From: a virus
Taxonomy: Duplodnaviria > Caudoviricetes
Virus record (IMG/VR): IMGVR_UViG_3300006851_000007
Location: 60,781 to 124,780 of that record
Strand: one strand, 5' to 3'
Length of the DNA stretch: 64,000 nucleotides
Part shown: positions 1-64,000 of the stretch, in pieces
Numbering within the stretch: position 1 is the stretch's first letter
How the letters are laid out: every line of letters starts with the position of its first letter
Translations under genes and position numbers: made by a program
The notes under the pieces: generated by a model
What the model was told of the DNA's origin: nothing
Databases searched by the model: none
Seen by the model: the letters and a program-made list of their open reading frames with translations, nothing else

Positions 1-128
1 AATCCGTATTTGTGGGCGGGGTGCCATGATTTAAAAAATCATCAAACTCTGTATCGTTGATATCAACATCCAGGAGGTCGTCAAGAGTCTTCTTCACTCC
101 TCCGGGAAGACCTATTCCGCTAAGATAA

Positions 129-866
129 TCATTGTTCATTGGGGTCCTCATTCGGGTCATAATCTATCTGATCATAGTCAATAGAGGTCATCTCGGGATA
201 AAATATCTCCTGGCGGAAGGCCTCAGGGAGATCTACTACGCCATCCCTGTTGGCATCCATTAACGTTTTGTATGCATCCAGAGCTAATCTGTGGTACTGT
301 ATTTTCTTACCATCCCCCCTCCAGCCATACTCACCGAGCTCAGCTGCCCTAAAAATAGAATCCAACAACATAAATTTTATAGCATCGTTGGGATCTATTT
401 CGGCGTCTCCACCCTCCTTATAGAGAGTGTATGACTCCCTCCACCTACCCGGAACAGGGGGAGCATTCTCGGGTATTGGGGAGAATGTGGGTCTATCTTC
501 ATAATATTTGGCTATGTCCACATTGGATATGCTGTCTACATCAAAAAACAGCTTTCTGTAAACATTTATATCTTTGATTGTAATCGGCATCTTGAATCGA
601 TAATATATGACATCTCTTATCTTTTTATTGTCACACCTTTCTGCCATTAATTTTTCCAATACCCTCCTTATAGGATAAGTCTCCCTCATTTTGACAGCGG
701 TGGAAAAATGTTCGGAGCTATCATCTACTGAGATATCTATCCCCTCTTCTTCGATGTACCTCTGAAGCTGGAGAAGCTCTTCTGTGTGTTGAGATTCGTC
801 GCCAAACAATAATCTCCAGCGCCAATCTGGTATTGGGGGAATTCTTTCCTTTGGAATATTAGACAT
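129..866 (-). CDS. hypothetical phage protein
   Basis: 245-aa ORF overlapping the stop of the upstream 661-aa gene; no recognisable motif. Confidence 0.6.
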   Translation of the reverse strand: MSNIPKERIPPIPDWRWRLLFGDESQHTEELLQLQRYIEEEGIDISVDDSSEHFSTAVKMRETYPIRRVLEKLMAERCDNKKIRDVIYYRFKMPITIKDINVYRKLFFDVDSISNVDIAKYYEDRPTFSPIPENAPPVPGRWRESYTLYKEGGDAEIDPNDAIKFMLLDSIFRAAELGEYGWRGDGKKIQYHRLALDAYKTLMDANRDGVVDLPEAFRQEIFYPEMTSIDYDQIDYDPNEDPNEQ

Positions 867-2844
867 TTCTTTCCTGGAGTTCTATTTTTAATGCTTGTAG
901 ACTTCTTCTGACCTCCCCCAGCCCTGACAACGCCTTCTCTGCACCCTTTTCGTGTACTGAGGGCTCTCCCTGTCTGGATGCTAGCAATAGCTTGGCGATC
1001 TTGTCCTCCACATCGATAAACAACCCCTCAGATTCAACAATCTCGGAAAGTGTGTCATCATTGATGAACTGCAAACTAAGTATGGCGTCGAGAGTTTTTT
1101 GATCTCCGGATGGATTCTTGGTCCCGGCCATCTCCTCTACCCCGTCAATAACTTTGTCGGCAGCTGTCTTGAGCCTTCCTAAATGAAAGTTGCTGACCCT
1201 AACCTTCCTTTTTGTAGATGCTGTCTTAATCGACACAGGTCTGACAAGCCCCCACATCTCCATCTCCGAACCGTTGTCCAGCTTGCAAGCCTTCTCGATA
1301 TCATCGTCATTAACCCTATAATGAGCAAGTTTTAGGCGCATATCTTCTTCGCTCATCATTTGATAGTCTACCGGACCATTAAGTGTCTCCCCGTGAAGAA
1401 AAAACATATTAGCATTCTTCCTCAGTACTGCTTTATGGCGCTCGTTTGAAGCAATCTTTGTAAAAGTGTGGGGTTTAGCTTTATCTACAAGGATTATCGG
1501 GGATGAGGTTTCAATAAAGCTCATATGGGATGGAATATAGTAAGACTCCTTCGGCATTATCGCCGAGTCGTACCGATTCACATTTATTCTCTGAGGTCTA
1601 GATATACCATCGACTATCATTACCCCAATAGGACCTCCGGTGTCTGTTCTTACACCAATGATAAGGTCTGGCTCCCCGGGTATGCCAATAATCTGCTTGA
1701 TTATAACGTCAGGAGTGCATGAGGGGGAATAGCTTTCGTCGACAAAGCACCCCTTGACTCCAATATTTACACAACCTATGGGGAAATTGTCATGATTCAG
1801 ACTTACCCTTACCCCAGAAAAAGCAATACCTTCTGCTGACTCTCCAGAGTCGAGAACGGCCTTTTGCCTCTTGATGCGAGATCCATCAAAATCAATCATC
1901 TGAGAAAAGACGTACCCGTGGCAGACGTCGCCATTTGGAGTCATAAGCCTGTATCTGCCGCTATGCTGCACAGGAGAAGGGATATTATTAACCAGGGGTT
2001 GCTCTACAGACCTAAGGGTTGGAAAATCACGTATAATACACCACCCCCTCTGCATTACTTTTCGCATACACTTTTTGAAATCTGGACCCAGGCCGCCCTG
2101 AAGATCCGAGATCGAAACAACCCTGGTATCCCCATTACCAAATGCGACTGCAAAACTGCCGTCAGACCTCCGCATTATATGGGCCAGATTACTGTCTTTC
2201 TCCCTCTCGACCATCCCGGTGCTGAGGTGTTGTAGCGAGTCATTTAGCCCGACAACTTCAGCGATGGAGTTTATTCCTGGGTATGATACAAGCAGTGATC
2301 TGAGTGCGCTAATATCGTTATCGCTTCTGATAACTCTGGACAGAAGGCCAGATCCGGCAGTGTTGATCATTCCCCCTCCAGTTCCTGCGGTGGGGTATCC
2401 GGAATATTCAAGAGGTGTAACGTCCCCAGTCCTGTCTCCTATATATCTATTCTGTGGAGGCAGGCTGCCATAGTCATTCTTCGAGTGGGGTTTAATATTT
2501 GAGTCTGAATCAAGAGACCTCTTAATCGAGTACTCATTAAGGTGCATAAACCTTTCGCCGTCGAATAATATATCAAGCTTGTCTAACTCTAGGTGTTTTG
2601 TTTTTGGGTTCTCTCTGATTGAGAAAGGAATAGCCACCTTATTTTCGACAATTATTTTACCTACAGTCTCGTCAGACTCTGGCTCGACCTTGCTAAATGT
2701 TATTTTGGTGCTCGCTGTGTCAATGTATGGATGCTCTGTAACTAAAGTTTTTAGAACCTCAGAGGCCCACATCTTGGGGTCTTTGGGCAGCCTGATACCA
2801 GCGGATTTGATCATATCTTTGTATTTCTTTCTGTATAGCTTCAT
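859..2844 (-). CDS. hypothetical protein, probably head-associated (carries K-x-A motifs)
   Basis: 661-aa ORF with GGAG RBS; contains IKSAG, TKIAS, IKTAS, LKTAA like the head-module proteins. Confidence 0.55.
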   Translation of the reverse strand: MKLYRKKYKDMIKSAGIRLPKDPKMWASEVLKTLVTEHPYIDTASTKITFSKVEPESDETVGKIIVENKVAIPFSIRENPKTKHLELDKLDILFDGERFMHLNEYSIKRSLDSDSNIKPHSKNDYGSLPPQNRYIGDRTGDVTPLEYSGYPTAGTGGGMINTAGSGLLSRVIRSDNDISALRSLLVSYPGINSIAEVVGLNDSLQHLSTGMVEREKDSNLAHIMRRSDGSFAVAFGNGDTRVVSISDLQGGLGPDFKKCMRKVMQRGWCIIRDFPTLRSVEQPLVNNIPSPVQHSGRYRLMTPNGDVCHGYVFSQMIDFDGSRIKRQKAVLDSGESAEGIAFSGVRVSLNHDNFPIGCVNIGVKGCFVDESYSPSCTPDVIIKQIIGIPGEPDLIIGVRTDTGGPIGVMIVDGISRPQRINVNRYDSAIMPKESYYIPSHMSFIETSSPIILVDKAKPHTFTKIASNERHKAVLRKNANMFFLHGETLNGPVDYQMMSEEDMRLKLAHYRVNDDDIEKACKLDNGSEMEMWGLVRPVSIKTASTKRKVRVSNFHLGRLKTAADKVIDGVEEMAGTKNPSGDQKTLDAILSLQFINDDTLSEIVESEGLFIDVEDKIAKLLLASRQGEPSVHEKGAEKALSGLGEVRRSLQALKIELQERNV

Positions 2845-2906
2845 TCACTTCTCCATATGGTGTCAAGAATATTCTAATATAAGTGAAAATATAACCCAAT
2901 TATCGC

Positions 2907-3938
2907 TTATATGCCCTTGAATGCTGATAATTGAGGATCAATTATGGTTTTAACTGGAGCATTTAGTAGTGGGTATGTGCCCAACGGTGTAACCGTAGTG
3001 CATAACGCAAGGCTGTCTACGACAGCCCCTACGATGTCGGCTATATCCACCCCGCGGCCTTTGATCGACACACCCCCAAAAGTGGACTCTATCTCCACCT
3101 TACCTTCGGCCTTCATTTCTATCTTACCAGAGCTAGATATAGACAGATTGCTACCGTCCACATCTACATCTCCACCGCTTACACTCAATTCGTCGAACTC
3201 GAGAGAGGATGATCCAGTATTCACGTCGAGGCTAGCGTCCCTCATATCGATATTTACAGAACCATCCTCTTTTATATGGACAACATTTTTAACCTTCCCG
3301 TCTTTAAGCACTTTTATTTCAATAAAGTTTTCCCCGTCTGTAATATTCACACTGAGAGAGTTGCCCTTCGTACCGCCTTTTGGTGGCGTTCTGTTGACGG
3401 CTTCCTCGAAAGCATCATAATCAACCCTAGACCTCCAATGGTATGTAGAGCTGCATACACCATCATCGAAACTCAACTCTTGATGGTGAGGTATTGTTAC
3501 CTGCTCGTACCTTTCAGACAGATCTGTCTTAACTGATCGCTCGGCATCCATATGGGTTACAGCCCCTCCCCCAGAATCAATAATAACGCCCGAAGGTAAG
3601 GCTACCACCTTGCCCTGATTCCCAAACTCGTCCGAAGACTCTAGGATCTTAGCCCCTTCCAGTTCAGCCAGGTCTGATTTGGCATTTTTAATGCTCATTT
3701 CTCCCTGGTCATTCACCTTCGGGTTGCGCATCTTTCCGAGTACAACCTTTTGGGCTCCATCTGATATTAAAATACACTGATCGCCCTCTTGGTATGAGTC
3801 TTCGGCTCCGAGAAACATTATATTGACATACTCGAACCTTCTGCCCCTACTGCTGGTTACATCTAACATTCCCGACCCGTAGACTTTATCAACGGTGCAA
3901 ATATGCATCTGCATGCCTGCTGAGGTTTGATTGTTCAT
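2907..3938 (-). CDS. putative baseplate central spike (gpV/gp5-like)
   Basis: N-terminal OB-fold-like segment and C-terminal short beta-strand repeats (VSGGDVDVDGSNLSISSSGKIEMKAEGKVEIES) typical of beta-helix spikes. Confidence 0.5.
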   Translation of the reverse strand: MNNQTSAGMQMHICTVDKVYGSGMLDVTSSRGRRFEYVNIMFLGAEDSYQEGDQCILISDGAQKVVLGKMRNPKVNDQGEMSIKNAKSDLAELEGAKILESSDEFGNQGKVVALPSGVIIDSGGGAVTHMDAERSVKTDLSERYEQVTIPHHQELSFDDGVCSSTYHWRSRVDYDAFEEAVNRTPPKGGTKGNSLSVNITDGENFIEIKVLKDGKVKNVVHIKEDGSVNIDMRDASLDVNTGSSSLEFDELSVSGGDVDVDGSNLSISSSGKIEMKAEGKVEIESTFGGVSIKGRGVDIADIVGAVVDSLALCTTVTPLGTYPLLNAPVKTIIDPQLSAFKGI

Positions 3939-3991
3939 GAGTTTTTGGAACCTCTTATAAAGTGTGGTAAATTTATTTAATTGGAGGACTT

Positions 3992-4792
3992 ATGAATAAA
4001 TTATCCAGCCTGGCCGATGTGGTTGCAAGCGATTTTATCAGAAATTCCGCTAATCCCACAGAATCTTTAACTAAGATAGCTCAAGAAAATAATCTAAACG
4101 CTCAAGAAATAGAACGAATTGCAAATAGAGCTAACCGAAAGATAGCAGTCGAGCTAACCAAGCGGGCTGCCAGGGGTGACTCTGATCCCCACTTCACATT
4201 TCCTGTCATCAAGACTGCGGATGTAATCTTTGCCCTAAAACCCAAAGAAAAGGCATTATCACCAAAACCCCCGTCAGTGGCGACAAGTGATGGCATTTCC
4301 AGGGTTTTTGAGTTTGAGCCATCCTACAATAGAGACCTCAGGTGCACCATTAACGATGACCCTGTATTGTTGGCTGATAACGTCAGATCTATAGACCCCC
4401 CGTCTAAAGAGATAGCGATACAGGCCTTAAATATTCTAAAGAGCAGGGCCAGGATAGCTCAGGCAAAATTAAGACAGTCTGAAATAAGAATAGAAAATCT
4501 TATAAGCAACATCGAAAAAAGAGCATCGCACGAATTATTGTCGGGCACCCCAATTGAAGTTATGATGTCTCTTCCAGAAACATGCCACGAACATATTGAA
4601 AAGGTGGCGAACAAGCTGAGGGAGTGGGGACATCAAATAAATAGGTCTGACGATGAGTACGAGATCAATGGGGCACACCCTTTGGTTAAGATGGCTCAAG
4701 ATATAGCTTTTTATGAGATGGATGCACACGAAGCTCGGATGTCGCTTGCTGAAATTGAAGGTGATATCCGCCACCTTAGGAGGAAAATGTGA
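3992..4792 (+). CDS. head-module protein (scaffold/core-like, coiled coil)
   Basis: GGAGG RBS; first gene of head operon; several K-x-A motifs; helical/coiled-coil composition. Confidence 0.5.
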   Translation: MNKLSSLADVVASDFIRNSANPTESLTKIAQENNLNAQEIERIANRANRKIAVELTKRAARGDSDPHFTFPVIKTADVIFALKPKEKALSPKPPSVATSDGISRVFEFEPSYNRDLRCTINDDPVLLADNVRSIDPPSKEIAIQALNILKSRARIAQAKLRQSEIRIENLISNIEKRASHELLSGTPIEVMMSLPETCHEHIEKVANKLREWGHQINRSDDEYEINGAHPLVKMAQDIAFYEMDAHEARMSLAEIEGDIRHLRRKM

Positions 4793-5634
4793 GCATCATA
4801 GGTATGGCCTCAAAGGACGTTAGGGCTGAAAAGAAAAAAGCGGCAAAAAAAATAAAAAATGTTGAAGGTAACCAACAGCCCCCAGTTCGCAGCGAGAGTC
4901 TGGAGGAGGAGAAGCTGGCATTTTTGGCAGCTAGCGTGCTCAAGACCGGGCTGACTGCCGCCTCCAAGGGTACCCAGGCTTTAGCTGTAGGATCCAGCAT
5001 AGCTGGGGCGAAGGGGGCCGCCTCAGACATAAGAGCTGGCAGAGCGCCTGCGCAAGCAAGGAACTCTATGGGAAGATATGGCAGGCCCGTCTCACCTCCG
5101 AGACCACCAAACCCGCCAAACCCGCCAAACCCACCAATGCCTCCAAAAGTGGCATCATTAGTTAAAACAACTTACAAAAACATGCTGGAGATGGAAAAAA
5201 TGGCAAATAAGAACGCAAACCTGGCCTCAACCCTGGGGACGGGTCTGGCAACAGGGCTAGGACTAGCCGCTGCTACAACAGGAGTGACTGCGGCGGCTCT
5301 TGGGGCCAAAAAGCTCCACTCTACCATTAAAACTGAGGCTGCATGGGACGCCTTGAAGAAAAGAAGGCCAGACCTAACACGATCCAGGAGAGATAGAGAG
5401 AATTTCGAGGTTTTGCAACAATTTTCCCCCGGGATTGCTTCAAACGTGACCACACTAGAGAGCTATATGGAGCGTATGAAGCACCAGGTGATGACGCCTC
5501 ATGAATTTGTCGGCGATCTTGCGAGAATACAAAACGATTTAACATCTAGAGACCCGTCGGGTGATCTTGCCTTCTCCGCAGGAAGGTCTGTGGGCGGCGG
5601 GATAGAGGCCGCATTGAAAAGGAATAGAGGGTAA
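4789..5634 (+). CDS. basic Gly/Ala/Pro-rich putative internal head protein
   Basis: GTGA overlap with upstream gene; PPN repeats, GxxxG stretch, EKLAF/PKVAS/EKMAN motifs. Confidence 0.5.
   Translation: MSIIGMASKDVRAEKKKAAKKIKNVEGNQQPPVRSESLEEEKLAFLAASVLKTGLTAASKGTQALAVGSSIAGAKGAASDIRAGRAPAQARNSMGRYGRPVSPPRPPNPPNPPNPPMPPKVASLVKTTYKNMLEMEKMANKNANLASTLGTGLATGLGLAAATTGVTAAALGAKKLHSTIKTEAAWDALKKRRPDLTRSRRDRENFEVLQQFSPGIASNVTTLESYMERMKHQVMTPHEFVGDLARIQNDLTSRDPSGDLAFSAGRSVGGGIEAALKRNRG
5107..5133 (+). repeat. 9-bp tandem repeat x3 (CCAAACCCG/A) encoding PNP
   Basis: ccaaacccg ccaaacccg ccaaaccca read directly from the sequence. Confidence 0.85.
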
Positions 5635-5636
5635 GC

Positions 5637-6767
5637 ATGTTTTACAAAGAACTGCCAGCAGGTGGTAACTTAAGTGGGGTTGGCGGGGTGGAGGTTATCG
5701 ACTTCCATGAGTCCGGACTAAATAAACTCGCCAGCGTAGGCACCTACATTCCTCCACACCTTATAAGGGTTATAAGGGAAATTAAGCAATCTCCAGACCC
5801 CAGATTTGCATATCTTTATGATAGGGCTTTGGGGGCTGGGGAGGTCTATGGGCCAAATAATAACGGAGACTGGTTTGGCAGAGATGAGCTTATCCGCAAG
5901 CATCAAACCTTCGTTACCGACGCTCATCTTTTTAGGCATCACAAAAATAGGGATCCGAGGAACAAAATTGGTGATGTCCTCGCATCTGCGTACAACGACA
6001 GGATTGACACAGTCGATCTAATCATTAGGGCTCCTATTGACAATATCAGGGAGGATCTAAAGAGGCTTGAAGCTGGCAATGTTCTTGCCACCTCCATGGG
6101 AGCCAGGGTTAAGCATGACCAGTGCTCCATATGCGGAAATAAGGCCAGCAGAAGAATTGCATATTGCAATCACCTCCGGTCAGAAATGTTAAAAATATAT
6201 CCTGACGGTAGGCAAGTCTTTGCGATCAACCCTGACCCCAGATTCGTAGACATCTCTATTGTGGTGATTCCTGCTGACCCGTCGTCGGCAGTGTTGAGAA
6301 AGATTGCAAGTCATGATTCTGGGTATGCTAAATCAGCAAATATGCACAAGAGAGATGAAGGCTTTATCGAGCATGACTCCAGGTTAGTGGAGGGTGAGGG
6401 TAGAAATGTAATAAGACCGGAGTTGATAAAAGCAACGATGGGGTTTGACAGGCCAGATGTGGTGAAAACTCTAGACCATGCTTATGGACCTCTCAGGCCA
6501 GATGAATTCCAGGCGATCATGAAAAAGGATGCGTCCATTATCAATCCGGATATCATACCTTATGTCCAGTTTGAAGGTGTCGACCCTACAGATATTGGTG
6601 GAGAGGTTATATCCGATCTTGTACCCCACATACAAAAGATTGCAAATCTGCAGGTACCAGTGCAAGCAAAGCCTGTTAATTTTGGAGAAATGAGCCATCA
6701 TGATAAGATTGCTTATCTAAACTATAGAATGTCGTGCGGTCCATTCTCCAAGATGTTTATAAGGTGA
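5637..6767 (+). CDS. prohead (capsid maturation) protease
   Basis: NNNGDWF, HH, TSMG (candidate catalytic Ser), CSICGN..YCNH zinc insert, DISIVVIPAD; lies upstream of scaffold and capsid genes. Confidence 0.75.
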   Translation: MFYKELPAGGNLSGVGGVEVIDFHESGLNKLASVGTYIPPHLIRVIREIKQSPDPRFAYLYDRALGAGEVYGPNNNGDWFGRDELIRKHQTFVTDAHLFRHHKNRDPRNKIGDVLASAYNDRIDTVDLIIRAPIDNIREDLKRLEAGNVLATSMGARVKHDQCSICGNKASRRIAYCNHLRSEMLKIYPDGRQVFAINPDPRFVDISIVVIPADPSSAVLRKIASHDSGYAKSANMHKRDEGFIEHDSRLVEGEGRNVIRPELIKATMGFDRPDVVKTLDHAYGPLRPDEFQAIMKKDASIINPDIIPYVQFEGVDPTDIGGEVISDLVPHIQKIANLQVPVQAKPVNFGEMSHHDKIAYLNYRMSCGPFSKMFIR

Positions 6768-6884
6768 GGATATACGACTTAAAATTTTGCAGACCTTTTT
6801 TATTGGTATAAAATGAATTCATGACAACTAGTAGTCCTGAATTCAGGTTAACAAAACAAACAACCACATGTGATTGAGGAAATT

Positions 6885-7955
6885 ATGAGTTATTTCAATG
6901 AAGGGCAGTCCGATGCTTTTGATCAGCTTGTCGATCTTGCTAATGCTGGATACGGAGTTTCTGAAAGCTTAAGTATTATCAATAACACTCTCGGCGAAGG
7001 GATTGGTAAGCACGCTTCACAGTCTGATATTAGCTATGCTCTTGGTGTGGAGGATGTCTGTTATGAGTTTCTGAAGACAGCCTCCGATATTGCCGGGGCT
7101 TACGATATTGATGATGATCATGAATATATGGTGAGCGTTCTTGATAGCATGTATGAGAATGTCGACCATGGTGGTACTTATGCGTTCAGAATGGGCAAGA
7201 CGGCAGCTCTTGAGGATCTAATGGGGTTGGCTAACTACCATGGGGACGTTAGCGTGTGCATTGATGCCGCAATGAATACTGTATCCCAAGGTATTGGTAA
7301 ATACGCCTCCGAAGAGGATGTAGATTACAGGCTGGGTGTGGAGTCGGCGTGTTATGAGTTCATGAAGACCGCTTCAGAGGTTTATGGGACGTATGATGTG
7401 TCCTATGCTGATGATTTAGATATTTTGGGTGAAGTTTTCAACAAAATCGCCTATGTTTTAGAACCTGAATATTACGGCACCCCTGAATTTTTCGTAAAAT
7501 CTGAGGACCGCGCTAAAGTGGAAGAGCTACCCAAGCCCAAGCGCAACATTAGGCCCTTGTCAGAAGAAGGTAGGAAGAAACAAAAAGCTAGAATCCAGAA
7601 GATAAAAGATAACCATGCTCTGGCAGAAGCGCAAGACACCATCAAAAGGCTGGGTGGGGAGGGTAAAAAAGACCCAGGCTTGTTAAGTAGGGCTGGGTCC
7701 AGAATCAAAGGTGTTGGCTCTGGGGCTAAGCGCCATCTGTGGGATAACAGAACTGGTCTGCAAAGGGCTGGTATTGGTGTGGGTGCCGCAACCCTGACCG
7801 CCGGAGGTGCTTATGGTGCGAAGAAACTTCGCGACAGGCGTAGGCGTAAACAGGAAGAGGAAGGTCAAGGCCACAGGAAGGCGGCCTCTCTCGGGTACCA
7901 CAGCGATGTAGAGCAAGCTCTTGACGTTCTTTATGCTGAAGGTCTTCTCGACTGA
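6885..7955 (+). CDS. scaffold/core-like head protein with internal duplication
   Basis: GAGG RBS favours ATG 6885 (ORF track starts at 6870); repeats GIGKHAS..GVEDVCYEFLKTAS / GIGKYAS..GVESACYEFMKTAS. Confidence 0.55.
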   Translation: MSYFNEGQSDAFDQLVDLANAGYGVSESLSIINNTLGEGIGKHASQSDISYALGVEDVCYEFLKTASDIAGAYDIDDDHEYMVSVLDSMYENVDHGGTYAFRMGKTAALEDLMGLANYHGDVSVCIDAAMNTVSQGIGKYASEEDVDYRLGVESACYEFMKTASEVYGTYDVSYADDLDILGEVFNKIAYVLEPEYYGTPEFFVKSEDRAKVEELPKPKRNIRPLSEEGRKKQKARIQKIKDNHALAEAQDTIKRLGGEGKKDPGLLSRAGSRIKGVGSGAKRHLWDNRTGLQRAGIGVGAATLTAGGAYGAKKLRDRRRRKQEEEGQGHRKAASLGYHSDVEQALDVLYAEGLLD

Positions 7956-8140
7956 TGTTTGAGGAGATCGAAGACATCCTGTCCGAACTCATGCTTAGAG
8001 AGCGATACTCGGCGCAGGATGTCTTTTTAGCATACATAGTTATGGAACCATTTATAAGAAGGTTTCGATTACAGGGAATGTCAAATAGAGATATACTCGA
8101 ACTTTGCAGGAAAATAGACGAGGCAAATCAAGATGAATGA
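7955..8140 (+). CDS. small hypothetical protein
   Basis: 61-aa ORF overlapping both neighbours (TGATG upstream). Confidence 0.55.
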   Translation: MFEEIEDILSELMLRERYSAQDVFLAYIVMEPFIRRFRLQGMSNRDILELCRKIDEANQDE

Positions 8141-8492
8141 TTTGGAAAAGCTGGCTCATGGTTTCATGAGGATTAAAGAAAGATATGAAGAGCTTCTCAA
8201 GGAGGCCAACCGTCTTTCTGAAGAAAATGAGGAGTACCGACGGCGAGACAGAGCTGAAGAAATCCTCATGATGGCGCAAGACAAAAACTGTAGCCTTAAA
8301 ACTGCAAGCGTGGAAGATTTTATCACCCAGAGACAAAAGCTGGAACAGCAGAGTTTTGACGAGCTTGAGAAGATTGCAAGCGCTATCGAGTATATTGATG
8401 AGGATGGTGCCATATTTGTCTCTGAAATGAAAGATGGTCACGCACGCACAGACTTTACCGGATGGTTAAACACAATTAGTGAGGAATTATAA
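8133..8492 (+). CDS. acidic coiled-coil scaffold-like protein
   Basis: coiled coil; EKLAH, LKTAS, EKIAS; just upstream of capsid genes. Confidence 0.5.
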   Translation: MNDLEKLAHGFMRIKERYEELLKEANRLSEENEEYRRRDRAEEILMMAQDKNCSLKTASVEDFITQRQKLEQQSFDELEKIASAIEYIDEDGAIFVSEMKDGHARTDFTGWLNTISEEL

Positions 8493-8962
8493 TGACTGCA
8501 ACTATTAGCAAAAATAAGATCAGACCGATCCTTCCTCGTGATATATCCAATATCACACGAGAGGGTAGGACGGATGAACAGCTTGAAGCCGGAACGCTTG
8601 TTGTTAGAGAAGATAACAAGCTGGTTCCTGTGGACACCACAAACCCCCTTCATACATACGCCCCAGTGGAGGTTGTATGGACGGACGGAACGCTTAGACA
8701 GGATATCAAACGCATAGAGCTTGACGGCACTGAGGTTATTGAGGTCACAACTTTCGCATTTGACTTTATAGCCGAGGTTGACGTGAGTCTATTTACCAAT
8801 ACTCCTGATGAGGGCGACTTCGTTATGCGTAGTGCCACAGCAGGAAAAATGACCTGTGGAGACTTGGTTGCTCTGGATGGCGACTTCAACCTTGTCGTCG
8901 GGCAAGTCGTTTCTGCTGGCACCTCTACCGGTAAGTGGGTTGTCAAGTTTAGGCTATCCTAA
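8492..8962 (+). CDS. putative capsid cement/decoration protein
   Basis: beta-rich 156-aa protein directly upstream of the major capsid gene; GAGG RBS. Confidence 0.5.
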   Translation: MTATISKNKIRPILPRDISNITREGRTDEQLEAGTLVVREDNKLVPVDTTNPLHTYAPVEVVWTDGTLRQDIKRIELDGTEVIEVTTFAFDFIAEVDVSLFTNTPDEGDFVMRSATAGKMTCGDLVALDGDFNLVVGQVVSAGTSTGKWVVKFRLS

Positions 8963-8984
8963 CAATTACACAATGGAGTAAAAA

Positions 8985-9947
8985 ATGTTCGATTTTCATG
9001 CAACACAGTTAAACGAGGTCTTCCTTGAGGCTCTAGGTAGCGAGGAGATGAGAAAGGAGGCCGAACAAAAAGGGGCGGAGTTTCTTCGTATGCAGATTTA
9101 CGAAGATTCGTTCATGGAGAGAATTATGCCCGCCCAAACTATCTCTCCACAGATGTGCGATAGGGATATCCATTCCCCCAACTTGCAGGTGGTGATTGAC
9201 AAAGAATTCACGGACGTCAAAGCCACGACTGCAACTTTCAGAGGTAAGGCAGACTACGAGTACGTGGAAACCGAGCGCTATGCTGTTCAATTCCACAAGA
9301 TCGAGTCTCCTGAGTATGGTCTCTATGAGGGCGAGCTCATGTCTATGAGAATGCCCGTCCAGAATCTTATCAGGCAGCATATCGCTTACCATATCCGAAA
9401 GAAGATGGATGAAGTCTTTATTGGTATGGTCAACAAGGCTATCGCTGACTCTGGTAACGTTCTCACTCTTTCCAATGAGAAAAGAATCACACCCGAAGTC
9501 TTGGTGGCTCTGAGAAACATCCTTGATGCCCAGGGTGGTGATAATGGGTCTTACCGTCAAGCAGCTACACTGCTTATGACTCGAGCCCAATTTAACAACA
9601 TTTATACCTGGATTCAGACGAATAGCCAGTCCGGCGTTGCAACGATGCCTGGTATCACCAGTGGTCTTACCACCGACTTTTGGCGTGATGGCTACAAGTA
9701 CGAAATGCTCAATGGTCTAAGAGTGGTCACCTCTGTCAAGTCCGACCTTGTAAAGCACAATGAAATCTATGTCTTTACTGAGCCCGAGCAGCTTGGACAC
9801 CACTTTACATTCAATGACGATAAATTCTCTATTGAGAAGCGTCATGACGAGATTAAGTGGAAGGGGTACAGATCTTTTGGTGCCGCGATCGGTAACAACC
9901 TGGCTTGCGGAAAGGTTGTTCTCGGCCAAGACTCGTATGTCGACTAA
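8985..9947 (+). CDS. major capsid protein (HK97-fold, inferred)
   Basis: 320 aa, GGAG RBS, follows protease/scaffold/cement genes and is followed by a strong terminator. Confidence 0.75.
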   Translation: MFDFHATQLNEVFLEALGSEEMRKEAEQKGAEFLRMQIYEDSFMERIMPAQTISPQMCDRDIHSPNLQVVIDKEFTDVKATTATFRGKADYEYVETERYAVQFHKIESPEYGLYEGELMSMRMPVQNLIRQHIAYHIRKKMDEVFIGMVNKAIADSGNVLTLSNEKRITPEVLVALRNILDAQGGDNGSYRQAATLLMTRAQFNNIYTWIQTNSQSGVATMPGITSGLTTDFWRDGYKYEMLNGLRVVTSVKSDLVKHNEIYVFTEPEQLGHHFTFNDDKFSIEKRHDEIKWKGYRSFGAAIGNNLACGKVVLGQDSYVD

Positions 9948-9970
9948 GATTCACAGTAATTATTAACACA

Positions 9971-10012
9971 AAATAGCACCTCATGTTAATATCAAGAGGT
10001 GCTATTTTTTTT
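9971..10012 (+). terminator. intrinsic terminator after capsid gene
   Basis: AAATAGCACCTC...GAGGTGCTATTT stem followed by T-run. Confidence 0.8.
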
Positions 10013-10023
10013 AAGGAGGTAAT

Positions 10024-10491
10024 ATGTTTCCTTTTATAGATCCGGTTAAGATAAGGGTAAAAAACAACTCTAATAAGATTATCAAAGTTGGTTTCACCAC
10101 TCTAGACCCAGGCGCTGAGGGGGACGTCGACTGCAGGAGTGCGTACGGACCCCCACTTCGCTCAGCTAGAGATTTAGGTGTAGAATACGTGGGCATTGTA
10201 ATTGATGACAGGTTATACAATCTGGTTCTTGCGGACAAATGTCCTAAAGGGTGTGGGTGTGATCCCGGGCTTTGCAACATGGAGGACACCCTAGATGTCA
10301 ACACCACCTCTGAAGAGCCTTTGGCGGATGACGCCCCGGAGGTTGCTCTGGAGCAAGACGCCAGGGTGGACGACCTCATGGCCCACACTAAGGCCGAACT
10401 TGTGGCGATCGCAGAAGATTTGGGCCTGTCAACCACCGGAAACAAATCTGATTTAGTAGAGAGGATAGTGGCAAATGACGATACTACTTAA
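10024..10491 (+). CDS. protein with C-terminal HeH/SAP (Rho-N-like) domain
   Basis: AAGGAGG RBS; C-terminal TKAELVAIAEDLGLSTTGNKSDLVERI; common position after the capsid gene. Confidence 0.7.
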   Translation: MFPFIDPVKIRVKNNSNKIIKVGFTTLDPGAEGDVDCRSAYGPPLRSARDLGVEYVGIVIDDRLYNLVLADKCPKGCGCDPGLCNMEDTLDVNTTSEEPLADDAPEVALEQDARVDDLMAHTKAELVAIAEDLGLSTTGNKSDLVERIVANDDTT

Positions 10492-10840
10492 GGTTGCGAC
10501 ATCATTTGAAAAAGATGTTTCAAATCTGATTACCCATGGCACCACCAGGCCGAAAAAACCAGTCTCCAGACTGCGAGCTGGAGTCAGAAGCGGTCTGGTT
10601 GGGGCTATTGGTGGTGCTGCCCAAGGGTATATTTCTAGCCAGGCATTAAACATCGCTGCTGACTCTCTTGCGGGCAAGGGTCCGAAGATTAGTCTTGTTA
10701 CCCCCCAGCATAAAATCTTTACCGCTCTAGGCGGAGCAATTGGGGGAGCGAGAGGCTTTCATAGAGGGATGAGAGGGCTTGGTCCTGCCAGAGGGGCCAG
10801 AGTTAGGGTTCATGGACTCAATTCTAGTTATGATCGATAA
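10475..10840 (+). CDS. basic glycine-zipper protein (putative internal/ejected head protein)
   Basis: MTILLKVA leader; GLVGAIGGAAQG and ALGGAIGGARG. Confidence 0.6.
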   Translation: MTILLKVATSFEKDVSNLITHGTTRPKKPVSRLRAGVRSGLVGAIGGAAQGYISSQALNIAADSLAGKGPKISLVTPQHKIFTALGGAIGGARGFHRGMRGLGPARGARVRVHGLNSSYDR

Positions 10841-10867
10841 ATACCAATATAAGGAGAGTGCAACATC

Positions 10868-11275
10868 ATGGCTGTCTTACTGAAAATTGCGCGTAAAAAG
10901 AAGAAGGGTTCAGAAAAATTTAAGCCAGGCCTGCTTACGAGGATTGACGATGCAATAGTTGATATGGGTAGCAAGAAACGGCTAGCCCTCAGTACAGCTG
11001 CAGGAGCCACCGTAGGAACGATGATCGGCTCGACTGTACCTACTCTTCTCGGGGATAACAGAGGTACAGCCGCCGCATTGGGCGGTGCCCTGGGTGCAGC
11101 CGTTGGGGGCTTGGAGGGGTACATGACTCAAGCCTACAGCGAGCCATACTGGGACAAAATGAGGGAAGAGAGGGATGAAAGGGTGCGCAAGGGTGAGCCG
11201 TACAGCTATAATACTTTTAGCAAGCACAGCATAAACCCTGTGAGACACTACTTGCCATTCCGGTGGAGGAGTTAA
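10868..11275 (+). CDS. basic glycine-zipper protein (putative internal/ejected head protein)
   Basis: AAGGAG RBS; MAVLLKIA leader; ALGGALGAAVGGLEG. Confidence 0.6.
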   Translation: MAVLLKIARKKKKGSEKFKPGLLTRIDDAIVDMGSKKRLALSTAAGATVGTMIGSTVPTLLGDNRGTAAALGGALGAAVGGLEGYMTQAYSEPYWDKMREERDERVRKGEPYSYNTFSKHSINPVRHYLPFRWRS

Positions 11276-11280
11276 GTAAA

Positions 11281-11424
11281 ATGAGCTTAGTACTAAAGGT
11301 TGCAAAACAGAATATAGACCTACAAACTAGGAAAATAGACAAAATCCTAGATATGAGTGATGAGGATAGGGTAAGGAGGGGTACCATTTCGGGCGCCGCA
11401 TCGGGTGGCACTGTACCTGGTTAA
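11281..11424 (+). CDS. 47-aa short member of the L-K-x-A leader family (not in ORF track)
   Basis: hand translation MSLVLKVAKQNIDLQTRKIDKILDMSDEDRVRRGTISGAASGGTVPG*; GGAG upstream; fills the gap between neighbours. Confidence 0.6.
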   Translation: MSLVLKVAKQNIDLQTRKIDKILDMSDEDRVRRGTISGAASGGTVPG

Positions 11425-11450
11425 TTATAGCAGGCAAAAAAGGAGAATGA

Positions 11451-11933
11451 GTGAGCCAAAGACTGTCTTATGAAATAGAAGTCCCAGAGCGAATAGTTGA
11501 TCACATCCGCATATATATTGGGGATTTGCCTGAACTAAACCGTCTAATAGAAGGTACAGAGCTTAGTAATGAGCGAATCACATTGGCAGTCCAGCTGTGG
11601 ATTCAATCATTTAATGCAACACCTCCGAAAACAATAACTAAATACAATGTTTTTAATTTCCCCGATCATTTAACTCTGTTTCACGGTGTTGTCATTGAGC
11701 TGCTAAAGATGGCTGGCATTGTCCAGACTAGAAATCACCTGAATTTCAGCGACAGTGGGGCAAGCTTTAGTGTCTCGGACAAGGGGAGTGCGTATATGGG
11801 TTGGATACAAAACTTTATGCAAACCCACCTAAATCAGGTAAGATCGCTAAAGATAGGAATCAATGCTGACGAGGGCTTCAAGCACATTGATAGCCCGGAT
11901 GGCTATTGGCCATACACAGGAGAAGGGATATGA
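11451..11933 (+). CDS. putative head-tail adaptor/neck protein
   Basis: AAGGAG RBS + GTG; helical protein starting IRIYIGD; lies between capsid and sheath. Confidence 0.5.
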   Translation: MSQRLSYEIEVPERIVDHIRIYIGDLPELNRLIEGTELSNERITLAVQLWIQSFNATPPKTITKYNVFNFPDHLTLFHGVVIELLKMAGIVQTRNHLNFSDSGASFSVSDKGSAYMGWIQNFMQTHLNQVRSLKIGINADEGFKHIDSPDGYWPYTGEGI

Positions 11934-12550
11934 CTGTATTGTTTACAACAGCAAATAATGATTTTTTCATCAAGACAGCAAGAAAAAGAACCAGGAAAAG
12001 GAAACTCAGAACGCGAGGTGAAGAGTCCTGGCACCAAGCTAAGCGGCATGCAAAAATGGGGCTTGTTAGAGGAGGGCTTTTGGGGACTGTCGGTGGTGCT
12101 CTGGCTGGCGGGGTTACAGGTTCGCAGGCTGGTGTTGGTGGCGCCCTGGCTGGCGCTGCGGGGGGAGCTGCGCTCGGTGGTATGGCTGGTGCGTCCGGTG
12201 GTGCTTTAGGGGGGGGTATGCTAGGGGCGGCTGGTGGCGCCGCCAGGAGAGATGAAGGGAGAGTATTGGAAACACCATCAAGCATAATACTGGATGACGC
12301 TAAAAGGGGAGCTGTTGGGGGCAGTTTGGTGTCGGGAACATTAGGCGCCTTAGGGGGAGCTGCGGTTGGTGGGCTTGTAGGTTCGCAGGCTGGTGGTACT
12401 CCTGGCGCCATGGCTGGCATCTTAGGGGGAGCTGCGCTCGGTGGTGTGTCTAGTGCGGCTAGTGGTGCTGTAAGCGGCGGGATCAACAGTGCTATCGATA
12501 GTTCTATATATCAGGGTGTTAAACATCTTCGATCTAAGAGAAAGCGCTGA
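11930..12550 (+). CDS. long glycine-zipper protein with internal duplication
   Basis: ATGA overlap favours start 11930; FFIKTA motif; two Gly/Ala halves with DNA repeat aggttcgcaggctggtg at 12118 and 12379. Confidence 0.6.
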   Translation: MTVLFTTANNDFFIKTARKRTRKRKLRTRGEESWHQAKRHAKMGLVRGGLLGTVGGALAGGVTGSQAGVGGALAGAAGGAALGGMAGASGGALGGGMLGAAGGAARRDEGRVLETPSSIILDDAKRGAVGGSLVSGTLGALGGAAVGGLVGSQAGGTPGAMAGILGGAALGGVSSAASGAVSGGINSAIDSSIYQGVKHLRSKRKR

Positions 12551-12553
12551 CTA

Positions 12554-13315
12554 ATGGCGGTACACGTTAGGTACATAAAGGCGATACCGTGGCCAGGTAA
12601 GGGCTGGAGGATACAGTGGTCTGTTGGCGGTCTTGAACCCACCGACGAGATCGTTCTTGAGAGATCCTCTAGCCCGGAGGGTCCGTGGGATGAGGTCGCA
12701 CTTCTGCCATATAATGTGATATCTTTTGAGGATGAGTGGCCAACAAATAGGAGTTTTTTTAGCGAGTGGTATTACCGAATACGGGTTGGCAGCACAGAGT
12801 CTGTGCCTGTGTGCAGCAAGGAGTCGGGCAGCCTTGTAACAAACGAGATTATCAGACAGCACGAGGCTATTTTAAAGGGGATGAATGGCCGTCCCGGGTA
12901 TATGTCTGCGCATTTTGCGTGCTATAAACGAACTCTACAAGGCACGAAGTGTCACTACTGTAGAGACAAAGTGACTGGCGAAATCATTATCAGCAAATGT
13001 GACGTGTGCAAGGGTGTTGGGTATATAGAGGGGTGGTCAAATCCGGTTAAATTTTACGGAAGATGGCTTACTCCTATTCACAGGGTTACCCAGCTGTCCA
13101 ATTTTGAGAATGAGGAAGAAGGCAGAACTATGGCTATGGCTGCATACCCAATAATAGAACCTGGAGATGTCCTGGCTGAAAAGGGTACGGGGAAGGTGTA
13201 CAGGGTCCGTCAGGTAACTTCCGTTGAGCCTAACAACATAGTGATCAGTCAAAATATCGTCTGTTCTCTCATAAATAGAGACTTTATTGAGAGCAAGCTG
13301 GAGTTTCCAGAATAA
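12554..13315 (+). CDS. putative neck/head-closure protein (FN3-like N-terminus, Zn finger)
   Basis: W..VLERSSSPEGPW..WYYRIR FN3-like segment; CHYC..CDVCKGVG; position before tail completion and sheath genes. Confidence 0.5.
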   Translation: MAVHVRYIKAIPWPGKGWRIQWSVGGLEPTDEIVLERSSSPEGPWDEVALLPYNVISFEDEWPTNRSFFSEWYYRIRVGSTESVPVCSKESGSLVTNEIIRQHEAILKGMNGRPGYMSAHFACYKRTLQGTKCHYCRDKVTGEIIISKCDVCKGVGYIEGWSNPVKFYGRWLTPIHRVTQLSNFENEEEGRTMAMAAYPIIEPGDVLAEKGTGKVYRVRQVTSVEPNNIVISQNIVCSLINRDFIESKLEFPE

Positions 13316-13971
13316 TGTTTGTTCTTGCACCAGAAAGTGTGGTTGTTGGATTCTTGAAGGCGTTTTTCTCCCAGGAAGAGCTGTACAGGGGGGTGAAAAA
13401 CGAGTTTAGATATTCAGACAACCAGACGATGAGTAAGCTAAATATCGTCATGTCGGAGACATTCAATGAGGGTTTAGAAAATATGGTTCCGGCCCTCATA
13501 GTAACCGAGGGTGGGTTCAGTGAAAACATCCAGGTTATGGATAACAGGGTACATAATAGCTATAGAACCTTTAGTCAGGCACACAGGGCGTCATTCTTCC
13601 ATCCTATTACAATTCATTGTGTGGCTGCACGTAAAGGTGCTTCTAAAGTACTGCAGGCTGCGACCGCTCAGGCGTTCGTATTCTTCAGGAAAATAATATA
13701 CGAACTTGGAGTTGATAGCATTTCGCCCATCAATGGGATGCCTCCCCAAAGATTATCGTCTTCGGATGAAAAAATTCCCGGTCCTTACGATTGTGCGATA
13801 CAATTTACAATGAAGATGGACCAGGTTTGGCTGCTAGAGTCTGATGGCGATATTGAAGAGGCGGTAAAAATCAAAATATTGGCAGCAATCGATCGTATTG
13901 AATACGACGAATCTGGAAATATTATTACACCAAAAGATTTATGGTTGAAGCAAGACGTTTCAATCTTATAG
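13315..13971 (+). CDS. putative tail terminator/completion protein
   Basis: 218 aa, immediately upstream of sheath. Confidence 0.45.
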   Translation: MFVLAPESVVVGFLKAFFSQEELYRGVKNEFRYSDNQTMSKLNIVMSETFNEGLENMVPALIVTEGGFSENIQVMDNRVHNSYRTFSQAHRASFFHPITIHCVAARKGASKVLQAATAQAFVFFRKIIYELGVDSISPINGMPPQRLSSSDEKIPGPYDCAIQFTMKMDQVWLLESDGDIEEAVKIKILAAIDRIEYDESGNIITPKDLWLKQDVSIL

Positions 13972-13981
13972 GAGATTAATA

Positions 13982-16663
13982 ATGCCTAACGAGCCTGGAG
14001 TAAGAGTACGACAAGAGGAGATTGGTCAAGTTATCCAACCTGCAGAAGCCGAACTCCCCACCTGTATTGTAGGTAGGCTTTATCATGTTGTAAACAATGG
14101 TCTTGTTGAGGGGTCTACCTTCGACCCTCTGGAGGAGGATGATCAGGCGTTTTTGTGGCCAGAGAAAAAGATCGGAACAGTTGTTGATCTTGCAGGAACG
14201 AGAAATGGCCTCATTGACTCACAAAGAAGAGATTTGGCTGACTTTGTCCCATCGTTCAACCTTGTCGTTGACGGTGACTACAGATTTCCAATCAATGACA
14301 AGGATGTTGTAGGACTCAACCAAGATGGTTTTCTGATAAAACCTTCAGCAAAAGACCACTTACACAGAACCTCTGTCAATGCTTTTGTTGTTCAGGTTGA
14401 TGGCCAGCCGATTGTTTACAACCCGGATGGGGGACTGTCTGAGGTCCGTCCAGGTGATAGATTTAAGATCGGTCAGGACAGATTTACTGTCGTGTCATCC
14501 ACAGACTCAAAGATGGTTGTCTCCGAGGACGTTAGCGGCAGCTCCAGTAACTTGGTTAGGTATGAATCTAGCGATACAGTCGATTTGTCTATCACCCCTT
14601 CGACTATCGATGGTCGTGTGATCATAGAGATTTCCGGAGAATCTTTCATGTCCGCGGATGTCGAAGATCTTGTTGTCGTTGGAGTGCCTATGGGTGGCTT
14701 GACGTCCATGACGGGAACCTTGAACGGAACGATGGTGTCTGGCCTCAATTTTGGTACAGCCGTATCGTTTGAGGAGGTTCAAGATAATGTTGTTCGTGTC
14801 GTCAACGGCTCTGAAGTGTACTTTAGCAAGGTTGTGGAGCTCGACTCTCTATCTGGAGTAGTTATGCTGGATGACCCGGTCGGCCAAGATGGTAATGTCA
14901 GTGTCACATTCATGCGCTCCCAAATAGGATACGTTGAATCTTATTCGCCCTACGAGATTGTGGCGGTCGTGCCAGAATCCTTCTCAGACTCGTTGGGGTT
15001 CGTGGAATTGTCATCCGATAGGATTTCATTTAACGTTTATCCGGAATTTGAAGTTGAGGCCAGCTACAGAGCTTTGAGGAAAGACCTTGTGAACGAGAGC
15101 TTTTCTGCGTCGTCGTTGTCCGAATTGCTGGAATCTGTAGGTCATACAAGTGTCGATTATAATGACGGGTTACTCTTTGCTGTAAATCTAGCCATCAACG
15201 CTCAACCTACAGAAGCTAATGTGTATTTCATTCCCGTGGATGACGAGCCTGACGGACATTCTGGGCTATCCGAGAATAGAAGTATTGAAGAGGGGTATCA
15301 GCTTGCTCTGGAGGCTGCTGAATCGATCGACGTTTACAATATTGTAACTCTCGACAGAAGCCCTGCAATCTATTCCGCACTGGAGTCTCATGTCTTGAGT
15401 ATGTCCACCGAGGAAGAAGGGGCGTGGAGGCGAGGCTTTATGTACGAGCCGGTCCCTTCGGGTAGATTTGAAAGCACCTCTGGGGAGGTTTCTCCAGGAC
15501 GAGTTGTTGGGGGTATAGGCGGCAACGATAGTGGGAACAAAGTCATTCGGGATAAAAATATCGACTTTGTGACTGAGGCCGGGGTCAAAGAGGGTACGAA
15601 GGTTGTTATCACATTCCCGGAGCAGTTGGCTGGAGAATATCAAGCCTTAGGCACCACCACAGACAATGATCTTATTTTAGACGGAATCGATTTTGATATC
15701 TATAGAGAGTTTAACGTCCCTGTAATGGATGTTGAAACCATAGGTGGACTGCACCAGTTTTCCGGCGCAGCGACCGGACAGTTTTCTCACGTAGAGCCGG
15801 GTGACTATGTTGAAGCGGAAATAGATAATAACGTATTCAGGATGAAAGTCACGCTTGTTAGTGGCGATGGAACCATGCTTGAGGCGCAAGATGAGGTGCC
15901 CACAGAGGTTTCCTTTCCAAGCGGAACCACAGCTTCAAATGTGTCGATAATTCGTAGCTGGGATACAGTTAGATATCATATTAGCCCGCTATCTAAGGAG
16001 GAACAGGTCGAGGAGCTCATCAACAGAAAGTCGGTAGCCAATAGGAGGTTTACAGTTACTCTTGATTACTCTCCCACGATGGTTGTCGGCAGTGATGAAA
16101 GCGGAAATCCTGTAAGGAAAGAGCTGAATCCGTCCTTATCTCTATGCGGTATAGCAGCCAAGAGGTCGGGCCTCAGGGCATTTGATGAAGTCAGTAATCT
16201 TTTTGTCGGAGGTGGGGTTGAGGGTGTCAGCTACGGGTACGCCTACTTTAAAAGAAGTCAAATGAGAAGGCTGTCAGATGCGGGATTCACACTCCTGACG
16301 CAAAAATCGAGAGATGCTCAACCTTATATCCGAGATATGATCACGTCCGACACCAGCAGCATTGTGACTCAGGAGGAGATCGTTACAGCCGGGGCTGACT
16401 GGCAATCGAAAAGCCTGACCAGGAGCTTCCAGTCACCTCCGGGACAAAGGTTTCAAATCATCGACGATTGGCTTATGGGACTCAGGGCTATTCAGGCTGA
16501 TGCTATCCTCAAGTCCTGGGTTGGAGAGGGAAGACTCACCGATTATGAACTCGTGTCGGTTGGCAGAAATGATTTAAATAAAAGGCAGACCGATATTGTG
16601 TATATTGGATACTTCCCTGTAGCAGAAAAAGAAATTGAATTTACCATCCAAATAACGGTGTAA
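13982..16663 (+). CDS. contractile tail sheath protein
   Basis: begins MPNEPGVRVRQE..LPTCIVG; sheath-like C-terminus (LSDAGFTLL..FPVAEKEIEFTI); followed by tube gene. Confidence 0.85.
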   Translation: MPNEPGVRVRQEEIGQVIQPAEAELPTCIVGRLYHVVNNGLVEGSTFDPLEEDDQAFLWPEKKIGTVVDLAGTRNGLIDSQRRDLADFVPSFNLVVDGDYRFPINDKDVVGLNQDGFLIKPSAKDHLHRTSVNAFVVQVDGQPIVYNPDGGLSEVRPGDRFKIGQDRFTVVSSTDSKMVVSEDVSGSSSNLVRYESSDTVDLSITPSTIDGRVIIEISGESFMSADVEDLVVVGVPMGGLTSMTGTLNGTMVSGLNFGTAVSFEEVQDNVVRVVNGSEVYFSKVVELDSLSGVVMLDDPVGQDGNVSVTFMRSQIGYVESYSPYEIVAVVPESFSDSLGFVELSSDRISFNVYPEFEVEASYRALRKDLVNESFSASSLSELLESVGHTSVDYNDGLLFAVNLAINAQPTEANVYFIPVDDEPDGHSGLSENRSIEEGYQLALEAAESIDVYNIVTLDRSPAIYSALESHVLSMSTEEEGAWRRGFMYEPVPSGRFESTSGEVSPGRVVGGIGGNDSGNKVIRDKNIDFVTEAGVKEGTKVVITFPEQLAGEYQALGTTTDNDLILDGIDFDIYREFNVPVMDVETIGGLHQFSGAATGQFSHVEPGDYVEAEIDNNVFRMKVTLVSGDGTMLEAQDEVPTEVSFPSGTTASNVSIIRSWDTVRYHISPLSKEEQVEELINRKSVANRRFTVTLDYSPTMVVGSDESGNPVRKELNPSLSLCGIAAKRSGLRAFDEVSNLFVGGGVEGVSYGYAYFKRSQMRRLSDAGFTLLTQKSRDAQPYIRDMITSDTSSIVTQEEIVTAGADWQSKSLTRSFQSPPGQRFQIIDDWLMGLRAIQADAILKSWVGEGRLTDYELVSVGRNDLNKRQTDIVYIGYFPVAEKEIEFTIQITV

Positions 16664-16665
16664 TC

Positions 16666-17328
16666 ATGAGCTTCCAACAAAGAGAATATCCAAAATCAAC
16701 TTTCGATAACTGGGACTTCAGAAACCATCATGTTGGTTTTGATCAGGGTGGCGCTAACACTAATGCAATTACGCCCGAAAACTTCTTCATTGCCGCGGGG
16801 CCTGCCAGACTACAGCAAGTTGGTGAGGATTTTTCCAACAAGGTGTTCCCTCTGGGTATGACTGAACAGGCTTCGGTGAACCAGCAAAAAGCCGTACAGC
16901 CCATCAGGGAAATTGGATCTAGAAGAAGTTACCACATTTCCAGCTACTCTACAGGACAAATAAGCCTGAGCAGGGTCATGTATAGCCAGGCCTCCCTCCT
17001 GAGAGTGTTAACCGTCGCCAATGATGATTATGACGACCTAGATAGCCCAGCTGGAGCGAAGTCTCATAGGCCATTTTCTGGAGATGTAGGTGGAGATACA
17101 AGAGATCCATCCTTCTATATCAACCTTCAGTCTACTATTTTTGATAGACCTATCGGTCTCCTTTTTTACATTTTAGACCAGAGGAACCAACCATATGGAG
17201 CCATGTATGCAGAAGATGTTATGATTCAAACTCACGGGTTTGGTCTTTCTGCACAAGGTATTAGCATTTCGGAGCAAGTATCCCTCGTGTTCGATAGGAT
17301 GGTTCCTGTTGCTGTTAGAGGTGCGTAA
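16666..17328 (+). CDS. tail tube protein
   Basis: directly after sheath; PIREIGSRR, ISLSRV, IQTHGF..ISEQVSL pattern. Confidence 0.75.
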   Translation: MSFQQREYPKSTFDNWDFRNHHVGFDQGGANTNAITPENFFIAAGPARLQQVGEDFSNKVFPLGMTEQASVNQQKAVQPIREIGSRRSYHISSYSTGQISLSRVMYSQASLLRVLTVANDDYDDLDSPAGAKSHRPFSGDVGGDTRDPSFYINLQSTIFDRPIGLLFYILDQRNQPYGAMYAEDVMIQTHGFGLSAQGISISEQVSLVFDRMVPVAVRGA

Positions 17329-17672
17329 TGTATAGCACATATCAAGCCACCCTGGATGCAGGTAGAGCAGGGAGGGTTGTCAGAGTCGAGAAGGTGATGA
17401 ATCTTGATGGTAGTCAGGATTCTGTGGTCGCTACAAGTAGGGGTAAGGCCTTCTTTGCGATAAAAGTTGAGGGTGCCAGTGTATCGTATGAAGTTAGAGA
17501 GAGGCCCTTCAGCGAGTCCAGCGAATGGGCCTACAGGGTTATCTCCAGCGGCACCATCGATGATGGAAATGTTGAGTTGTTGTCGTTTGACGACATCATC
17601 GGAAACTCGGTGGAGATTATCATTTCTTCCGATGGTCCGTCCACAGTGCTTGTAGAAGGGGTGGCATACTGA
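17328..17672 (+). CDS. small beta-rich virion protein
   Basis: TAATG coupling to tube gene; beta-sandwich-like composition. Confidence 0.5.
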   Translation: MYSTYQATLDAGRAGRVVRVEKVMNLDGSQDSVVATSRGKAFFAIKVEGASVSYEVRERPFSESSEWAYRVISSGTIDDGNVELLSFDDIIGNSVEIIISSDGPSTVLVEGVAY

Positions 17673-18157
17673 TGTTTAAATTCTTTCTCAACTCCGAAGG
17701 GGGTGCTCTCGCCTTTAAAAAAGAGGAAGATACTGTTAAATTTCCAGACACACCTATGGCAGTCGTAAGCTCAAATGCCATCCCCCCTCCTCCGGGTGTA
17801 GACGGGGACTCCCCTCCGGATGTAGACAGGTTTTTGGATGTATCTTCGTTTCGGTCGGCACTTTTATGCGTTTCCACATCGAGCCCCTCCACGACCTACA
17901 GTCTCTCATATTTTATGGCCAAAAAAACGGGTGTTGCCAAAGATGTTCCCTTTATGTTCGATTTCGAGTTCGATTTGAGTGGGAATATTGCAAGGGGTAT
18001 TGATGTCAGCCTTTTTGACAAAATATATGTCATGCCTGTAGAGGTGTCTGGGGGTTCTGTCACCGTTGAGGTGGGGGTCGCCCTGTGGGATGGAGAGAGG
18101 GGATCGCCACCTGAAGTTAACATTACTGAGGTTACTATTCCTGGTGATAATCCCTGA
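17672..18157 (+). CDS. hypothetical virion protein
   Basis: coupled ORF in the structural operon. Confidence 0.5.
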   Translation: MFKFFLNSEGGALAFKKEEDTVKFPDTPMAVVSSNAIPPPPGVDGDSPPDVDRFLDVSSFRSALLCVSTSSPSTTYSLSYFMAKKTGVAKDVPFMFDFEFDLSGNIARGIDVSLFDKIYVMPVEVSGGSVTVEVGVALWDGERGSPPEVNITEVTIPGDNP

Positions 18158-18171
18158 CCTGGAGGTGTGCA

Positions 18172-18873
18172 TTGAAAAGTCTCGCTGGTTTAAGAAATGC
18201 AGTATTTAATATACTGAGAATGATGATGGTTTATGTAGGATCATCTCCGGTTTGGAGTAGCTCCTCATACAGTTCTTCTCCACCTTGGACCACAAACAAC
18301 GGTGTCGACCTAAGGGGTTCTGTCAAGACTATTGTGTCTGCCCATCTCAAGCAAAATCCCGACAAGTTTGGATTTCTATTTGTGGTGCAAGATGTTCCTC
18401 AGGGACAACCGCCAAATCATAATGTATCCTTGACTATAAACGGGATAGAGATAACTAAGGCGTTTGATGAATTTGCAGATGTGTATGGGTTTTTACATGC
18501 CTTTAAATTAGAAATAGACAATGATGCTACACTATCCTCCACCGTAGACTGTGTGATAGTATATACTGATGATGAAAATGAAGCTCTATATGTGTACAAC
18601 AAAGATAGAAATGATCTGAATATGTCTGTAGATTTGGACGCCAACGGGTCAGACATGCATATCCGAAAAGACTCCACAACTGCATCCATAAGGGTGTGGC
18701 TGCTGGCTGATGACAACAGGTGGGTTATGGCTAACGATGGTGAGTTTGAAGATATATCCCATTATGGGATGACAGAAAGGTTGTCCACAGCAGGGTTTCG
18801 GAAAATTTATATCCAAGTGTATGATGCTGACGGGCATGTAGATGTTCGTGTTGGCCCTGCGTATATGTCATGA
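18172..18873 (+). CDS. hypothetical virion protein
   Basis: GGAGG RBS + TTG; beta-rich. Confidence 0.5.
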   Translation: MKSLAGLRNAVFNILRMMMVYVGSSPVWSSSSYSSSPPWTTNNGVDLRGSVKTIVSAHLKQNPDKFGFLFVVQDVPQGQPPNHNVSLTINGIEITKAFDEFADVYGFLHAFKLEIDNDATLSSTVDCVIVYTDDENEALYVYNKDRNDLNMSVDLDANGSDMHIRKDSTTASIRVWLLADDNRWVMANDGEFEDISHYGMTERLSTAGFRKIYIQVYDADGHVDVRVGPAYMS

Positions 18874-19085
18874 GTATAACCGGAAGCTCTATATCTAAAA
18901 GAAGGCCAAAAAAGGGCCGTGTTGCGGGGTACGTATTTCCTATCCAGAGGTTTCTAAATGAAGGCAAGACAGCTTTAATGTCTCCCTGGAATGCTGGCAG
19001 AGAACGTTTTATTAGCAGAGAAGCTCCAACACCAATTTATGATATGTTGGAAATGGAGCCCGACCCCACAACTGACGATATTTAG
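18870..19085 (+). CDS. small hypothetical protein
   Basis: ATGA overlap with upstream gene. Confidence 0.45.
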   Translation: MSITGSSISKRRPKKGRVAGYVFPIQRFLNEGKTALMSPWNAGRERFISREAPTPIYDMLEMEPDPTTDDI

Positions 19086-19114
19086 GGTAAGCGGCAACAG
19101 CAAGAAGGTTTTCA

Positions 19115-20218
19115 ATGGCAAGATATATAACTGACTGGACATTTCAAGGTAGGCATAAATACGACGATGATGAGTATTGGGAGAGGTACATATCCAACCT
19201 AAGAGACGGCTTCAGGATAAAAACGCAGGGCTCGGACATTATTGTGAGCGATATTGGGTATTGGGATAACGGACTGACTAGCCAAAGCAACGGACATCCA
19301 TATTGTTTTATTATAAAGATTTCAAATATTGAGTTTGCGATAGTGGTTCATAGAAACAGATACGTCACAAGTTCGGGATCAAGAAGGATGGATAGACTGT
19401 TTGGCGGCGATGGCTATCTTGGTTTCTTTTGGGGTCGAGACATTTCAGGTAGCACGATCACCTCGAATAGTGAATCTGGTTTCTACATCTTTTTTAATAA
19501 CTCCTCAGGGTCCTGGGTGACACCTATGGGTTTTGATGACCCTGTCAATATGACGTACAGTAATGGAGACTTTCAACATACAGCAATCAACCCATACACA
19601 CATTTTAGTGATTGGCATCCCGGTGCTCCCGGACAAAACATAAGCCCCGTCGTAATGAATGACCCAGGTTGGTCATCAAGTCTATCCAGGGTGTTTTTTA
19701 TACTAAACGATACGACCGAGAGTGAGTTTGTAGCCATCTACACAACTGATCTTTCCAGGCCTTTTATTAAAAATATAGGTATCATCGGCAATATTTTTAT
19801 AAATGACGACCCTTCTGACACAAATCATGGTGGGCTATTTGTACAACAACTCGACTTCACCTATAATACCAATACCGCCCCACAGAGATATGTTGAAGCA
19901 TTCGGTTTAAATGGTCAAAATGGAAGCGAGGTGTTCAATATAACCCACAACACCAACGCCACAGTGTACAACAGTCCTAACACTGAAGGTCAATACCCAT
20001 GGTGGCCGGTGGAGGTAACATCGAGCTCATACTCAAAGGGTTGGATTAATACAGACATTCTCAGGGTTTGCGGGGCTAACGATATAACCCATTATGGGAA
20101 GCTCTTCAGCGGCCCGGATGGTCCGTTTCTAAAGTTGTCCGACTGGATGATCTACCCGTATGTACAAGACCATCCCATGTTGCCATTTCCTCCACAAGAA
20201 AGCGATATTATAAGGTGA
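19115..20218 (+). CDS. hypothetical virion/fibre-associated protein
   Basis: 367 aa; Trp/Tyr/Asn-rich beta composition. Confidence 0.5.
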   Translation: MARYITDWTFQGRHKYDDDEYWERYISNLRDGFRIKTQGSDIIVSDIGYWDNGLTSQSNGHPYCFIIKISNIEFAIVVHRNRYVTSSGSRRMDRLFGGDGYLGFFWGRDISGSTITSNSESGFYIFFNNSSGSWVTPMGFDDPVNMTYSNGDFQHTAINPYTHFSDWHPGAPGQNISPVVMNDPGWSSSLSRVFFILNDTTESEFVAIYTTDLSRPFIKNIGIIGNIFINDDPSDTNHGGLFVQQLDFTYNTNTAPQRYVEAFGLNGQNGSEVFNITHNTNATVYNSPNTEGQYPWWPVEVTSSSYSKGWINTDILRVCGANDITHYGKLFSGPDGPFLKLSDWMIYPYVQDHPMLPFPPQESDIIR

Positions 20219-20225
20219 TACTGTC

Positions 20226-20645
20226 ATGAAGAAGTTGTTCGATAAGTGGGGTGTTCGGCACTTTAGCCCGGAGGAGGTCACTCTGCACAGACAATGGGGT
20301 AAGCACGTGCTTCCGCCAGAAAGTAAAAAAAATAACATACATAAAACCATTCTTCTCGCCGATACCATAAGAGAGGTTTGGGGTGACCCAGTCAGGTGTA
20401 ACAGTGGATACAGGTCTCCTGAGTATAACAAGCTCGTGGGAGGGTCTGAAAAGAGTGAGCATGTTGAATTTAGAGCTATGGATTTATCACCCATAAACGG
20501 AGACATCAAGGGATTCTCTGAGGTTGTCAGAGCTGTAGTGGAGGGCGCTCGAACTGCCGGGTGGAATGTCGGTGTGGGGTTTTACAGTACGTTCTGCCAC
20601 ATTGATGTTGATGCGGAGGGTAAAAAAAAGAACAGGAGCTGGTAA
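20226..20645 (+). CDS. peptidase M15 (Zn D-Ala-D-Ala peptidase family), endolysin-like
   Basis: SGYRSPEYNKLVGG..SEH..AMDL..FCHID zinc-peptidase motifs. Confidence 0.9.
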   Translation: MKKLFDKWGVRHFSPEEVTLHRQWGKHVLPPESKKNNIHKTILLADTIREVWGDPVRCNSGYRSPEYNKLVGGSEKSEHVEFRAMDLSPINGDIKGFSEVVRAVVEGARTAGWNVGVGFYSTFCHIDVDAEGKKKNRSW

Positions 20646-20660
20646 CCCCTGTTCTTTCTT
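20622..20660. terminator. probable bidirectional terminator between convergent genes
   Basis: AAGAACAGG...CCTGTTCTT stem flanked by an A-run and a T-rich run. Confidence 0.6.
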
Positions 20661-20663
20661 AGC

Positions 20664-21836
20664 TTAGCCAGCCCTCTCGTATAATTCTTCCGACGGGTGA
20701 TGGTATGCATCGGAAGCATTGTACGACTTGAGGTACTGGTCAAGACTTAGCATGACCATGGGCATGTTAAGCTCCCTTATAAAGTTCGGCACCGCCGAAT
20801 TGCCCCAACAGGGGTTGCCCCCAATCCCTATATGGGGGTGTACGGCTGGAACTGTTTCGCCGTCCTCTCCCATGCTCGTGAATGATGTCTCAATATCCAT
20901 ACCAACAGAGTTGGTTCCCACAATAACGTTGAATGTGCACGGCTTTATCAGCCACCCCCCCTCATCATCCTCTATAACCCTCTCTGGAATATCAAATCTC
21001 AGACGAAGGACTGAGGAGTACTGATCTCTTCGTCGATAAAGAGCCCCTGTCAGTGTTATATCTTCCCACCTCAGATCATCTTTTGTTACCTTATAGTCAT
21101 CTAAGATTAATTGTCGGGAGAGTAGAGTCTCCCTGTTTCTATATAATGACCCTAATCTGCCCCTTATCACATCTGCATAGTATGAAGCACCGCTTTGTGC
21201 GACAGGAACACTTAATCTCATGTTCAAGTCATACGTTACGTGTGAAAGAGTTATGGATGGTATTCTGTTGAACCCCAGGTTAGACAGGGTGTCTACAATC
21301 TCTTGTAACTCCTCCTCCATATTCAAAGCAGTGGTGAGCAGCGATGATGAGGTTCTTAAATCCTCAATCCTATTGTCGATTGACCGCATTTCATCTCTTA
21401 CCGACCTGCCGAACAGCTCATTCGCATCTCCTGCGAATGCCATTATTTGATTAATAATGAATTGGTCTGGGTCCTCGACAAGGTTTGGAAACATTTCCTC
21501 CAAACGGTCTTCAACCCATGTCTTGATGGTTGGCCTGTAATTATTGACGAGCTCCTCATCGTCAATTTTGGCCAGAATGAAGAATGACCGATTGGCGGTC
21601 GTGCATGCCGGTATACCATCAATGATTAACACCGGCCCACCCTCAAGATCCCTCTTCATTGCTTTGGTGAAATGCCTGTCACCGTTTAGGAAAAGCGGGA
21701 CACATACCATAACATCGGGAGTGATCCCCAATGATGTTACACCATCGCTGATAAACCTCGAGCTCCACCTCTCAAACCTCCTACGTACAGGGGATGTGTA
21801 CGCTTGCAATTCTTCCATAATAGCTGTTTCAAGCAT
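20664..21836 (-). CDS. prokaryotic E2 (UBC)-like protein with N-terminal coiled coil
   Basis: C-terminal VHPHIGIGGNPCWGN (HPN/HPH + candidate catalytic Cys) then helices ending SYNASDAY; coupled to the E1 gene. Confidence 0.7.
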   Translation of the reverse strand: MLETAIMEELQAYTSPVRRRFERWSSRFISDGVTSLGITPDVMVCVPLFLNGDRHFTKAMKRDLEGGPVLIIDGIPACTTANRSFFILAKIDDEELVNNYRPTIKTWVEDRLEEMFPNLVEDPDQFIINQIMAFAGDANELFGRSVRDEMRSIDNRIEDLRTSSSLLTTALNMEEELQEIVDTLSNLGFNRIPSITLSHVTYDLNMRLSVPVAQSGASYYADVIRGRLGSLYRNRETLLSRQLILDDYKVTKDDLRWEDITLTGALYRRRDQYSSVLRLRFDIPERVIEDDEGGWLIKPCTFNVIVGTNSVGMDIETSFTSMGEDGETVPAVHPHIGIGGNPCWGNSAVPNFIRELNMPMVMLSLDQYLKSYNASDAYHHPSEELYERAG

Positions 21837-22486
21837 TAGCCCTCCATACGAATATGGTCATTCGTTTTCGTGTCCATGATTGTGCAAAAGTCGTTCTTCT
21901 GCCCGTTCACATAATTAACAACCCTGGTCGTAATCATGCTGCCGATGGTCATGGCGGTGGACATGGTTGTCCTGGCTGTACACGGAAGGTTTGCGGTCTC
22001 CCCTTCCAGTGACTCTTTGTACGCAGATACCGCCCCTCGATCGGTCATGTCCACACAGTAGAGCATCATGGTTGTCAATCCCATTCGACCATCGATAAGA
22101 AGATCTACATTTGCATCATACTCAATAGCATTGAAGATCTCTCTTCTGGCCTCTAGGGAGTCAACCCCCACGATGACAACCCTTCTGGCCTCCTTACCCC
22201 TCTCAAACTTCTCTCTAGCGACCTCGATCTGCCCTTCTCCAAAATACGACAGAACATCATTGATGGAATCAACCTTGTGTTTGTTCTTGTGCCTATCCCC
22301 AAAGCTCTGATTTGACAGGTTGTGTTCCTCAACCACATCGTGATCATAAGCTTTGATATTCTTGAATCCTGTCTTAGATAGAGCAAGTATTGTCCAAGAG
22401 CCAATACCTCCAGCCCCAATGACCGTGATGGGTAATCTTTTTGCTTGATCCGTGGGGATGTAGTCCTGTTGTCTAAGATATCTCAT
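21836..22486 (-). CDS. ThiF/MoeB/E1-family Ubl-activating adenylyltransferase
   Basis: YLRQ, VIGAGGIGS, YDHDVVEEHNLSNQ, KVD, VGVDS..R, DGRMG; candidate thiol in NLPCT. Confidence 0.92.
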   Translation of the reverse strand: MRYLRQQDYIPTDQAKRLPITVIGAGGIGSWTILALSKTGFKNIKAYDHDVVEEHNLSNQSFGDRHKNKHKVDSINDVLSYFGEGQIEVAREKFERGKEARRVVIVGVDSLEARREIFNAIEYDANVDLLIDGRMGLTTMMLYCVDMTDRGAVSAYKESLEGETANLPCTARTTMSTAMTIGSMITTRVVNYVNGQKNDFCTIMDTKTNDHIRMEG

Positions 22487-22499
22487 TAGTTACTCCTTA

Positions 22500-23609
22500 T
22501 TATTCATAGATCCATGAATTAGACATGTAGAAATCATCAGAAAGATAGGCGTCCCAATAATAATGCGGAGGCTCCTCGTTGGCCGTCTCGATGTCTGCCA
22601 GGTCTACATCCACAAGAGTGCACGCATCCATAACCAGCTCCCACCTCCGCCTGTTTCGGACTGTTATGTCAAACTTTGACAGGCCTACACCCTCCAAGCA
22701 CACATCTTCCTGGTAACCCCCTTCGGCCCAGGATGCCATATCTTTAATAAACTCAATCCTTTTGCTGAGGTTTCCATTTGAAGTCCCCCCCTCATCCTCA
22801 ATGTCTTTCACTATTGAGGCGACTATATCCTCCTGGATCGATATACTTTCATCAAACTCCGTCTCAATTTCAGCAGACATGATCCAGTCAAAATCCTGGA
22901 GAGTGACTTCTTTTTTTTTAGAAGACGATCTCTTGTTCCTCCTGTTCCTCCTGGAGTGCAACCTCCCGTGCTTTCCTGCGGTCACTTTTCTCACCGCAGG
23001 CTTCTTCACGACCACCTTCTTTTTGTACTCGGCCTCACAGTGGCCTAGGGTATCAAACGCAATATCCAGCATCCTGATGACCTCTTTCTTCACCTCATCT
23101 CTCGGCAAGTCGTTAAACTTTTTGATGAGATCAATCACAGAGGTGATGCTTGTCAGCCCGTCAGGAACAATCTCAATTTCTATATTGTCCTGCTTGAGCT
23201 GATAGGGGGTGGAAAATGAGTCCACCCTCGTCCTGACTTCACCCTTTTTGTTGAACACGGACGAGACAAGGTAAGGATTCCCCCGGATGGTACGGATAGC
23301 CTCCTCGTCGGTAGCGGACCAGAACACATCCATATCAACATGTGAGTGCCACCACAGCCTCAGCTCTCCCAGCTCCTCCTCCCTGTCTGATAGCTCATCC
23401 ATCAAATGAGCAGTCGCAAGGGCATCAATTTCTGTGGTTACAGAGGTCACCTCCTGTTCAAGGAGGAAAGCGTCAGTTACCACGAAATGGTCGTCAACAA
23501 TCTTGACCGTTCCGTAGCCGCTTATTTCCTTGGGGCATAGTTGTACCCATTGTTGAATCTTCGAGTACGCTCTATCTGTATATCTGACAGGCTTCATTAT
23601 TACTCCCAC
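22500..23609 (-). CDS. JAB/MPN+ metallo-isopeptidase with C-terminal extension
   Basis: KEISGYG (catalytic E) and WWHSHVDMDVFWSATD = HxH-x7-SxxD. Confidence 0.9.
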   Translation of the reverse strand: MGVIMKPVRYTDRAYSKIQQWVQLCPKEISGYGTVKIVDDHFVVTDAFLLEQEVTSVTTEIDALATAHLMDELSDREEELGELRLWWHSHVDMDVFWSATDEEAIRTIRGNPYLVSSVFNKKGEVRTRVDSFSTPYQLKQDNIEIEIVPDGLTSITSVIDLIKKFNDLPRDEVKKEVIRMLDIAFDTLGHCEAEYKKKVVVKKPAVRKVTAGKHGRLHSRRNRRNKRSSSKKKEVTLQDFDWIMSAEIETEFDESISIQEDIVASIVKDIEDEGGTSNGNLSKRIEFIKDMASWAEGGYQEDVCLEGVGLSKFDITVRNRRRWELVMDACTLVDVDLADIETANEEPPHYYWDAYLSDDFYMSNSWIYE

Positions 23610-24505
23610 TCAACCTGGTTCATTGACTCTGCTACTTCCAAATTTGTGTGGTAACTATCGTCCTCATTATATGAAGATGTTACCTGACTCAGGATAAACC
23701 CAATCCCCATAATATCGAACCTGGTGACACATTCATTAAAGGCCCCACGCATATTCCCCAGGCACATTTCGGAATACCCAACCTCTGGGTGGTAGGTCGA
23801 TGCGTGAGGATGAAATGCACACGATACTGCTGGACTCATCCCCTCTAACACCGGCGAGGCTGTCAGGTACCACACACCATCGGCGTTCAGCCCGACAGCA
23901 TACTTAATGCTGTACTCATCACCCTCGTACTCTGGTGGGCGGTATCGAACCACAAACTCCATTTCCGAACCGCGCATATTAAAATCCAGAATCGCACCAC
24001 TATCGATAAGTTGTGCGACACCTCTAAACATCCCTATAAAATCATCAGGAGCGACAAACTCACTCAAGTTTCTCACTCTTCTCTCTGCTTCGACCTTATA
24101 ATCCTCAGTACGAAGGATAAGCCTCCTGAGGTCCCCTGCATTGAGGGCGATTAGAGTCTCATAGATACTATCCACACTCGATGACCCCTCACCGCCCGTG
24201 GGTGAGTCCTCTGTGCTGTCCATTAGGGTGTCTAGAATATCTTTGATTTTTGCGTAGAATGCTGGATGGGCATTATCCTCGTGATCCACATTAGCCAGCA
24301 TTATCGTTTTCTCTTCACGTATATAGAGAACCCCCTCGTCATCAGTGAACCGGTCATCGACGTTGGTAGGTCCCTCTACAGCCACCAACACCTCCCACTG
24401 ATCCGTAGAAGGGTCGCTCGGAAAGTAGTTGGTTCTTAAAATCCTGCCACCTACAGGCTCCATGCGGGAGAGTAGGGCATCCTCGAGTCCTGGTACAATA
24501 AACAT
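23600..24505 (-). CDS. prokaryotic E2 (UBC)-like protein, paralog of 20664..21836
   Basis: AFHPHASTYHPEVGYSEMCLGN..SYNEDDSY; lies between Ubl and JAB genes. Confidence 0.65.
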   Translation of the reverse strand: MFIVPGLEDALLSRMEPVGGRILRTNYFPSDPSTDQWEVLVAVEGPTNVDDRFTDDEGVLYIREEKTIMLANVDHEDNAHPAFYAKIKDILDTLMDSTEDSPTGGEGSSSVDSIYETLIALNAGDLRRLILRTEDYKVEAERRVRNLSEFVAPDDFIGMFRGVAQLIDSGAILDFNMRGSEMEFVVRYRPPEYEGDEYSIKYAVGLNADGVWYLTASPVLEGMSPAVSCAFHPHASTYHPEVGYSEMCLGNMRGAFNECVTRFDIMGIGFILSQVTSSYNEDDSYHTNLEVAESMNQVEWE

Positions 24506-24516
24506 TCTAATCCTTT

Positions 24517-24541
24517 AAAAAAAACGGGCGCCGAAGCGCCC
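24517..24541 (-). terminator. intrinsic terminator/attenuator after Ubl gene
   Basis: minus strand GGGCGC-UUCG-GCGCCC-G-U8. Confidence 0.85.
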
Positions 24542-24569
24542 TAACCGCTACCCGTTAATCATCTACTAC

Positions 24570-24986
24570 TTACTGGCCACCCTCGACGTTCGGAGCCAGA
24601 ATGATGTTATCCCCGTTTTGTAGAACCTCACCTAGGGAGGCCTCCCTACCGTTTAGAAAAACCCGAGACCCGTCCGGCTCGTGTCGGCCGAGGAGGTCCC
24701 CGAGGATCTCACCTCTTTGGAATACTACTTTCTCTTGCCCCCTCCCCAGGCGGGACAGGGTGGCCGTAAGCTCTTCTGATCCACCCTTCACGTTTGACAC
24801 GATCGTGATCGTGTCTCCGTGTGCCACCTGAGCATCAAGGCTTACTTGCGCCCTCTCCCTGGTGACGATGCACCCTTCAGCTGAGAATCCGGACGCTCGG
24901 ACTGCGTCCAGGACCGTGCTTCCCTCGGGGAGATTAACTGTGGTCGAGCCCTGTCCAATCTTTCTTACATCAAGCTTCATATACAT
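24570..24986 (-). CDS. tandem di-ubiquitin-like (beta-grasp, MoaD/ThiS-like) protein precursor
   Basis: two ~68-aa domains ending GDTITIVSNVKGG and GDNIILAPNVEGG-Q; GGAGG RBS (start may be ATG 24980). Confidence 0.9.
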   Translation of the reverse strand: MYMKLDVRKIGQGSTTVNLPEGSTVLDAVRASGFSAEGCIVTRERAQVSLDAQVAHGDTITIVSNVKGGSEELTATLSRLGRGQEKVVFQRGEILGDLLGRHEPDGSRVFLNGREASLGEVLQNGDNIILAPNVEGGQ

Positions 24987-25035
24987 CCTCCATATGGATA
25001 AAATACGAGCAACACCCTATGTGCCGCTCGTGAAT

Positions 25036-25065
25036 ATTATACCGTTATTTTTGATTAAATTTAGC
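25036..25065 (-). promoter_or_regulatory. GCTAAA-N18-TATAAT promoter upstream of the Ubl operon
   Basis: matches the motif recurring at about 10 sites in the window. Confidence 0.7.
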
Positions 25066-25719
25066 CTTCCCGGTGCCGTGCACCCTAAAGGCTACTACCG
25101 AGCTGCGATTCTTTCTAAAGCACAGCATGCATTCAGAGCATGAGATACCATGCGTCTGGTTAGGACAAACAACAAGCCTGGCATTTTTGCCATTAATATT
25201 AATCACGCCAGATTCAAAGTCTTCGTCGACCACGGTCGTGGCAGGCCACCCTGAGTTGACAGCATTTATGACCTCTTCTTTTGAATCGCACGAAGCATTC
25301 ACGCAGAGGGATTTTTCGGCATTCATCTTTTTAGAATCCAGCCTCTCCCAGGCGTGGGTGTATGTCCACCCTTTAAGGTCTGGTCTTTCTGAGTGTGCCT
25401 TTAGTACTGAGTCTATATAGTTAGTATCAATCATATCTCCAGGCTTCATAAAGTCGCCAGAAACATGATGTCTGAGCTTCTTACCTTCAGGCAAATTAGT
25501 AACATAGTCGTAAATAATGTCAGCATCACTCCTGCTATATTCTGACACTTTTGCGTGCATATTCACAAACGAGTATAAGGCGTAACAGCTCCTATTTTGC
25601 AGGTGTTCACAGGATTGTGGACACGTGGGTCCAACCTCTCTGTATGTCGCTCTCACACCCCTACCGAGCTTGCGGTTGCCCGAATCCCTCTCAAGACATT
25701 TAATCATCTCTTCCTCCAA
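25045..25719 (-). CDS. Gp88-like / radical-SAM-related Cys-rich protein
   Basis: TCPQSC..SCYA, RHHVSGDF, WTYTH, CPNQ..CSECMLC, AFRVHG. Confidence 0.7.
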   Translation of the reverse strand: MEEEMIKCLERDSGNRKLGRGVRATYREVGPTCPQSCEHLQNRSCYALYSFVNMHAKVSEYSRSDADIIYDYVTNLPEGKKLRHHVSGDFMKPGDMIDTNYIDSVLKAHSERPDLKGWTYTHAWERLDSKKMNAEKSLCVNASCDSKEEVINAVNSGWPATTVVDEDFESGVININGKNARLVVCPNQTHGISCSECMLCFRKNRSSVVAFRVHGTGKAKFNQK

Positions 25720-25964
25720 ATCTCGAGGATGTCCTTAAATAAGGACGTTAGATCAATGTCTTGTGAGGTATTAAGCTTAATATCCCCCTCCGCTGTTCTG
25801 CGGAAATCAAAGTCAAGATTAGTATATCTTCCCAGGACATAGCCTATCTTTAGGAATGGGTGTCTTTCTTCAGGGATGTCCCTTATACCCTCCCTAAATC
25901 TATCCCACTCCTCATCCGGGATGATCTCTGCTTCCAGATGTTTCAGATCTTCTAGTTTTTTCAT
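25704..25964 (-). CDS. hypothetical protein
   Basis: 86-aa ORF overlapping both neighbours. Confidence 0.55.
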   Translation of the reverse strand: MKKLEDLKHLEAEIIPDEEWDRFREGIRDIPEERHPFLKIGYVLGRYTNLDFDFRRTAEGDIKLNTSQDIDLTSLFKDILEIWRKR

Positions 25965-26377
25965 GTAGTGCTTGCCATATGTATCGCCTCATCCCAGGTG
26001 GGCAGCAACATATGGTAAGCGCCGACATCATCTCCGACTTGGAAGATCTTGATACCGATTTCGACCAAAGCATCGTACTGCTCCCTGCTGAATGCGATGT
26101 TGGTTATAATGGCTCTTGTTCTGCTGTTGCAAGCCACAAGAGCTCTCGTCGGGCTCTCGAACCACTCCACATCTAGCCAAGCAGGACGGTCGGTCTCTAA
26201 TGAACATCCAATTATATGATAAATATCCTCGCATACGGGCAGGCCGTTGCGAGCCACGAATTCCAATAAAACGTCTCGATGATATCCATACGGACACCTA
26301 TGAACTCCTAAAGAATGAAGACCAGTAACTGTACACTGTAGTAATCTTGCAGCTTCGGTGTCGCTTAAGAACCCCAT
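25961..26377 (-). CDS. hypothetical protein
   Basis: AGGAG RBS; overlaps neighbours. Confidence 0.55.
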   Translation of the reverse strand: MGFLSDTEAARLLQCTVTGLHSLGVHRCPYGYHRDVLLEFVARNGLPVCEDIYHIIGCSLETDRPAWLDVEWFESPTRALVACNSRTRAIITNIAFSREQYDALVEIGIKIFQVGDDVGAYHMLLPTWDEAIHMASTT

Positions 26378-26973
26378 ATGATAAACTCCTGCTGATAAGG
26401 TATCTTCCTCATCTCTCGCCTGAGGTTATCAAAATACTCAATCCAAAGCCACACCATCTCTTTTGACCATCCAAGGTCAATGAGATACTGCCCTCCTAAC
26501 TTTTGGTAAATTTCCCACTCAATCTTCGAGGAGATTCTTGCTATAGCCCTGTCAATATCTTTTATGATGACTCTGACAAAGCCATCTCCCCTCCAATCGT
26601 CCTTTATGTCACATACCACTCCTCCCATTTTGGCAATATTGGCCATAGCCTTAGATAGCTCACCTTTAGAGAAAGTGTGGAATTTCACATGATCCCATTC
26701 ACTAACCTCCACTGCTATACCTCCGCTACCTTCAGGCTCCCATCCGTACTCCATCATAATTAATCTTGCTACAGTTCTCCCGTAGCTGTTAAGCCTGTAA
26801 AGCATAACTTCGTTTCCCAGGACATCCCTATGAATAGACTCGTCTAAGAATTGCCTGATGCTACCCATACCCCTTTTTCTGCGGTCAATTTTTAATTTGT
26901 GCCACCCTCCTTCCATAAACAGGTTTACTATGACCTCTTTATAGGGTATGTTAGAAGTTAGCTTTTGACTCAT
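26365..26973 (-). CDS. hypothetical protein
   Basis: 202-aa ORF, first gene of the minus-strand island; GAGG RBS. Confidence 0.55.
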   Translation of the reverse strand: MSQKLTSNIPYKEVIVNLFMEGGWHKLKIDRRKRGMGSIRQFLDESIHRDVLGNEVMLYRLNSYGRTVARLIMMEYGWEPEGSGGIAVEVSEWDHVKFHTFSKGELSKAMANIAKMGGVVCDIKDDWRGDGFVRVIIKDIDRAIARISSKIEWEIYQKLGGQYLIDLGWSKEMVWLWIEYFDNLRREMRKIPYQQEFIIWGS

Positions 26974-27008
26974 GATAATTATACCTCAAATAAGAAGGAT
27001 TTTTACCT

Positions 27009-27581
27009 ATGAAAAGAGAAGAGTTAGACAAAATAGCCGAGGACCTCTCATATGAAGAGATCAATTACATTATGTTAAAAAAGGGTAACGACTATCTCAC
27101 TCTAGCAAGAGAGAAGGTGGAACAGCAGTGTCCCAGCCATGAAGATGTTATAGCACAGCTGAGTGAAAAGCAATATGTTGAATCGTTGATTGAAATCACC
27201 CCAACCCTTAAAGCGAAATTCAGAACATTAACCCCAGCATCTTTTGACGAATCTCTCGCCTTCGCGTCAAGTGTTGCAGACGGCAGACTGTCGTACGAAA
27301 GAGTGCTGGCTAGAAGGAGATTGTCTTACGCTCTTATTGAACTTAACGGAAGAAAAGCCTGTCCCAGAGGTATACCTAATGGATCCTATCATGACTACGC
27401 TATGGAGGTTGGTCATGATCAGCTTATGAAGGATCTAAAAGAGTATGCAGATGAAAACTACAAACTTCTGGGCAGTAATGGTCTTGCGGACAAACTCTCG
27501 GAGACTTTTGGTCTGTGGGAAGAGGTCATCAGCAACAGGCTTAACGGGATCGGCGATGTTGGAGATATACTAAAAAACTAA
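27009..27581 (+). CDS. tail assembly chaperone (G-type)
   Basis: FRTLT..LSYALIELNG; ends in slippery A AAA AAC; upstream of tape measure. Confidence 0.7.
   Translation: MKREELDKIAEDLSYEEINYIMLKKGNDYLTLAREKVEQQCPSHEDVIAQLSEKQYVESLIEITPTLKAKFRTLTPASFDESLAFASSVADGRLSYERVLARRRLSYALIELNGRKACPRGIPNGSYHDYAMEVGHDQLMKDLKEYADENYKLLGSNGLADKLSETFGLWEEVISNRLNGIGDVGDILKN
27572..27578 (+). other. programmed -1 frameshift slippery site A AAA AAC
   Basis: -1 frame reads CTA AAT AAG GAT ATT TAC CAT CGA AGT GTA TCC TCT CTT ATG, open into ORF 27617..27886. Confidence 0.75.
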
Positions 27582-27616
27582 ATAAGGATATTTACCATCG
27601 AAGTGTATCCTCTCTT

Positions 27617-27886
27617 ATGGCAAGAGGAATACCTTTGACAGACCCAATTCGGAGGGCCAGGTTAATATCCTACGAAATTCATAATTCCGAAATTGAATTT
27701 GTCAGAACACTGCTTCTTGTTAGTGCCATGCTTGGGAAGGAGAACACCGGAAAGCTTCTTGAAGAGTATGAAAACCTCATGTTTAACACAAAGAAGTCAA
27801 AGGAGTCTGCTATCAGAGCTAATGAAGACCTTCTCAAGAGGGAGGCAGAAAGGGTTTACGAGATAACAAAAATATTAGATGACTAA
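27617..27886 (+). CDS. tail assembly chaperone GT C-terminal part (reached by frameshift)
   Basis: in the -1 frame of the upstream chaperone; no clear RBS before its ATG. Confidence 0.7.
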   Translation: MARGIPLTDPIRRARLISYEIHNSEIEFVRTLLLVSAMLGKENTGKLLEEYENLMFNTKKSKESAIRANEDLLKREAERVYEITKILDD

Positions 27887-27915
27887 AAAAAAGGCCCCTC
27901 GGGGCCTTTTGTTTT
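27885..27915. terminator. bidirectional intrinsic terminator
   Basis: A-run, AAAGGCCCC-TC-GGGGCCTTT, T-rich run; between convergent genes. Confidence 0.8.
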
Positions 27916-28288
27916 AATTGAAAGTTTTATGATCCATGTGCCTGTGGATCATAGAGATCAACTCCAGGTCTGGACTGATTTCATCTACACTGGGAGACCT
28001 CATTGAGGGTTTCGCATCATCTAAAGCTCTGGACAATCTTTTTGAATTCTTTCTCTCCGCCTCATACAGGCGGGCGAATATAACCCCACCCCCCACAATA
28101 CCCGATATAAAAGCCGATATCGACGCTAAAATATAAAACTCGCGGAAAAAACACTCCGCGGAAATAACCACCAAAATAAACATTATCGGATAGTTGATCA
28201 CATCTTTGTATCCGAATTTGTTTCTAAAAAAATTTACAACCTTCTTCATAACCCTTCCTTTTGGTGATGAGAATGCCAGGCGCCCCAA
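27914..28288 (-). CDS. small membrane protein (2 TM)
   Basis: two hydrophobic segments; true start probably at the internal MKKVV. Confidence 0.55.
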   Translation of the reverse strand: MGRLAFSSPKGRVMKKVVNFFRNKFGYKDVINYPIMFILVVISAECFFREFYILASISAFISGIVGGGVIFARLYEAERKNSKRLSRALDDAKPSMRSPSVDEISPDLELISMIHRHMDHKTFN

Positions 28289-28327
28289 TTAGGAGAGAGA
28301 TGTATATATGTATACGGGGCGCCTGGC
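28275..28327. repeat. 12-bp perfect inverted repeat downstream of tRNA cluster
   Basis: GCCAGGCGCCCC ... GGGGCGCCTGGC. Confidence 0.75.
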
Positions 28328-28356
28328 TACCTGTGTTTCCACAGGATGCTTAATTA

Positions 28357-28430
28357 TCGGAATGGCAGGACTCGAACCTGCGACCTGCGGATTAGGAATC
28401 CGCCGCTCTATCCTGCTGAGCTACATCCCG
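28357..28430 (-). tRNA. tRNA-Arg (anticodon CCT, reads AGG)
   Basis: acceptor CGGGAUG/CAUUCCG; anticodon arm GCGGA-UU CCU AA-UCCGC; GGUUCGAGUCC T-arm; no encoded CCA. Confidence 0.93.
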
Positions 28431-28505
28431 TGGTGGACCTACCCGGACTCGAACCGAGACATGACCTGTTATGAGCAGGTGGCTCTACCATTGAGCTATA
28501 GGTCC
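28431..28505 (-). tRNA. tRNA with CAT anticodon, probably Ile2 (lysidine, reads ATA)
   Basis: acceptor GGACCUA/UAGGUCC + ACCA; anticodon loop CU CAU AA; acceptor stem resembles bacterial tRNA-Ile2 more than fMet/eMet. Confidence 0.85.
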
Positions 28506-28574
28506 AGATAGAGGAGGTTTTGGTGGCCGCGCCAACAGTCACTGTCTGCCTCCTCTCTCACCCTTCAGGGTGAA

Positions 28575-28648
<74 letters not shown>

Positions 28649-28671
28649 ATAGAGAAGTTTTCACTTCTCCT

Positions 28672-28715
28672 GGGTGCTAATATTATACCGCTAAACCGCG
28701 GATAATTTAGCACCC
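28672..28715. promoter_or_regulatory. overlapping divergent promoter pair within an inverted repeat
   Basis: minus: GCTAAA(28711)-N18-TATAAT towards the tRNAs; plus: GCTAAT(28676)-N19-GATAAT; flanked by GGGTGCTAA/TTAGCACCC. Confidence 0.6.
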
Positions 28716-28852
28716 TATATAGTTAACCCTTGTGTGTCAAGGGGTTGTTTTTGAGTCCAGCGCAGGCCGGTGCTGGACTCTATCAAATAACCCCCATCTA
28801 CTTTGGAGATGGGGAACCAATTACACTTATTACACTTATGATACCGACAAGG

Positions 28853-29077
28853 CTATTTTGTCTTGTCGATATCGCCCAGGACTTTGCCCGGACGGTACCC
28901 CCTCGGATGAGGGGTAAGGAGACAGCGGTACATCGCTGCCTCCAGAGAGCTTTGGGAGCACCAGGATGGGTCACCATCCAGATACTCCCTTAGGAGAACC
29001 AATTCTTTTAGGGAGATGTTTTCAAACATCTCCCGCCTCCTGACCTCTGCATCAAAAACATCATTAAGGTCTATCAT
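28853..29077 (-). CDS. small hypothetical protein
   Basis: AAGGAG RBS before ATG 29077 (ORF track starts at 29122); own promoter. Confidence 0.55.
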   Translation of the reverse strand: MIDLNDVFDAEVRRREMFENISLKELVLLREYLDGDPSWCSQSSLEAAMYRCLLTPHPRGYRPGKVLGDIDKTK

Positions 29078-29104
29078 ACATCTCTCCTTTTGGCCTGCAC
29101 ATAT

Positions 29105-29135
29105 ATTATCACTCATTTTCACCCCATCATTTAGC
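29105..29135 (-). promoter_or_regulatory. GCTAAA-N19-GATAAT promoter
   Basis: motif match upstream of the 29077 gene. Confidence 0.65.
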
Positions 29136-29169
29136 TGGTATAATGAGTGTTATTCCGAGCAGGTGAACC

Positions 29170-32100
29170 ATGAATTTTGATCAATACGACAACCAACTTC
29201 AGGACAACTTTGTATCATCCCAGCAAAGCCATGGTATGGATGCGGCTGTTAGAGATATATCCAGGGCTGCTCAAAACATCACCACAAGCTCGACAAGCCA
29301 GGCTAGACATAGCCAGTCTCTAGCACAAAGCGTCCAAATGACGCAGATGCAAATATCTAGCCTGACAAACCAAATTCAAGTACTCGTCAACCAGATGAGG
29401 ATGGATGGCATTAGGCAATCAACAGCCATGTCCACCCCACCTCCAATGCCCATGCCGATGAGTCCATCCCCAATGGCTGGGGCGTACCATCATGATCCTG
29501 GTGTATTCCAGTCCATGGTTATGCCTATGGCTAGCTCATTTGCCAACCAGAGGTTCGAGAGGATTGGTGGAGCAACCGAGCTGCTCGGTCACGGGCTGCA
29601 GTCCGGATATATCGGCACTCAGCACACGAATGTCGGGTTAGGCCTGGGACCCTTGCCAGGCATGCTTGACAGCCAGTCTGGCATCATATCTTCAGCGCTT
29701 AAGGAGGGAGCCCTGTTTTGGAACCCTGCCGCATCCAGACAATATTCTCTTGGTCAGTTTCAGAGAGCCAGGAGTTTTGGCATGCAGCAAGGTATAGGCG
29801 ACCTTATGTCTGGAGGAGCCTCGCTGGGGTTCAGCCTCCTGTCTGCCAGAAATCTTGCCAATATCGCTTCCTTAAAACTTGGACCACTGGGTAAGATTGC
29901 ATCAATATTTGGTATACCAGGTATGTTGGCGGCTCCGCTTGATGTGGCGAACCCTTTTGCGTTCCTGGGGTCTGAGATGGAAAGATCTATGGCCTTTGAG
30001 GGCGGCGCTCAAAGGGGTGCTCACCACTTCCTCAGGGGAAGGGTTAGCGATATGCCGGGACAGTGGACCATAGCGGAGCAGAAGGAGTTGGGACAAAGAC
30101 TGAGGAGGTTAACCCTCGAAGACCTCACTTACGATACAGATGAAATCGTTGATATACAGTCAAGCCTTGCTGAAAGTGGCCAAATGAGAGGTGTTCAGAC
30201 TATTGAACAATACGAAAAAAGATTCAAGGAGGCGATGTCCGTTCACAGGCAGGGCATGAAGGTGTTAAACCTTTCCAATCAAGAAATGATTGAACAAATG
30301 GAGGTCATGTATCGGGACCTCGGCATGACCCACAATGAGATGGGCGGCATGATAAGTAAGCTGTATGCCGGAGCTCACGTCACCGGAATATCTCCTGAGC
30401 AAATGGCTCAAGTGATGCAGGCTGGCGCCGGAAGGTCCAGACAGATGGGTTTACTCTCCAGGACGGGAGCTCAAGCAGCCCTTCATGCCAGCATGCTTGG
30501 GTCCACGGCCGCTACCATGGGTATGAATCAGGGTTTACTCGCTACCGTTGGTGGTGAATCCGGACTTGCAGACATAATCCATGCAGCCCAAATGAATTTT
30601 CTTTCTGGCAGTGGGGGAACGATGATGCTTCTCGGAGGATCGTACGGACAGGACATTGCCGGGGGTATAAATAGAGCTGCTGGGGGTATCCAAACCAGGG
30701 GTCAGCTACTTGATTTTGTCGCCAATAGACACACAGGTATTGACGGTATCGACAGTGTTGAAACTCAACTTCAAATGTTTTCACACATTTCGGGGGCCGT
30801 CGAGCAGATGGGTTTGGGTGGATCTCCAGACGAAAAGGCGAATGCCATGAAAATTGTGGCACAAAGCATGTTCGGGTTAGACGGCCCGTCCGCCGACGCC
30901 CTTATTCAATCGTTTGCAAGCCTTCCTGAATCTATTGAGAGCAGAATCCGTCTAGAAAATCAAGCGAGGCTGGACTATGAGCTCGATATCCATAGAGAGC
31001 AAAGATCTCCGATTAATAGAATGAGGAGAGCGAGAAGAAGGGGTTTCGACAAGGTAGCCTCACCCACCTTAAGTTACGCAGGCAGCCTGACGTCATCTGT
31101 CTCTGGCTCGATGTCTGAAGCGATTAGAAATATGTCCGATAGGTGGCATGGTGTTGGTGGCAGATCCCATTTCAATATGGATAACATCTCCAGGATAGAG
31201 GAAGATTTTGAGGAGATGCTATTCTCAGACCCACTCATGAACTCATCAAGCATAGGTGAGGACCTGCTGGATCTCCTGGAGCTACCATCCACGGGTAGAG
31301 ATGCTGGATATCATTTTAGGGGCCTCCACATAGGAGAGGCGAGAGACCTGCAAAGAAGGCTTCGGAGAGATCTTGGCAGAGAGGTTTCCCATGAGGAGGT
31401 TGCATATTTTATAAGAGAGAGCAATCCTAATAATACCGGGGATAGTAAAGCTTCTGAATATTTAAACCTTGTCGGGGAAACTGGAATGGCGGCCGCGCTA
31501 GAGCAATCGTCTGTAAGCAAGGAAGAGGTTGTAAAAGGATTTAAAAAACAGGTCCGCAGCCTCTCCATGGCCGTACCTCTACCTAATGAGGAAAGGTTAT
31601 TATCAGCACTTTCTCGAGAGAGTATGAGAGAACTGTCCGAGGCTCTAGAGTGGTTTGTAATACATAAAGGGGGAGAGAGGGCCCAGCCGCACGCAGACAA
31701 AATATTGTCATCTTATCAAAAAATAATGGACAGCGGAGACCCCGACCTCATTCAGACCGCAAAGGCAACTATGAACAACCTTGGGGTTTCAATTGATGGT
31801 GATAAGGTTGTGTATGAAGACGGCGCAGGTAGAAAGTTTCTAGAGTTGACCACCCGGGGAGAATCTCGCACAGCAAGAGCCACCCTGTTTAGAAGATCCG
31901 CCGAGCTTGCGTCAGGAATACTCAGCAGTGAGGCGGTATCCCACTCTATAGCTGACAGCCTTGGGAGCGTAGGCGTCACTTTAGACACGGATGAATTTTT
32001 TAAACACGGTACACCCAACATGAGGGAGCTAAGAAGAACTATTGAAAATCTCAGTGAGGGGGATATCGAGAGGCTTAGGAGTCAAGATGATGCCATTTCT

Positions 32101-32364
32101 AGAGCTTTGATTACATTCCATCAAAGCGATAGCGTAACTGATGAACAATATATAGACCTTGCTAAAGCTCTCGCTGTGAATAATGCCTCAGCGTCCATTG
32201 GAGACAGGGTGGGTGGTCCTGGAAGTTCTCACCTTTATGCAGGGGATAACGAAACCAACTTTATACGCCTGGCTCATGAAAATAATCAAATCAGCCAATC
32301 TCTACTCAATGCAGTACTGAGACAAAACGAATTACTTGAAGCCATTAAGAGGCGACAGCAATGA
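29170..32364 (+). CDS. tail tape measure protein
   Basis: 1064 aa, helical and Ala/Gly/Met/Gln-rich; after chaperones, before hub genes. Confidence 0.8.
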   Translation: MNFDQYDNQLQDNFVSSQQSHGMDAAVRDISRAAQNITTSSTSQARHSQSLAQSVQMTQMQISSLTNQIQVLVNQMRMDGIRQSTAMSTPPPMPMPMSPSPMAGAYHHDPGVFQSMVMPMASSFANQRFERIGGATELLGHGLQSGYIGTQHTNVGLGLGPLPGMLDSQSGIISSALKEGALFWNPAASRQYSLGQFQRARSFGMQQGIGDLMSGGASLGFSLLSARNLANIASLKLGPLGKIASIFGIPGMLAAPLDVANPFAFLGSEMERSMAFEGGAQRGAHHFLRGRVSDMPGQWTIAEQKELGQRLRRLTLEDLTYDTDEIVDIQSSLAESGQMRGVQTIEQYEKRFKEAMSVHRQGMKVLNLSNQEMIEQMEVMYRDLGMTHNEMGGMISKLYAGAHVTGISPEQMAQVMQAGAGRSRQMGLLSRTGAQAALHASMLGSTAATMGMNQGLLATVGGESGLADIIHAAQMNFLSGSGGTMMLLGGSYGQDIAGGINRAAGGIQTRGQLLDFVANRHTGIDGIDSVETQLQMFSHISGAVEQMGLGGSPDEKANAMKIVAQSMFGLDGPSADALIQSFASLPESIESRIRLENQARLDYELDIHREQRSPINRMRRARRRGFDKVASPTLSYAGSLTSSVSGSMSEAIRNMSDRWHGVGGRSHFNMDNISRIEEDFEEMLFSDPLMNSSSIGEDLLDLLELPSTGRDAGYHFRGLHIGEARDLQRRLRRDLGREVSHEEVAYFIRESNPNNTGDSKASEYLNLVGETGMAAALEQSSVSKEEVVKGFKKQVRSLSMAVPLPNEERLLSALSRESMRELSEALEWFVIHKGGERAQPHADKILSSYQKIMDSGDPDLIQTAKATMNNLGVSIDGDKVVYEDGAGRKFLELTTRGESRTARATLFRRSAELASGILSSEAVSHSIADSLGSVGVTLDTDEFFKHGTPNMRELRRTIENLSEGDIERLRSQDDAISRALITFHQSDSVTDEQYIDLAKALAVNNASASIGDRVGGPGSSHLYAGDNETNFIRLAHENNQISQSLLNAVLRQNELLEAIKRRQQ

Positions 32365-33710
32365 GTATATTATCCAAGATATTCCCAGATTCTTCTGGAG
32401 ACACTACCATATTTGGTCCTAACGAACATGTGGATACTTCAATAGCCATATCCGCCCACCAGGCAATGAAGGGTGGGATGTCTGGCGGAGGTGGTATCAC
32501 GTCAGATGTGCCGACGTATGGCACCCTTGGTGGGGTCAATATAGGTAAAACAATAGCCCTGTCAGAGAGCTATAGAGCCAACCTCCTCAGGCATCATGGG
32601 AGAGATATAAGATTTACGTCAACTGGAGACTATGCAATAGATACGGGAATCAAAAAAGGGTCTAAAGTTATCGTCAAGATCGTCCCAGAGTCTGACAATC
32701 TTGATGGATCGTGGGACGATAGAATAAGAGCTCAGGCATCCGGAGGTACTGTGGTGTTCCCACACTTTTCTGTGGCTAACATAAACCAAACAGAAAACGC
32801 AAGGATGCAAATACACGAAACTTTTGGGGCTGACTTTATCCAGTCTTTCGGAGACAGGCCAGTCATGATCAGCCTGTCCGGGTATATCCTGAACGGAAAT
32901 ATAGAAGTTAGATATGGCAACGAAATAAGGAACATGGACTGGAAAAACGCCTTCATGAGGCAATATAAAAACAGATTTTCTTTAACCAACTGTGTAAAAA
33001 ATAGAGAAAAAATAAGAATATTTGCTGAGGATACCATATGGGACGGGTACCTTATTAACCTCACATCAAACGTCACCTCAGAAATGCAGTCTGGAGCCCA
33101 GGTCTCATTCACCATGGTTCTGGCTGATGAGGGCTACTCTTCTAATATGGATCAAAATATACCAGGATTTGTTAGAAGCGATGGTTCTGGTTATATATAC
33201 GACACCCTGGCTAGAGAGGTGTCGCTGGAGGAGTACTTTCAGGCAGATTACACATCGGAGGTTGAAAGAGAAATAGGGTGGCTCAATACAGAAATAGATA
33301 GATTGAAGCGTGAGATAGAGATGGAAGCAAACAACAGTAGGCCTCTAGCATCTCTTGAAGGTATTGACACAGACTCTTATTTTACATCCGAAGGGGGCGT
33401 AGTTATGCACCAAGCCCTAAAGGGGTCTGACATAGAAGATCTTGTAACGAGCTCAGACAATCAGGTGAGAGAGTCCGCCTCAATGGTGCTGGAGTACAAT
33501 AAAAAATTTCACAACTCATCAAACTCCCTGGAGCTAGAGCCCCTGCCGGGAGATGCTAGTGACGATCAGGTCGGTGAGTTTAAACGCATATCAGATTTTG
33601 TGGCCCTCGCTAATGGTAAATCTCTCATATCCACTTTCAGGGTGGAGTTTATCAACAGTTTGTGCGAAAATTACATCAAACGGATTAATGAATTGAGGAT
33701 TTTATCATGA
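32361..33710 (+). CDS. putative tube-initiator/baseplate hub-associated protein
   Basis: follows tape measure; QIHETFGADFIQSFGDRPVMISLSGYILN segment. Confidence 0.45.
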   Translation: MSILSKIFPDSSGDTTIFGPNEHVDTSIAISAHQAMKGGMSGGGGITSDVPTYGTLGGVNIGKTIALSESYRANLLRHHGRDIRFTSTGDYAIDTGIKKGSKVIVKIVPESDNLDGSWDDRIRAQASGGTVVFPHFSVANINQTENARMQIHETFGADFIQSFGDRPVMISLSGYILNGNIEVRYGNEIRNMDWKNAFMRQYKNRFSLTNCVKNREKIRIFAEDTIWDGYLINLTSNVTSEMQSGAQVSFTMVLADEGYSSNMDQNIPGFVRSDGSGYIYDTLAREVSLEEYFQADYTSEVEREIGWLNTEIDRLKREIEMEANNSRPLASLEGIDTDSYFTSEGGVVMHQALKGSDIEDLVTSSDNQVRESASMVLEYNKKFHNSSNSLELEPLPGDASDDQVGEFKRISDFVALANGKSLISTFRVEFINSLCENYIKRINELRILS

Positions 33711-34612
33711 ACGCGGTTATGGTGACCCCTGAGTCCGGGAGTGTGAATATCAACCCTGAGACAGAAGTGGTGGTTATATTTAAATATGGCTCCATGCCTG
33801 ATGTTAATATTAAGATTAATGGTGAAGATGCTGTTATTGATGGAAAGACATGTAAAGGTTTTGTAACCCTGTCGTCTAAAGAGTTTGACGATAAGATCAT
33901 ATGGTCTTTGAGAAAGGTGGGAGGGTTTCCACAGGGTAGCGTTCTAGTGCAGGCGTCAACGTCTCCATTTTGCTATACCGTAAGTCAGCACTTTTTTACA
34001 CAAGGGGCAAAAACTGTAGCCAACTTTTATACCCATGGCCAAAGGTGGGCACCGACAAGAAGTGGAGTTTTTGTATCAGATGGAACCCCGTCTAGATATA
34101 ATGTTGATGTTGAGGCATTCGTTCCAAGGAAAGTTATCGATAAGTACCCCAAGTTTGACTTTGGCATCAGAGAAGACTCGTGGGTGTTTGTGGGATGTGC
34201 CAACAACGATGTGTTTATCATTTCTAATGACTTTGAGACAACCATACCGTTTAGCGCCGATGCAGTTTCAGTATGTAGAGACAATATAAACCTTCACTTA
34301 AAAGATGGCTCCACCGCCCACTTGCCATTCGGGTATCTGACTAAAAGCATGGACGACGGGTGGCTTATAAAAGAGTCTTTTGGTAAGAAGAATTCGGAAT
34401 TTTACGATAACCTTGTGGTAAAATGGGATAATGACGGGTTTGTTTCATGCAGAAACATCAACCCATTGACAGGAAGGTCGGATGATATGCTTTGGACCTC
34501 CAGTGACATCGGAAGCGAAATAAAAGCACTCAGTATTGTCTCAGACGACCTCATTCTCGTAAATGGTTCCGTCATTATTGACGCCAAGAATCCGGAGGTC
34601 TCCTACTTATGA
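33707..34612 (+). CDS. hypothetical virion protein (Ig-like N-terminus)
   Basis: VTPESGSVNINPETEVVVIF Ig-like start; coupled in tail operon. Confidence 0.45.
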   Translation: MNAVMVTPESGSVNINPETEVVVIFKYGSMPDVNIKINGEDAVIDGKTCKGFVTLSSKEFDDKIIWSLRKVGGFPQGSVLVQASTSPFCYTVSQHFFTQGAKTVANFYTHGQRWAPTRSGVFVSDGTPSRYNVDVEAFVPRKVIDKYPKFDFGIREDSWVFVGCANNDVFIISNDFETTIPFSADAVSVCRDNINLHLKDGSTAHLPFGYLTKSMDDGWLIKESFGKKNSEFYDNLVVKWDNDGFVSCRNINPLTGRSDDMLWTSSDIGSEIKALSIVSDDLILVNGSVIIDAKNPEVSYL

Positions 34613-36180
34613 GGAAGCCTGTATACGCAGATTTTGTAGAGGTTCGAGTTTTTATTGAGGGTGTGCTGTTTCCTTATGCCAAGAGTATATCCGTATCTAG
34701 CACAAGAAGTTCCGTGTCCTGCAGTATTGAAGTCCCTCCATCAATAAAACTAAGACCCGAGGAGTGGGCTGGTGCAACCTGTCACATATTTTACGCAAAC
34801 AAAAGAGTGTATGATAAGTTCGGACCATCATCGCCGAACTCTATCTCAGACTGGCCCATTCTGTTTCAGGGGGAGCTTGTTGGATCCTCCCATCAAAATA
34901 CCGTTTCTAGTGAAAATGTTGTTCTCGAGTTTACGGGACATTCTAAACACTTCGACCAAACGCTGTTATTTTACTACTCTCCTGATAGGGAAAACCCTCT
35001 CAACGTCATCAATCAGGCGATGTTTCTTGGCAATACCCAGATAGACCTAGATTTTTCTGGCGTTATATCAAGAACATCAACCATTCTTGCGACCCTTCAG
35101 AACCGCTTAGACAAGATTGATAGCATAGACACAAACAGGAATATAGCTTTTACGTCCATTATTCTTGATATTTTAAGACAGGCTAGAGACAGACATATAA
35201 CATTTAAGATATTCGACGATAAGTTAAAGCTCACCAGCAGGTTTGCCTCATATGTTGACCCTGACATCAAGAATATGATAACTCTTGAAATACTGAGAAA
35301 TATAATCGATCAAAAATTCCAAGCACTGGATTCTAACACATCCCTTATGAGGATTATGGAGATAGCCACAAACTATCTGAAGTACGACTGGGTACACATC
35401 CCTCAACCACACCTCAGAAAGCGAGCCTATGAGCTTGTAGAGACACAGCCGGACGCTCAAACATCCCGCTTACCCTCTACGGTGGACGCTGCTGTGAGTA
35501 AGTTGGTGTCTAACTTTAAACAGGGATTGAGATCGATAGATATCGAAGGGGGAATTGTAAGTATTCCACCAAATGTCACCAGGACCCACAACCTATTATC
35601 CAAGGAAGAGTTTACGAGATGGGTTTATATGGTAATAGACTCAGGTGGAGTCAGTGATGATGGTGCTGTCAGCGATGCTGTCCAGAAGGTCATAGACAGT
35701 GGAATGTTTGTATCTATTCATCAGGCTAGAGGTAAACAGGACTCAGCACCCAAGAAACCAAACGAGATAGATTCTGTAATTCAGGATATAAACTCCGGAG
35801 ACCCAGGTGACGATAATCCTATAAACGTTATCGATTTGCTGAAGAAAGATCAGGACGAGCTAACCACAAGAGATGAGCTTAATGAGTTTGTTGTTGTGCC
35901 AAATATGCAGTTCTCGCAACCACCAAGATGCAATGTAATCATGCCCTATAACCTCACATCGTACGGGATGGTTAGATCTCATACAACAGAACCAACAAGG
36001 TTGTATGGCAGGTTTCACTTCTCTCCAGACAAGGGGGAGGATCTTGTTGAGTGGTATCTTGCTCCGTCTTCCCAATGTTTCTACTACACTGACGATGATA
36101 ATATCAGTAAGTTTAGTGCCGCATATCAGGACTATGTGGATAATATAGGACCAGTTGGTCTTTCTGAAGGGGATTATTAG
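34609..36180 (+). CDS. putative baseplate hub protein, N-terminal part
   Basis: VRVFIEGV..ILFQGELVG hub-like beta strands; PPRCNVIMP; GGAGG RBS. Confidence 0.5.
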   Translation: MRKPVYADFVEVRVFIEGVLFPYAKSISVSSTRSSVSCSIEVPPSIKLRPEEWAGATCHIFYANKRVYDKFGPSSPNSISDWPILFQGELVGSSHQNTVSSENVVLEFTGHSKHFDQTLLFYYSPDRENPLNVINQAMFLGNTQIDLDFSGVISRTSTILATLQNRLDKIDSIDTNRNIAFTSIILDILRQARDRHITFKIFDDKLKLTSRFASYVDPDIKNMITLEILRNIIDQKFQALDSNTSLMRIMEIATNYLKYDWVHIPQPHLRKRAYELVETQPDAQTSRLPSTVDAAVSKLVSNFKQGLRSIDIEGGIVSIPPNVTRTHNLLSKEEFTRWVYMVIDSGGVSDDGAVSDAVQKVIDSGMFVSIHQARGKQDSAPKKPNEIDSVIQDINSGDPGDDNPINVIDLLKKDQDELTTRDELNEFVVVPNMQFSQPPRCNVIMPYNLTSYGMVRSHTTEPTRLYGRFHFSPDKGEDLVEWYLAPSSQCFYYTDDDNISKFSAAYQDYVDNIGPVGLSEGDY

Positions 36181-36185
36181 CAAGC

Positions 36186-37964
36186 ATGATCAATCAACTT
36201 GAAGAATACCTCAGACCTGCAAATAGAAGGTTCTCGGTAAAAGACATTGTTCATCATAAGAACAGAAATTGGAGCGGGGAGAGATATGTAATACCACAAA
36301 GAGATTTGTGGGAAAACATGAGATTCACCATAGACTTCATAGAATCTTATATTGTCCCCCCTATAGAGAGCAGGATAAGACAGCAGGCTGTTATATCTGT
36401 ACAGTCTGGATACCGATCTCCCAGCTATAATAGGCTGGTAAGGGGTTCGCCCAACAGCATGCACGTCAGGTTTGCAGCGCTTGACTTGAAGCCTGTAAAT
36501 TTCAACATGATGCTATTTAGGGAAATTTGCGACGAGGTGTTTTGGGAATACGGCATTCATTATAATATGGGTCTCGGGTTTTATGATACCTTCATTCATA
36601 TTGATGCATCTCAAAACAAGTTGAGGAAGGCGCCATATACCTGGTTTAGAGTAAACAGCCAAAACATCAAGAGGGAAAGGGGCCAGCTAGTCCCTGCGTC
36701 GGGAACGGGCTCCCCTATGTCAATGGAGGGGGGTGATGGGTCAACCATGCCTTCTGACGACTATCTGTTTGATGAGGGTGTACAAAAGAGGCTGCATCTT
36801 GATGTTATGGATATGGGTAGATTCCTTACCCCTGAAGAGTATAGAAAGGGTATAGTTGCACAAATATATTATGTTAGCGATTGGCATTTATCGGCAGCCA
36901 GCAATAGTGAGAACCTTTCTAATAAAGACATGCAGGCGTCAGGGGAGAGTGATCAAAGCCTTATGTCTGTTGACGATGCCATAAGAGACATAAACAGCAC
37001 TCCAGATAGCCCTCCTGCGGGTGAGGTAAACTACGACCGAGACAGGGGAGACCTATCCCTGGATCCGAGAAAAAGATACATAATGTCTCTGGTGGATGCC
37101 GAGTTTTACAGGAGGAGGTTGGGATCAAGGCAGGTCCCTGCTGTCACAGGCCCTTTTAATCCATATCCTGTCGCAGGATTTCCCGCTTTAGTTATGACTC
37201 CCGGCAGACCAATCATAGGTATGGCGGAGTCTGTGTCCCACCATATAGACGTGGCAAGTGGCAGTGGAACTACATCGGTATCTATAAGTCAACCAAGATA
37301 TTGGGATGAGGGCGACGTATGGCATTGGGCTGGGGGTTGGAGTATGGATGACTGGTCTAATACGCAGTCTCCGAAATCTAACTACAGACATCTATACCAG
37401 AGGTTCCCTCTCTGGCAAAACAGGCACACTGTCGCAACCAACAATTACGACTTCTCTACAAGAAGTGTAACCAGGTCCACCCCTCTGGATAATTTTTATA
37501 AATTTATACTTGGTTGTAGCGCCATACCTTACGTCTCCAACAACAAGGACAAAGTTTCCAATACCGAGGTTTTAGAAGCAGCTATACGAGATAGGCGCCC
37601 TGGAAATTTCGAGGTCAATCCCGAAACTTTGGAGATCAAGGATTACAACGAGTATATTGCATCCCTTGATGATCAGAATAAGTTCAGACCCGGGACTTTA
37701 GCGTTTGAACTTTTTGGACATATGGAACCATACGACTCAAATGAGTCCACCGCATCCGTCCAGTCTCAAGTGGAGTATACTGAGAGATACGGAGTGACAG
37801 AAAGAGAGCTTCTGGTTGATTTTCTAGAAAACAAATACGACGAGCACAAAGGGGTTGTTGTCCTAAAGGGAAGAACATTTGGAGAAAAGGGGAACAACCT
37901 ACAAAGAAGCATCGTAGATTATATAAAAGATATAGAAAGGAGGTCACTAAGTGCGCCAAAGTGA
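36186..37964 (+). CDS. peptidase M15 domain fused to hub-like C-terminal region
   Basis: SGYRSPSYNRLVRG..SMH..ALDL..FIHID followed by GPFNPYPVAGFPALV..SVSHHID. Confidence 0.7.
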   Translation: MINQLEEYLRPANRRFSVKDIVHHKNRNWSGERYVIPQRDLWENMRFTIDFIESYIVPPIESRIRQQAVISVQSGYRSPSYNRLVRGSPNSMHVRFAALDLKPVNFNMMLFREICDEVFWEYGIHYNMGLGFYDTFIHIDASQNKLRKAPYTWFRVNSQNIKRERGQLVPASGTGSPMSMEGGDGSTMPSDDYLFDEGVQKRLHLDVMDMGRFLTPEEYRKGIVAQIYYVSDWHLSAASNSENLSNKDMQASGESDQSLMSVDDAIRDINSTPDSPPAGEVNYDRDRGDLSLDPRKRYIMSLVDAEFYRRRLGSRQVPAVTGPFNPYPVAGFPALVMTPGRPIIGMAESVSHHIDVASGSGTTSVSISQPRYWDEGDVWHWAGGWSMDDWSNTQSPKSNYRHLYQRFPLWQNRHTVATNNYDFSTRSVTRSTPLDNFYKFILGCSAIPYVSNNKDKVSNTEVLEAAIRDRRPGNFEVNPETLEIKDYNEYIASLDDQNKFRPGTLAFELFGHMEPYDSNESTASVQSQVEYTERYGVTERELLVDFLENKYDEHKGVVVLKGRTFGEKGNNLQRSIVDYIKDIERRSLSAPK

Positions 37965-38655
37965 TGAAGATCTAATAAAAAGGTGGAAAAAACAGAGAGA
38001 TTATTCCGCATATACTGAACTAAAAAACAGAAACAGGGGCATGGTTTTTCAGTACGTGAATCGGTATAAAGCCGCATCCGTACCCCAATCAGCCCTTGAG
38101 GCTGAGGCATGGAAGCTTTTTGACGATGCTGTTAACGACTTTAGCCCCACCGCAGGGGCCAAGTTTTCCACATACCTATCTTACCAATTAAGAAAGCTTG
38201 ATAGGTATACGAAAAAGTACCAAAATATAGCCAGAATCCCCGAAGCTCTAGCCGGCCAAATCGGAGACTATGATAGGGCGTATAACCAGTATGTGAGCAA
38301 GCATAAAAAAGCGCCAACCCACAAACAAATGTCTAAATTGACGGGCATGCCTATCTCTCACGTGAAGAGACTTCACACAAGCAGGAGGCAGGATCTTTTT
38401 GAGGGCATGTATGAGGGGAATATTCAGGAGCGCCTCGACCTTGAAGAGTCTACAAAATGGCTTCTGGTCGAGCTTAGAGATGAGCTCACCCCGCAGGAGC
38501 GCCAGGTATACGACTATCTCATAGGGCACAACAAGCCACAGATTACAAGCAAGAAAGAGCTGTCTCAGAGGTTGAAAATGTCTCCTGGGAGGGTGAGTCA
38601 AATAACTAGAAATATAGCTATAAAGCTAAAACCCCATCTGCAAAAACGTCTCTAA
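37951..38655 (+). CDS. phage sigma-70-family sigma factor (FliA/SigF-like size)
   Basis: region 2 (AVNDFSPTAGAKFSTYL), RIPE, region 4 HTH (ELSQRLKMSPGRVSQI); AGGAGG RBS + GTG. Confidence 0.88.
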   Translation: MRQSDEDLIKRWKKQRDYSAYTELKNRNRGMVFQYVNRYKAASVPQSALEAEAWKLFDDAVNDFSPTAGAKFSTYLSYQLRKLDRYTKKYQNIARIPEALAGQIGDYDRAYNQYVSKHKKAPTHKQMSKLTGMPISHVKRLHTSRRQDLFEGMYEGNIQERLDLEESTKWLLVELRDELTPQERQVYDYLIGHNKPQITSKKELSQRLKMSPGRVSQITRNIAIKLKPHLQKRL

Positions 38656-38681
38656 ATGTTGCATCTCTTTAAGGTGATAAT
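38651..38681 (+). promoter_or_regulatory. TCTAAA-N19-GATAAT promoter-like motif
   Basis: near match to the recurring motif; no plus-strand ORF follows. Confidence 0.45.
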
Positions 38682-38713
38682 GTATATAGAACAAGCCTAG
38701 CCAGGCTCTCATT

Positions 38714-38932
38714 TTACAAGCCTACCCTGTCCTTCAAAAAGTCCATAAACTTTTCAGGCTTACCATCCTTTTTTAGTGTGAATATATTTTTAGGTGACAC
38801 CAGCACCGCCTCGTACACCTCATCTTCAATCTGTACGAAGAAGTTTCCCTCGAACTGGATAACCGACATATTTATTCCCGCTGGACTATCCGTGATGTTA
38901 TCTGTCATTTTATACACCCTGTAAACCAACAA
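38714..38932 (-). CDS. small hypothetical protein
   Basis: ORF between sigma gene and terminator; start probably internal MTDNI. Confidence 0.45.
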   Translation of the reverse strand: MLVYRVYKMTDNITDSPAGINMSVIQFEGNFFVQIEDEVYEAVLVSPKNIFTLKKDGKPEKFMDFLKDRVGL

Positions 38933-38967
38933 TAAGATAATTATACAGGCGTGGCCCTATCTAGGTA

Positions 38968-39001
38968 AAAAAAAGACCTCACTCAGTGGGGTCTTTTTTT
39001 T
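38968..39001. terminator. bidirectional intrinsic terminator
   Basis: A-run, AGACCTCAC-TCA-GTGGGGTCT, T-run. Confidence 0.8.
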
Positions 39002-39002
39002 A

Positions 39003-39551
39003 TTAGGAGGCTAGCTTCGCCAGCTTCCTCCTTGTCCTGCTTAAGGCGAGCCGGACAAACACCCCTCCGCCCAACTCGTCTCCCCACACCCCTATAAACT
39101 CTTCGAGTTCCCCCCTCTCGAAGAGTTTTACTTTCCCCCCGCCCTGACCAACAACCTCGTCAGGGTGGGAGGAGTAGCTAGCGAGCGCTGCGCTCGCCAT
39201 TTTAAAGTCCTCTTCAGTGGCCTCGCCAGCCACCGAGAGGACTCTCAAGGCCTCAATGGAGGCTGCCGCCTCTCTCTCAAAGGCCCTCCGTTTACCCACG
39301 TAGGGCCACTTTGTGTGGCCCAGCTCTTCATGCGCCTTCTCGTGAAGGCGCACGAACTTGGAAGCATCCTTCCCCAGCAGGATGCGACCCCCCCCAATAG
39401 CCATTCCGCCCCGGCCTTTACCAAGACGGATTTCTCCACCCTCCTGGGGGAGGGTGAAGAGAGATTCAACTTCCTTGGGGGACATCAATATCCCCCTGCT
39501 TGCCACATTGGTGGCAAGCAGAAACAATGATAAATTGTATAAATTCACCAC
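39003..39551 (-). CDS. HExxH zinc metallopeptidase-like protein
   Basis: LHEKAHEELGH...FEREAAA; AAGGAGG RBS; own promoter and terminator. Confidence 0.65.
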   Translation of the reverse strand: MVNLYNLSLFLLATNVASRGILMSPKEVESLFTLPQEGGEIRLGKGRGGMAIGGGRILLGKDASKFVRLHEKAHEELGHTKWPYVGKRRAFEREAAASIEALRVLSVAGEATEEDFKMASAALASYSSHPDEVVGQGGGKVKLFERGELEEFIGVWGDELGGGVFVRLALSRTRRKLAKLAS

Positions 39552-39576
39552 AACCTCCTTTACTTAGTCTACTTAT

Positions 39577-39607
39577 ATTATCACCCGAAGGAGGTATCAT
39601 ATTTAGC
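39577..39607 (-). promoter_or_regulatory. GCTAAA-N19-GATAAT promoter
   Basis: motif match upstream of the HExxH gene. Confidence 0.7.
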
Positions 39608-39996
39608 TACAATATAGATGACAGGTCGTCAGCAACCTTTTTGACCAGGAAGGTTGAGTTCGGTCCCGGCTTAACGTCAGTTTTGTCAACCAGGATATAT
39701 CCACCGTTTTCCAGGCCAACCAGCACTCCGGCATCGACCTGACATCTTCTAAGAAAAGAGCTCTGCTGCGCAGAAACTTCGTGATTTAACCGTATAGCAC
39801 CATCCTTAATGCCACCCTTGTGGAACTTGAGTTCAATCCACATAGCCCTCCCATCTTTTGCGCAAAATATGTCAGGAACCCCCTGATGGATGGTGTCAAA
39901 AGGAATGTATACAAAGAATCCAAGATTCTCTAGCTCCTTTTTTACCTTATCCTGAAAATCCCTCTCGTTCACGATACGCCTCCCTAGCGTTCTCAA
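39607..39996 (-). CDS. VRR-NUC / Holliday junction resolvase-like PD-(D/E)XK nuclease
   Basis: ERDFQ..GVPDIF..WIELK..SAQQ. Confidence 0.8.
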   Translation of the reverse strand: MRTLGRRIVNERDFQDKVKKELENLGFFVYIPFDTIHQGVPDIFCAKDGRAMWIELKFHKGGIKDGAIRLNHEVSAQQSSFLRRCQVDAGVLVGLENGGYILVDKTDVKPGPNSTFLVKKVADDLSSIL

Positions 39997-40453
39997 ACCT
40001 TATTAAATACTCTAGCGCTCCAGGGGTGCTATCGGCCTCCACAGCCTCGTAGATATTCATACCCATGGTCATGTTAGAGATAACCCTCTTCAGGCCCGCA
40101 GGGCCCATCTTGTGCAACAAGGCAGCCATAACGGGGTCCCACTCGTGTACGCTTTCATACCTCTGCATATACCACCTGAAGATTCTGATACTCATAATAC
40201 CATCACCGACCAGAGCTCTTGCTGGCATAAAGTCCCTTCCAGCGAAATCTAGCGCGTCCTGCATGTAGGCATCGCTTATTTGAAGGAGTCCGAAATAGGT
40301 ATCACCCCTTACGGCATTCGGGTTCCCGGTACTCTCTATAAAAATAAGAGCCAGAACATCTTCACGCTCCAGCTCTTCTACAGTCTCGACATACGGTGAC
40401 CAGGCAAGAACACTGCCTGTCACGATAGACATAATTAAATTAACGATTTCCAA
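39947..40453 (-). CDS. lytic transglycosylase (SLT domain), possibly signal-anchored endolysin
   Basis: LIFIESTGNPNAV..FGLLQI; hydrophobic N-terminus. Confidence 0.85.
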   Translation of the reverse strand: MEIVNLIMSIVTGSVLAWSPYVETVEELEREDVLALIFIESTGNPNAVRGDTYFGLLQISDAYMQDALDFAGRDFMPARALVGDGIMSIRIFRWYMQRYESVHEWDPVMAALLHKMGPAGLKRVISNMTMGMNIYEAVEADSTPGALEYLIRFENAREAYREREGFSG

Positions 40454-40848
40454 CCCCTTTTTATTACCGTCACGGCCTCAGCAATATCTCCGCACTCATA
40501 ACACTCCAGGCTCAATTCACCCATGTACTCTACAAAATCGTGATAGCCGCCCTCTTCACATTTATTGCATTGACCGTTGAAGTTATAATGCATACACTTA
40601 AAGTCTGCTGGAGTCTCATCTCTGCCTATAGACCCCTCATTAGCGCTAAATAAAAACCACCCGGTGTCGTTTTTACCAAAAAACTCTTTATAATCCAGCT
40701 CAGATATGATTTTCACAAAATCTTCGCTCGTGAAATCTGGGTCATATTTATGTTTCATTGCATAAATCATTTTGCAACAAGACCATAGATTATTATACCA
40801 ACAAGAGCAGACCCGGTAATCCCAAATCCTACCTGCCAGAAAACACAA
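40435..40848 (-). CDS. Cys-rich hypothetical protein
   Basis: CNKC / CYEC; start probably internal MIYAM. Confidence 0.45.
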   Translation of the reverse strand: MCFLAGRIWDYRVCSCWYNNLWSCCKMIYAMKHKYDPDFTSEDFVKIISELDYKEFFGKNDTGWFLFSANEGSIGRDETPADFKCMHYNFNGQCNKCEEGGYHDFVEYMGELSLECYECGDIAEAVTVIKRGWKSLI

Positions 40849-41066
40849 CCATCATCCCGCCTTAGAGATTCCATTTCGATCTCCATCATCTGGATGGTGT
40901 TCTCCTGCATTTTGATGTGTTGTACATATACATCATTCTCGGCCTCCACCTTCTCTACATATGCCACCAGGTTTGACATCTCATCGTGAGGAATAAAAAA
41001 CCCTCCGTCAACCTCAACAATACCCCCACCTAAACTCATGAGAAGGAAAAGCAGAATGGGGTTCAT
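40767..41066 (-). CDS. membrane protein, spanin-like architecture
   Basis: N-terminal hydrophobic signal, coiled coil, C-terminal TM; in lysis cluster. Confidence 0.45.
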   Translation of the reverse strand: MNPILLFLLMSLGGGIVEVDGGFFIPHDEMSNLVAYVEKVEAENDVYVQHIKMQENTIQMMEIEMESLRRDDGCVFWQVGFGITGSALVGIIIYGLVAK

Positions 41067-41344
41067 TTTCTCGCCCTATCGAACATACTTTTTACTCTAT
41101 CTATGTCAACCCCCTCCTTCCTATCCGCCTCGAACTTATCCTGAATGCCGTCCAGCTTAGCCCTAAGGGTCTCGCCACTCCTTACGGTAGAAGTCTGAGG
41201 AGTGCTGGGCGCTATAAAATTTATTCCAACCAGCGATAATATGAAAGCTAATATTGGCATAAGGATATACGGCCACGGTATAGAGGTTGCCGACAAAACT
41301 ACCGCAGACAATACGATCAATATATTCAGTATTAATCGCACCAT
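41063..41344 (-). CDS. small membrane protein (2 TM), lysis cluster
   Basis: two N-terminal hydrophobic helices, charged tail. Confidence 0.5.
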   Translation of the reverse strand: MVRLILNILIVLSAVVLSATSIPWPYILMPILAFILSLVGINFIAPSTPQTSTVRSGETLRAKLDGIQDKFEADRKEGVDIDRVKSMFDRARK

Positions 41345-41345
41345 A

Positions 41346-41630
41346 TTACTTTGCTCTATTTTTCACGAAAGTTTCAAACAACTCATAGGATGTTGCCGAC
41401 ATCGTACCGCTTAAAAACCCAAGAGCGAAACCGCCAAGAGCATACACTGCTCCAGAATAGGCTATGATGGCAACGATGATCCCTATAGCAGCCCCAGCTA
41501 GCGGGGGGATGGCCGGCTTAAGTTTTGCGAATACATCATTATCGCCAAGATAAACCTTGGCAAGCTCCATAACAGCATTAAGAAATGCTGAGGTAATAAT
41601 AAATATAACAACCAATGTCGTAATGCTCAT
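41346..41630 (-). CDS. putative holin
   Basis: 94 aa, three TM segments, basic C-terminus; near the SLT gene. Confidence 0.6.
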   Translation of the reverse strand: MSITTLVVIFIITSAFLNAVMELAKVYLGDNDVFAKLKPAIPPLAGAAIGIIVAIIAYSGAVYALGGFALGFLSGTMSATSYELFETFVKNRAK

Positions 41631-42020
41631 TCAGTCTCCTTGTGCGACAGTTAATGTTCCGTCAGCTATTACCCAGGTTCTGCCATCTCTCTCACCTATT
41701 AATTGTAGATCAATGACACGATTTCTCAAACTTTTGATTATGTCTACCGGTATGATGACAGACACTCTGTACTGATATTCGTTTAATTTTGTCTCTTTAA
41801 ATACAACGTTATCTTGAGTGTTCTCAATCTCTATGCGTTCAAACTTTTGGTAAGATGATGGCATATATGGCCAATCCAGCTCCTCTAACGCAAGCCTGAA
41901 TTTGGTGTTATCAATAACGCTTTCTGGAAAATCAACATGAAGACTCACGTCCTCATTTGGTCTGACCCATATCGGAATCGTATCCCCAAGTTTAAACGAT
42001 CTGGGCTCCAGTCTAATCAT
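41631..42020 (-). CDS. BppU-like baseplate/fibre-associated protein
   Basis: C-terminal IDLQLIG..TWVIADGTLTV pattern. Confidence 0.45.
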   Translation of the reverse strand: MIRLEPRSFKLGDTIPIWVRPNEDVSLHVDFPESVIDNTKFRLALEELDWPYMPSSYQKFERIEIENTQDNVVFKETKLNEYQYRVSVIIPVDIIKSLRNRVIDLQLIGERDGRTWVIADGTLTVAQGD

Positions 42021-44350
42021 CTCAAGAGACTCCTATAACTACACACCAGTGATAGTTGACTTATTGTTAAATCGAGGGTGCCTAAAAAATCTCCACTACC
42101 AACGTCGAACTCCAAAATCAGCTGAAAAATTCCACCATTATCAAAAAATGGACCACCGGGCATCAGATTATCCATGTTGTCTACTATATCTTCGTTGAAA
42201 CTTTCACCCACCGTATAGAGGTGGCTATTATAGCCCTTGTGGATCACCATGTTCGTCCCCGGTTCCATGACTCTAAAATCCACCCCAACCGACCACTCGG
42301 TATCAGGAAGTTGTTGAGAGTCCGACTCAAGCTTGAATCCTACCATGAATTCTTGTACCCTGAATCCAGGCTTAACAGTTCCCTTGAAAAGAAACCTGTG
42401 TTTTCCAGTGATAGGTAGTTCTGTTTTTACAGATGCCCATAAATCCTCATCTGTAGGATCCCGCACAAGCTCAATAGGAAAATTGCCGCCGTCTGGAATT
42501 ACCTCTGCCGAAGTTACATCTATAGGTATAATAGCTTTGGTGTAGCTAGAGAGGGAGGGCTGCATACCCAGACTAGCCCTTCCCGCCACCGTCAGATTGG
42601 ATGTGTTTATACCCTGGCCTGTGGTATAAAATACTGGAAACAATACCGTTATGTACCTGCTTATCAGAAATGGAACTAACGGTTGGATCCCGCTTATAGC
42701 GTGTGCGAACCTCTTATTTATGGTTACATTTTCACCCAGATTCAAAAATGGAGCGTCTTTAATTGGGAAGCATCTACCTGGATCTATATCCTCTCCGGGA
42801 CCATCTGACAAAAACAACATCATCCCACCCTTTAAAGCCGTGAAGACTGAGTGGTCGTCGTCCTTGAAATATCCCGTAAGATCTTTTACAGCGTTTTCTA
42901 TTTGCTGTCCAAGATTTTGGATTATTATTTCATCTCCGTCATACTCTACATCATGATACATATCCCTCAGGAGAACCACCTCACCAGATGTGCTGTCTTT
43001 ATACGAGGCTATGGTCAAAGCATTAATAGATCTCTGAGAAAGTTTTTGAGACGCACTAGGACTATTAGTAACTTTTAAAATCCTCGCCTCACCATCGAAT
43101 ACGAACAAGGAGGGGATATTGGCCAGCCCCCCAGCTTCTTCATCTAAAAAATCTAATATCTCACTAGTCGTCCTCTCTATCTCGTATTCTAATACTGACT
43201 TGTTTAGTGCAAGCTGGCCTCCACCAAGTGTAGACTCTATTTCTACCGGTCCGGCATAAGCGTTTATTTTCCTACCATCCCCGTGGCCAGCATCGTGAGC
43301 AAGTCCGTTATATAGTGTGTCTAGTGTTGCCGACTTTAGCTTATCTATATTAGTGATAACCTCGTCGATATTTAATGATCCGCGATGAGGCTTAACCGTG
43401 CTGGTTCCATACGTTGGTGATTCTATCTTATGCGGGAACGGGACCCTGTCAGATATAATCGTATCACATAAAAAGCTGCCCATCCCATATAAATAGCAAT
43501 GCCTATTGTCTAAATCCCACCCTATATACCCTACGAGTATATAATCCTCAGGTATATCTGCGGATGGGTCAAATATAGAACCCAGCGCTTCTATGGCTAT
43601 CATTTCACATGAATATGTTCCTGTGATTTTTATAAATAAGAAGTGGGACCTGTCCGGATGGTCTACTTCTATGTTTATTACACTGCTTAAAGACGGATCG
43701 GGACCTACCAGGGTCTCCTCAGAGTTCGGTATGACCTCAACCAAATCTCCAGTAACATTTAGCGGATCAACAAAACCTGCGTCTAGAAGGTTATCAAAAA
43801 CATAGAATGTCAAATTCGATAGATATATATCTATAGATGTAGCGCTAGAGCTAACCATAATGTTGGCAGGATTTGCAAAACCCACCTTTCTATTTGTGGC
43901 TTTGGTGGTTCTATTTCTTATAATCACCTCTCCCAAATTTAAGTCGCCGACAATAATGTCGGCAAGTATTACAGACGATTCCTTTTCTTCGGGCGTTAGC
44001 TCTGGAGATACGAATTCTGGTATAAGTCCAGGATCTGCCGGAATGTTAATCGGCTCAAACCTGGTCCTGTATTCTGGAGGAAGATCACCACTCTTGTCAT
44101 ACTCAACCCATACAATATACCTGCCATTACTTTCGGTTAAGACCAACTCGTCTTGACGGACAGCATTCTCCTTGACAGGCACGCCACCAACAAGAAATTT
44201 TCCAGGACCAATAGTAATCTTGGTTGCGTCACTACCCTGAGTAACCTCCATGCCGGAAAGAACACTATTACTCATAAGTGTTTTTAGGATCTCGTTTTCT
44301 CTTTCAAAATCGAGAGGGCTGTATCTTTTAGACAAGATATCAAAAGACAT
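42017..44350 (-). CDS. putative tail fibre / baseplate-attached protein
   Basis: VLSGMEVTQGS..ITIGPGKFLVGG fibre-type N-terminus; downstream of wedge genes. Confidence 0.5.
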   Translation of the reverse strand: MSFDILSKRYSPLDFERENEILKTLMSNSVLSGMEVTQGSDATKITIGPGKFLVGGVPVKENAVRQDELVLTESNGRYIVWVEYDKSGDLPPEYRTRFEPINIPADPGLIPEFVSPELTPEEKESSVILADIIVGDLNLGEVIIRNRTTKATNRKVGFANPANIMVSSSATSIDIYLSNLTFYVFDNLLDAGFVDPLNVTGDLVEVIPNSEETLVGPDPSLSSVINIEVDHPDRSHFLFIKITGTYSCEMIAIEALGSIFDPSADIPEDYILVGYIGWDLDNRHCYLYGMGSFLCDTIISDRVPFPHKIESPTYGTSTVKPHRGSLNIDEVITNIDKLKSATLDTLYNGLAHDAGHGDGRKINAYAGPVEIESTLGGGQLALNKSVLEYEIERTTSEILDFLDEEAGGLANIPSLFVFDGEARILKVTNSPSASQKLSQRSINALTIASYKDSTSGEVVLLRDMYHDVEYDGDEIIIQNLGQQIENAVKDLTGYFKDDDHSVFTALKGGMMLFLSDGPGEDIDPGRCFPIKDAPFLNLGENVTINKRFAHAISGIQPLVPFLISRYITVLFPVFYTTGQGINTSNLTVAGRASLGMQPSLSSYTKAIIPIDVTSAEVIPDGGNFPIELVRDPTDEDLWASVKTELPITGKHRFLFKGTVKPGFRVQEFMVGFKLESDSQQLPDTEWSVGVDFRVMEPGTNMVIHKGYNSHLYTVGESFNEDIVDNMDNLMPGGPFFDNGGIFQLILEFDVGSGDFLGTLDLTISQLSLVCSYRSLLR

Positions 44351-44357
44351 AATTAAC

Positions 44358-45185
44358 CTACATAGTCATTGTAAATTCAAAGCGGTAGCTAAGCTCAATT
44401 CCGCTGGGATTAAGGTCACTTTGCAGAGGTATCCCTGAGTCGTCATCCACACCTCCGTAAATAACTCTATTTAGCAGAACTGAGTCTGTAAAAAGAAGGC
44501 CAGCCTCTTGCACAAGAACAACTGGCCCAAATTCATCCGGGGGAAACATATTACCCCTTATGAGTTTAGAGAAAACAACCTGAGTCCCGGCTGAGTCAAT
44601 GCGGTACCTTCCCCCGAATTCCAGGCCGCTAGGATTGTGAAGTTTTAACTCTACATCACTTACAATTTCCCTGATTGACAGTCTGGTTTCATCGGGATGG
44701 TCCAGGGTTACCTGATCTATAACCCTCACAGCTGAGAGATCCTCTTCACCATCACAGATAAAAGTACCGTCCGAAGAAAGTGTTGCAGTCCCATTGGCCC
44801 ACCCAGAGCTAAGACCGTGCGGAATGACAGCCATAGAGTCTGGATAAAAGATATCCTCATCAAAAAGATGAAATATCCCAAAAGGGGTACCATTTAGTTT
44901 CCTGATCTGATTAATCGACTCAAATGTGTTAGACAGGTGTGGCGGGTTCCCCGCCTTAGGCCCAACACCAAGTATCAGTCTGTCAATATATGCAGGCGTG
45001 CTATTCACCCTCTGCGCCCTGCCTCCCAGGAACTCAGCCTGTCTTTTTCGACCCAGATTTAACACAAGATTGTTTTTTGATACCCCTACGGGCGCATGCT
45101 CCACAAAACGTGCGGCCTCATCAGGAGGTATAGTGTTCCCATGCCTGTCTGTGCATATTGGTATAGCTTTAAAGTGCCCTATCAT
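44358..45185 (-). CDS. tail-collar/fibre attachment protein
   Basis: NNLVLNLGR..LILGVG..QEAGLLF..LLNRV motif set. Confidence 0.55.
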   Translation of the reverse strand: MIGHFKAIPICTDRHGNTIPPDEAARFVEHAPVGVSKNNLVLNLGRKRQAEFLGGRAQRVNSTPAYIDRLILGVGPKAGNPPHLSNTFESINQIRKLNGTPFGIFHLFDEDIFYPDSMAVIPHGLSSGWANGTATLSSDGTFICDGEEDLSAVRVIDQVTLDHPDETRLSIREIVSDVELKLHNPSGLEFGGRYRIDSAGTQVVFSKLIRGNMFPPDEFGPVVLVQEAGLLFTDSVLLNRVIYGGVDDDSGIPLQSDLNPSGIELSYRFEFTMTM

Positions 45186-45475
45186 CTTAACCCAATCCTT
45201 CCCTTTAAGAAGTTGTCACTTACAGGGACAGAAGCCTCAAAAACAACCCTGTCTTCAGAATCAATAACTTCAATTATAACACACTCATTGATATGATCCC
45301 ACCTGTCGTCATTAACAGCATCCTTTCTGAACATCATGAAATCAACATAAATTACACCATCTTCTATATAATAACCACCAATCTCTCCGCACGATAACCT
45401 CCACGGCTTAGGGTGATTGTAGAATAAATACTCTACCCTTTGGTCCAGTGCTGGATAGAATGTACGACTAATCAT
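45182..45475 (-). CDS. hypothetical protein
   Basis: 97-aa ORF with ATGA coupling. Confidence 0.45.
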   Translation of the reverse strand: MISRTFYPALDQRVEYLFYNHPKPWRLSCGEIGGYYIEDGVIYVDFMMFRKDAVNDDRWDHINECVIIEVIDSEDRVVFEASVPVSDNFLKGRIGLR

Positions 45476-45536
45476 ATCTATGCCACCTATATTGTGAAAG
45501 AATAATATGGCAGTTTACATTGATCTGTTTTTTTAG

Positions 45537-48050
45537 TCAATTGGATGGATATACAATATTCCCATTAATGATATACCACTCTGGCAAATCTTCTCCTGAA
45601 GGATCGAACTCAAGCACTCTACATATCTCTGTTGGTCTCGCACCACCGCTATCATTAAACCTTAAAGTCTTCTTGGTATATCCTTTGGATGCCTCCCTCG
45701 GTGATATTTCCCTGTCCAAATATACACCATCTCGACTCAGTATTGGTTCCGTGAGCCTGTCTTTAAAAACCTTCACCTTAAATTTGGCAAGACCTCCACC
45801 CAAAGCTTTACCCCCGTCAGTCATAAGCCCTTTGTTAAACATCCATGGCACCCCCGACTGTTTCTCTTCGTTTTTGACATTCATAACAACAGCTCCCCCG
45901 TCATCAAAAACCATATCTTCATAAACATTTACATGGCCGTACGACATAGTACTTGCCGACCATTGGTTCTCATTGTCCAGGTTGCGATCATCAGAATAAA
46001 ACTCTATCCGAAAATCATACCTCTTATCCTTGATTCTGCTGAGCAGATCGATAGCATTATCGATAGACTTGGTATTTACAGTTAGGCTGTCTGAAATTCT
46101 AACAAAGAATGTATTCCACATACTCCACGGGTCTGAAATACTCTTAATTTTTTCATAATCAGTAATAAAGTCATGAACTTCAACCATATCGACAAGAGGC
46201 TCCAGGAAATCAACAAACCTTCTGTTTCCAGGTATCATTTTGGTCAGAAATGACGATGATTTATACCTCACATTATTTATCGAGAAATAGTCATCACCAA
46301 CCTCAGTTAATACCCCCGATTCTGCCGCGTACGGCACCCCTAGTAGTATGGATACTGCCCTTTCAAGATTTCTTTTTGTCGGTTTTGATAAAAGTCCTGC
46401 CTGAACTCCCCTGATTACGTCTAAGTATTCTTCAGAGTCGCCCTCGCGTTGCAGCTTAAGCATTTTGCCAAATCTGTCATACAGGTTAAACTCGCCAGTT
46501 TTAGCCTCACTTATAAACACCTTGTCGGGCAGAGGGTGGGGAGAAGCGAGAATACCTACGTCAATCCATTCCACATCGGTAGAGAAAACCTGAATACTCT
46601 CCCCAATACTGCCTCCAGACACTATCTCATATCTATTTTCATCAATCAGTCTGCATACACAGTCTCCAATTATCGCGTATTCGGGCAAATACCCCAGCCA
46701 ATCCTCATCAGGGTCAACATGTATGTGTTTCCCATCCTGAATTATATTGGCCTCTACATCGAACACCCAGGGCTCTGTATGCAACTTTCCGGAGGTGATT
46801 ACAGGGTGGTCTACTTTATATAGATGGGTAAACGTTTCTCTGGCTATTATATTGACTGGTTCTGTTTGAATATCCCATATTACACCCTCATTTATGACCA
46901 TGTATTCAGGTTTTACTGAGACAGAGCCGACAGAATTGAAGATATCAAGGGTGTGTTTTCTTCTTCCAGGCGAAACAGAGAACGGTCTATCGAGAGCAAA
47001 AACCTCTCCATCAATGTCAATACTAGCCCTAATCCGACCCCTATCGAAGGTAATCGAAAATATAAGAACCTCGGGCGTAGAGTTAACCTCACCAATTACA
47101 TCCAGCTCTTTGAAAATTGATACGTTTGCATCCTCGTTATGTATAATCTCGCTGTCAGAGAAGGTAATTGTGGATGGAGCAACATCTTCAACCTCGTATA
47201 TCCCCTGATTGTAGTGACTTCCTATGAGTTCTACCTTATCCCCAACCCTTATCCCATCTCTGGTAAAACTGCCACCCCCTCTTGTAACTGTATTACTACC
47301 TCCGCTTATTACGACTGGTATAGTTGAGGTAGACACCCTCGTCCCAGTGAGCACTTTTGTAGTATTGTCCCTGCTTTGCAGCCTCACCTCAAACCCTGGA
47401 CCCGAATCCCCTATAGAGTTGAGTGATATGGATCTAAAATCTTCATCAACTACCCAGTCCACAAGCCTTACAACCCAGGTTTGGCTCCACCTGTAAGCCC
47501 CATCCATGTAAAATGAATCCGATAATATGGCCCACCCCATACCGTCAACACTAATTCCTGATGCGCTTATCTCGGTAAACCCCTGGTTTTTCCACCTCCC
47601 TTCATCCGAAAAGTCGGATGATGGTGATGCGATATCAGGGGCTTTCTCCATGAGGTAAAATCTGGATATCCCACCCTTATTAGAAACCCTCTCAAACGAC
47701 GCTGACATATATCTTATGTCTCTATTATTTATCCTGACATAACCCCCACTTAGGGGTGGTGGAGTTCTAGACCATGCAACGACCACGTGGCCTTGGCTGC
47801 ATATAAATATATGACCCTCAGGGTCCTCGATCATAGCTAAACTAGTCGGCACCCTCCCCCAATCTGAGTAAGGTTCAGCCTTAAAAATATTTTTTATATT
47901 TTTATATCCGTTTAGATACGAAACAGCATCAACGGCAAGGTCTCTCATTCCTTGCCATAGTAATTCTATAGACCTCTTCTCTTCATCCCTCGTGAAGTTC
48001 TCAAAGAAATCTCCTATAATATTCCAAAAAAGCTTGGCAGGAACTCTCAT
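45537..48050 (-). CDS. baseplate wedge protein (gpI/gp7-like)
   Basis: follows J-like gene; LYDRFGKML..PTKRNLERAVSILLGVP. Confidence 0.6.
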   Translation of the reverse strand: MRVPAKLFWNIIGDFFENFTRDEEKRSIELLWQGMRDLAVDAVSYLNGYKNIKNIFKAEPYSDWGRVPTSLAMIEDPEGHIFICSQGHVVVAWSRTPPPLSGGYVRINNRDIRYMSASFERVSNKGGISRFYLMEKAPDIASPSSDFSDEGRWKNQGFTEISASGISVDGMGWAILSDSFYMDGAYRWSQTWVVRLVDWVVDEDFRSISLNSIGDSGPGFEVRLQSRDNTTKVLTGTRVSTSTIPVVISGGSNTVTRGGGSFTRDGIRVGDKVELIGSHYNQGIYEVEDVAPSTITFSDSEIIHNEDANVSIFKELDVIGEVNSTPEVLIFSITFDRGRIRASIDIDGEVFALDRPFSVSPGRRKHTLDIFNSVGSVSVKPEYMVINEGVIWDIQTEPVNIIARETFTHLYKVDHPVITSGKLHTEPWVFDVEANIIQDGKHIHVDPDEDWLGYLPEYAIIGDCVCRLIDENRYEIVSGGSIGESIQVFSTDVEWIDVGILASPHPLPDKVFISEAKTGEFNLYDRFGKMLKLQREGDSEEYLDVIRGVQAGLLSKPTKRNLERAVSILLGVPYAAESGVLTEVGDDYFSINNVRYKSSSFLTKMIPGNRRFVDFLEPLVDMVEVHDFITDYEKIKSISDPWSMWNTFFVRISDSLTVNTKSIDNAIDLLSRIKDKRYDFRIEFYSDDRNLDNENQWSASTMSYGHVNVYEDMVFDDGGAVVMNVKNEEKQSGVPWMFNKGLMTDGGKALGGGLAKFKVKVFKDRLTEPILSRDGVYLDREISPREASKGYTKKTLRFNDSGGARPTEICRVLEFDPSGEDLPEWYIINGNIVYPSN

Positions 48051-50545
48051 TCTTTCACCACCACAAGATTTCTGATATATGGTCTATTTTCCGCAGGTAT
48101 AAAGATAGCACCCTCATTAAATTCAAGCTCGGGATCGTAATCTCTGGCAGTTACATATACCGTGCTCCATCCAAAGTGGGGATACTTATTACGCCACCCT
48201 TTTCTGGGAATTAAGTTATAGAGACCGTCACCAGTCTCAATAACAGCCTCATACGGCACCACCTCCTGTCTATCCGGGTTATTTCCTCCCAGGAACAACT
48301 TCCCCCTCCCAGGAATTGGCGCCTTAGAGTCTAGCCTCCTCACCCGTATAATAGACTCGGCTGGGTGTATATCCTCCTCCAGAGCCATCTTTTGCTTTGT
48401 GCTCTCAGACGGGTTGAGATACCTGACCACCGACCTTCCATCACTAAGATAGTTGGTAACCTTCACCTCGAAATTCACATCGATAGAATCAGTCAACCCC
48501 TCATCAGATAGAGCTGTTATAATATTAGACATATCAAGACGTATTCTAGATCCGCCGTCCACTTCCCTCACGGCTCGGTGGAGAAGGTTAACAAAAGATG
48601 CGTGCATATCCTTGCTTGACGACCCCCCTCTAAAATGTATCTCTGCGTCGATAATACTCGGGAGCATACTTCTGACCAGAGTGTCGTCGCAGAGTATTCT
48701 ATCAAGGTCCCCATTAATACTATCCTGCATCCTCCGTATGTCACTATTGGTCGCATAGACAATTCTTACAGGGTTGCTCGAAAATCTTGTCGAAACTGCA
48801 TCTGCGTAAATATTGACAAGATTTGCGTTCTCTAGACCTGAATATTCAAAGAGTATATAATTCCTATCAATATATAGTATTACCGTCTCTATAGTTGTCT
48901 GTGTAGATATATCCTCTATTGTGACACGCCTGCCTTCGACACCCTCAAGCCCATGATCTCCTGCATCAACAATGCCAGGTCCGACAACTACAGCTTCAGA
49001 TAAATGTATAGGGCCGTATGCAACAGAGTCTGACTTTTCATCTAAAATAATCCTCTTGGTCTCTCTTGGTGAAAAGATCTCCGACGAGTCGTCAACACTC
49101 AGGTACCACCCAGGAGGACTGTAATTACCACGAGATGTTTGGGGTATGATATCGACAGTATCGAATGTCAGAGGGTCTAACTTCTCAACAGATAAAATGT
49201 ATATAACTGGAGTGTTGACCATATCTTCACCTACAATTATCTCATTCATATCGTAGACAAAGATGGTGTCGCCATCCTCAACACTGAGGTTGTGGTCTGA
49301 GTCTAACTGCAGAAAGTACCCATTCTCATCCCTTCCTCTAGAGGTAAGAACGAAAAAATCCTCGTCGTCTGAACCCGGTTGATATACTACGGTTCCACTA
49401 TTAAAGTTAATATCGTTAGACCGGTAATACAGCCTGGACGGATGGTTAACATTTATAAGCTCAGTCTGCTCCCTCTTATCAATAACTACAGATTGTATTT
49501 CAACAGATGGAAAATATACGTAAACGTCACTCATTCCTCCTCGTTTTGGACCCCTACCCCACACCTTTGCCGAAAACTCACCTCCCTCTATAGGATCACC
49601 AGATAGAATAGCTTCATTACTGTTCACGACATCCAGTATCGTTCTGAACCTCTCGAAGTCTCCAGAGATAGAAACCCTCTCTCCAATCATTTGTCTCGTA
49701 AACAAACCATCCTCAGAATATGCGCGACCGAAAGTGTGGTTGAATTTTAATACTCCAAGATCAGTGTGTTTTGCATATGGTTCTCCGAGTCGCAGCAAAT
49801 TAGGGTTAATAGAATCTTCAGTCCAGAACTCATCTCGAGTCATCTCAGGATCTCTGGGACCAACAATCTTCATATCCATAACTTCTGGATAGTTATCATA
49901 AACAAACTTTTTGAGGCCGTTCTCCTGAGATGTTGAACCGCTGCTTAAGGTATTCTTTATATACTCATAAAATTCCGCATTAGACATCCTACCCCGGCCG
50001 CCAACGGTGGGGGTTGGGTTTGTCACCCTGGACACCACTCCAGGCAATGCCTCAAACCCTTGAATCTCTCCAGCCTCAGCAATACTCACAGGACCGTAAA
50101 CAGAGGATATTACAGGGACATTTATGTACATTTCCCCGTTATCATCGAGTATATCCTCTATCCCAAAAGACATGCGCCTGACAGGCATGAATTTAACGCC
50201 AGACACAGATGAAAAATAGGGGTATGATTCAAGAGTGATGGGTTGGGCTTCTCTGAGGTAAACTCTTAGGGTTGTATTTGATCTGCTGCCTTCTGGTCGC
50301 TTAATCATCATATTGTTCGCGAGCAGATCCATCTCATGTTCGCTAATAGATGAATAGTTCCCCAGGTGCATATTTCTTATAGCTTCAGTCTCATCAAACA
50401 CCGCAGAATATATCATCGAGAAGGGTAATAATATTAAGCTTCTTATTGCCGATCCCGGAGATGTGTTTGTTTGAGGGTTCGATATTTTGTACACCCTCTC
50501 TGCAAAATCAAGAGCTTTTCTTTTGGCAATACTTGATATAGACAT
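48047..50545 (-). CDS. baseplate J-like wedge protein (gp6)
   Basis: PGSAIRSLIL, MDLLANN..RPEG, RVTNPTPTVGG..SNAEF, SDVYVY. Confidence 0.8.
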   Translation of the reverse strand: MSISSIAKRKALDFAERVYKISNPQTNTSPGSAIRSLILLPFSMIYSAVFDETEAIRNMHLGNYSSISEHEMDLLANNMMIKRPEGSRSNTTLRVYLREAQPITLESYPYFSSVSGVKFMPVRRMSFGIEDILDDNGEMYINVPVISSVYGPVSIAEAGEIQGFEALPGVVSRVTNPTPTVGGRGRMSNAEFYEYIKNTLSSGSTSQENGLKKFVYDNYPEVMDMKIVGPRDPEMTRDEFWTEDSINPNLLRLGEPYAKHTDLGVLKFNHTFGRAYSEDGLFTRQMIGERVSISGDFERFRTILDVVNSNEAILSGDPIEGGEFSAKVWGRGPKRGGMSDVYVYFPSVEIQSVVIDKREQTELINVNHPSRLYYRSNDINFNSGTVVYQPGSDDEDFFVLTSRGRDENGYFLQLDSDHNLSVEDGDTIFVYDMNEIIVGEDMVNTPVIYILSVEKLDPLTFDTVDIIPQTSRGNYSPPGWYLSVDDSSEIFSPRETKRIILDEKSDSVAYGPIHLSEAVVVGPGIVDAGDHGLEGVEGRRVTIEDISTQTTIETVILYIDRNYILFEYSGLENANLVNIYADAVSTRFSSNPVRIVYATNSDIRRMQDSINGDLDRILCDDTLVRSMLPSIIDAEIHFRGGSSSKDMHASFVNLLHRAVREVDGGSRIRLDMSNIITALSDEGLTDSIDVNFEVKVTNYLSDGRSVVRYLNPSESTKQKMALEEDIHPAESIIRVRRLDSKAPIPGRGKLFLGGNNPDRQEVVPYEAVIETGDGLYNLIPRKGWRNKYPHFGWSTVYVTARDYDPELEFNEGAIFIPAENRPYIRNLVVVKE

Positions 50546-50546
50546 G

Positions 50547-50972
50547 TTAACTTCTTGGTATTGTTAAGTTTTCGGTTACAGCGTTGGCAAATCTGACTTC
50601 TATGACAACATCATAGCCCCTGGTTTTCTCATTAACCTCTTTTAACTCGATAGATCTTATCGAATAATCTCCGAAGTCAGGCCTATGGTTGACAATACTT
50701 CGATTGGCATCATGCACAACCTCAGCGACACGCATCCTTGTCTCATCGAATGCCCACCTATTCCTCCCAACCAATTGGGTTGCCCCTCCGCCAAACGACG
50801 GGCTCTCTACATTCGTAGCCGGGGTGTTCATTAAAGATATGACTATGTATTGTATAGCACTCTCTCTCTGCGTCATACCTTTATCCATATGTGCTGAGGT
50901 GATGTGGATGATGTTGTCTGAATCTATATTAATATATCTTATGTCAGTCACTATCCATCTCCTTCGCCTCAT
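50547..50972 (-). CDS. baseplate wedge subunit gp25/W-like
   Basis: LMNTP..PSFGGG; upstream of J-like gene. Confidence 0.65.
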   Translation of the reverse strand: MRRRRWIVTDIRYINIDSDNIIHITSAHMDKGMTQRESAIQYIVISLMNTPATNVESPSFGGGATQLVGRNRWAFDETRMRVAEVVHDANRSIVNHRPDFGDYSIRSIELKEVNEKTRGYDVVIEVRFANAVTENLTIPRS

Positions 50973-52758
50973 TTTTTATGGCCTCTGCAGTGTCCAGGCC
51001 TCTATTTTGTCTGAACCTATCCAGGAATGACTCCCTTAACTTCTGTCCCAAGATTTTCCTTTCTGCATAAGACTTTGCCGACCTTGACATGGTTCTTAAC
51101 CTTGAGGCAACAGCAGGGTTGTGGGTTCTATAAGACCTGTCTTGTAAGTACTTGGCGACCTTCCCGGGATATGTGGCTGAGATCTCATCTAGAGCTAAAA
51201 ACTCCTCAATCCTTCCCCCGGTCAGGCTGTCTAGAGCCGCGGTTAGCCCTGACTTCCTTAACAGCTTCTCAAAAAGATCTATATTTATATAATTCTGAGT
51301 CCATGAGAATGGGAACACTGCTATAAGATTCATTATATCTGCAAGAGCTGATGATAACGAGCTAACCCTCTTTGATCTACCCTTTATCTTTCTGCTGATA
51401 AATGCACACACATCTGCCTTGAGCCCGCTGATAATTTCATCCACTTTATGGATTTTATCTTTGATCTTATCAAAGTATCCCGACATTTCAGCCATAACCT
51501 CTTTCGTGCTCATCCCATTTATCTCTTCGGGTAGATCCTCCACCTGAAAGCTCCACAGTCTGACCTCTGGGATAATTTCTGCCAATCTGGAGTTTATATC
51601 ACAATAATTCCTATGATTGTAATCACACACAGTCTCTGTGGCGGCATGTTTGTCAGGAGGCGTTGAAAGTCTTAATCCCTGCTGAATGCCCAACGTGGAG
51701 GCTGAAAATACTCCATGAGATGCTATCTTATCTGCAAGATTTCTTAAGTTTCTAATATCTTGAACAAACCCAAACCCTTGAGTCCCCATATCGCCAGTAT
51801 TTAACATTCTCTGGGGCAGGTTTGAAACATCAATAGCTCTTATGAGTATGTCTTTAATGTTCCCCCACATAGATTCCATCCAGGACGCCGTATTGGATAT
51901 AAGGCATGCCCATGATTCAAACTTCAGGTCCTGGATGACGAGATCAATATCTTCTGAAATATCTACTTTGGCACTACCCCTAGACGGCATCTTCGGCGGA
52001 TTGACAGCCCTTGGCTCCACAATAATAACATCTCCAGGTCTCAAGGTGTCGCTCAGTATGATATTGCCATCCTCGCCGATCGAGGCTGTATCGTACCCCT
52101 CGATACCCTCAATCGTTCTCCCGGTTCTTGTATCTATAAGGTCAACGTCACCACCCCCCACCTCTGATGACATTGAGCTGTCGATAAGAGGTGACACTCT
52201 ATCGTCCTTGACCGAATCTATTGTATAATATCTGTCCCTGAGCTCGCTAACCACCCTCACCCTAGAGGGCTCCACAGGGGTGTATATGTGGTTGCCGTCC
52301 AGGTATTCATCAACAATCTCTTCGGGGAGTATATTTAACAACTTGTCTCGAGCTGCACCACTTTTCACTTTCTTGTCGGCATTAATTACTCTTTGTACCC
52401 TGTCCGCCACGGAGTTTAACCCCGTCTTATCTGCAACCCTCCTTGGTTGATTTCTCAACCCGTGCTGTAGTGCCTCAATCTTTACCATCATGTCGCCAAT
52501 CGGCCCGACTGCCTCGTCCAATCTTCTTTTGGCAAGGTCCACAGCTATAGGAACGATAGATTCGGAGGTTATCGCCGAGGCTACCTCCATTTGTATACTT
52601 TTAAGTTGGCTCGTTTGACCTACAGGCCTGGATGCGGCGTCTATAAAATCATCATCGAAGCCATTGGTGTCAAAAGAGAAATGGATACCCTTGCGAGATC
52701 TGGCCTCTTTATTTTTTTCTTCTCTTATCCAGTTTTCGATATCGCTTTGGAATCGCAT
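50944..52758 (-). CDS. hypothetical helical protein in baseplate block
   Basis: 604-aa ORF overlapping neighbours. Confidence 0.5.
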   Translation of the reverse strand: MRFQSDIENWIREEKNKEARSRKGIHFSFDTNGFDDDFIDAASRPVGQTSQLKSIQMEVASAITSESIVPIAVDLAKRRLDEAVGPIGDMMVKIEALQHGLRNQPRRVADKTGLNSVADRVQRVINADKKVKSGAARDKLLNILPEEIVDEYLDGNHIYTPVEPSRVRVVSELRDRYYTIDSVKDDRVSPLIDSSMSSEVGGGDVDLIDTRTGRTIEGIEGYDTASIGEDGNIILSDTLRPGDVIIVEPRAVNPPKMPSRGSAKVDISEDIDLVIQDLKFESWACLISNTASWMESMWGNIKDILIRAIDVSNLPQRMLNTGDMGTQGFGFVQDIRNLRNLADKIASHGVFSASTLGIQQGLRLSTPPDKHAATETVCDYNHRNYCDINSRLAEIIPEVRLWSFQVEDLPEEINGMSTKEVMAEMSGYFDKIKDKIHKVDEIISGLKADVCAFISRKIKGRSKRVSSLSSALADIMNLIAVFPFSWTQNYINIDLFEKLLRKSGLTAALDSLTGGRIEEFLALDEISATYPGKVAKYLQDRSYRTHNPAVASRLRTMSRSAKSYAERKILGQKLRESFLDRFRQNRGLDTAEAIKNEAKEMDSD

Positions 52759-53269
52759 TTTTTATCTCTTTTGTTTTCGGACTGTCCATGATCTCGACGG
52801 GCATTATGTCGAACGGGTGAGAATTAATACTCTTTGCAAGCTCTGGATATGCCGCTACTATTACAGTGGAGCAAAAAAATTTATTAAACCGTTTCGGTAT
52901 CTCTCTGGCGATCCTCTCCCTATCCTCTTTACTTTCTATCCCCCTCCTCGGAAAAAAATAAGACTTTATAGCAGACACGATACTATAGTCCTTTCCAACA
53001 AGACTCTTAGCCACCTCCGCAGCCTTGTTTGCATCTCCTCCGATAACCCGGTACACCTTAATGCTATTATTCTCAACAACCCTGCTGAGAGGAATTTTTC
53101 TAACTCCGTGTGCTGCCTGGGCCTCAACAACTTGACCCCCACCGACATATATGCCAACATGCCCGTATGGTTCGTTTTGAGGAAACGACACTATCATGTG
53201 TCTCCTGAGTCTTGATGCAGCAGACTTGAGTTTAGGTTTTGTGAATATAAGATCGCCTTTTCTAATCAT
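52709..53269 (-). CDS. permuted papain-like NlpC/P60 amidase (YaeF/YiiX-like)
   Basis: KGDLIF, GHVGIYVGGGQVVEA, GKDYS, FFCSTV (His before Cys). Confidence 0.85.
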   Translation of the reverse strand: MIRKGDLIFTKPKLKSAASRLRRHMIVSFPQNEPYGHVGIYVGGGQVVEAQAAHGVRKIPLSRVVENNSIKVYRVIGGDANKAAEVAKSLVGKDYSIVSAIKSYFFPRRGIESKEDRERIAREIPKRFNKFFCSTVIVAAYPELAKSINSHPFDIMPVEIMDSPKTKEIKNAIPKRYRKLDKRRKK

Positions 53270-53285
53270 TACAAATGAGGGACAA

Positions 53286-54680
53286 ATGAGTGTTTATGAG
53301 GATTATATCAAAAAATTTCCAGAAGTCGACGATTCTTCACTTGCAGATATCATGATAAAAGATGGCGTTGTGAGTGGGAGAAAAAAAAGCGTAAGAGATA
53401 GACTTGCAAGACTTAAAAGGAAGATGATCGAGAGTACCAAACGCGAAGATCGATACATCTTTAACCTGCCAGGCAAAACCATTGAAATTCCCAACGAGGC
53501 TGTTGAGGTCCTGTTTAGGAGGTACCCGTCTAGCAAAACAACAGTGGATGACTGCAGGAAGTTTCTCCTCAATGATTTTGACATTTATATCTCTGATTGC
53601 GATACCAGGAAAATATTCAAGGAGCTTGGGCTATCTAAGAGAGGCTCCTTCATTCCTCCCCATATGAGAAACGCATCTGTGGAAGATATTGATGAGTATC
53701 AGGAGGAGGCACAAAGGCTGGAAATAGAGGAAAGAATATTCGCCAGGAGAGATGACGTATTTAAGAAACTCTACGAGGAAGAGAGGGAGAAGAATATCGA
53801 CCTGGAGGAGTTTATCGATACAGCTATCGAGAGGATTTCTGAGGTTGATTTGCCTAGTTGGGGTATTGCTTGTGGCAATCATTCGGGAGAGCCTTCATCA
53901 GACCTGGTTTTGGTCTTATCCGATTGGCATGTGGGACTTCTTACAAATGTTGGTAATACCGAGTATAACTCGGACATATTTAAAGATAGGGTACTAAACC
54001 TTGCTAGAGGTATTAGCTCTAACGCCGGATCTGTGCAGGATAACCTGTCTGAAGTCCATGTGTTTATCCTTGGTGATATTGTAGATTCAGTTCTCAGGAA
54101 TATGCATGATAACCAACATTACAGCCAGGATTTATACGGCATTGATCAAGCACTCGTGGCGTCGTCAGGACTTACAATGATTATTGATTGCCTGGTCAAG
54201 ACCTTCAATGTCCCGGTAAATGTTCACTCTGTAGGTGGTAATCACGGGCGGGTTACACCAAGCAGAAATGGTGACCCCACAAGGATTGGAGATCAGGCTG
54301 CGTATGCTATCTCTGAAGGTGTCATTACCGAAAGACATCCGGACGTGAGCTGGAATATGGAGAGGGTTTCCAACTTCATCAGAACTAATATTCAGGGGGT
54401 AAATATTATGGCATGCCACGGAGACAACATGCCCAAAGACTTAAAAAGTGCCGCCTGGGCAAACCTTACAGACGGCGTTGTGGATACAATATTCCTCAGC
54501 GGTCATTATCACACATATAGCATTCAACAGGGGACTAATATTACTACAATTAGAAATGGCAGCCTTTGTGGTGGAAATCAGTTTTCTGAAGATGTTGTGG
54601 CCGAAAGGTCTGAGCCGTGCCAGATTATGTTTGAGATGTCTGGAGGTAAAATCGTCAGAACCTACAACCTGTTCGTATAG
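53286..54680 (+). CDS. calcineurin-like metallophosphoesterase with N-terminal helical domain
   Basis: SDWHVG, GDIVD, GNHGR, HGD, GHYH; GAGG RBS favours ATG 53286 (ORF track 53196). Confidence 0.85.
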   Translation: MSVYEDYIKKFPEVDDSSLADIMIKDGVVSGRKKSVRDRLARLKRKMIESTKREDRYIFNLPGKTIEIPNEAVEVLFRRYPSSKTTVDDCRKFLLNDFDIYISDCDTRKIFKELGLSKRGSFIPPHMRNASVEDIDEYQEEAQRLEIEERIFARRDDVFKKLYEEEREKNIDLEEFIDTAIERISEVDLPSWGIACGNHSGEPSSDLVLVLSDWHVGLLTNVGNTEYNSDIFKDRVLNLARGISSNAGSVQDNLSEVHVFILGDIVDSVLRNMHDNQHYSQDLYGIDQALVASSGLTMIIDCLVKTFNVPVNVHSVGGNHGRVTPSRNGDPTRIGDQAAYAISEGVITERHPDVSWNMERVSNFIRTNIQGVNIMACHGDNMPKDLKSAAWANLTDGVVDTIFLSGHYHTYSIQQGTNITTIRNGSLCGGNQFSEDVVAERSEPCQIMFEMSGGKIVRTYNLFV

Positions 54681-54710
54681 CTAAACTTCACCTCTCTTTT
54701 GCGGCATAAT
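54680..54710 (+). promoter_or_regulatory. GCTAAA-N19-CATAAT promoter
   Basis: motif match directly followed by a terminator. Confidence 0.6.
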
Positions 54711-54727
54711 ATACCCGAGCGAGTAAC

Positions 54728-54758
54728 AAAAGGCCCCACCTCGGTGGGGCTTTTTTTT
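54728..54758. terminator. bidirectional intrinsic terminator
   Basis: AAAAG-GCCCCACC-TC-GGTGGGGC-T8. Confidence 0.85.
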
Positions 54759-54760
54759 AC

Positions 54761-56449
54761 CTAGATAGCGAGCTCTGATGCCCTTTCAAGGATATTATCA
54801 GTAAAGCTTGTTTTCTCGTCAATTGACTTCCATATTAAATCCTCGATACCTCCGCTCGTTACTCTATACTCCGTTATCTGTTTCGCGCTTGACCCCAATC
54901 TTCTATTTCTGGCCTTTGCTTGATTGTACCCGATCTCACCGTAGTGGGGGGTGTAGAATATCATTGTGGGGGCTTCATTTAGACTGACACCATATTGCAT
55001 GCTCGCCTGGTGTGCTATCAACACCTTCGATTCTCCGCTCCGTACCTTATCAAGCTCTGCCTCAATGTCGGACGTCTCGCCATTTACAACGCTTGGGTTG
55101 TACTCTTTTAGCGCTTCTTTTAACATCCTGAAATCCTCTTTGAACCACGCCCATATAATACACGGATGATCTAAAGAATCGACTATTTTTTTAGTCTCGC
55201 GTAGTTTTGCAGGGTTATCATCAATTTTCTCCAACTCTCCATCGATAATACAAAACCCATTCATGATCTGTCTCAACTTGATTATGTGAGACAATCTCGA
55301 GTTAACCGTAAGCTCTTTGTCATTTATCATAACAAAGTACTCCTTAAGAAGTTGTCTATACTTCTTCTTGATTTTGCTTCCAGGCTCGACATAAACCTCT
55401 TTAATAACCCTCGGAGGTAAATCAAGACATTTCTCCTTGTCTATAAACAAAAGCCTGTCTTTAATTATATCTGCAACCCTCTCTCTAGAATTGTGGGATG
55501 GAATATATATATGAGGATTTCTGGGCAGCTGGTTCATAAACATTTCACGAAACCCGGTCAGTGTAGAGCATGGAAACGGATTATCGAGTAGCTGGAATTG
55601 GTTGTATATCTTCTCCACATCTCCAGGGGTTGCTGAAAACGCAAGCCTAAATGGCACATAATCTCTAAGTTTAATGATGGCTTTAGCTGCTTTGGAACCA
55701 TTACCAATCATCGTGCTTTCATCTAAAATAACCTGGTCAAACCCTGCGTTATAAAAATGATTTCTCTTCTTAGAAAAGGTCCCGGGTGTTGTTATAACAA
55801 TGCTATACTCTTCAGCATAAACCTTATCTTCAGCCTTCTTGTATTTTTTCCACCCCTCATCAGGAACCCTTATATTCCCAAGGTAGTTGTGGGCTATAAT
55901 CACTTTATCTCCAGAATGTGTAAAATCCTGAAAGCTCTTGTACCACGATCTGACAACGGCTTTTGGACAGATAATAAGAGCCCTTTTAATGGTACCTCTT
56001 TGTAGTCTCATGTCTGTTAAAACAGATCCTACAAACGTTTTTCCTGTTCCTGTCCCCGCAGCTAAAAAGCACGTAGGCAAACTCATACACCAGGCTATAG
56101 CAAGCTTCTGATGCTGATATGGTTCGACTCTGAAATCGTAATTAAAAGAGAACGTCTCAGACCTTTTAATACTGCTTGATCTCTCAAGCATTTTTTTCCA
56201 CCCCCTGTAGAACCCTTCGTTTATATATTGCCTCATCTCAGGAACGTCGTCCAGAATTCTACAGACCACCTCCGGATTATCCTTAAATCTCATCCTGCTG
56301 TAATACTTTGTGACCAGAGGATGTTTTATCCTCACGCCTTTGGGTAGCACGAAATGGCCATCCTTTAACTCTAAAAAAGAACCTGAAGTGCGCATTCTAA
56401 GCCTTGAATAATTTCTAATATCTGGGATACTTGGAATAAACAATACCAC
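54761..56449 (-). CDS. SNF2-family (SF2) helicase
   Basis: PYQHQ, GTGTGKT, LIICPK, VILDEST, SATP, LRQI, QAKARNRRLG. Confidence 0.9.
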   Translation of the reverse strand: MVLFIPSIPDIRNYSRLRMRTSGSFLELKDGHFVLPKGVRIKHPLVTKYYSRMRFKDNPEVVCRILDDVPEMRQYINEGFYRGWKKMLERSSSIKRSETFSFNYDFRVEPYQHQKLAIAWCMSLPTCFLAAGTGTGKTFVGSVLTDMRLQRGTIKRALIICPKAVVRSWYKSFQDFTHSGDKVIIAHNYLGNIRVPDEGWKKYKKAEDKVYAEEYSIVITTPGTFSKKRNHFYNAGFDQVILDESTMIGNGSKAAKAIIKLRDYVPFRLAFSATPGDVEKIYNQFQLLDNPFPCSTLTGFREMFMNQLPRNPHIYIPSHNSRERVADIIKDRLLFIDKEKCLDLPPRVIKEVYVEPGSKIKKKYRQLLKEYFVMINDKELTVNSRLSHIIKLRQIMNGFCIIDGELEKIDDNPAKLRETKKIVDSLDHPCIIWAWFKEDFRMLKEALKEYNPSVVNGETSDIEAELDKVRSGESKVLIAHQASMQYGVSLNEAPTMIFYTPHYGEIGYNQAKARNRRLGSSAKQITEYRVTSGGIEDLIWKSIDEKTSFTDNILERASELAI

Positions 56450-56456
56450 AATTTGA

Positions 56457-56936
56457 GTGATAATGACTATGAAGAAGGCATCTGACTACCTCCACCCAGG
56501 GGGCAAGTTTAGTAGAAAAAGCATATCTTACAACACCAGGGAGGTCCAGAAGAAGAAAGACATCACAGAGGCCACCATTGATCATCTCGTGGAAAATGGT
56601 ATGTACGACGGTGATAGGCCTCGGTACAGATACCAATGCCCAACAACCAGACCGTGTCCATTTGTTGGATGCAGATACCACCTGTATCTGGACGTCACAA
56701 ATAGTGGGGCAATAAAATTCAATTTTTACCCCATGGAGCCGCACGAGATCACCTCATCTTGTGCTTTGGACGTTGTCGACCAACACCCAGAAGGAATGAG
56801 GTACCTCCACATAGGAGAGCATATAAGGGTAACAAGAGAAAGGGTGAGACAGATAGAGAAAGAAGCTCTAAAAAAGTTAGCCCAGCATCCAGAGGTTCTG
56901 GAATATATGGGCACAAAGGAGACAGATGATGAGTAG
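56457..56936 (+). CDS. sigma-70 region-4 HTH protein with Cys/His-rich N-terminal domain
   Basis: RPCPFVGCRYHLYLDV..SCALDV..IGEHIRVTRERVRQIEKEALKKL. Confidence 0.8.
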   Translation: MIMTMKKASDYLHPGGKFSRKSISYNTREVQKKKDITEATIDHLVENGMYDGDRPRYRYQCPTTRPCPFVGCRYHLYLDVTNSGAIKFNFYPMEPHEITSSCALDVVDQHPEGMRYLHIGEHIRVTRERVRQIEKEALKKLAQHPEVLEYMGTKETDDE

Positions 56937-58050
56937 ACCGTTCAATCTTTATAAGTACCCTCCAATCACCCTCGAGGTAAAGTACGGAGAGAGAACATCC
57001 AGAGCTGCAAAAAGATTGCAGTATTTCAAGATAGTAACAAGAGAAAGGCACCGAGAGGGAGGTGTAGACAACTATGCTGTTTGCCAGGAGCCTATCGACA
57101 AGCTTATTGAGATGGGGGTTGACGGCATCACTGTGGATGAAAATGGAAATAAGTGGCCCACGGTGATTCCTATAAGGCTTATATCTGACTCTATGCAGGA
57201 GAGTTTTAACTTATTTAGAGGGTTTTACAATAGGAGTGGAGTACTCGGTTGCGGACAGCAATACGGAGAAGAGAAGGCTCTTAGGAGGTGGTACCACTTC
57301 CCAGATTTTGGAGTCGACGCCAATGCTCCTGACAGAGTTAAGGAAGAGGTTATGGCAAACCACAAATTGCCATACGAGGTTGACTGCACAGAGAATTGTC
57401 CGTACTGGAACACCAGCGGTCAAACAAAGTGCGATATAGCAGGAACCCTATATTTCCATCTTGATGAATCCCTGCCGTTCTGCAACAGGTTGGCAGCACT
57501 CAGAGTCAAGGGAACCTTTGCGAAAAGAATTCTTGAATCATCCCTATCCCTGTTACACAAAAAATCTGGAGGTATTCTTGCCAATATACCTCTGAATTTA
57601 AGAATTCACTATGAACTCAAGAGAGCTCAAGATGGTAAGCACTACTCTGTGCCCATGATTACTCTTGAACACAGGGGCTCTATCGATAATTTTCTAGACG
57701 AGGTTGCACAAGAGGTTGACAGAAGAAAGAGGAGGTTTACAACAATAAATATGAGAGAGCCTGAGAATCTTAGCGAGCTTCTTATTGAAGGAGTACTGTC
57801 AGAAATCAACTCCCGTGATGCAATCATCCACAGCGTCGAGGAGGTGGATTTTGAGATGCTTAACGAGGGTGACGACAGTAATGCTATCTCAGAAGAGGTG
57901 CGAAGTATCGCTGGCGACGATTTTAGTGACCAGCTAATCAGAATGGCAGTCCAGAAGTTTACCGAAGAGGGAGAACTGAACATTGACAAACTTAAAGAGT
58001 TTTTTGAAGAGAAAAGGAAAGAAAGAGGCGAGCAGCTCTTTGAGTTCTAA
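56926..58050 (+). CDS. Gp3-like / recombination-directionality-factor-like protein
   Basis: YFKIVTRER, IPIRLISD, Cys cluster, GTLYF, LANIPLNL; adjacent to a PD-(D/E)XK nuclease. Confidence 0.55.
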   Translation: MMSRPFNLYKYPPITLEVKYGERTSRAAKRLQYFKIVTRERHREGGVDNYAVCQEPIDKLIEMGVDGITVDENGNKWPTVIPIRLISDSMQESFNLFRGFYNRSGVLGCGQQYGEEKALRRWYHFPDFGVDANAPDRVKEEVMANHKLPYEVDCTENCPYWNTSGQTKCDIAGTLYFHLDESLPFCNRLAALRVKGTFAKRILESSLSLLHKKSGGILANIPLNLRIHYELKRAQDGKHYSVPMITLEHRGSIDNFLDEVAQEVDRRKRRFTTINMREPENLSELLIEGVLSEINSRDAIIHSVEEVDFEMLNEGDDSNAISEEVRSIAGDDFSDQLIRMAVQKFTEEGELNIDKLKEFFEEKRKERGEQLFEF

Positions 58051-59245
58051 TGAGGCTGCAGAAATCATCCTGGAGAATAACCTCAACCCGAAGGATGGGC
58101 CTTATTCATTCTCAACTCTCGAGTTGTGCCCCCTGTCTTTCAAGTTCTATAAGATTGACAAAAAGCCTGGAGCTACCATCACTAGATTTGGAACTGATGT
58201 TGGTCAGGCAAAACACATACTTGCAGAGCATGATGTCAGAATGAGAATGACCCTCCCCGCAGACAAGTGGATCTCTGCAGAGGTTATGGTTGATAGGCTC
58301 ATCCAGAAGATGCCTCAGTACATTGAGTATATCGATGATCTTACCAGCTCTCTTCAGAAGTTCAGGTTTAATTTCGACATCGATTCAGACAAATATCTAG
58401 AGAGTGAGCTTAGACTTGGTTGTGACTTCAACATGAAACCCACCAAGTTTGATGACCCCTCTTGCTGGTTTAGGGGTCTTGCTGACTATATTGAGGTATC
58501 TAACGGCATCGCCAGGCTGGTCGACTTTAAGAACTACCCCACCATCCACTCCGATGCCCAAATACTTGATATCTCAGAAGGGGTAGGAAGGCAGCTGTTT
58601 GGATACGGCGCACTTCTTATGGCCGCGTTTCCACAAATCACCGGCTTTTATTATGAGGTCTACTACTTTAGATACGGAGTATCAAAGAGGCCTTTTTATA
58701 AAAACGAAGCCGGAGAGATGGAGCTAAAGGTATTTGAAAGGAGTGACGTTGAATCGTGGTGGAAAAACAACCAGAGAAAAATGCTGGCATTTGAAATGCT
58801 TGATGAGTACACCCCAGCCCCATCACAAAGAAAGTGCCAATACTGCAGCTATGTAAATGATTGCACATGGATGAACACAGAAAGGGGCGAGTCTGATGTT
58901 ATTGTGACTACAGACGAAGAGGCGCACAACAATCTTAAAAAGCTCATCATTCTAGAGGAGCAAAGAGAAAGGATTAGGTCGGCGCTAAAAGAGTATGTCG
59001 CAAAAGACAAAGGGTTTATAGAGAGCGAAGATTACTTTTTTGGATACAAAGAAACTGAATCTTCCTCCATAGACCCGAAGGTGTTTATGGATATATGTAG
59101 AAACGCAAACATAGATCCAAGTAAATATGTTAGTGTCACCTCAACTAATATTAACAAGGTCAAGAAGCTTCTTGATGAGGCATCGCTAAAGAAAATGGAA
59201 GATGCTATCATTGTAAAGAAGAGGACACGATTTAGCTCGAGGTGA
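57983..59245 (+). CDS. PD-(D/E)XK RecB/Cas4-like exonuclease
   Basis: SFSTLELCP, FRGLADY, LVDFK, QL..YG, CQYCSYVNDC; start may be TTG 58040. Confidence 0.85.
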   Translation: MTNLKSFLKRKGKKEASSSLSSNEAAEIILENNLNPKDGPYSFSTLELCPLSFKFYKIDKKPGATITRFGTDVGQAKHILAEHDVRMRMTLPADKWISAEVMVDRLIQKMPQYIEYIDDLTSSLQKFRFNFDIDSDKYLESELRLGCDFNMKPTKFDDPSCWFRGLADYIEVSNGIARLVDFKNYPTIHSDAQILDISEGVGRQLFGYGALLMAAFPQITGFYYEVYYFRYGVSKRPFYKNEAGEMELKVFERSDVESWWKNNQRKMLAFEMLDEYTPAPSQRKCQYCSYVNDCTWMNTERGESDVIVTTDEEAHNNLKKLIILEEQRERIRSALKEYVAKDKGFIESEDYFFGYKETESSSIDPKVFMDICRNANIDPSKYVSVTSTNINKVKKLLDEASLKKMEDAIIVKKRTRFSSR

Positions 59246-59248
59246 TAT

Positions 59249-59677
59249 ATGAATGAAGGTGATTTTTTCAAAAAAACCGTAGAGAGTATCGATAACCTCG
59301 GTACATCCTCTATTGAAAGTTCTAGAGGTCATGACCTTAATATCGTCATGGTAGACATTAACCACAGAACAGGAGACGACGGTAACAAAAACACGATTAT
59401 ACTTGTATATGTAAGGCCAGACATAAACCCGCAGACTGTTTATAGACCTCTGGTTATGACTTGCCAGAGGTTGTTTGGGGCAAAGAGGGATACTCGCTAT
59501 TTCGAGACATCTTTTATACCCAAAAATAGCGTTCAGCTGTCAACAGGGGAGTCTGGCGATTTCGATTGCTTTGATATCGTTATCAAATACCCGAAAAGCA
59601 TGCTGTACGATATTGATGGTCTCAAGTCTGTATTTCTTACAGAGTTTAATAGAAATTTAGATAAAGTGGGGAGATAA
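59249..59677 (+). CDS. hypothetical protein
   Basis: GAGG RBS, operonic. Confidence 0.55.
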   Translation: MNEGDFFKKTVESIDNLGTSSIESSRGHDLNIVMVDINHRTGDDGNKNTIILVYVRPDINPQTVYRPLVMTCQRLFGAKRDTRYFETSFIPKNSVQLSTGESGDFDCFDIVIKYPKSMLYDIDGLKSVFLTEFNRNLDKVGR

Positions 59678-60093
59678 TGCTTGAGTGGGTTGAGGTGGCT
59701 GACGGTATTGTGAGGTTTGGGGACCTCTACTCCACGTCAAACTTCGACCCCACTCCTGAGGATATTGAGAGGATTCTCAATATTGCGAAAAAGAGTGGGG
59801 CTATTGGTATTGTTCGTCACGGAAAAGACACCCTGGTTTTTAAAGACGGCGAATTTCTTAAAAATGGCGAGTATATAAAGACCCCCCTGCACCCACCCTT
59901 CGCCTCTATCACTGAGTGTAGAATTATTGACAGGATGTCTTGTGGTAAGAAGTATGACATTGATACCATGCTGAAGATTGTGAACGAGCTTTGTGGTAAT
60001 GAAAGGCTTCTAAATAAAATGGTGGAGGAGCATTACCTGGAGAAGGTTGATGGTAAATACACCCTCCTGTGGGGGTGCGACAATAGGAGGTAG
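59677..60093 (+). CDS. hypothetical protein
   Basis: TAATG coupling. Confidence 0.55.
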   Translation: MLEWVEVADGIVRFGDLYSTSNFDPTPEDIERILNIAKKSGAIGIVRHGKDTLVFKDGEFLKNGEYIKTPLHPPFASITECRIIDRMSCGKKYDIDTMLKIVNELCGNERLLNKMVEEHYLEKVDGKYTLLWGCDNRR

Positions 60094-60095
60094 CT

Positions 60096-60512
60096 GTGAC
60101 TCGAGCTTTTAGGCATGTTGACACATTAATTTCAGAAGCCGCCTCAGACTATGAGTGTGAGGCGTGTGGGTCAGGAATAGCTAAAGGGTCTGTTCACCGC
60201 AATGAGTATGCATTCAGGAGGGGTGTTCAAACATCGCACCGACTGTGTCTTGAGTGTGGAGATCTTTTTGATTTAAAAAAAGACATAGATTTTCTCGATC
60301 TTCCTGATTATATATCAGGCCTGGAAGCCAAGGTTGTGGCTAGAGATGTCAGGAAGTTTAAATTCATGCTGAGGTATATAGCCACAGTAATGAAAAAGAG
60401 TTCAGATATATCCGACTTCCTTCGGTCAGTCATGAGTGAGGTCAGAAAGAATGAAATCGAATCAAAGTGGAGCGGCTCAGACGACAAATATATATTCAAA
60501 AGTGAGCTATGA
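60096..60512 (+). CDS. zinc-finger hypothetical protein
   Basis: CEAC...CLEC; AGGAGG RBS + GTG. Confidence 0.6.
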   Translation: MTRAFRHVDTLISEAASDYECEACGSGIAKGSVHRNEYAFRRGVQTSHRLCLECGDLFDLKKDIDFLDLPDYISGLEAKVVARDVRKFKFMLRYIATVMKKSSDISDFLRSVMSEVRKNEIESKWSGSDDKYIFKSEL

Positions 60513-60796
60513 ACTCGTCCACATCGAGTCACAACCACATCCATAATGGTGCAATAATGGAAGATATTTTTAATGTCACTTGCCCGAAGTGTGGGTCTAG
60601 TGATGTCCAGTATATTGTTAGAGGGTTCGCTTCATTTGATAGACCCCAAATGGGGAGTATGGGCAATGTTTATACAAAATCTATAAGCGATTTTGAAATT
60701 AGTAGTGAGGCTGACTACCCCTTCTCTTGCCATGAATGTATGGAGAGGTTCACAAAGGAAGATATACTTAAAACTGGAGAGTATGATGGGGTTTAA
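60509..60796 (+). CDS. zinc-ribbon hypothetical protein
   Basis: CPKCGS...CHEC. Confidence 0.6.
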   Translation: MNSSTSSHNHIHNGAIMEDIFNVTCPKCGSSDVQYIVRGFASFDRPQMGSMGNVYTKSISDFEISSEADYPFSCHECMERFTKEDILKTGEYDGV

Positions 60797-60977
60797 AAAG
60801 CTGTTTTCAAAAGCTGTCACCAGTATCCCTACGAGCAGCAGGGAGGTCGGTGAAAGACTTGTATACATAATGTCTGGCCAAGCTCTTGTGGACACCGCAG
60901 AAGCTACCGTAGAGGAGGTTGAGGAGTTCTTAGACGGTGTCGCAAAAGCTCTGGAGGGTGATGATAAAGATGGCTAA
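60783..60977 (+). CDS. small hypothetical protein
   Basis: GGAG RBS before ATG 60783 (ORF track starts at 60693). Confidence 0.5.
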   Translation: MMGFKKLFSKAVTSIPTSSREVGERLVYIMSGQALVDTAEATVEEVEEFLDGVAKALEGDDKDG

Positions 60978-61003
60978 ATTCACACCCCGTTTTGCGTTAT
61001 AAT
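60973..61003 (+). promoter_or_regulatory. GCTAAA-N19-TATAAT promoter
   Basis: motif match. Confidence 0.7.
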
Positions 61004-61160
61004 AATAGTGTAGGAGGAAATACCTTCTACCTCTTGGGGAGTAATACCCTTAACCTCAAGATGAAACCAAGGGGTGCCCTCATGTGGCAATATCAACTAT
61101 AGGACATCTGTTGCCGGATGTTGAAGTGTTGAGAATAATCCGCATGAGAAAGGACAGCGA

Positions 61161-61514
61161 ATGAAAATTATTCGCTTAACCCGCCACGAGGCCGAAGAGG
61201 CGCAACGAATCGCCCTCAAAAAGGCCTTCGGTGAGGACTGCGAGATTAAAACGATCTCAGAATCCTTACCGATGAATACTCGTGAAGCCGTAGCTCGCTT
61301 TGACGAGCTCGTTGGGGACGCCCAGGTGGTTGAGGCAGTATTGCCCGTAAACCTCCTTGAAGCGATCCTCAAGTTCACTGAGTTCTCGAAAGGTGGCGGA
61401 GTCGTCCTCCGTTCTGTCATGGACCGCAAGGTCGATGACAACGGATCAGTCAACTTCACCTTCAACCACTACGAGGTGGTGAAGAAGATCGAAGTTGTCA
61501 CTGAACCGCTCTAG
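61161..61514 (+). CDS. hypothetical protein (early-type, CGN codon usage)
   Basis: AAGGA RBS; all Arg codons are CGN. Confidence 0.65.
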   Translation: MKIIRLTRHEAEEAQRIALKKAFGEDCEIKTISESLPMNTREAVARFDELVGDAQVVEAVLPVNLLEAILKFTEFSKGGGVVLRSVMDRKVDDNGSVNFTFNHYEVVKKIEVVTEPL

Positions 61515-61781
61515 CGGTGACGGCGAGGGGGAATAGTCAACCCCCGATAACATCGGTGCTGCTCACGTTAAAGCAGACGCCCTGAGGAGGGCGTGAGTTT
61601 GACGGACTCTAACTAAGTTGGTAACAACATCCTCAATCTCGCATATCAAGCGAGATTACGGGAGCAGTGAGGTGGTACTCATCGACTGCCGATGATGTGT
61701 ACTACCTGTTACGGTGATCGGCAGGCCCTGTGGTATGGCTTCTACCACCGTCCGACTCACCCAGACGTTGAATTGGGTGAG
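61515..61781 (+). ncRNA. candidate structured RNA / hairpin array
   Basis: about 9 consecutive stem-loops and no ORF. Confidence 0.4.
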
Positions 61782-61814
61782 AGTCCTAAGCATGACTATA
61801 AACTGCTTTTTTTT
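61782..61814 (+). terminator. pseudoknot + U-tract element, copy 1
   Basis: AGTC-CTA-AGCA-T-GACT-ATAAAC-TGCT-T-run. Confidence 0.6.
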
Positions 61815-61825
61815 ACTTAGATAGG

Positions 61826-61856
61826 GCTAAATACTGGGGGCCATTTACGACATAAT
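61826..61856 (+). promoter_or_regulatory. GCTAAA-N19-CATAAT promoter
   Basis: motif match. Confidence 0.65.
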
Positions 61857-61860
61857 ATAT

Positions 61861-62814
61861 ATGAAGGAAAGAAAGTGGTTCTTTCCAGATATCTCAGAGG
61901 AGAGAGATATGGATTTAAAGGCATTTCTTGCCGCCGGAATAGGTGGCAAGTCTAACTCCTTTGCAGAGGACGAAAAGTCCTCTGTGGAGGAGTTCAGTCC
62001 CTTAACCAAGGAGGAGGTTTACGCCTCCTTGGTTGAACAGGGGGTTGAAGACCCCCTCCGTGCCAACCCAATGTATTGGCACCAGACCCTCCTCGACAAC
62101 AAGGATGTTGTCGAGGATAGAAAACTAGCTCAGAAAGAGATCTATCATGAGCTCTTTCTGAGCAAAAATGCGCCCCTTAAAGGGCGCAGCCACCTCCGGT
62201 GGCAAAGTGTAAGGCACGACTGTAAAGTCGTGCTGGTCGTCGGGGATGACAACCCCGACGTCTACTGGGGGGAAGAAGGAGAGGGGGAGTGGTCCCTCTT
62301 CTTTATCGGTGTGGGGGGACACCGAAAACTCAAGGTGAGGGGGGAACTCAAGGTGGAGGGGTACCTTGAGGTTCCTGAAAACCCAATGAGGAGCCTCTTT
62401 GAGAAAGAAGCCTCCCTCAAAGGGTGGAGGAGCGCTTACAGAGAAGCGCTCCGCGAACTCGAGAGAGTTCAAAGGTCAGAGGTGTCCATCCTCCAAGAGA
62501 GGGTGGATGAGGAGCTCGTGAAATCCCAGTATATGGGATTTTGCGATAGCTTTGTAAAGCACAGGACGGTGACAAAAGTCACCGTCCTGGGGAAAGAGCT
62601 CGTCGAGGTCGAGGTCAATGACCCTGACCACGACGAGATCGTATCCATGGCTGAGGAGGAGGCCATGGAGTATAGAAGTAAAGCCCTCAAGGATGCCGAA
62701 GAGGCCTTCAGTAAGGCCTCCGAGGAGGTTGAGGATACCCTTCGGCCGTACAGGAGGGCGGTCGAGGAGTATCAAAAGGAGGTTGATGCTATGATTGCAA
62801 AATGGCAATCATAG
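61861..62814 (+). CDS. hypothetical Glu-rich coiled-coil protein
   Basis: 317-aa ORF; likely start ATG 61909 after GAGGAG. Confidence 0.65.
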   Translation: MKERKWFFPDISEERDMDLKAFLAAGIGGKSNSFAEDEKSSVEEFSPLTKEEVYASLVEQGVEDPLRANPMYWHQTLLDNKDVVEDRKLAQKEIYHELFLSKNAPLKGRSHLRWQSVRHDCKVVLVVGDDNPDVYWGEEGEGEWSLFFIGVGGHRKLKVRGELKVEGYLEVPENPMRSLFEKEASLKGWRSAYREALRELERVQRSEVSILQERVDEELVKSQYMGFCDSFVKHRTVTKVTVLGKELVEVEVNDPDHDEIVSMAEEEAMEYRSKALKDAEEAFSKASEEVEDTLRPYRRAVEEYQKEVDAMIAKWQS

Positions 62815-62824
62815 CATCAACCTC
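62779..62824. repeat. perfect 20-bp inverted repeat
   Basis: GAGGTTGATGCTATGATTGC-aaaatg-GCAATCATAGCATCAACCTC. Confidence 0.9.
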
Positions 62825-62825
62825 A

Positions 62826-62857
62826 AGACCTGAGCAAGTCTATAAACTGCTTTTTTT
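62826..62857 (+). terminator. pseudoknot + U-tract element, copy 2
   Basis: AGAC-CTG-AGCA-A-GTCT-ATAAAC-TGCT-T-run. Confidence 0.6.
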
Positions 62858-62868
62858 ACTTAGTCAGT

Positions 62869-62899
62869 GCTAAATATCAATACCCCTTTCTGGTATAAT
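62869..62899 (+). promoter_or_regulatory. GCTAAA-N19-TATAAT promoter
   Basis: motif match with extended TGG before the -10. Confidence 0.7.
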
Positions 62900-62904
62900 A
62901 TATA

Positions 62905-63345
62905 TGAAGGAGTAAACACCTTCGAGGTTGTTGGGAGACCTTAACTCCCATTGCACCCAACCGGGCTTCGCCAGAAAGTTTCTGGCCTCATACGGAGAGT
63001 GGTATGGGTACCACCTAAAGGACGCCTGGGAAACGTCGCTCCCTATCTAGGGAGAAGTACCCCGAGCCTGCTGTCGGTACCAGCAGGACAAGAGGCAAGC
63101 AGTGATCCAAATCTCTGGAACACCTGGTTGCATGAATCCAACCAAAAGTCCTCTTGGGTTACCTCGATTGATACCACGAGGCCATCTCGGTATCCGCACC
63201 TTTCACGAGGGTGCGTACTTCTCCGGCGACTCGCTGCCGGTGGGCTAAGGCTCAAACGCGAGGGGTGCTAGGCCCTCTGGGGAAGTTCCAGAGGGGCGCT
63301 CAAACCCAAAAGGTTTGACCTATACCAATTCGGATAGGTCCACTA
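62905..63345 (+). ncRNA. candidate structured RNA / long hairpin-array leader
   Basis: about 440 nt after a promoter with 10 or more stem-loops; shares modules with 61515-61781 and 63963-64000. Confidence 0.45.
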
Positions 63346-63362
63346 AAGCAAGGAGTGAATCC

Positions 63363-63809
63363 TTGGCCATCATCATCATCGACGGGTCTCATGTGGACCA
63401 CGTCGATGCGGATGTTCTCGACGCGATCCTGGATCGCTACGAGGGCCGAGAGTTCGCTGACCAGCTCTTCATCGAATCCTTCGAGGTTCCGGGAATCCAA
63501 CTTGAGTGTGGAATCCATGGACCCTCGATGGGAGATGAACCCGTCCAAGAGGACGAGGTCTACTACGCCGTTCGCGGTGATCGCAAGTGGACCTCTCGTA
63601 TGGTCGACCGCCCCGTGCGGAAGACCGATCTTGTGACGGTGATCGCTGGCCCCGCTCCCGGTGTCGTTGAGGGCAATCTTGCCCTCTACACGACCTACGG
63701 CGGTCCTCTGGCTCCTCGTGAGCCAGAGGACCCTTCAATCGGGAGCGAGGAGGAGCTTCAGGAGTCGAAAGACTTCTGGGCTCTTCACGCACTCTCTCCC
63801 AACTCGTGA
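63363..63809 (+). CDS. hypothetical acidic protein (early-type, high GC3)
   Basis: AAGGAG RBS favours TTG 63363 (ORF track 63315); CGN/ATC codons. Confidence 0.65.
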   Translation: MAIIIIDGSHVDHVDADVLDAILDRYEGREFADQLFIESFEVPGIQLECGIHGPSMGDEPVQEDEVYYAVRGDRKWTSRMVDRPVRKTDLVTVIAGPAPGVVEGNLALYTTYGGPLAPREPEDPSIGSEEELQESKDFWALHALSPNS

Positions 63810-63882
63810 GAGAAGGTCCGCCCGCCACCGTCGAATAAATAAGATGGGTGGCCGAGCTAACCACTTGGGAACAGAACGGTCA

Positions 63883-63915
63883 AGACCTTAGCAAGTCTAT
63901 AAACTGCTTTTTTTT
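63883..63915 (+). terminator. pseudoknot + U-tract element, copy 3
   Basis: AGAC-CTT-AGCA-A-GTCT-ATAAAC-TGCT-T-run. Confidence 0.6.
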
Positions 63916-63926
63916 GCCTAGTCGGT

Positions 63927-63956
63927 GCTAAACAACAGCACCCTTTCTGGTATAAT
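63927..63956 (+). promoter_or_regulatory. GCTAAA-N18-TATAAT promoter
   Basis: motif match; shares CCCTTTCTGGTATAAT with the 62869 copy. Confidence 0.7.
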
Positions 63957-64000
63957 GTATGTGGACGCCTGAGAAGCGTCGCTCTCTCTATCTAGGGGGA

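What the first reader, a model, noticed from the sequence alone, without database searches (positions are those of the whole stretch)
20664..24505. Two divergent E2-like paralogs, possibly one per Ubl, with large N-terminal regions that could replace an E3
Seen: both end in a shared signature HPH-x(7-13)-C[LW]GN-x(~26-28)-SYN-x-x-D-[SA]Y (VHPHIGIGGNPCWGN..SYNASDAY; FHPHASTYHPEVGYSEMCLGN..SYNEDDSY). Their 200-300-aa N-terminal regions look unrelated and include coiled-coil-like segments. No RING/HECT-like gene is in the operon. Inference: two Ubls plus two E2s may be two parallel tagging branches or an E2 heterodimer, with the N-terminal regions choosing substrates.
Basis: partly seen in the sequence, partly recalled or inferred. 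Interest (0 to 1): 0.7.

Follow-up and report, generated by a model that had tools for sequence, protein, structure and literature searches.

The report
Two phage ubiquitin-conjugating (E2) enzyme paralogs
A large phage carries a ubiquitin-like tagging operon with two very different E2-type conjugating enzymes, both from a so far unannotated E2 family that recurs next to a ubiquitin-like protein, a JAB peptidase and a small E1 in many phages and mobile elements.

Summary
The 301-aa (23600-24505, "E2a") and 390-aa (20664-21836, "E2b") proteins share a C-terminal ~140-aa domain with the motif HPH-x(7-13)-C-x-GN-x(24-26)-SYN-x2-D-x-Y.

No Pfam, PHROG, PADLOC or NCBIfam model detects either protein. 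I collected about 48 distinct relatives from phage and metagenome contigs, plus 27 from bacterial MAGs. Nearly all lie in a fixed cassette: Ubl(GG+cap) - this protein - JAB - small ThiF-type E1. The Cys is invariant.

A 42-sequence profile hits only ubiquitin-conjugating enzymes among its best 60 PDB matches (best E 1.7e-4). It aligns HPH with HPN, the Cys with the catalytic Cys, and YNxxDPY with PNPxxP. AlphaFold models of both paralogs retrieve mainly UBC and RWD folds, at modest Z of 5-6.5. So both are real, probably active E2s of a new clade.

The "one E2 per Ubl" idea is not supported. Three other cassettes have two E2s with a single-domain Ubl, and one has a di-Ubl with one E2. E2 doubling arose independently at least three times. 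The N-terminal regions are unrelated in sequence, and E3-free targeting through them has the Bil systems as precedent, but it remains inference. A heterodimer could not be tested. The cassette's targets and its role for the phage are unknown.

The parts
24570..24986 (-). Di-Ubl: two ThiS/MoaD-like beta-grasp units (residues 1-69 ending NVKGG; residues 70-137 ending NVEGG, followed by Gln and the stop).
   Evidence: Pfam ThiS E 9e-8 with two stretches. The two halves are 26% identical, E 1e-4. Relatives ending in GG plus a 0-4 residue cap lie upstream of the E2 gene in most loci.
24526..24541 (-). Terminator-like GC hairpin followed by T8, between the Ubl gene and E2a. It may be an attenuator that gives more Ubl message than enzyme message.
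   Evidence: Consensus scan and the sequence read directly. Its function was not tested.
23600..24505 (-). E2a, 301 aa. The N-terminal ~150 aa is poorly modelled and includes a 42-residue helix. The UBC-like core spans about residues 150-298 (DNA 23603-24058). HPH is at 232-234 and the predicted catalytic Cys248 is the codon 23762-23764. The HPH-to-Cys loop is unusually long at 13 residues.
   Evidence: family HMM E 5.9e-13.
22500..23609 (-). JAB/MPN metallopeptidase with a complete JAMM motif (E28, H88-x-H90, S98, D101) and a ~230-aa C-terminal extension. The true start is probably the ATG at 23597.
   Evidence: Pfam Prok-JAB E 0.003, below its cut-off. The motif residues are invariant in 38 homologues. 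The nearest solved relatives are Rpn11-like proteins. The start codon was read.
21836..22486 (-). Minimal E1-like adenylyltransferase, 216 aa, with a single ThiF domain. It has no inactive adenylation domain, no inserted CYS domain and no UFD. Cys169 (in a P-C-T motif) is invariant.
   Evidence: Pfam ThiF E 3.9e-17. Conservation in 30 homologues.
20664..21836 (-). E2b, 390 aa. The N-terminal ~255 aa is unrelated in sequence to that of E2a. The UBC-like core spans about residues 257-390 (DNA 20667-21068). HPH is at 333-335 and the predicted catalytic Cys343 is the codon 20808-20810. Its start codon overlaps the E1 stop codon by one base (TAATG).
   Evidence: family HMM E 2.6e-14.

Best explanation
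E2a and E2b are two divergent, probably catalytically active UBC-fold E2 enzymes. They belong to a clade that current family libraries do not cover. This clade is the fixed second gene of a cassette, Ubl(GG+cap) - E2 - JAB - small E1, carried by phages and other mobile elements.

Proposed pathway (inferred). The JAB peptidase removes the C-terminal cap of the Ubl and may also cut the di-Ubl after its internal GG. The 216-aa ThiF-type E1 adenylates the exposed Gly, and its invariant crossover-loop-region Cys169 may carry a thioester. The Ubl then passes to Cys248 of E2a or Cys343 of E2b. Each E2 transfers it to a target lysine without an E3, as is proposed for Bil systems.

The two E2s most likely share the same E1 and the same Ubl pool, and differ in the targets recruited by their unrelated N-terminal regions.

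Shown here: homology to UBC, the invariant Cys at the catalytic position, the conserved gene order, and repeated independent doubling of the E2. Inferred: thioester chemistry, E3 independence, target choice by the N-termini, and any biological role. I put about 0.85 on the E2 identity and about 0.45 on 'two target sets, one shared Ubl/E1'.
For: 1. Family and synteny. A full HMMER search with the paralog alignment found 7 distant members. DNA-motif scans and a JAB-seeded scan found 17 viral, 25 metagenomic and 30 bacterial-genome loci. Where the contig allows, JAB and E1 homologues follow the gene directly, and a small GG-ended Ubl precedes it.

2. Conservation. The Cys is present in all 48 distinct members aligned, including those found through JAB or by the profile search. 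The preceding motif is HP[H/N/Y/T/F]. One subclade has the canonical HPN-x7-C and CNPNSP.

3. Sequence homology to UBC. A 42-sequence profile searched against PDB gave 199 matches at E<=10. The best 60 are all E2 enzymes, with a best E of 1.7e-4. HPH aligns with HPN, the Cys with the catalytic Cys, and YNxxDPY with PNPxxP. UbcH7 aligns over profile positions 49-171. UQ_con is the top sub-threshold Pfam hit for 7 members (E 0.0011-0.13), always over profile positions ~59-122.

4. Fold. For the E2b domain model (pLDDT 71), almost all of the top 30 VIA-align matches are E2 or UEV domains (UBE2W Z 5.8-5.9, UbcH10 5.3). For the E2a model (pLDDT 63), residues 147-298 match RWD and UBC domains (Knl1 Z 6.5, Pex4 6.2, UbcH10 6.1).

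5. Operon. E2b is translationally coupled to E1 (TAATG). A related contig, L002, also has the E1 C-terminus directly upstream of the E2b orthologue.

6. Partner enzymes look active. The JAMM motif and the adenylation residues are invariant.

7. Doubling recurs. Two-E2 cassettes occur in L037, L038 and L045, and these are local duplications on the tree. Window E2a (with L007) and E2b (with L002) lie in different halves of the tree.
Against: There is no biochemical evidence. Neither window protein reaches any Pfam, NCBIfam, PHROG or PADLOC threshold on its own. Foldseek against PDB gave nothing significant. The VIA Z-scores of 5-6.5 are below the level that the tool calls safe by itself. Model confidence is moderate, and low for the N-terminal regions. 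The PDB profile E-values are significant but modest. The E1 lacks the CYS domain and the UFD that canonical E1s use to charge and bind E2s, so how these E2s are loaded is unknown. The N-terminal regions have no recognisable fold or family, so target recruitment by them is a guess. Support for the deep split between E2a and E2b on the tree is moderate (86/89), and both sit on long branches.
Confidence: 0.7

Rival explanations
1. Orthogonal branches. Each E2 is dedicated to one of the two Ubl units of the di-Ubl, giving two parallel tagging pathways that share one E1.
For: The window has exactly two GG-ended Ubl units and two E2s. The two units are only 26% identical. The two E2s are very divergent (28% identity in the core).
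Against: Copy numbers are uncoupled elsewhere. L037, L038 and L045 have two E2s and one 69-86-aa single-domain Ubl. L069 has a 139-aa di-Ubl with GG at 70-71 and 137-138 but only one E2. Both Ubl units hit the same set of Ubl relatives, with no sign of two separate lineages.
Confidence: 0.12
2. Obligate E2 pair. E2a and E2b act as a heterodimer, perhaps through their helical regions. One would position the acceptor or a donor Ubl, as in Ubc13-Mms2, or the pair would build chains.
For: E2 duplicates are retained side by side in at least three independent lineages. Both proteins have long helices before the UBC core.
Against: Both paralogs keep the Cys and the HPH motif, unlike a UEV-type partner. 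In the window the two genes are separated by the JAB and E1 genes. Most cassettes work with a single E2.
Confidence: 0.15
3. The shared domain is not a conjugating enzyme. It could be a Cys/His hydrolase, a Ubl-binding adaptor or a structural protein that merely resembles UBC.
For: The window proteins have no above-threshold family match. The structural Z-scores are modest, and RWD and UEV domains (non-catalytic UBC-like folds) appear among the matches.
Against: The motif, its spacing and the invariant Cys coincide with the UBC active site in a significant profile alignment. The gene occupies the E2 slot of a Ubl-E2-JAB-E1 order known from Bil operons. A peptidase is already present in the cassette.
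Confidence: 0.05

Closest known systems
Canonical UBC/E2 enzymes (Pfam UQ_con, PF00179), for example UBE2W, UbcH5 and UbcH7
   Same: The predicted fold is the same: a helix, a four-stranded meander, the HPx loop, the Cys, and the crossover helix. The HP[N/H]-x6-8-Cys spacing matches, as does the N-x-x-D-P motif about 30 residues after the Cys. The aligned UBE2W-type chain 3we5 also reads HPH rather than HPN.
   Different: The family scores below the Pfam cut-off (best 19 bits against 27). The core lacks most of the C-terminal helices. It carries a 150-350-aa N-terminal extension. It has G-N after the Cys and Y before the N. It is encoded by phages and mobile elements next to a minimal E1.
Bil (bacterial ISG15-like) operons, types I and II (Chambers et al., 10.1101/2023.09.26.559546; Hor et al., 10.1101/2023.09.04.556158)
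   Same: The gene order Ubl-E2-JAB/DUB-E1 is identical. There is no E3 gene. The Ubl needs its C-terminus trimmed. Some Ubls have two beta-grasp units.
   Different: The Bil E1 is a multidomain protein of ~500 aa (inactive and active adenylation domains plus a CYS insertion), whereas the E1 here has a single 216-aa domain. The type II Bil E2 carries a CEHH motif, whereas these have HPH...C-x-GN...YN. Bil is a host defence system, whereas here the cassette sits in a phage and, in bacteria, among mobile-element genes. The E2, JAB and Ubl proteins gave no relevant PADLOC match; the JAB gave two weak hits (E ~0.004) to unrelated families and the E1 matched only CBASS-type E1-E2 models.
Prokaryotic E2 families of Iyer, Burroughs and Aravind (operon classes 6a-6e; Pfam Prok-E2_A to E), including Prok-E2_D and the PRTRC cassette of conjugative elements
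   Same: These are stand-alone or fused E2-like proteins found with E1-like, JAB and Ubl genes, often on mobile elements (PMC1779556). The ESM Atlas's own model of E2b matched a Prok-E2_D cluster at TM 0.54 (a lead only). The E1 weakly resembles PRTRC_ThiF (37 bits against a cut-off of 145).
   Different: No Prok-E2 family appeared when 21 members were scanned at E<=5 and about 20 further proteins at E<=0.5-1. The PF14460 HMM finds nothing in the window's contig (E<=10) or in five MAGs that carry the family (E<=1). Class 6d E2s lack the upstream His. Class 6e/Bub E2s lack the Cys and use Ser.
CBASS Cap2 (E2-E1 fusion)
   Same: It combines an E1-like adenylation domain with a UBC-like domain and a JAB partner. 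The window E1 matches Cap2 E1 models (PADLOC E 5e-11). Cap2 (7to3) appears among the structural matches at Z 3.9.
   Different: Here E1 and E2 are separate genes. A true Ubl is present. There is no CD-NTase.

Membership tests
UBC/E2 superfamily | UBC fold: N-terminal helix, four-stranded antiparallel meander, active-site loop, crossover helix | tested here: met
   AF2 models of both paralogs were made. The E2b domain model gives E2 or UEV domains for almost all of the top 30 of 48,161 chains (Z 4.2-5.8, 79-106 residues aligned). E2a residues 147-298 match RWD and UBC domains at Z 5.4-6.5. The Z-scores are modest and Foldseek alone was not significant.
UBC/E2 superfamily | Conserved catalytic Cys 7-8 residues after an HPN-type motif | tested here: met
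   The Cys is present in 48 of 48 distinct members. The profile-to-PDB alignment places it on the catalytic Cys and places HPH on HPN. The spacing is 6-8 residues in most members, 7 in E2b and 13 in E2a.
UBC/E2 superfamily | Significant sequence similarity to known E2s | tested here: met
   This holds at the family-profile level only. Among 177,635 PDB sequences the best 60 hits are all E2 enzymes, with a best E of 1.7e-4.
Pfam UQ_con (PF00179) | Score at or above the curated gathering cut-off (27 bits) | tested here: not met
   The best member scores 19 bits. The window proteins give no hit at all, even at E<=10 on the contig.
UBC/E2 superfamily | Forms a thioester with the cognate Ubl and transfers it to a lysine | not testable with these tools
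   This needs biochemistry.
Pfam Prok-E2_D (PF14460) | Match to the family HMM | tested here: not met
   There is no hit on the window's contig at E<=10, none in five MAGs that carry the family at E<=1, and none among 21 members scanned at E<=5. The only link is an ESM-Atlas structural lead at TM 0.54.
Bil operon (BilABCD) | Gene order Ubl - E2 - JAB/DUB - E1, with no E3 | tested here: met
   The order is seen in the window and in dozens of related loci.
Bil operon (BilABCD) | Multidomain E1 with inactive and active adenylation domains and an inserted CYS domain | tested here: not met
   The E1 is 216 aa with one ThiF domain. Its homologues are 207-306 aa.
Bil operon, type II | E2 with the CEHH motif | tested here: not met
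   The invariant residues of this family are H, P, C, G, Y, N and Y. There is no conserved Glu/His/His after the Cys.
Bub (6E/DUF6527) operon | DUF6527 serine protease present, and an E2 that uses Ser instead of Cys | tested here: not met
   No DUF6527 hit was found in the operon proteins. The E2 Cys is invariant.

The most novel reading that the evidence does not exclude
Phages and conjugative or integrative elements carry their own complete, E3-independent ubiquitin-like conjugation machine, built from a minimal E1 and a distinct UBC-type E2 clade. They would use it offensively or during establishment in a new cell: to tag host proteins such as defence or replication factors, rival elements, or their own proteins. 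Repeated E2 duplication would widen or split the target range. This would be the mobile-element counterpart of the host's Bil, Bub and CBASS conjugation systems.
Probability: 0.35. Interest if true: 0.85.

Novelty: new variant of a known kind. Interest (0 to 1): 0.62.

Why it matters
The ubiquitin-like conjugation systems of prokaryotes studied so far (Bil, Bub, CBASS Cap2) are host defences against phages. Here the same enzymatic logic sits in a phage genome. Related cassettes occur in at least 17 other viral contigs, in 25 metagenome contigs and in mobile-element regions of bacterial MAGs. The E2 clade keeps the canonical HPx-Cys-NxxDP active-site signature, yet the standard annotation models searched here (Pfam, NCBIfam, PHROGs, PADLOC) do not detect it.

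This gives three things. First, a concrete and easily tested candidate for protein tagging by phages. Second, sequence intermediates between eukaryote-type UBC enzymes and minimal bacterial systems. Third, a natural experiment, the independent E2 doublings, on how E3-less E2s choose their targets.

Cultured phages with a related cassette exist: E1 homologues occur in Flavobacterium phages and in phages of Bacteroides intestinalis. Genetics is therefore feasible.

Tried and rejected
- Word-indexed homologue searches with E2a, E2b and a 9-sequence alignment returned essentially only the query proteins.
- Single-protein locus scans with E2b and E1 in viral and metagenome contigs found nothing.
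- The JAB alignment found nothing in genome contigs.
- Alignment A3 had no stretch conserved enough for a locus scan.
- blastn of the operon against phage records gave no match.
- Pfam, PHROGs, PADLOC and NCBIfam gave nothing for E2a or E2b.
- The PF14460 and PF00179 HMMs gave nothing on the contig, and PF14460 gave nothing in five MAGs.
- PDB profile searches with only 2 or 21 sequences were not significant. The best E2 hit had E 1.5, although it already aligned HPH and the Cys correctly.
- Foldseek against PDB gave no significant match. The atlas search with my own model gave nothing above TM 0.36.
- Complex prediction of E2a with E2b returned 'no answer'. I do not count this for or against binding.
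- No sequence similarity was found between the two N-terminal regions.
- An attempt to assign the two Ubl units to different Ubl lineages was uninformative.
- Literature searches of the held library found no paper describing a phage-borne Ubl-E2-JAB-E1 cassette. This is not proof that none exists.


Full report
**Setting.** The window is the second half of a 124,780-bp IMG/VR viral contig, estimated 75% complete. Most of its large proteins have no PHROG match. On the minus strand, between 26973 and 20664, lies a gene string that includes the following:
- a 138-aa protein with two ThiS-like units (24570-24986);
- a 301-aa protein, "E2a" (23600-24505);
- a JAB/MPN protein (22500-23609);
- a 216-aa ThiF-type E1 (21836-22486);
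- a 390-aa protein, "E2b" (20664-21836).

The E2b start codon overlaps the E1 stop codon by one base (TAATG). The JAB gene probably starts at the ATG two bases after the E2a stop. A GC hairpin followed by T8 lies between the Ubl gene and E2a.

**Observation.** BLASTP aligns the C-termini at 31% identity over 49 residues, E 8e-4. An alignment of the last ~155 residues gives 28% identity, with matches that extend upstream of HPH. Neither protein matches any Pfam, PHROG, PADLOC or NCBIfam model, and word-indexed searches return only the query proteins. The N-terminal regions show no detectable similarity to each other.

**A family exists, and its context is fixed.**
- A full HMMER search of 1.8 billion representatives with the two-sequence profile found seven distant proteins of 199-476 aa with the same motif. 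Their contigs show Ubl - this protein - JAB - ThiF.
- Two degenerate DNA patterns for the motif found 17 viral contigs. All carry the motif in frame, and many come from phages of 150-180 kb.
- A JAB-seeded scan, which does not depend on the E2 motif, found 25 metagenome loci. Of these, 22 carry a family member directly upstream of JAB; two of the other three still hold an unassigned 83-138-aa frame upstream of JAB and one starts within JAB.
- A pattern scan of species-representative genomes found 30 loci, mostly in Myxococcota MAGs and several per genome. Of these, 27 carry a family member and most of those again show E2-JAB-E1. They lie among relaxase-like, coupling-protein, primase, Rad52, nuclease and integrase genes, which marks them as mobile elements.
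- Directly upstream there is almost always a small protein ending ...[KV]xGG plus 0-4 residues.
- A family HMM built without the window's proteins hits only E2b (2.6e-14) and E2a (5.9e-13) in the whole contig.

**Is it an E2?**
- The Cys is present in all 48 distinct members aligned. The preceding motif is HP followed by H, N, Y, T or F. One subclade reads HPN-x7-C ... CNPNSP, which is the canonical eukaryote-type signature.
- With 2 or 21 sequences, the profile search of PDB was not significant, though it already aligned HPH and the Cys with a UBE2W-type E2.
- With 42 sequences (alignment A7) it gave 199 matches at E<=10. The best 60 are all ubiquitin-conjugating enzymes, with a best E of 1.7e-4. 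The alignment places HPH on HPN, the family Cys on the catalytic Cys, and YNxxDPY on PNPxxP. UbcH7 aligns across profile positions 49-171.
- UQ_con is the best, though sub-threshold, Pfam hit for seven members, always over profile positions ~59-122.
- An AlphaFold2 model of the E2b domain (21-row alignment, pLDDT 71) has a helix, a beta-meander, then HPH, the Cys and a long helix. Against 48,161 PDB representatives, almost all of its top 30 matches are E2 or UEV domains (UBE2W Z 5.8, rmsd 3.3 over 79 residues; UbcH10 Z 5.3 over 99). Cap2 also appears, at Z 3.9. A second look over Foldseek's candidates agrees.
- The full-length E2a model (pLDDT 63) matches RWD and UBC domains over residues 147-298 (Z 5.4-6.5).
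- Foldseek alone and the atlas search with my model found nothing. The Z-scores are modest.
- Taken together (profile homology, motif spacing, fold and gene position), I rate the E2 identity at about 0.85.

**Partner enzymes.** In 38 JAB homologues the JAMM residues E28, H88, H90, S98 and D101 are conserved or invariant. In 30 E1 homologues the nucleotide-binding and adenylation residues are invariant, as is a single Cys (C169, in P-C-T). The E1 is a single domain. Its nearest solved relatives are PaaA, ThiF-type proteins and the SUMO E1 subunit 2. The nearest solved relatives of the JAB are Rpn11-like proteins. Whether C169 carries a thioester is inference.

**Two E2s and two Ubl units.**
- Elsewhere most cassettes have one E2. 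L037, L038 and L045, however, have two family genes in tandem ahead of JAB-E1, with one single-domain Ubl of 69-86 aa.
- On a maximum-likelihood tree these pairs fall within well-supported local clades, so they are local duplications. Window E2a groups with L007 (99/78) and E2b with L002 (94/85), in opposite halves of the tree. That split has 86/89 support and involves long branches.
- L007 and L002 are fragments of close relatives of this phage. In L007, JAB scores E 3e-70 and E1 E 2e-52. L002 begins with the E1 C-terminus, followed by the E2b orthologue and the same convergent M15 peptidase.
- Conversely, L069 (a Nitrospirota MAG) has a 139-aa di-Ubl with GG at 70-71 and 137-138 but only one E2.
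- So the number of Ubl units and the number of E2s vary independently. This argues against a strict one-to-one pairing. It favours the view that E2 doubling serves target range, or possibly pairing between E2s. A complex prediction for E2a with E2b returned no answer.

**Relation to known systems.**
- The gene order equals that of Bil operons (Ubl-E2-DUB-E1). Bil operons also lack an E3, and their E2s are proposed to recognise targets directly.
- The differences from Bil are the minimal E1, the HPH-C-GN-YN E2 (not CEHH), and the location in phages and mobile elements.
- Bub/6E systems use Ser and Tyr oxyesters and a DUF6527 protease. None of that applies here.
- No Prok-E2 Pfam family matched any member scanned, and PF14460 found nothing in genomes that carry the family. 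The only link is an ESM-Atlas structural lead.
- Related E1 genes occur in 79 deposited phage records, including Flavobacterium phages and phages of Bacteroides intestinalis. In Flavobacterium phage FpV4 the neighbours are a Ubl-containing protein, a 420-aa protein with an HSH...C motif, a JAB and the E1, which is annotated as 'thiamine biosynthesis protein'.
- I found no paper in the held library that describes such a phage cassette.

**Verdict.** The E2 interpretation is supported. E3-free target choice by the N-termini is plausible but untested. The one-E2-per-Ubl idea is disfavoured. I class the finding as a new variant of a known kind of system: an unannotated UBC-type E2 clade in a mobile-element Ubl cassette, present here in two copies. 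Its targets and its role for the phage remain unknown.

Noticed in passing
window 24526-24541 (minus strand): A strong terminator-like hairpin (GGGCGC-TTCG-GCGCCC followed by T8) lies between the Ubl gene and E2a. A second one (25005-25031) lies upstream of the Ubl gene. The Ubl may therefore be transcribed in excess over the enzymes.
   Followed up: partly
window 23597-23609: The listed GTG start of the JAB gene overlaps the end of E2a. An ATG two bases after the E2a stop (giving MKPV...) is the more likely start.
   Followed up: partly
L029, L030, L032, L033 (metagenome contigs): This subclade of the family has the canonical eukaryote-type motifs HPN-x7-C and CNPNSP, inside the same E2-JAB-E1 cassette. 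These are sequence intermediates towards classical UBC enzymes.
   Followed up: partly
L010, L011, L012 (viral contigs): A 674-aa variant carries the UBC-like domain at its N-terminus (HPH at residue 145) and a ~480-aa C-terminal extension. E1 lies downstream, but no JAB homologue or JAMM motif was detected.
   Followed up: partly
L051-L080 (bacterial MAGs, mostly Myxococcota): Several copies of the E2-JAB-E1 cassette occur per genome, for example five loci in one MAG. They lie beside relaxase-like, type IV coupling protein, DnaG-type primase, Rad52, PD-(D/E)XK nuclease and integrase genes, so the cassette travels with integrative or conjugative elements as well as phages.
   Followed up: partly
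L025 = Flavobacterium phage FpV4, NC_041872.1 62787-67889: A cultured phage has a Ubl-containing protein (gp53, with an internal ...KSGG), a 420-aa protein with an HSH...C motif (gp52), a JAB (gp51) and an E1 annotated as 'thiamine biosynthesis protein' (gp50), all within its replication module. This is a possible experimental model. E1 homologues were found in 79 phage records, including phages of Bacteroides intestinalis.
   Followed up: partly
L008, L014, L016, L017, L018, L023 (large viral contigs): In this subfamily the Ubl carries a ~70-90-aa N-terminal region that looks helical or coiled-coil, before a single beta-grasp unit ending VAGG plus a cap. This resembles the CC-Ubl1 architecture reported for bacterial Ubls.
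   Followed up: no
L069:2220-2639 (Nitrospirota MAG): A 139-aa di-Ubl has the same design as the window's: two units, each ending in GG, with a one-residue cap. It sits next to a single E2 and near an integrase.
   Followed up: yes
window 28357-28649 (minus strand): A cluster of three tRNA genes (Arg-CCT, Met-CAT, Arg-TCT) lies just upstream of the region.
   Followed up: no
window 25045-25719 (minus strand): The gene upstream of the Ubl belongs to DUF7227 / GP88 (E 8e-37), a phage family of unknown function. Whether it belongs with the cassette was not examined.
   Followed up: no

Follow-up and report, generated by a model that had tools for sequence, protein, structure and literature searches.

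Polyubiquitin genes count as a hallmark of eukaryotes and of some eukaryotic viruses. Tandem ubiquitin-like (Ubl) domains of bacteria were called 'reminiscent of poly-ubiquitin' in 2006 by Iyer, Burroughs and Aravind (PMC1779556), and several prokaryotic systems that combine Ubls with processing and activating enzymes have been described. Bil is a bacterial anti-phage defence system made up of the Ubl BilA, the E2 BilB, the JAB peptidase BilC and the E1 BilD (PMC10557695, PMC11601603). As shown by Chambers et al., BilC cuts the modifier BilA between Gly97 and Ala98, removing a one-residue cap; BilC also cleaves a linear Ubl-GFP fusion, and capped BilA cannot be adenylated (PMC10557695). Multi-domain BilA is described as a single modifier, with no mention of internal cleavage (PMC10557695, PMC11601603). 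Operons of type 6e ('polyUbl', now Bub; PMC1779556, PMC11601603) have two to three tandem Ubls beside an E1, a JAB and an E2-like protein. They feature a JAB-E1 fusion, an inactive, RWD-like or Ubl-fused E2-like domain and a DUF6527 protease, and their Ubl3 proteins, for which cleavage is not reported, assemble into filaments that depend on Ca. The 6d/PRTRC systems (TIGR03735-03741) of mobile elements contain a small Ubl with a conserved C-terminal Gly, a JAB, an E1-like and an E2-like protein. In the archaeal SAMP/UbaA/JAMM1 system and with Thermus TtuB, a minimal E1 and a JAMM peptidase act on the GG tails of single-unit modifiers.

We analyzed a window of 64,000 nucleotides (positions 60,781 to 124,780) of the IMG/VR virus record IMGVR_UViG_3300006851_000007 (Duplodnaviria; Caudoviricetes). 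The record, from a large uncultured phage, is 124,780 bp long and estimated to be 75% complete, and few of its other large ORFs had Pfam or PHROG family matches. The window contains a module of five co-oriented genes that follow a DUF7227/GP88 gene. In order, they encode a protein with two Ubl units (di-Ubl), a 301-aa protein, a 369-aa JAB peptidase, a 216-aa E1 and a 390-aa protein.

This module resembles Bil in having what appear to be the same four functions in the same order (Ubl, E2-like, JAB, E1) and a one-residue cap after the reactive Gly; some BilA proteins also have two to three beta-grasp domains. It differs from Bil in that the phage E1 is too short for a separate CYS domain, the E2-like proteins match no E2 profile, and the genes are borne here by phages and mobile elements and not by defence islands. 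No PADLOC, Pfam or NCBIfam model tied the module to Bil, and the copy of PADLOC used may not hold Bil models; the E1 was matched in PADLOC by CBASS E1-E2 models only, over its Rossmann part. Like the 6e/Bub operons, the module sets tandem Ubls beside an E1, a JAB and an E2-like protein, but here there is a GG tail on each unit. Membership of Bub/6e was ruled out: the JAB and E1 genes are separate, the Cys of the E2-like proteins is invariant, and no neighbour with DUF6527 was found in a Pfam scan. PRTRC/6d was likewise rejected. The match of the E1 to PRTRC_ThiF (TIGR03736) was weak (E 1.6e-9; 37.4 bits, with the cut-off at 144.75), the JAB protein has no JAB-N domain, its catalytic Glu standing already at residue 28, and in the E2-like protein an HPH precedes the Cys and no His is invariant downstream of it, which is the opposite of the 6d definition. 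The module shares with the SAMP/UbaA/JAMM1 and TtuB systems a minimal E1 and a JAMM peptidase, and is unlike them in its tandem units and in having E2-like proteins, which those systems do without.

The features held in common with eukaryotic polyubiquitin (UBB/UBC) are head-to-tail beta-grasp units without a spacer, a GG on every unit, a last GG that is blocked by one or a few residues, a variable copy number and, in some relatives, near-identical repeats. The units are not members of the ubiquitin family proper and are not (near-)identical; they are ThiS/SAMP-like and 24% identical to each other, so that two different tags are predicted. In further contrast to eukaryotic polyubiquitin, the genome is that of a bacteriophage, and cleavage would be carried out by the presumed processor, a JAMM metallopeptidase of the same operon. 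Judged by its sequence, what is new here would be a minimal Ubl system of phages and mobile elements whose tag gene has the architecture of polyubiquitin. We found no phage Ubl family with a GG on each unit in the literature that was covered, from which subscription journals were mostly absent.

The di-Ubl gene and its two beta-grasp units

A first-pass annotation of this DNA had described two non-identical Ubls that end in NVKGG and NVEGG and are followed by a single Gln and the stop, and translation of the gene confirmed this description. The gene lies on the minus strand, which that annotation had not specified. At 24570-24986 the minus strand alone is open, with 138 codons and a stop, and there are eight stops in the plus-strand frame. 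NVKGG corresponds to residues 65-69 of the 138-aa translation, with its GG codons at 24780-24785, and NVEGG to residues 133-137, with its GG codons at 24576-24581. The cap and stop occupy 24570-24575: Gln138 is encoded by CAG at 24573-24575, followed by TAA at 24570-24572. The true product is probably the 136-aa protein that starts at the ATG at 24980, with GG at residues 66-67 and 134-135. We favoured this start because a GGAGG ribosome-binding site (24987-24991, minus strand) lies 6 nt upstream of it, leaving zero spacer to the first ATG of the 138-codon ORF, because the database gene call (P0002) is 136 aa long and begins MKLDV at that same ATG, and because the homologues begin MK[IV]xV. 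The residue numbers given in the first-pass annotation are thus probably two too high; we retain the numbering of the 138-aa ORF throughout (GG at 68-69 and 136-137). Downstream of the Ubl stop and ahead of the next gene, at 24517-24541 on the same strand, are a GC hairpin (gggcgc-TTCG-gcgccc) and a T-run, which together resemble an intrinsic terminator. We ruled out a chance or non-coding artefact from the recovery of 48 relatives at E ≤ 0.001 and from the syntenic operon in another locus (L002, below).

Unit 1 (24780-24980, minus strand) is a ThiS/SAMP2-like beta-grasp domain. It scored 33 bits against Pfam ThiS (PF02597; cut-off 22.5) over residues 12-69 and resembles SAMP2, and the SAMP2 models themselves matched the Ubl below their cut-offs (Pfam, 20.2 versus 27; NCBIfam, 17.5 versus 70). 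Unit 2 (residues 70-137; 24576-24779, minus strand) was seen by an HMM of the family unit, which matched residues 1-69 and 70-137 of the di-Ubl, and by weak MoaD/SAMP1 matches over residues 105-137. Beyond ThiS/MoaD/SAMP, the di-Ubl had no match in PADLOC, PHROGs or NCBIfam. The solved relatives closest in sequence to the units were SAMP2 (5LDA_B) and PF1061 (1RWS). The best match of the di-Ubl profile among the sequences of solved structures was eukaryotic polyubiquitin-C (E 2.7e-16), a value summed from eight stretches that are each weak on their own (i-Evalue 2.8-15); the alignments span the ..LRGG|MQIF.. junction.

AlphaFold2, given an alignment of 26 sequences, predicted two beta-beta-alpha-beta-beta units with a mean pLDDT of 90.7. 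The predicted elements are strands 2-9 and 13-20, helix 25-32 and strands 39-43 and 59-64 in unit 1, and strands 73-79 and 83-89, helix 95-102 and strands 108-111 and 127-131 in unit 2. Dips in confidence were confined to the tails of the two units (pLDDT 70 in each of the blocks 61-70 and 131-138). The pTM of the di-Ubl was 0.51, and the two domains therefore have no fixed mutual orientation in the model. There is no spacer between them, three residues (S-E-E) leading from G69 to the first strand of unit 2. The low pLDDT of the tails, the pTM and the missing spacer are consistent with modelled domains arranged as beads on a string. A Foldseek search matched the di-Ubl about equally well to linear di-ubiquitin, Naegleria polyubiquitin, ISG15 and FAT10. 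The fold models alone do not distinguish a precursor from a tandem modifier, and the ranking of ISG15 and FAT10 level with linear di-ubiquitin is a point in favour of the latter.

Enzymes encoded beside the di-Ubl

The gene directly upstream of the di-Ubl belongs to the DUF7227/GP88 family (25045-25719, minus strand; Pfam DUF7227, E 7.6e-37) and is a neighbour common to all three members of this phage clade, which include the loci L002 and L091. L002, which is from another sample and has an E1 48% identical to that of this phage, has the same gene order, including the DUF7227 gene and an M15 peptidase gene. The same module was present in integrative elements that encode ArdA and an integrase (L003 and L004) and in a contig (L007) with an E1 that was named by NCBI from a Candidatus Uhrbacteria genome.

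The minimal E1 (21836-22486, minus strand; 216 aa) consists of a ThiF-type adenylation domain with a GAGGIGS motif and scored 62.6 bits against Pfam ThiF (cut-off 28.1). Its invariant columns are G24, G26, G27, G29, D132, R134 and C169. There were 118 E1 relatives of similar small size, and a search with the E1 alignment as the query found at least 328 IMG/VR viral contigs that encode an E1 relative. A search for related loci with the single E1 sequence found none; the matches came with the alignment. A blastn search of GenBank phages with the operon gave no match.

The JAB/MPN+ metallopeptidase (22500-23609, minus strand; 369 aa) has E28, H88-S-H90, S98 and D101. It is made up of a catalytic domain at about residues 1-150 and a C-terminal extension of 190 aa with a very basic stretch. 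Its match to Pfam Prok-JAB (17.8 bits) was under the cut-off of 25, and PADLOC, PHROGs and NCBIfam gave no match to the protein. The motif HSH-x7-S-xx-D was intact in all 69 distinct sequences encoded beside an E1 in the 88 loci that we fetched, and E28, H88, S89, H90, S98 and D101 were invariant in an alignment of 38 JAB sequences (alignment A3).

The 301-aa protein (23600-24505, minus strand) ends in a domain that we regard as an E2-like (UBC/RWD-fold) domain, with HPH at residues 232-234 and Cys248 in the context C.G. The 390-aa protein (20664-21836, minus strand) is a second E2-like paralogue, with HPHIGIGGNPCWGN at 333-346. The signature common to the C-terminal domains of the two proteins is HPH..(G).PC.G. 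An HMM of this domain detected 67 ORFs beside the mini-E1 in the 88 fetched loci; in the alignment of the domain (A2), C119 and G121 were invariant and P104 nearly so. Searches by sequence named no family: neither protein had a match in Pfam, PADLOC, PHROG or NCBIfam, 42 of the E2-like domains had no Pfam family, and a word-indexed protein search with the 301-aa protein returned the self-match only. AlphaFold2 predicted an N-terminal helix, antiparallel strands, the HPH, the Cys loop and three helices (pLDDT 72.6). When this model was compared by VIA-align with 48,161 PDB representatives, ranks 1-10 were all E2 enzymes, at Z scores of 6.1-5.7 (below 8) and an rmsd of 4.2-5.0 Å over 107-121 aligned residues; the ranks after 10 went to RWD domains and further E2s, with Cap2 at rank 50. 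A Foldseek search of the PDB with the same model gave no match at E ≤ 0.001, and UBE2H was at rank 11. The Atlas gave a weak lead to Prok-E2_D (0.80) that we did not count as evidence. Together, the models give moderate support to the assignment of the shared domain as E2-like.

A general rule of one E2-like enzyme per Ubl unit was contradicted by the related loci. Five of them (L004, L014 and L024-26) pair a di-Ubl with one E2-like gene, and two E2-like genes accompany a mono-Ubl in L011 and a tetra-Ubl in L089. Such a correspondence is possible for the clade of this phage alone.

Cleavage of the precursor and alternative readings

The first-pass annotation had proposed that the JAB cuts after both GG motifs, and had looked to homologs for conservation of the internal GG and of a short cap. 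Searched exhaustively with HMMER, 1.84 billion representatives yielded 48 relatives of the di-Ubl (E ≤ 0.001); a word-indexed protein search with the di-Ubl had returned the self-match only. The HMMER matches and the Ubl genes beside an E1 in the fetched loci together made up 65 non-redundant relatives, a sample with a slight bias because it was gathered with a GG-containing query. Among these, there were 30 mono-, 27 di-, 6 tri- and 2 tetra-Ubls. All of the internal unit boundaries (45 of 45) end in G-G, G-N or G-A just where the unit HMM reaches its C-terminus, the G-N and G-A endings being those of a sister group. The cap is 1 aa long in 34 relatives, 2 aa in 15, 3-4 aa in six and at least 20 aa in three, and is missing in seven; it is absent or of 1-4 residues in 60-62 of the 65. 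Both expectations were thus borne out. The residue that follows the GG (P1') is mostly A, S or G internally, and N, R, K, Q and others at the cap.

Because recent tandem duplications retain the GG trivially, we restricted the comparison of the two tails to the 12 di-Ubls whose units are at most 36% identical. G68 was present in 12 of these and G69 in 11, the same numbers as for G136 and G137. V66 and V134 were also conserved, and in the 26 aligned di-Ubls G68 and G136 were the sole invariant columns. In the clade of this phage, unit 1 shares 49-60% identity with the first unit of the relatives and only 22-34% with the second unit of its own protein, and the duplication is therefore old. These comparisons indicate that the internal GG has been retained under selection since that old duplication. 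The number of units is labile between close systems. A mono-Ubl and a di-Ubl are found in two loci with 80% identical E1s (L003 and L004), and many relatives have units that are 64-93% identical as a result of recent duplications. In L089, a tetra-Ubl is encoded next to the E2-like, JAB and E1 genes that also make up this module; in L006, there are two Ubl genes apart from each other, each for a capped mono-Ubl.

We also modelled the JAB domain (alignment A3) with zinc and the precursor (alignment A4). The ipSAE was 0.77 (0.74-0.78 in three runs), compared with 0.01 for the best control, a score that may reflect memory of solved JAMM-Ubl complexes (5LDA, BilC-BilA). In the calibration set, the ipSAE mark was attained by 58 of the 80 solved complexes and by 2 of the 110 mismatched pairs; the present model differs from that set in its custom alignments and its riding zinc. 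The runs agreed in at least 93% of contacts, with a partner pLDDT of at least 85. The modelled contacts include residues 28, 86, 88, 90 and 98-101, among others, on the JAB side and 59, 61, 63-73 and 89-91 on the Ubl side. In the predicted complex, the G68-G69-S70 junction sits in the catalytic cleft of the JAB with unit 2 still attached.

The reading that we favour, with modest confidence, is that the gene encodes a polyubiquitin-style precursor that is cut by the JAB of the operon after both GG tails. Its two steps differ in their footing. Removal of the cap to expose the Gly for the E1 would follow direct experimental precedent in BilA and BilC. We infer the cleavage at the internal GG, and hence the release of two Ubls, and consider it a little more probable than its absence. 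The proposal of the first-pass annotation that the JAB is the on-switch for conjugation therefore held in part: it stood for removal of the cap, where the BilA/BilC precedent and the intact E..HSH-x7-S-xx-D site agree with it, and carries over to the internal cut as a prediction.

The main rival is an uncleaved tandem modifier like ISG15 or FAT10, in which the JAB would trim the Gln alone, the whole di-Ubl would be conjugated as one tag, and the internal GG would be a hinge or a leftover of duplication. Uncleaved tandem Ubls are well known (ISG15, FAT10, Type I BilA, the Ubl2 and Ubl3 proteins of Bil and Bub). Bil and Bub operons commonly encode Ubls with several beta-grasp domains, which are regarded as single modifiers; the Type I BilA is a two-domain protein, and the Ubl3 proteins assemble into filaments (PMC11601603). 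Against this reading, V66/V134, G68/G136 and G69/G137 are retained to the same degree in the two units, which would not be expected of a mere hinge, and G68 is among just two columns that are invariant. The variation from one to four units among close relatives with the same enzymes also argues against it, as does the placement of the internal junction, and not the C-terminus, in the cleft of the modelled JAB. GG is not known to terminate the N-terminal domain of either ISG15 or FAT10. Given this evidence, we consider the tandem modifier somewhat doubtful and the two-cut precursor the better account.

A second alternative is that the units are sulfur carriers of the ThiS/MoaD type: the E1 would thiocarboxylate them for a thio-cofactor or for tRNA thiolation, the JAB would remove the cap only, and there would be no protein conjugation. 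Capped ThiS-like carriers that are trimmed by JAMM peptidases are known, such as QbsE, whose cap is removed by QbsD, and CysO, whose cap is removed by Mec+. The top family matches of the di-Ubl are ThiS, MoaD, SAMP and TtuB, and the E1 comprises a ThiF-type adenylation domain and nothing more. However, there was no rhodanese, cysteine desulfurase or biosynthetic gene in the operons of eight relatives examined, and most of these operons encode a UBC/RWD-like protein with an invariant Cys after HPH. The setting in phages and integrative elements also speaks against a sulfur carrier, and tandem carriers of two to four units have no rationale in sulfur transfer. We therefore consider this role unlikely. 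About as unlikely is partial or regulated processing, in which the cap would be trimmed efficiently and the internal site slowly or on a signal, with di- and mono-Ubl tags both used; this is compatible with all of the conservation data and with the different P1' residues of the internal site and the cap, but it combines elements of both main readings.

A possible phage tagging pathway

The favoured reading of a two-cut precursor can be set out as a series of proposed steps. The primary product, of 136-138 aa, would consist of two ThiS/SAMP-like units head to tail, with tails of the form x-V-[K/E]-G-G and the last blocked by Gln. The JAB/MPN+ peptidase of the operon would cut after G69 and G137, giving two different mature Ubls with exposed Gly carboxylates. 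The 216-aa ThiF-type E1 would adenylate the Ubls only after this cutting, possibly forming a thioester on Cys169. The E1 might then hand the Ubls on to the 301-aa and 390-aa E2-like proteins at their conserved Cys, from where they would be attached to targets; the same JAB could also reverse the conjugates. We infer the E2 function, the conjugation and the biological role of the system.

More tentatively, phages and mobile elements may carry genuine polyubiquitin-type genes, in which JAB-processed precursors of one to four units feed a minimal E1/E2-like cascade; in this phage the units would have diverged into two tags, possibly served by the two E2-like paralogues. We regard this wider proposal as possible, and on balance as doubtful.

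With a substrate of 136 aa, a peptidase of 369 aa and an E1 of 216 aa, the module would be a small and tractable system in which to study how JAMM peptidases recognise the junctions between linear Ubls. A further question that it poses is what phages themselves mark with Ubls of their own; the known bacterial systems tag against phages. A family whose units each retain the reactive tail would demonstrate the precursor strategy in the prokaryotic virosphere. If the wider proposal is true, it would mean two-channel protein tagging for virion assembly, host takeover or counter-defence, and the polyprotein route to ubiquitin-like tags would not be a eukaryotic invention.

Sequence features within and beside the operon

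Between the stop codon of the di-Ubl gene and the gene for the 301-aa E2-like protein, the minus strand carries a GC hairpin whose loop reads TTCG, with nine T residues after it (window 24517-24541). Judged from its sequence, this element looks like an intrinsic terminator. Such a putative terminator could leave the tag transcript in excess over the enzyme transcripts.

The C-terminal half of the JAB protein (window 22500-23075, minus strand) is a 190-aa extension beyond the catalytic domain, and includes a run of ~40 residues that are nearly all Lys, Arg and Ser. The length of the extension is highly variable among relatives, with total protein lengths of 186-455 aa among the relatives listed.

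A gene of the DUF7227/GP88 family (window 25045-25719, minus strand) is directly upstream of the di-Ubl gene. Its counterparts have the same position in the related phage loci L002 (L002:3074-3727) and L091 (L091:118-777), the other two phages of this clade. The product could be a component of the Ubl module, or a target of it. The operon also adjoins a plus-strand gene for a small, 139-aa protein with a Peptidase_M15_3 domain (window 20226-20645), which is kept in L002. This is one of two such domains in the window; the other forms the N-terminus of a 592-aa protein (window 36186-37964, plus strand). Three phage tRNA genes, Arg(CCT), Met/Ile2-type (CAT) and Arg(TCT), are located at window 28357-28649 on the minus strand.

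Loci with atypical or undetected tags

Loci L030-L088 belong to a clade with the JAB motif HSHH.MGAFFSGTD, and their E2-like domain is at the N-terminus. Many of these viral loci yielded no Ubl gene when the fetched flanks were searched with the HMM of Ubl units; the E2-like, JAB and E1 genes are present there. The tag of such loci may have diverged too far, may be very short, or may be encoded beyond the fetched flank.

L007 is a cellular-looking contig, and the NCBI name of its E1 comes from a Candidatus Uhrbacteria genome. It encodes three E2-like paralogues, one of which (313 aa) is missing the conserved Cys. Its Ubl gene is positioned after E1, and the product ends in Q-A-G-S, not GG.

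Alternative arrangements of multiple tags

Each unit of a sister group of poly-Ubls with 2-4 units (P0127, P0130, P0137, P0138, P0146, P0152, P0156, P0158, P0161, P0165, P0168 and locus L090) terminates in K-G-N where others have K-G-G; in P0154, also of this group, the units terminate in K-G-A. In L090, the one locus examined, the poly-Ubl gene adjoins a mini-E1 gene. Either the single Gly of the K-G-N tail is the reactive end and the Asn already begins the cap or linker, or these tags have a different end chemistry.

The relative L006 has two separate mono-Ubl genes (L006:3707-3937 and L006:8543-8761), each terminating in GG plus Arg. These and two JAB genes surround a single E1 gene and a single E2-like gene. 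The gene set of L006 is the unfused counterpart to a two-tag system.

Follow-up and report, generated by a model that had tools for sequence, protein, structure and literature searches.

The end of the window (the whole 64,000-nucleotide stretch of phage DNA analysed here) holds a short repeated sequence that is followed each time by a T-run and a promoter, which raises the question of whether this element folds as an RNA pseudoknot and, if so, whether it ends transcripts in place of a terminator hairpin. An earlier note on this DNA had read it in that way at three sites spaced by ~1.05 kb. A pattern search of the + strand finds the motif at 61782-61807, 62826-62851 and 63883-63908 only, as the note had claimed, with no match in 100 shuffled sequences, and successive copies are 1044 and 1057 nt apart. 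The letters agree as well: stem 1 pairs AGTC with GACT in copy 1, copies 2 and 3 have AGAC/GTCT, and TGCT is followed by 7, 6 and 7 T in copies 1, 2 and 3, respectively. Beyond the window there is a fourth copy, at G000:C1:10412. The features of the locus are as follows.

61161..61514, + strand: cassette 1 ORF, 117 aa, no family
61756..61781, + strand: hairpin of 9 bp, abutting the 5' side of copy 1
61782..61808, + strand: pseudoknot copy 1 (model R1, 51.5 bits); stem 1 61782-85/61794-97, loop CU, stem 2 61788-92/61804-08, 1-nt junction, loop AUAAAC
61807..61814, + strand: T-run of copy 1, 8 T (7 after TGCT), then AC
61827..61856, + strand: promoter 1, CTAAATA box, 17 nt, CATAAT
61861..62814, + strand: cassette 2 ORF, 317 aa, no family
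62779..62824, + strand: perfect 20-bp hairpin (z -8.9), spanning the stop codon of ORF 61861-62814
62826..62852, + strand: pseudoknot copy 2 (53.4 bits), 11 nt past the stop codon of ORF 61861-62814
62851..62857, + strand: T-run of copy 2, 7 T (6 after TGCT), then AC
62870..62899, + strand: promoter 2, CTAAATA box, 17 nt, TGG-TATAAT (extended -10)
62906..63809, + strand: cassette 3, a 409-nt structured leader (62906-63314), then ORF 63315-63809
63315..63809, + strand: cassette 3 ORF, 164 aa, phrog_23674, function unknown
63883..63909, + strand: pseudoknot copy 3 (51.6 bits), bases 7/27 a U-U mismatch
63908..63915, + strand: T-run of copy 3, 8 T (7 after TGCT), then GC
63928..63956, + strand: promoter 3, CTAAACA box, 16 nt, TGG-TATAAT

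The promoter that had been proposed behind each knot is present, with a CTAAAYA box 12-13 nt past the T-run and a TATAAT-type hexamer 16-17 nt further on, and all four copies of the genome share this order of a 6-8-base T-run, then a promoter. Promoters of the same class elsewhere in the genome have no T-run, and thus the T-run accompanies the knot rather than the promoter. Upstream of copy 1, the cassette 1 ORF leads into a 267-nt structured non-coding tail that extends up to the knot, and the perfect 20-bp hairpin ends 1 nt 5' of copy 2. The transcript from promoter 3 crosses from the contig end to the start of the record. No tRNA gene adjoins the knots of the window, whose three tRNAs are located at 28357-28649. 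Searches with 60900-64000 against phage records (megablast) and with a 33-nt query against E. coli genomes returned no matches.

The knot is a 27-nt H-type RNA pseudoknot composed of a stem 1 of 3-4 bp, a CU loop, a 5-bp stem 2 with consensus RAGYA pairing to URCUY, a one-base junction and a last loop that ends in AAAC. The AGCA/TGCT pairing described previously is therefore part of stem 2, but the stem is longer than had been supposed: it contains five pairs, as base 7 also pairs with base 27. Base 27 is the first T of the so-called U-tract (T61808 in the T-run of copy 1, the partner in the fifth pair), and the 7-27 pair is A-U in copy 1, G-U in copy 2 and mismatched (U-U) in copy 3. Because base 7 is paired, loop 1 is reduced to CU. 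Three copies with a single covarying position are weak evidence when taken alone; judged by sequence comparison, it is the relatives that establish the structure, and once they are added the covariation proves real.

When the stem-1 letters were left free, at least three of the four stem-1 pairs formed in 39 of 44 viral loci, as compared to 15% by chance, and all four formed in 44 of 121 genome hits, where 2.4 were expected; the outermost pair is often unpaired among the relatives. A replicate scan found both free inner stem-1 pairs to be complementary in 118 of 122 instances (14% by chance). Leaving the stem-2 letters free instead yielded four complementary pairs in all nine loci, with variants that include AGUA/UACU, GACA/UGUC and UAUC/GAUA. 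The covariation score is 0.41-0.46 versus 0.14-0.17 in shuffles, was equalled by none of 500 shuffles, and is at most 0.13 in slid controls. The 7-27 pair was never used to select instances, and it is formed in about 91% of cases: 38 AU, 29 GC, 11 GU, 1 UA and 8 unpaired in one set (n=87), and 83 GC, 13 AU, 12 GU and 10 unpaired in another (n=118). Both stems covary with many G-U pairs, and the knot is therefore an RNA read from the + strand, as the earlier note had it. Loop 2, the junction, consists of one base that varies (A 39, U 41, G 7, C 5), and the invariant bases cluster where the two stems join. Inspection by eye for changes in loop 1 that compensate those in stem 2 found mostly CU whatever the stem-2 variant, with CC or UU in two; since CU persists in most variants, no triple-pair covariation is shown.

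Relatives of the knot form a family of more than 200 distinct instances in phages, prophages and metagenome-assembled contigs, with Staphylococcus, Synechococcus, Geobacillus and Moraxella among the hosts of named phages and one member in a crAss-like gut phage; on sequence grounds, it is conserved across hundreds of unrelated phages. The comparison with Rfam that the earlier note had suggested found no Rfam 15 family that the knot matches: the 9 kb from 55000 to 64000 gave no relevant match at E<=1, the 66 nt from 61765 to 61830 gave none at E<=10, preQ1-I included, and 24 motif-bearing loci searched at gathering thresholds gave only tRNAs and one tmRNA-like match. Ribozyme models (hammerhead, twister, pistol, hatchet, HDV-like) matched neither the window end nor these 24 loci, and a full-text literature search did not retrieve a description of the motif.

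The placement of the knot follows a sharp rule. It has the same orientation as the upstream genes, and its distance from the stop codon has a mode of 5 nt with almost nothing below (15, 11, 7 and 6 instances at 5, 6, 7 and 8 nt and one at 4 nt in the first set; 19, 7, 4, 3 and 9 at 5, 6, 7, 8 and 9 nt and two below 5 in the second). Several copies are squeezed in between convergent stop codons. Others adjoin same-strand tRNA genes, lying 2-3 nt after or 3-15 nt before them in several unrelated phages. In Synechococcus phage S-CRM01 the knots fill the 32-34-nt spacers between tRNAs, in the order tRNA-Ser, knot, tRNA-Met, knot, tRNA-Leu, and further tRNA-adjoining loci are L045, L057, L059, L181, L272, L275 and L330. 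At some loci, 2-5 copies are found in a span of a few kb, between non-coding stretches, and in Streptococcus phage Javan407 the knot sits just past an ordinary terminator. The neighbouring genes are diverse, with Pfam matches to minor capsid, Hsp20 and DUF4160 proteins upstream and to primase-helicase, CHAP lysin, large terminase, scaffold and HNH proteins downstream; as the flanking proteins do not cluster and belong to unrelated families, a gene-specific regulator is ruled out. A promoter is not a family feature either, -10 hexamers not being in excess downstream. The U-tract, which had been taken as part of the element, does not belong to it in general, as a T-rich tail follows only 32% of copies in one unbiased set and 14% in another, versus a background of 12%. 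Nor does the U-run mark operon ends, because the next gene's ribosome site lies within 45 nt of T-rich copies as often as of T-poor ones. The family is thus tied to no gene family, no U-run and no promoter.

These properties bear on the terminator idea, which holds in one respect and fails in another. In this genome, the knot occupies the position of an ordinary hairpin terminator, with a T-run and a promoter directly behind it. Elsewhere in the genome, at least a dozen intergenic T-runs of 7-8 stand behind a GC-rich hairpin, two of these have the same AC tail, and the T-run and tail of the knots resemble those behind the genome's ordinary terminators. As a family-wide job, termination does not stand: the U-tract is not conserved, T-rich copies often have the next gene's ribosome site within 20-45 nt, where a promoter would not fit, and an efficient terminator would do harm in the tRNA arrays that contain some of the copies. 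The U-run of about 6-8 directly 3' that an intrinsic terminator needs is present in the window and absent from most family copies. The knots also have no nested hairpin (the motif alone folds at -2.4 to -4.2 kcal/mol, z about 0, in the four copies); the three window sites give -2.4, -4.2 and -2.9 kcal/mol, which is not the GC-rich hairpin that ends 0-2 nt before the U-run of an intrinsic terminator, and a terminator scan did not list them. In addition, stem 2, with 5 bp of which 2-3 are G-C pairs, is towards the weak end of the range for termination. For a relative from compost that is about 93% identical, one study provides metatranscriptome contigs. These cover 61022-61736, 62923-63196 and 63329-63866, i.e. 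the cassette bodies, and stop 17-60 nt before the knot without ever reaching it, although assembled contigs cannot show true RNA ends. None bridges a knot-plus-promoter boundary, which is a weak indication, as gaps prove nothing. A stable knot-capped 3' end would not predict contigs that stop before the knot.

We tentatively favour a reading in which the knot is a compact module for RNA 3' ends, one that stays folded when ribosomes stop upstream of it, and which in this phage acts as a leaky pseudoknot terminator and 3' cap within a boundary of the PeSL (promoter-early stem-loop) kind. Across the family, the knot is an autonomous module at the 3' flank of a finished unit, be it a gene, a tRNA or a non-coding RNA. 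It is positioned as near to the stop codon as possible, yet keeps a minimum of about 5 nt, which is far enough for a ribosome whose A site holds the stop codon not to have to unwind it. We infer that the knot, as a very compact and mechanically tough structure, sets and shields the 3' end of the RNA that precedes it. In this phage, it is fused to a T-run of 6-8 and a sigma-70-type promoter, and the three together make up a composite boundary that separates small cassettes, ORFan or non-coding: stem 2 would zip directly against the U-run, replacing the terminator hairpin, RNA polymerase would then be released, probably inefficiently, and the knot that remains on the transcript would block 3' exonucleases.

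A rather unlikely alternative is that the knot is a punctuation or processing signal that marks a cut site in polycistronic phage RNA, made either by a host endoribonuclease (RNase E, Y, P or Z) positioned on the adjacent single-stranded spacer or by self-cleavage at the 5' edge of the knot; in the window, the knot would then separate cassette RNAs and not stop polymerase. The knots a few nt from same-strand tRNA genes in unrelated phages fit such a role; this is also the placement reported for HDV-like theta ribozymes beside phage tRNAs (PMC10879173). The multiple copies between non-coding stretches, the invariant bases at the stem junction and the relative's contigs that end before the knot point the same way. 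Against it, no Rfam ribozyme or RNase P-substrate family matches, the conserved loops could be explained by tertiary packing alone, and the coaxial stack of the knot, at about 9 bp, is below the 12 bp that RNase P measures (the latter being textbook knowledge). Self-cleavage is further disfavoured because every natural self-cleaving ribozyme known to us is larger than 27 nt. It is quite improbable that the knot is a new, unusually small catalytic or RNase-guiding RNA that cuts polycistronic transcripts at its own edge to free tRNAs and mRNAs, a functional analogue of the theta ribozymes with a different and far smaller fold in phages of many bacterial phyla.

We consider it very unlikely that the knot is a regulated switch, i.e. 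a riboswitch-like aptamer that binds a small ligand or a conserved protein and tunes the termination or translation of its neighbours. Its topology and size, with an A-rich 3' loop, resemble those of preQ1-I, which binds its ligand at the helical junction, and invariant bases surround that junction in the knot. However, the resemblance noted earlier is only topological, as Rfam gives no hit, the junction loop consists of one variable base and the flanking genes are unrelated to each other; knots also occur inside tRNA arrays. A canonical terminator is found within ~90 nt downstream in only 1 of 91 cases, so there is no terminator-type expression platform, and the knot as the leader of a downstream terminator is ruled out. 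We give still less credence to a translation device, in which a roadblock at the mRNA entrance of the ribosome would modulate termination, prevent re-initiation or sliding, or drive recoding. The 5-9-nt spacing from the stop codon is the spacer of frameshift and readthrough pseudoknots, and the architecture is near that of the minimal luteovirus frameshift pseudoknots (textbook knowledge), but the slippery heptamer is absent, the spacing distribution has a hard lower bound and a decay instead of an optimum, and copies lie beside tRNAs, in regions without translation. The frames that follow the stop are short (medians of 11, 5 and 16 codons for 0, +1 and -1), and as none of the three is consistently open, recoding at the stop codon is ruled out. 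Least probable of all is an element acting at the DNA level, such as a recombination hot spot for the shuffling of cassettes, a site for a protein or homing endonuclease, or a T-run serving as an UP element, with the RNA fold being incidental. This reading draws on the shuffling proposed for T4-type terminator/promoter repeats (PMC2839356, PMC4122927), a published precedent for the earlier note's idea that the repeats could be recombination points, on the duplication of the cassette 3 leader behind copy 3, the one hint of shuffling at the repeats, and on the position of the T-run, ~43-50 nt before the predicted start, at which UP elements act. It conflicts with the G-U pairs (22 + 11 of 87), which would turn into C-A mismatches when read from the other strand or recognised as duplex, with the co-orientation and the 5-nt exclusion zone behind stops, which point to RNA and ribosomes, with conservation across phages of unrelated hosts, which misfits a phage-specific DNA-binding protein, and with the T-run-free promoters of the same class. 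Recombination at the repeats may still occur as a by-product.

Should the favoured reading of a 3'-end module be correct, the knot and its U-run would constitute a pseudoknot terminator or 3' cap in bacteria; we know of no earlier bacterial pseudoknot that serves as a terminator hairpin or as an exonuclease-resistant 3' structure. Whatever its function, the knot represents a very small and widespread phage RNA family with strong covariation that is outside Rfam 15, and its sharp placement (at least 5 nt behind stops, a few nt from tRNAs) offers a handle on the ends of phage RNA units. The family is easy to test, since cultured phages that infect Staphylococcus aureus, Synechococcus and Geobacillus carry it, and, if the favoured reading holds, a 27-nt module of this type could serve in engineering as an insulator or RNA-stability part.

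Several known systems resemble the knot in part. The preQ1-I riboswitch (RF00522) is likewise an H-type pseudoknot of small size whose 3' loop is A-rich, but its model does not match the knot, which lacks the ligand-pairing C in loop 2 and is not linked to queuosine or preQ1 genes. The minimal -1 frameshift pseudoknots of luteoviruses (BWYV, PEMV, ScYLV class) are about 26-28 nt long, with 4-5 bp in stem 1, 2 nt in loop 1, a one-base junction, an A-rich loop 3 of 6-7 nt and conserved bases at the junction. The knot shares this size and architecture as well as a place 5-9 nt downstream of the A-site codon, whereas it stands behind a stop codon instead of a slippery heptamer, has no extended frame, belongs to DNA phages and also flanks tRNAs. 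The gene 32 mRNA pseudoknot of T4 and T2 is H-type, gene-specific and protein-specific. That pseudoknot (mentioned in PMC10690425) resembles ours in being an H-type fold in phage mRNA, often followed by unstructured U/A-rich RNA, but our knot adjoins unrelated genes. The theta ribozymes are also small pseudoknotted RNAs located a few nt from phage tRNA genes and in other intergenic places, but the knot has two helices and not a nested double pseudoknot, and their models do not match it. Intrinsic (Rho-independent) terminators are approached in this genome, where a T-run of 7-8 directly adjoins the structure, with a stop codon on the 5' side and a promoter on the 3' side, but the knot has no GC-rich nested hairpin, its loop sequences are conserved and most family members have no U-run. 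The PeSL terminator/promoter cassettes of T4-type phages, which were proposed as recombination points (PMC2839356, PMC4122927), share several features with this locus: a short structured element and T-run lead directly into a sigma-70-like promoter, and the unit recurs between small ORFan cassettes where the genome is plastic. Three such composite units are found in the window and one more in the record. In PeSL cassettes the structured part is a stem-loop, whereas here it is a sequence-conserved pseudoknot, and the same knot occurs with neither promoter nor T-run in hundreds of unrelated phages.

The earlier note had described three repeats near the end of the window, and a degenerate pattern search confirmed them, returning three sites in the 64 kb, all on the + strand, and none in 100 shuffles. 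Each repeat contains a 27-nt H-type RNA pseudoknot (the knot), with start-to-start spacings of 1044 and 1057 nt. The repeat unit extends past this motif into a T-run (7, 6 and 7 T residues after the TGCT of copies 1, 2 and 3, respectively), a conserved CTAAAYA box and a TATAAT-type hexamer 16-17 nt beyond, with an extended TG on two of the three hexamers. A hairpin lies 5' of each knot. The relevant features are as follows (G000:C1 is the whole phage record; L-numbers are loci in other genomes; all other coordinates are in the window).

61782 (+), knot copy 1
62826 (+), knot copy 2
63883 (+), knot copy 3
G000:C1:10412, fourth copy, outside the window, found with a covariance model; it likewise lies behind a strong hairpin and is followed by a T-run of 8 and promoter-like sequence
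62779-62824, perfect 20-bp hairpin (z -8.9) across the stop codon of ORF 61861-62814, separated by 1 nt from copy 2
61515-61781, 267-nt non-coding stretch from ORF 61161-61514 to copy 1 (-108.9 kcal/mol, z -4.3)
62906-63314, non-coding leader of 409 nt that separates promoter 2 from ORF 63315-63809
61827, 62870 and 63928, and G000:C1 18316, 21423, 27746 and 100386(-), promoters of one phage-wide class
L189:1417-1716 and L190:1417-1530, tRNA spacers of Synechococcus phage S-CRM01 made almost wholly of knot (Ser-Met-Leu; behind tRNA-Tyr)

As three copies with one covarying position are little proof of a pseudoknot, relatives were sought. In viral contigs, an exact 17-mer search located these 26 nt in two additional large phage contigs; in one of them a C-to-U change in stem 2 produces a G-U pair. 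When the loops and stem 2 were fixed and all stem-1 letters left free, 44 viral loci were returned, 39 of which paired at three or more of the four stem-1 positions, in many pair combinations, as compared to 15% by chance; the converse scan, in which stem 2 was free, returned nine loci, all with four complementary stem-2 positions and with fully compensated variants among them. When one genome per prokaryote species was scanned without requiring a T-run, 121 matches were obtained, about half of which look random, as expected at that database size, and 44 of which form all four stem-1 pairs (2.4 expected). An alignment of 87 distinct instances yielded a covariation score of 0.41, versus 0.14 in shuffles (none of 500 reached it) and at most 0.10 in slid controls, a score that is biased when taken alone, as the alignment was partly selected for pairing. 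RNAfold further indicated that stem 2 has a fifth pair, joining motif base 7 to the base that follows TGCT (position 27), which no scan or filter had used; in the 87 instances it is AU in 38, GC in 29, GU in 11, UA in one and unpaired in eight. A replicate scan, which required neither stem-1 pairing nor a T-run and targeted a disjoint subfamily whose loop 3 does not start with A, found at least 120 loci. Both free inner stem-1 pairs are complementary in 118 of the 122 distinct instances among the matches listed (14% by chance), and the 7-27 pair, counted in 118 instances among those listed, is GC in 83, AU in 13, GU in 12 and unpaired in 10. On the opposite strand these frequent G-U pairs would read C-A, which assigns the structure to RNA, or at the least to single-stranded nucleic acid, of + sense; a purely DNA-level role is among the less likely readings.

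The knot represents a real, strand-specific and very compact RNA pseudoknot family of phages, placed in a ribosome-aware manner at the 3' flank of finished units, and on the evidence of these relatives the earlier note was correct in proposing an H-type pseudoknot with a covarying stem. In its refined anatomy, the 27-nt element comprises a stem 1 of 3-4 bp, a loop 1 that reads CU with few exceptions, a 5-bp stem 2, a junction of one variable base and a loop 3 of 5-7 nt ending in AAAC. The junction-side pair of stem 1 is C-G in every model-found copy inspected, a pair that most search patterns had fixed.

The spacing from the upstream stop codon is constant. Forty-two of the 93 first-set instances lie 4-9 nt past the stop codon of a co-directional open frame (15 at 5 nt, 11 at 6, 7 at 7, 6 at 8, one at 4 and none nearer), and the replicate-set instances among the matches listed likewise peak at 5 nt (19 cases), with two below 5; the distribution has a hard lower bound and then decays. 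The mRNA between the A-site codon and the ribosome entrance measures 5 nt, and the bound therefore places the knot as near to the stop as possible without being unwound by the terminating ribosome. Recoding at the upstream stop codon was considered and is unsupported, the frames past the stop being short. On the downstream side, the distance to the next start codon is broad (14 to 82 nt), and several knots are wedged between convergent stop codons. The flanking proteins form no clusters; Pfam assignments include minor capsid protein, Hsp20 and DUF4160 upstream, and primase-helicase, CHAP lysin, large terminase, scaffold protein and HNH nuclease downstream. A knot position just 5' of the scaffold gene recurs in siphophages of Staphylococcus and Streptococcus, where the major-capsid gene comes next, and in a Lacticaseibacillus locus; Geobacillus phage GR1 has the knot behind its holin gene, where the lysis genes end, and in Javan407 an ordinary terminator lies 4 nt upstream of the knot. 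In phiJB the knot (L186:2487-2527) coincides with an annotated 'putative promoter P5R' between ORF46 and a DUF4355 gene ahead of the major capsid gene; the annotated promoter may be the RNA element misread. Same-strand tRNA genes have a knot beside them in many cases. In S-CRM01 the knot occupies the 32-34-nt spacers of a same-strand tRNA-Ser/knot/tRNA-Met/knot/tRNA-Leu array, and further copies lie 3 nt after tRNA-Tyr and 3 nt before tRNA-Lys. This arrangement recurs on other contigs, and a same-strand tRNA lies within 30 nt in 7 of the 118 replicate-set instances among the matches listed.

The family is widely distributed. Its named carriers include 41 Staphylococcus phage records (including phiJB, phiETA3, 96 and phiNM4), Synechococcus phages S-CRM01 and S-EIVl, GR1, Moraxella phages Mcat1, 2, 4 and 5, one crAss-like gut phage, and Clostridium, Streptococcus and Stenotrophomonas phages. 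It also occurs on contigs binned with Saccharibacteria, other candidate-phyla-radiation lineages, Bacteroidota, Bacillota and Pseudomonadota, where its annotated neighbours are phage genes. Genomes carry one to seven copies, several often within a few kb. On a Selenomonadaceae metagenome-assembled contig (L105:247-3877), five knots fall within 3.6 kb with few long ORFs, and a GGCACC-like word lies within about 10 nt after four of the five; this stretch may be an array of uncharacterised small RNAs punctuated by the knot.

The U-run is not part of the family. At least five T in the 8 nt after the knot were found in 16 of 50 genome-set instances, as compared to 6 of 50 at a control position, and in 17 of 118 among the matches listed for the replicate set, which equals background. 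A ribosome site plus start codon within 45 nt downstream is equally frequent for T-rich and T-poor knots. A canonical terminator within about 90 nt downstream was found in only 1 of 91 instances, and -10 hexamers downstream of knots show no excess. In this phage, each of the four knots leads into a T-run of 7-8 and on to a promoter. Elsewhere its genome has a dozen or more ordinary terminators, with a GC-rich hairpin directly before a T-run of 7-8, two of which share their AC tail with two window knots. The four knot sites are intergenic T-runs without a GC-rich hairpin, a few further intergenic T-runs likewise lack a strong hairpin, and nested folds of the motif alone reach -2.4 to -4.2 kcal/mol (z about 0). 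The promoter class consists of a CTAAATA box, about 17 nt, and (T/G)ATAAT, usually then ATATA; a knot precedes only the window's three. The CTAAATA-N17-TATAAT promoters at the four record positions have no T-run upstream, and the T-run is therefore associated with the knot, not the promoter.

The cassette ORFs belong to no known family, and the cassettes also contain long, strongly structured non-coding RNA. The leader at 62906-63314 (-168.8 kcal/mol, z -4.6 versus shuffles) has no Rfam match and is a candidate new structured phage RNA; it is covered by metatranscriptome contigs of a relative, in which indel lengths are not divisible by three. From 63963 there is a second, diverged copy, which carries on into G000:C1:1-~200. 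The stretch at 61515-61781 falls within RNA contigs spanning 61022-61736 in three samples. The 62779-62824 hairpin is of a length compatible with an RNase III substrate, and Rfam gives it only spurious microRNA-like matches. The RNA contigs, assembled contigs from one study of a compost relative ~93% identical, cover the cassette bodies (61022-61736, 62923-63196 and 63329-63866) and begin 17 nt past the start predicted for promoter 2; no contig spans a boundary of knot plus promoter or includes a knot. Their coverage fits separate cassette transcripts, with assembled contigs from one study giving nothing firm on RNA ends. The window makes up the final 64 kb of its 124,780-bp IMG/VR record. The record's end repeats its start over 13 bases (63988-64000 = G000:C1:1-13), so the promoter 3 transcript continues into the record start, where the second leader copy lies and the cassette array goes on. 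IMG/VR classes the record as 'linear' with an estimated completeness of 75%, and it may be broken inside the cassette repeat region.

Our preferred reading, held tentatively, is that the knot is a tough minimal fold that would set and shield the 3' end of the RNA upstream of it. A U-run and a promoter would have been added to it in the evolution of this phage, with stem 2 zipping against the U-run like a terminator hairpin to give a boundary between cassettes; termination would probably be leaky because the stem is short. The terminator proposed in the earlier note is plausible in this phage but does not fit the family as a whole. The main rival, a somewhat less probable one, holds that the knot is a processing or punctuation signal that guides a host RNase or cuts itself. 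The copies in tRNA arrays, an analogy with theta ribozymes (PMC10879173) and the knot's absence from the compost relative's RNA contigs all speak for it. A translation device and a ligand or protein switch are both less likely.

In size and layout the knot is nearest to the minimal luteovirus frameshift pseudoknots and to preQ1-I. The membership tests applied place it outside both, and the resemblance to preQ1-I riboswitches suggested earlier does not hold. No Rfam 15 model matched the knot under any setting tried, and no description of its RNA family was found there or in the literature searched. The window unit would be a terminator/promoter cassette boundary whose structured half comes from this RNA family; the closest known counterpart of this genomic unit is the promoter-early stem-loop (PeSL) of T4-type phages (PMC2839356, PMC4122927), which the boundary would resemble.
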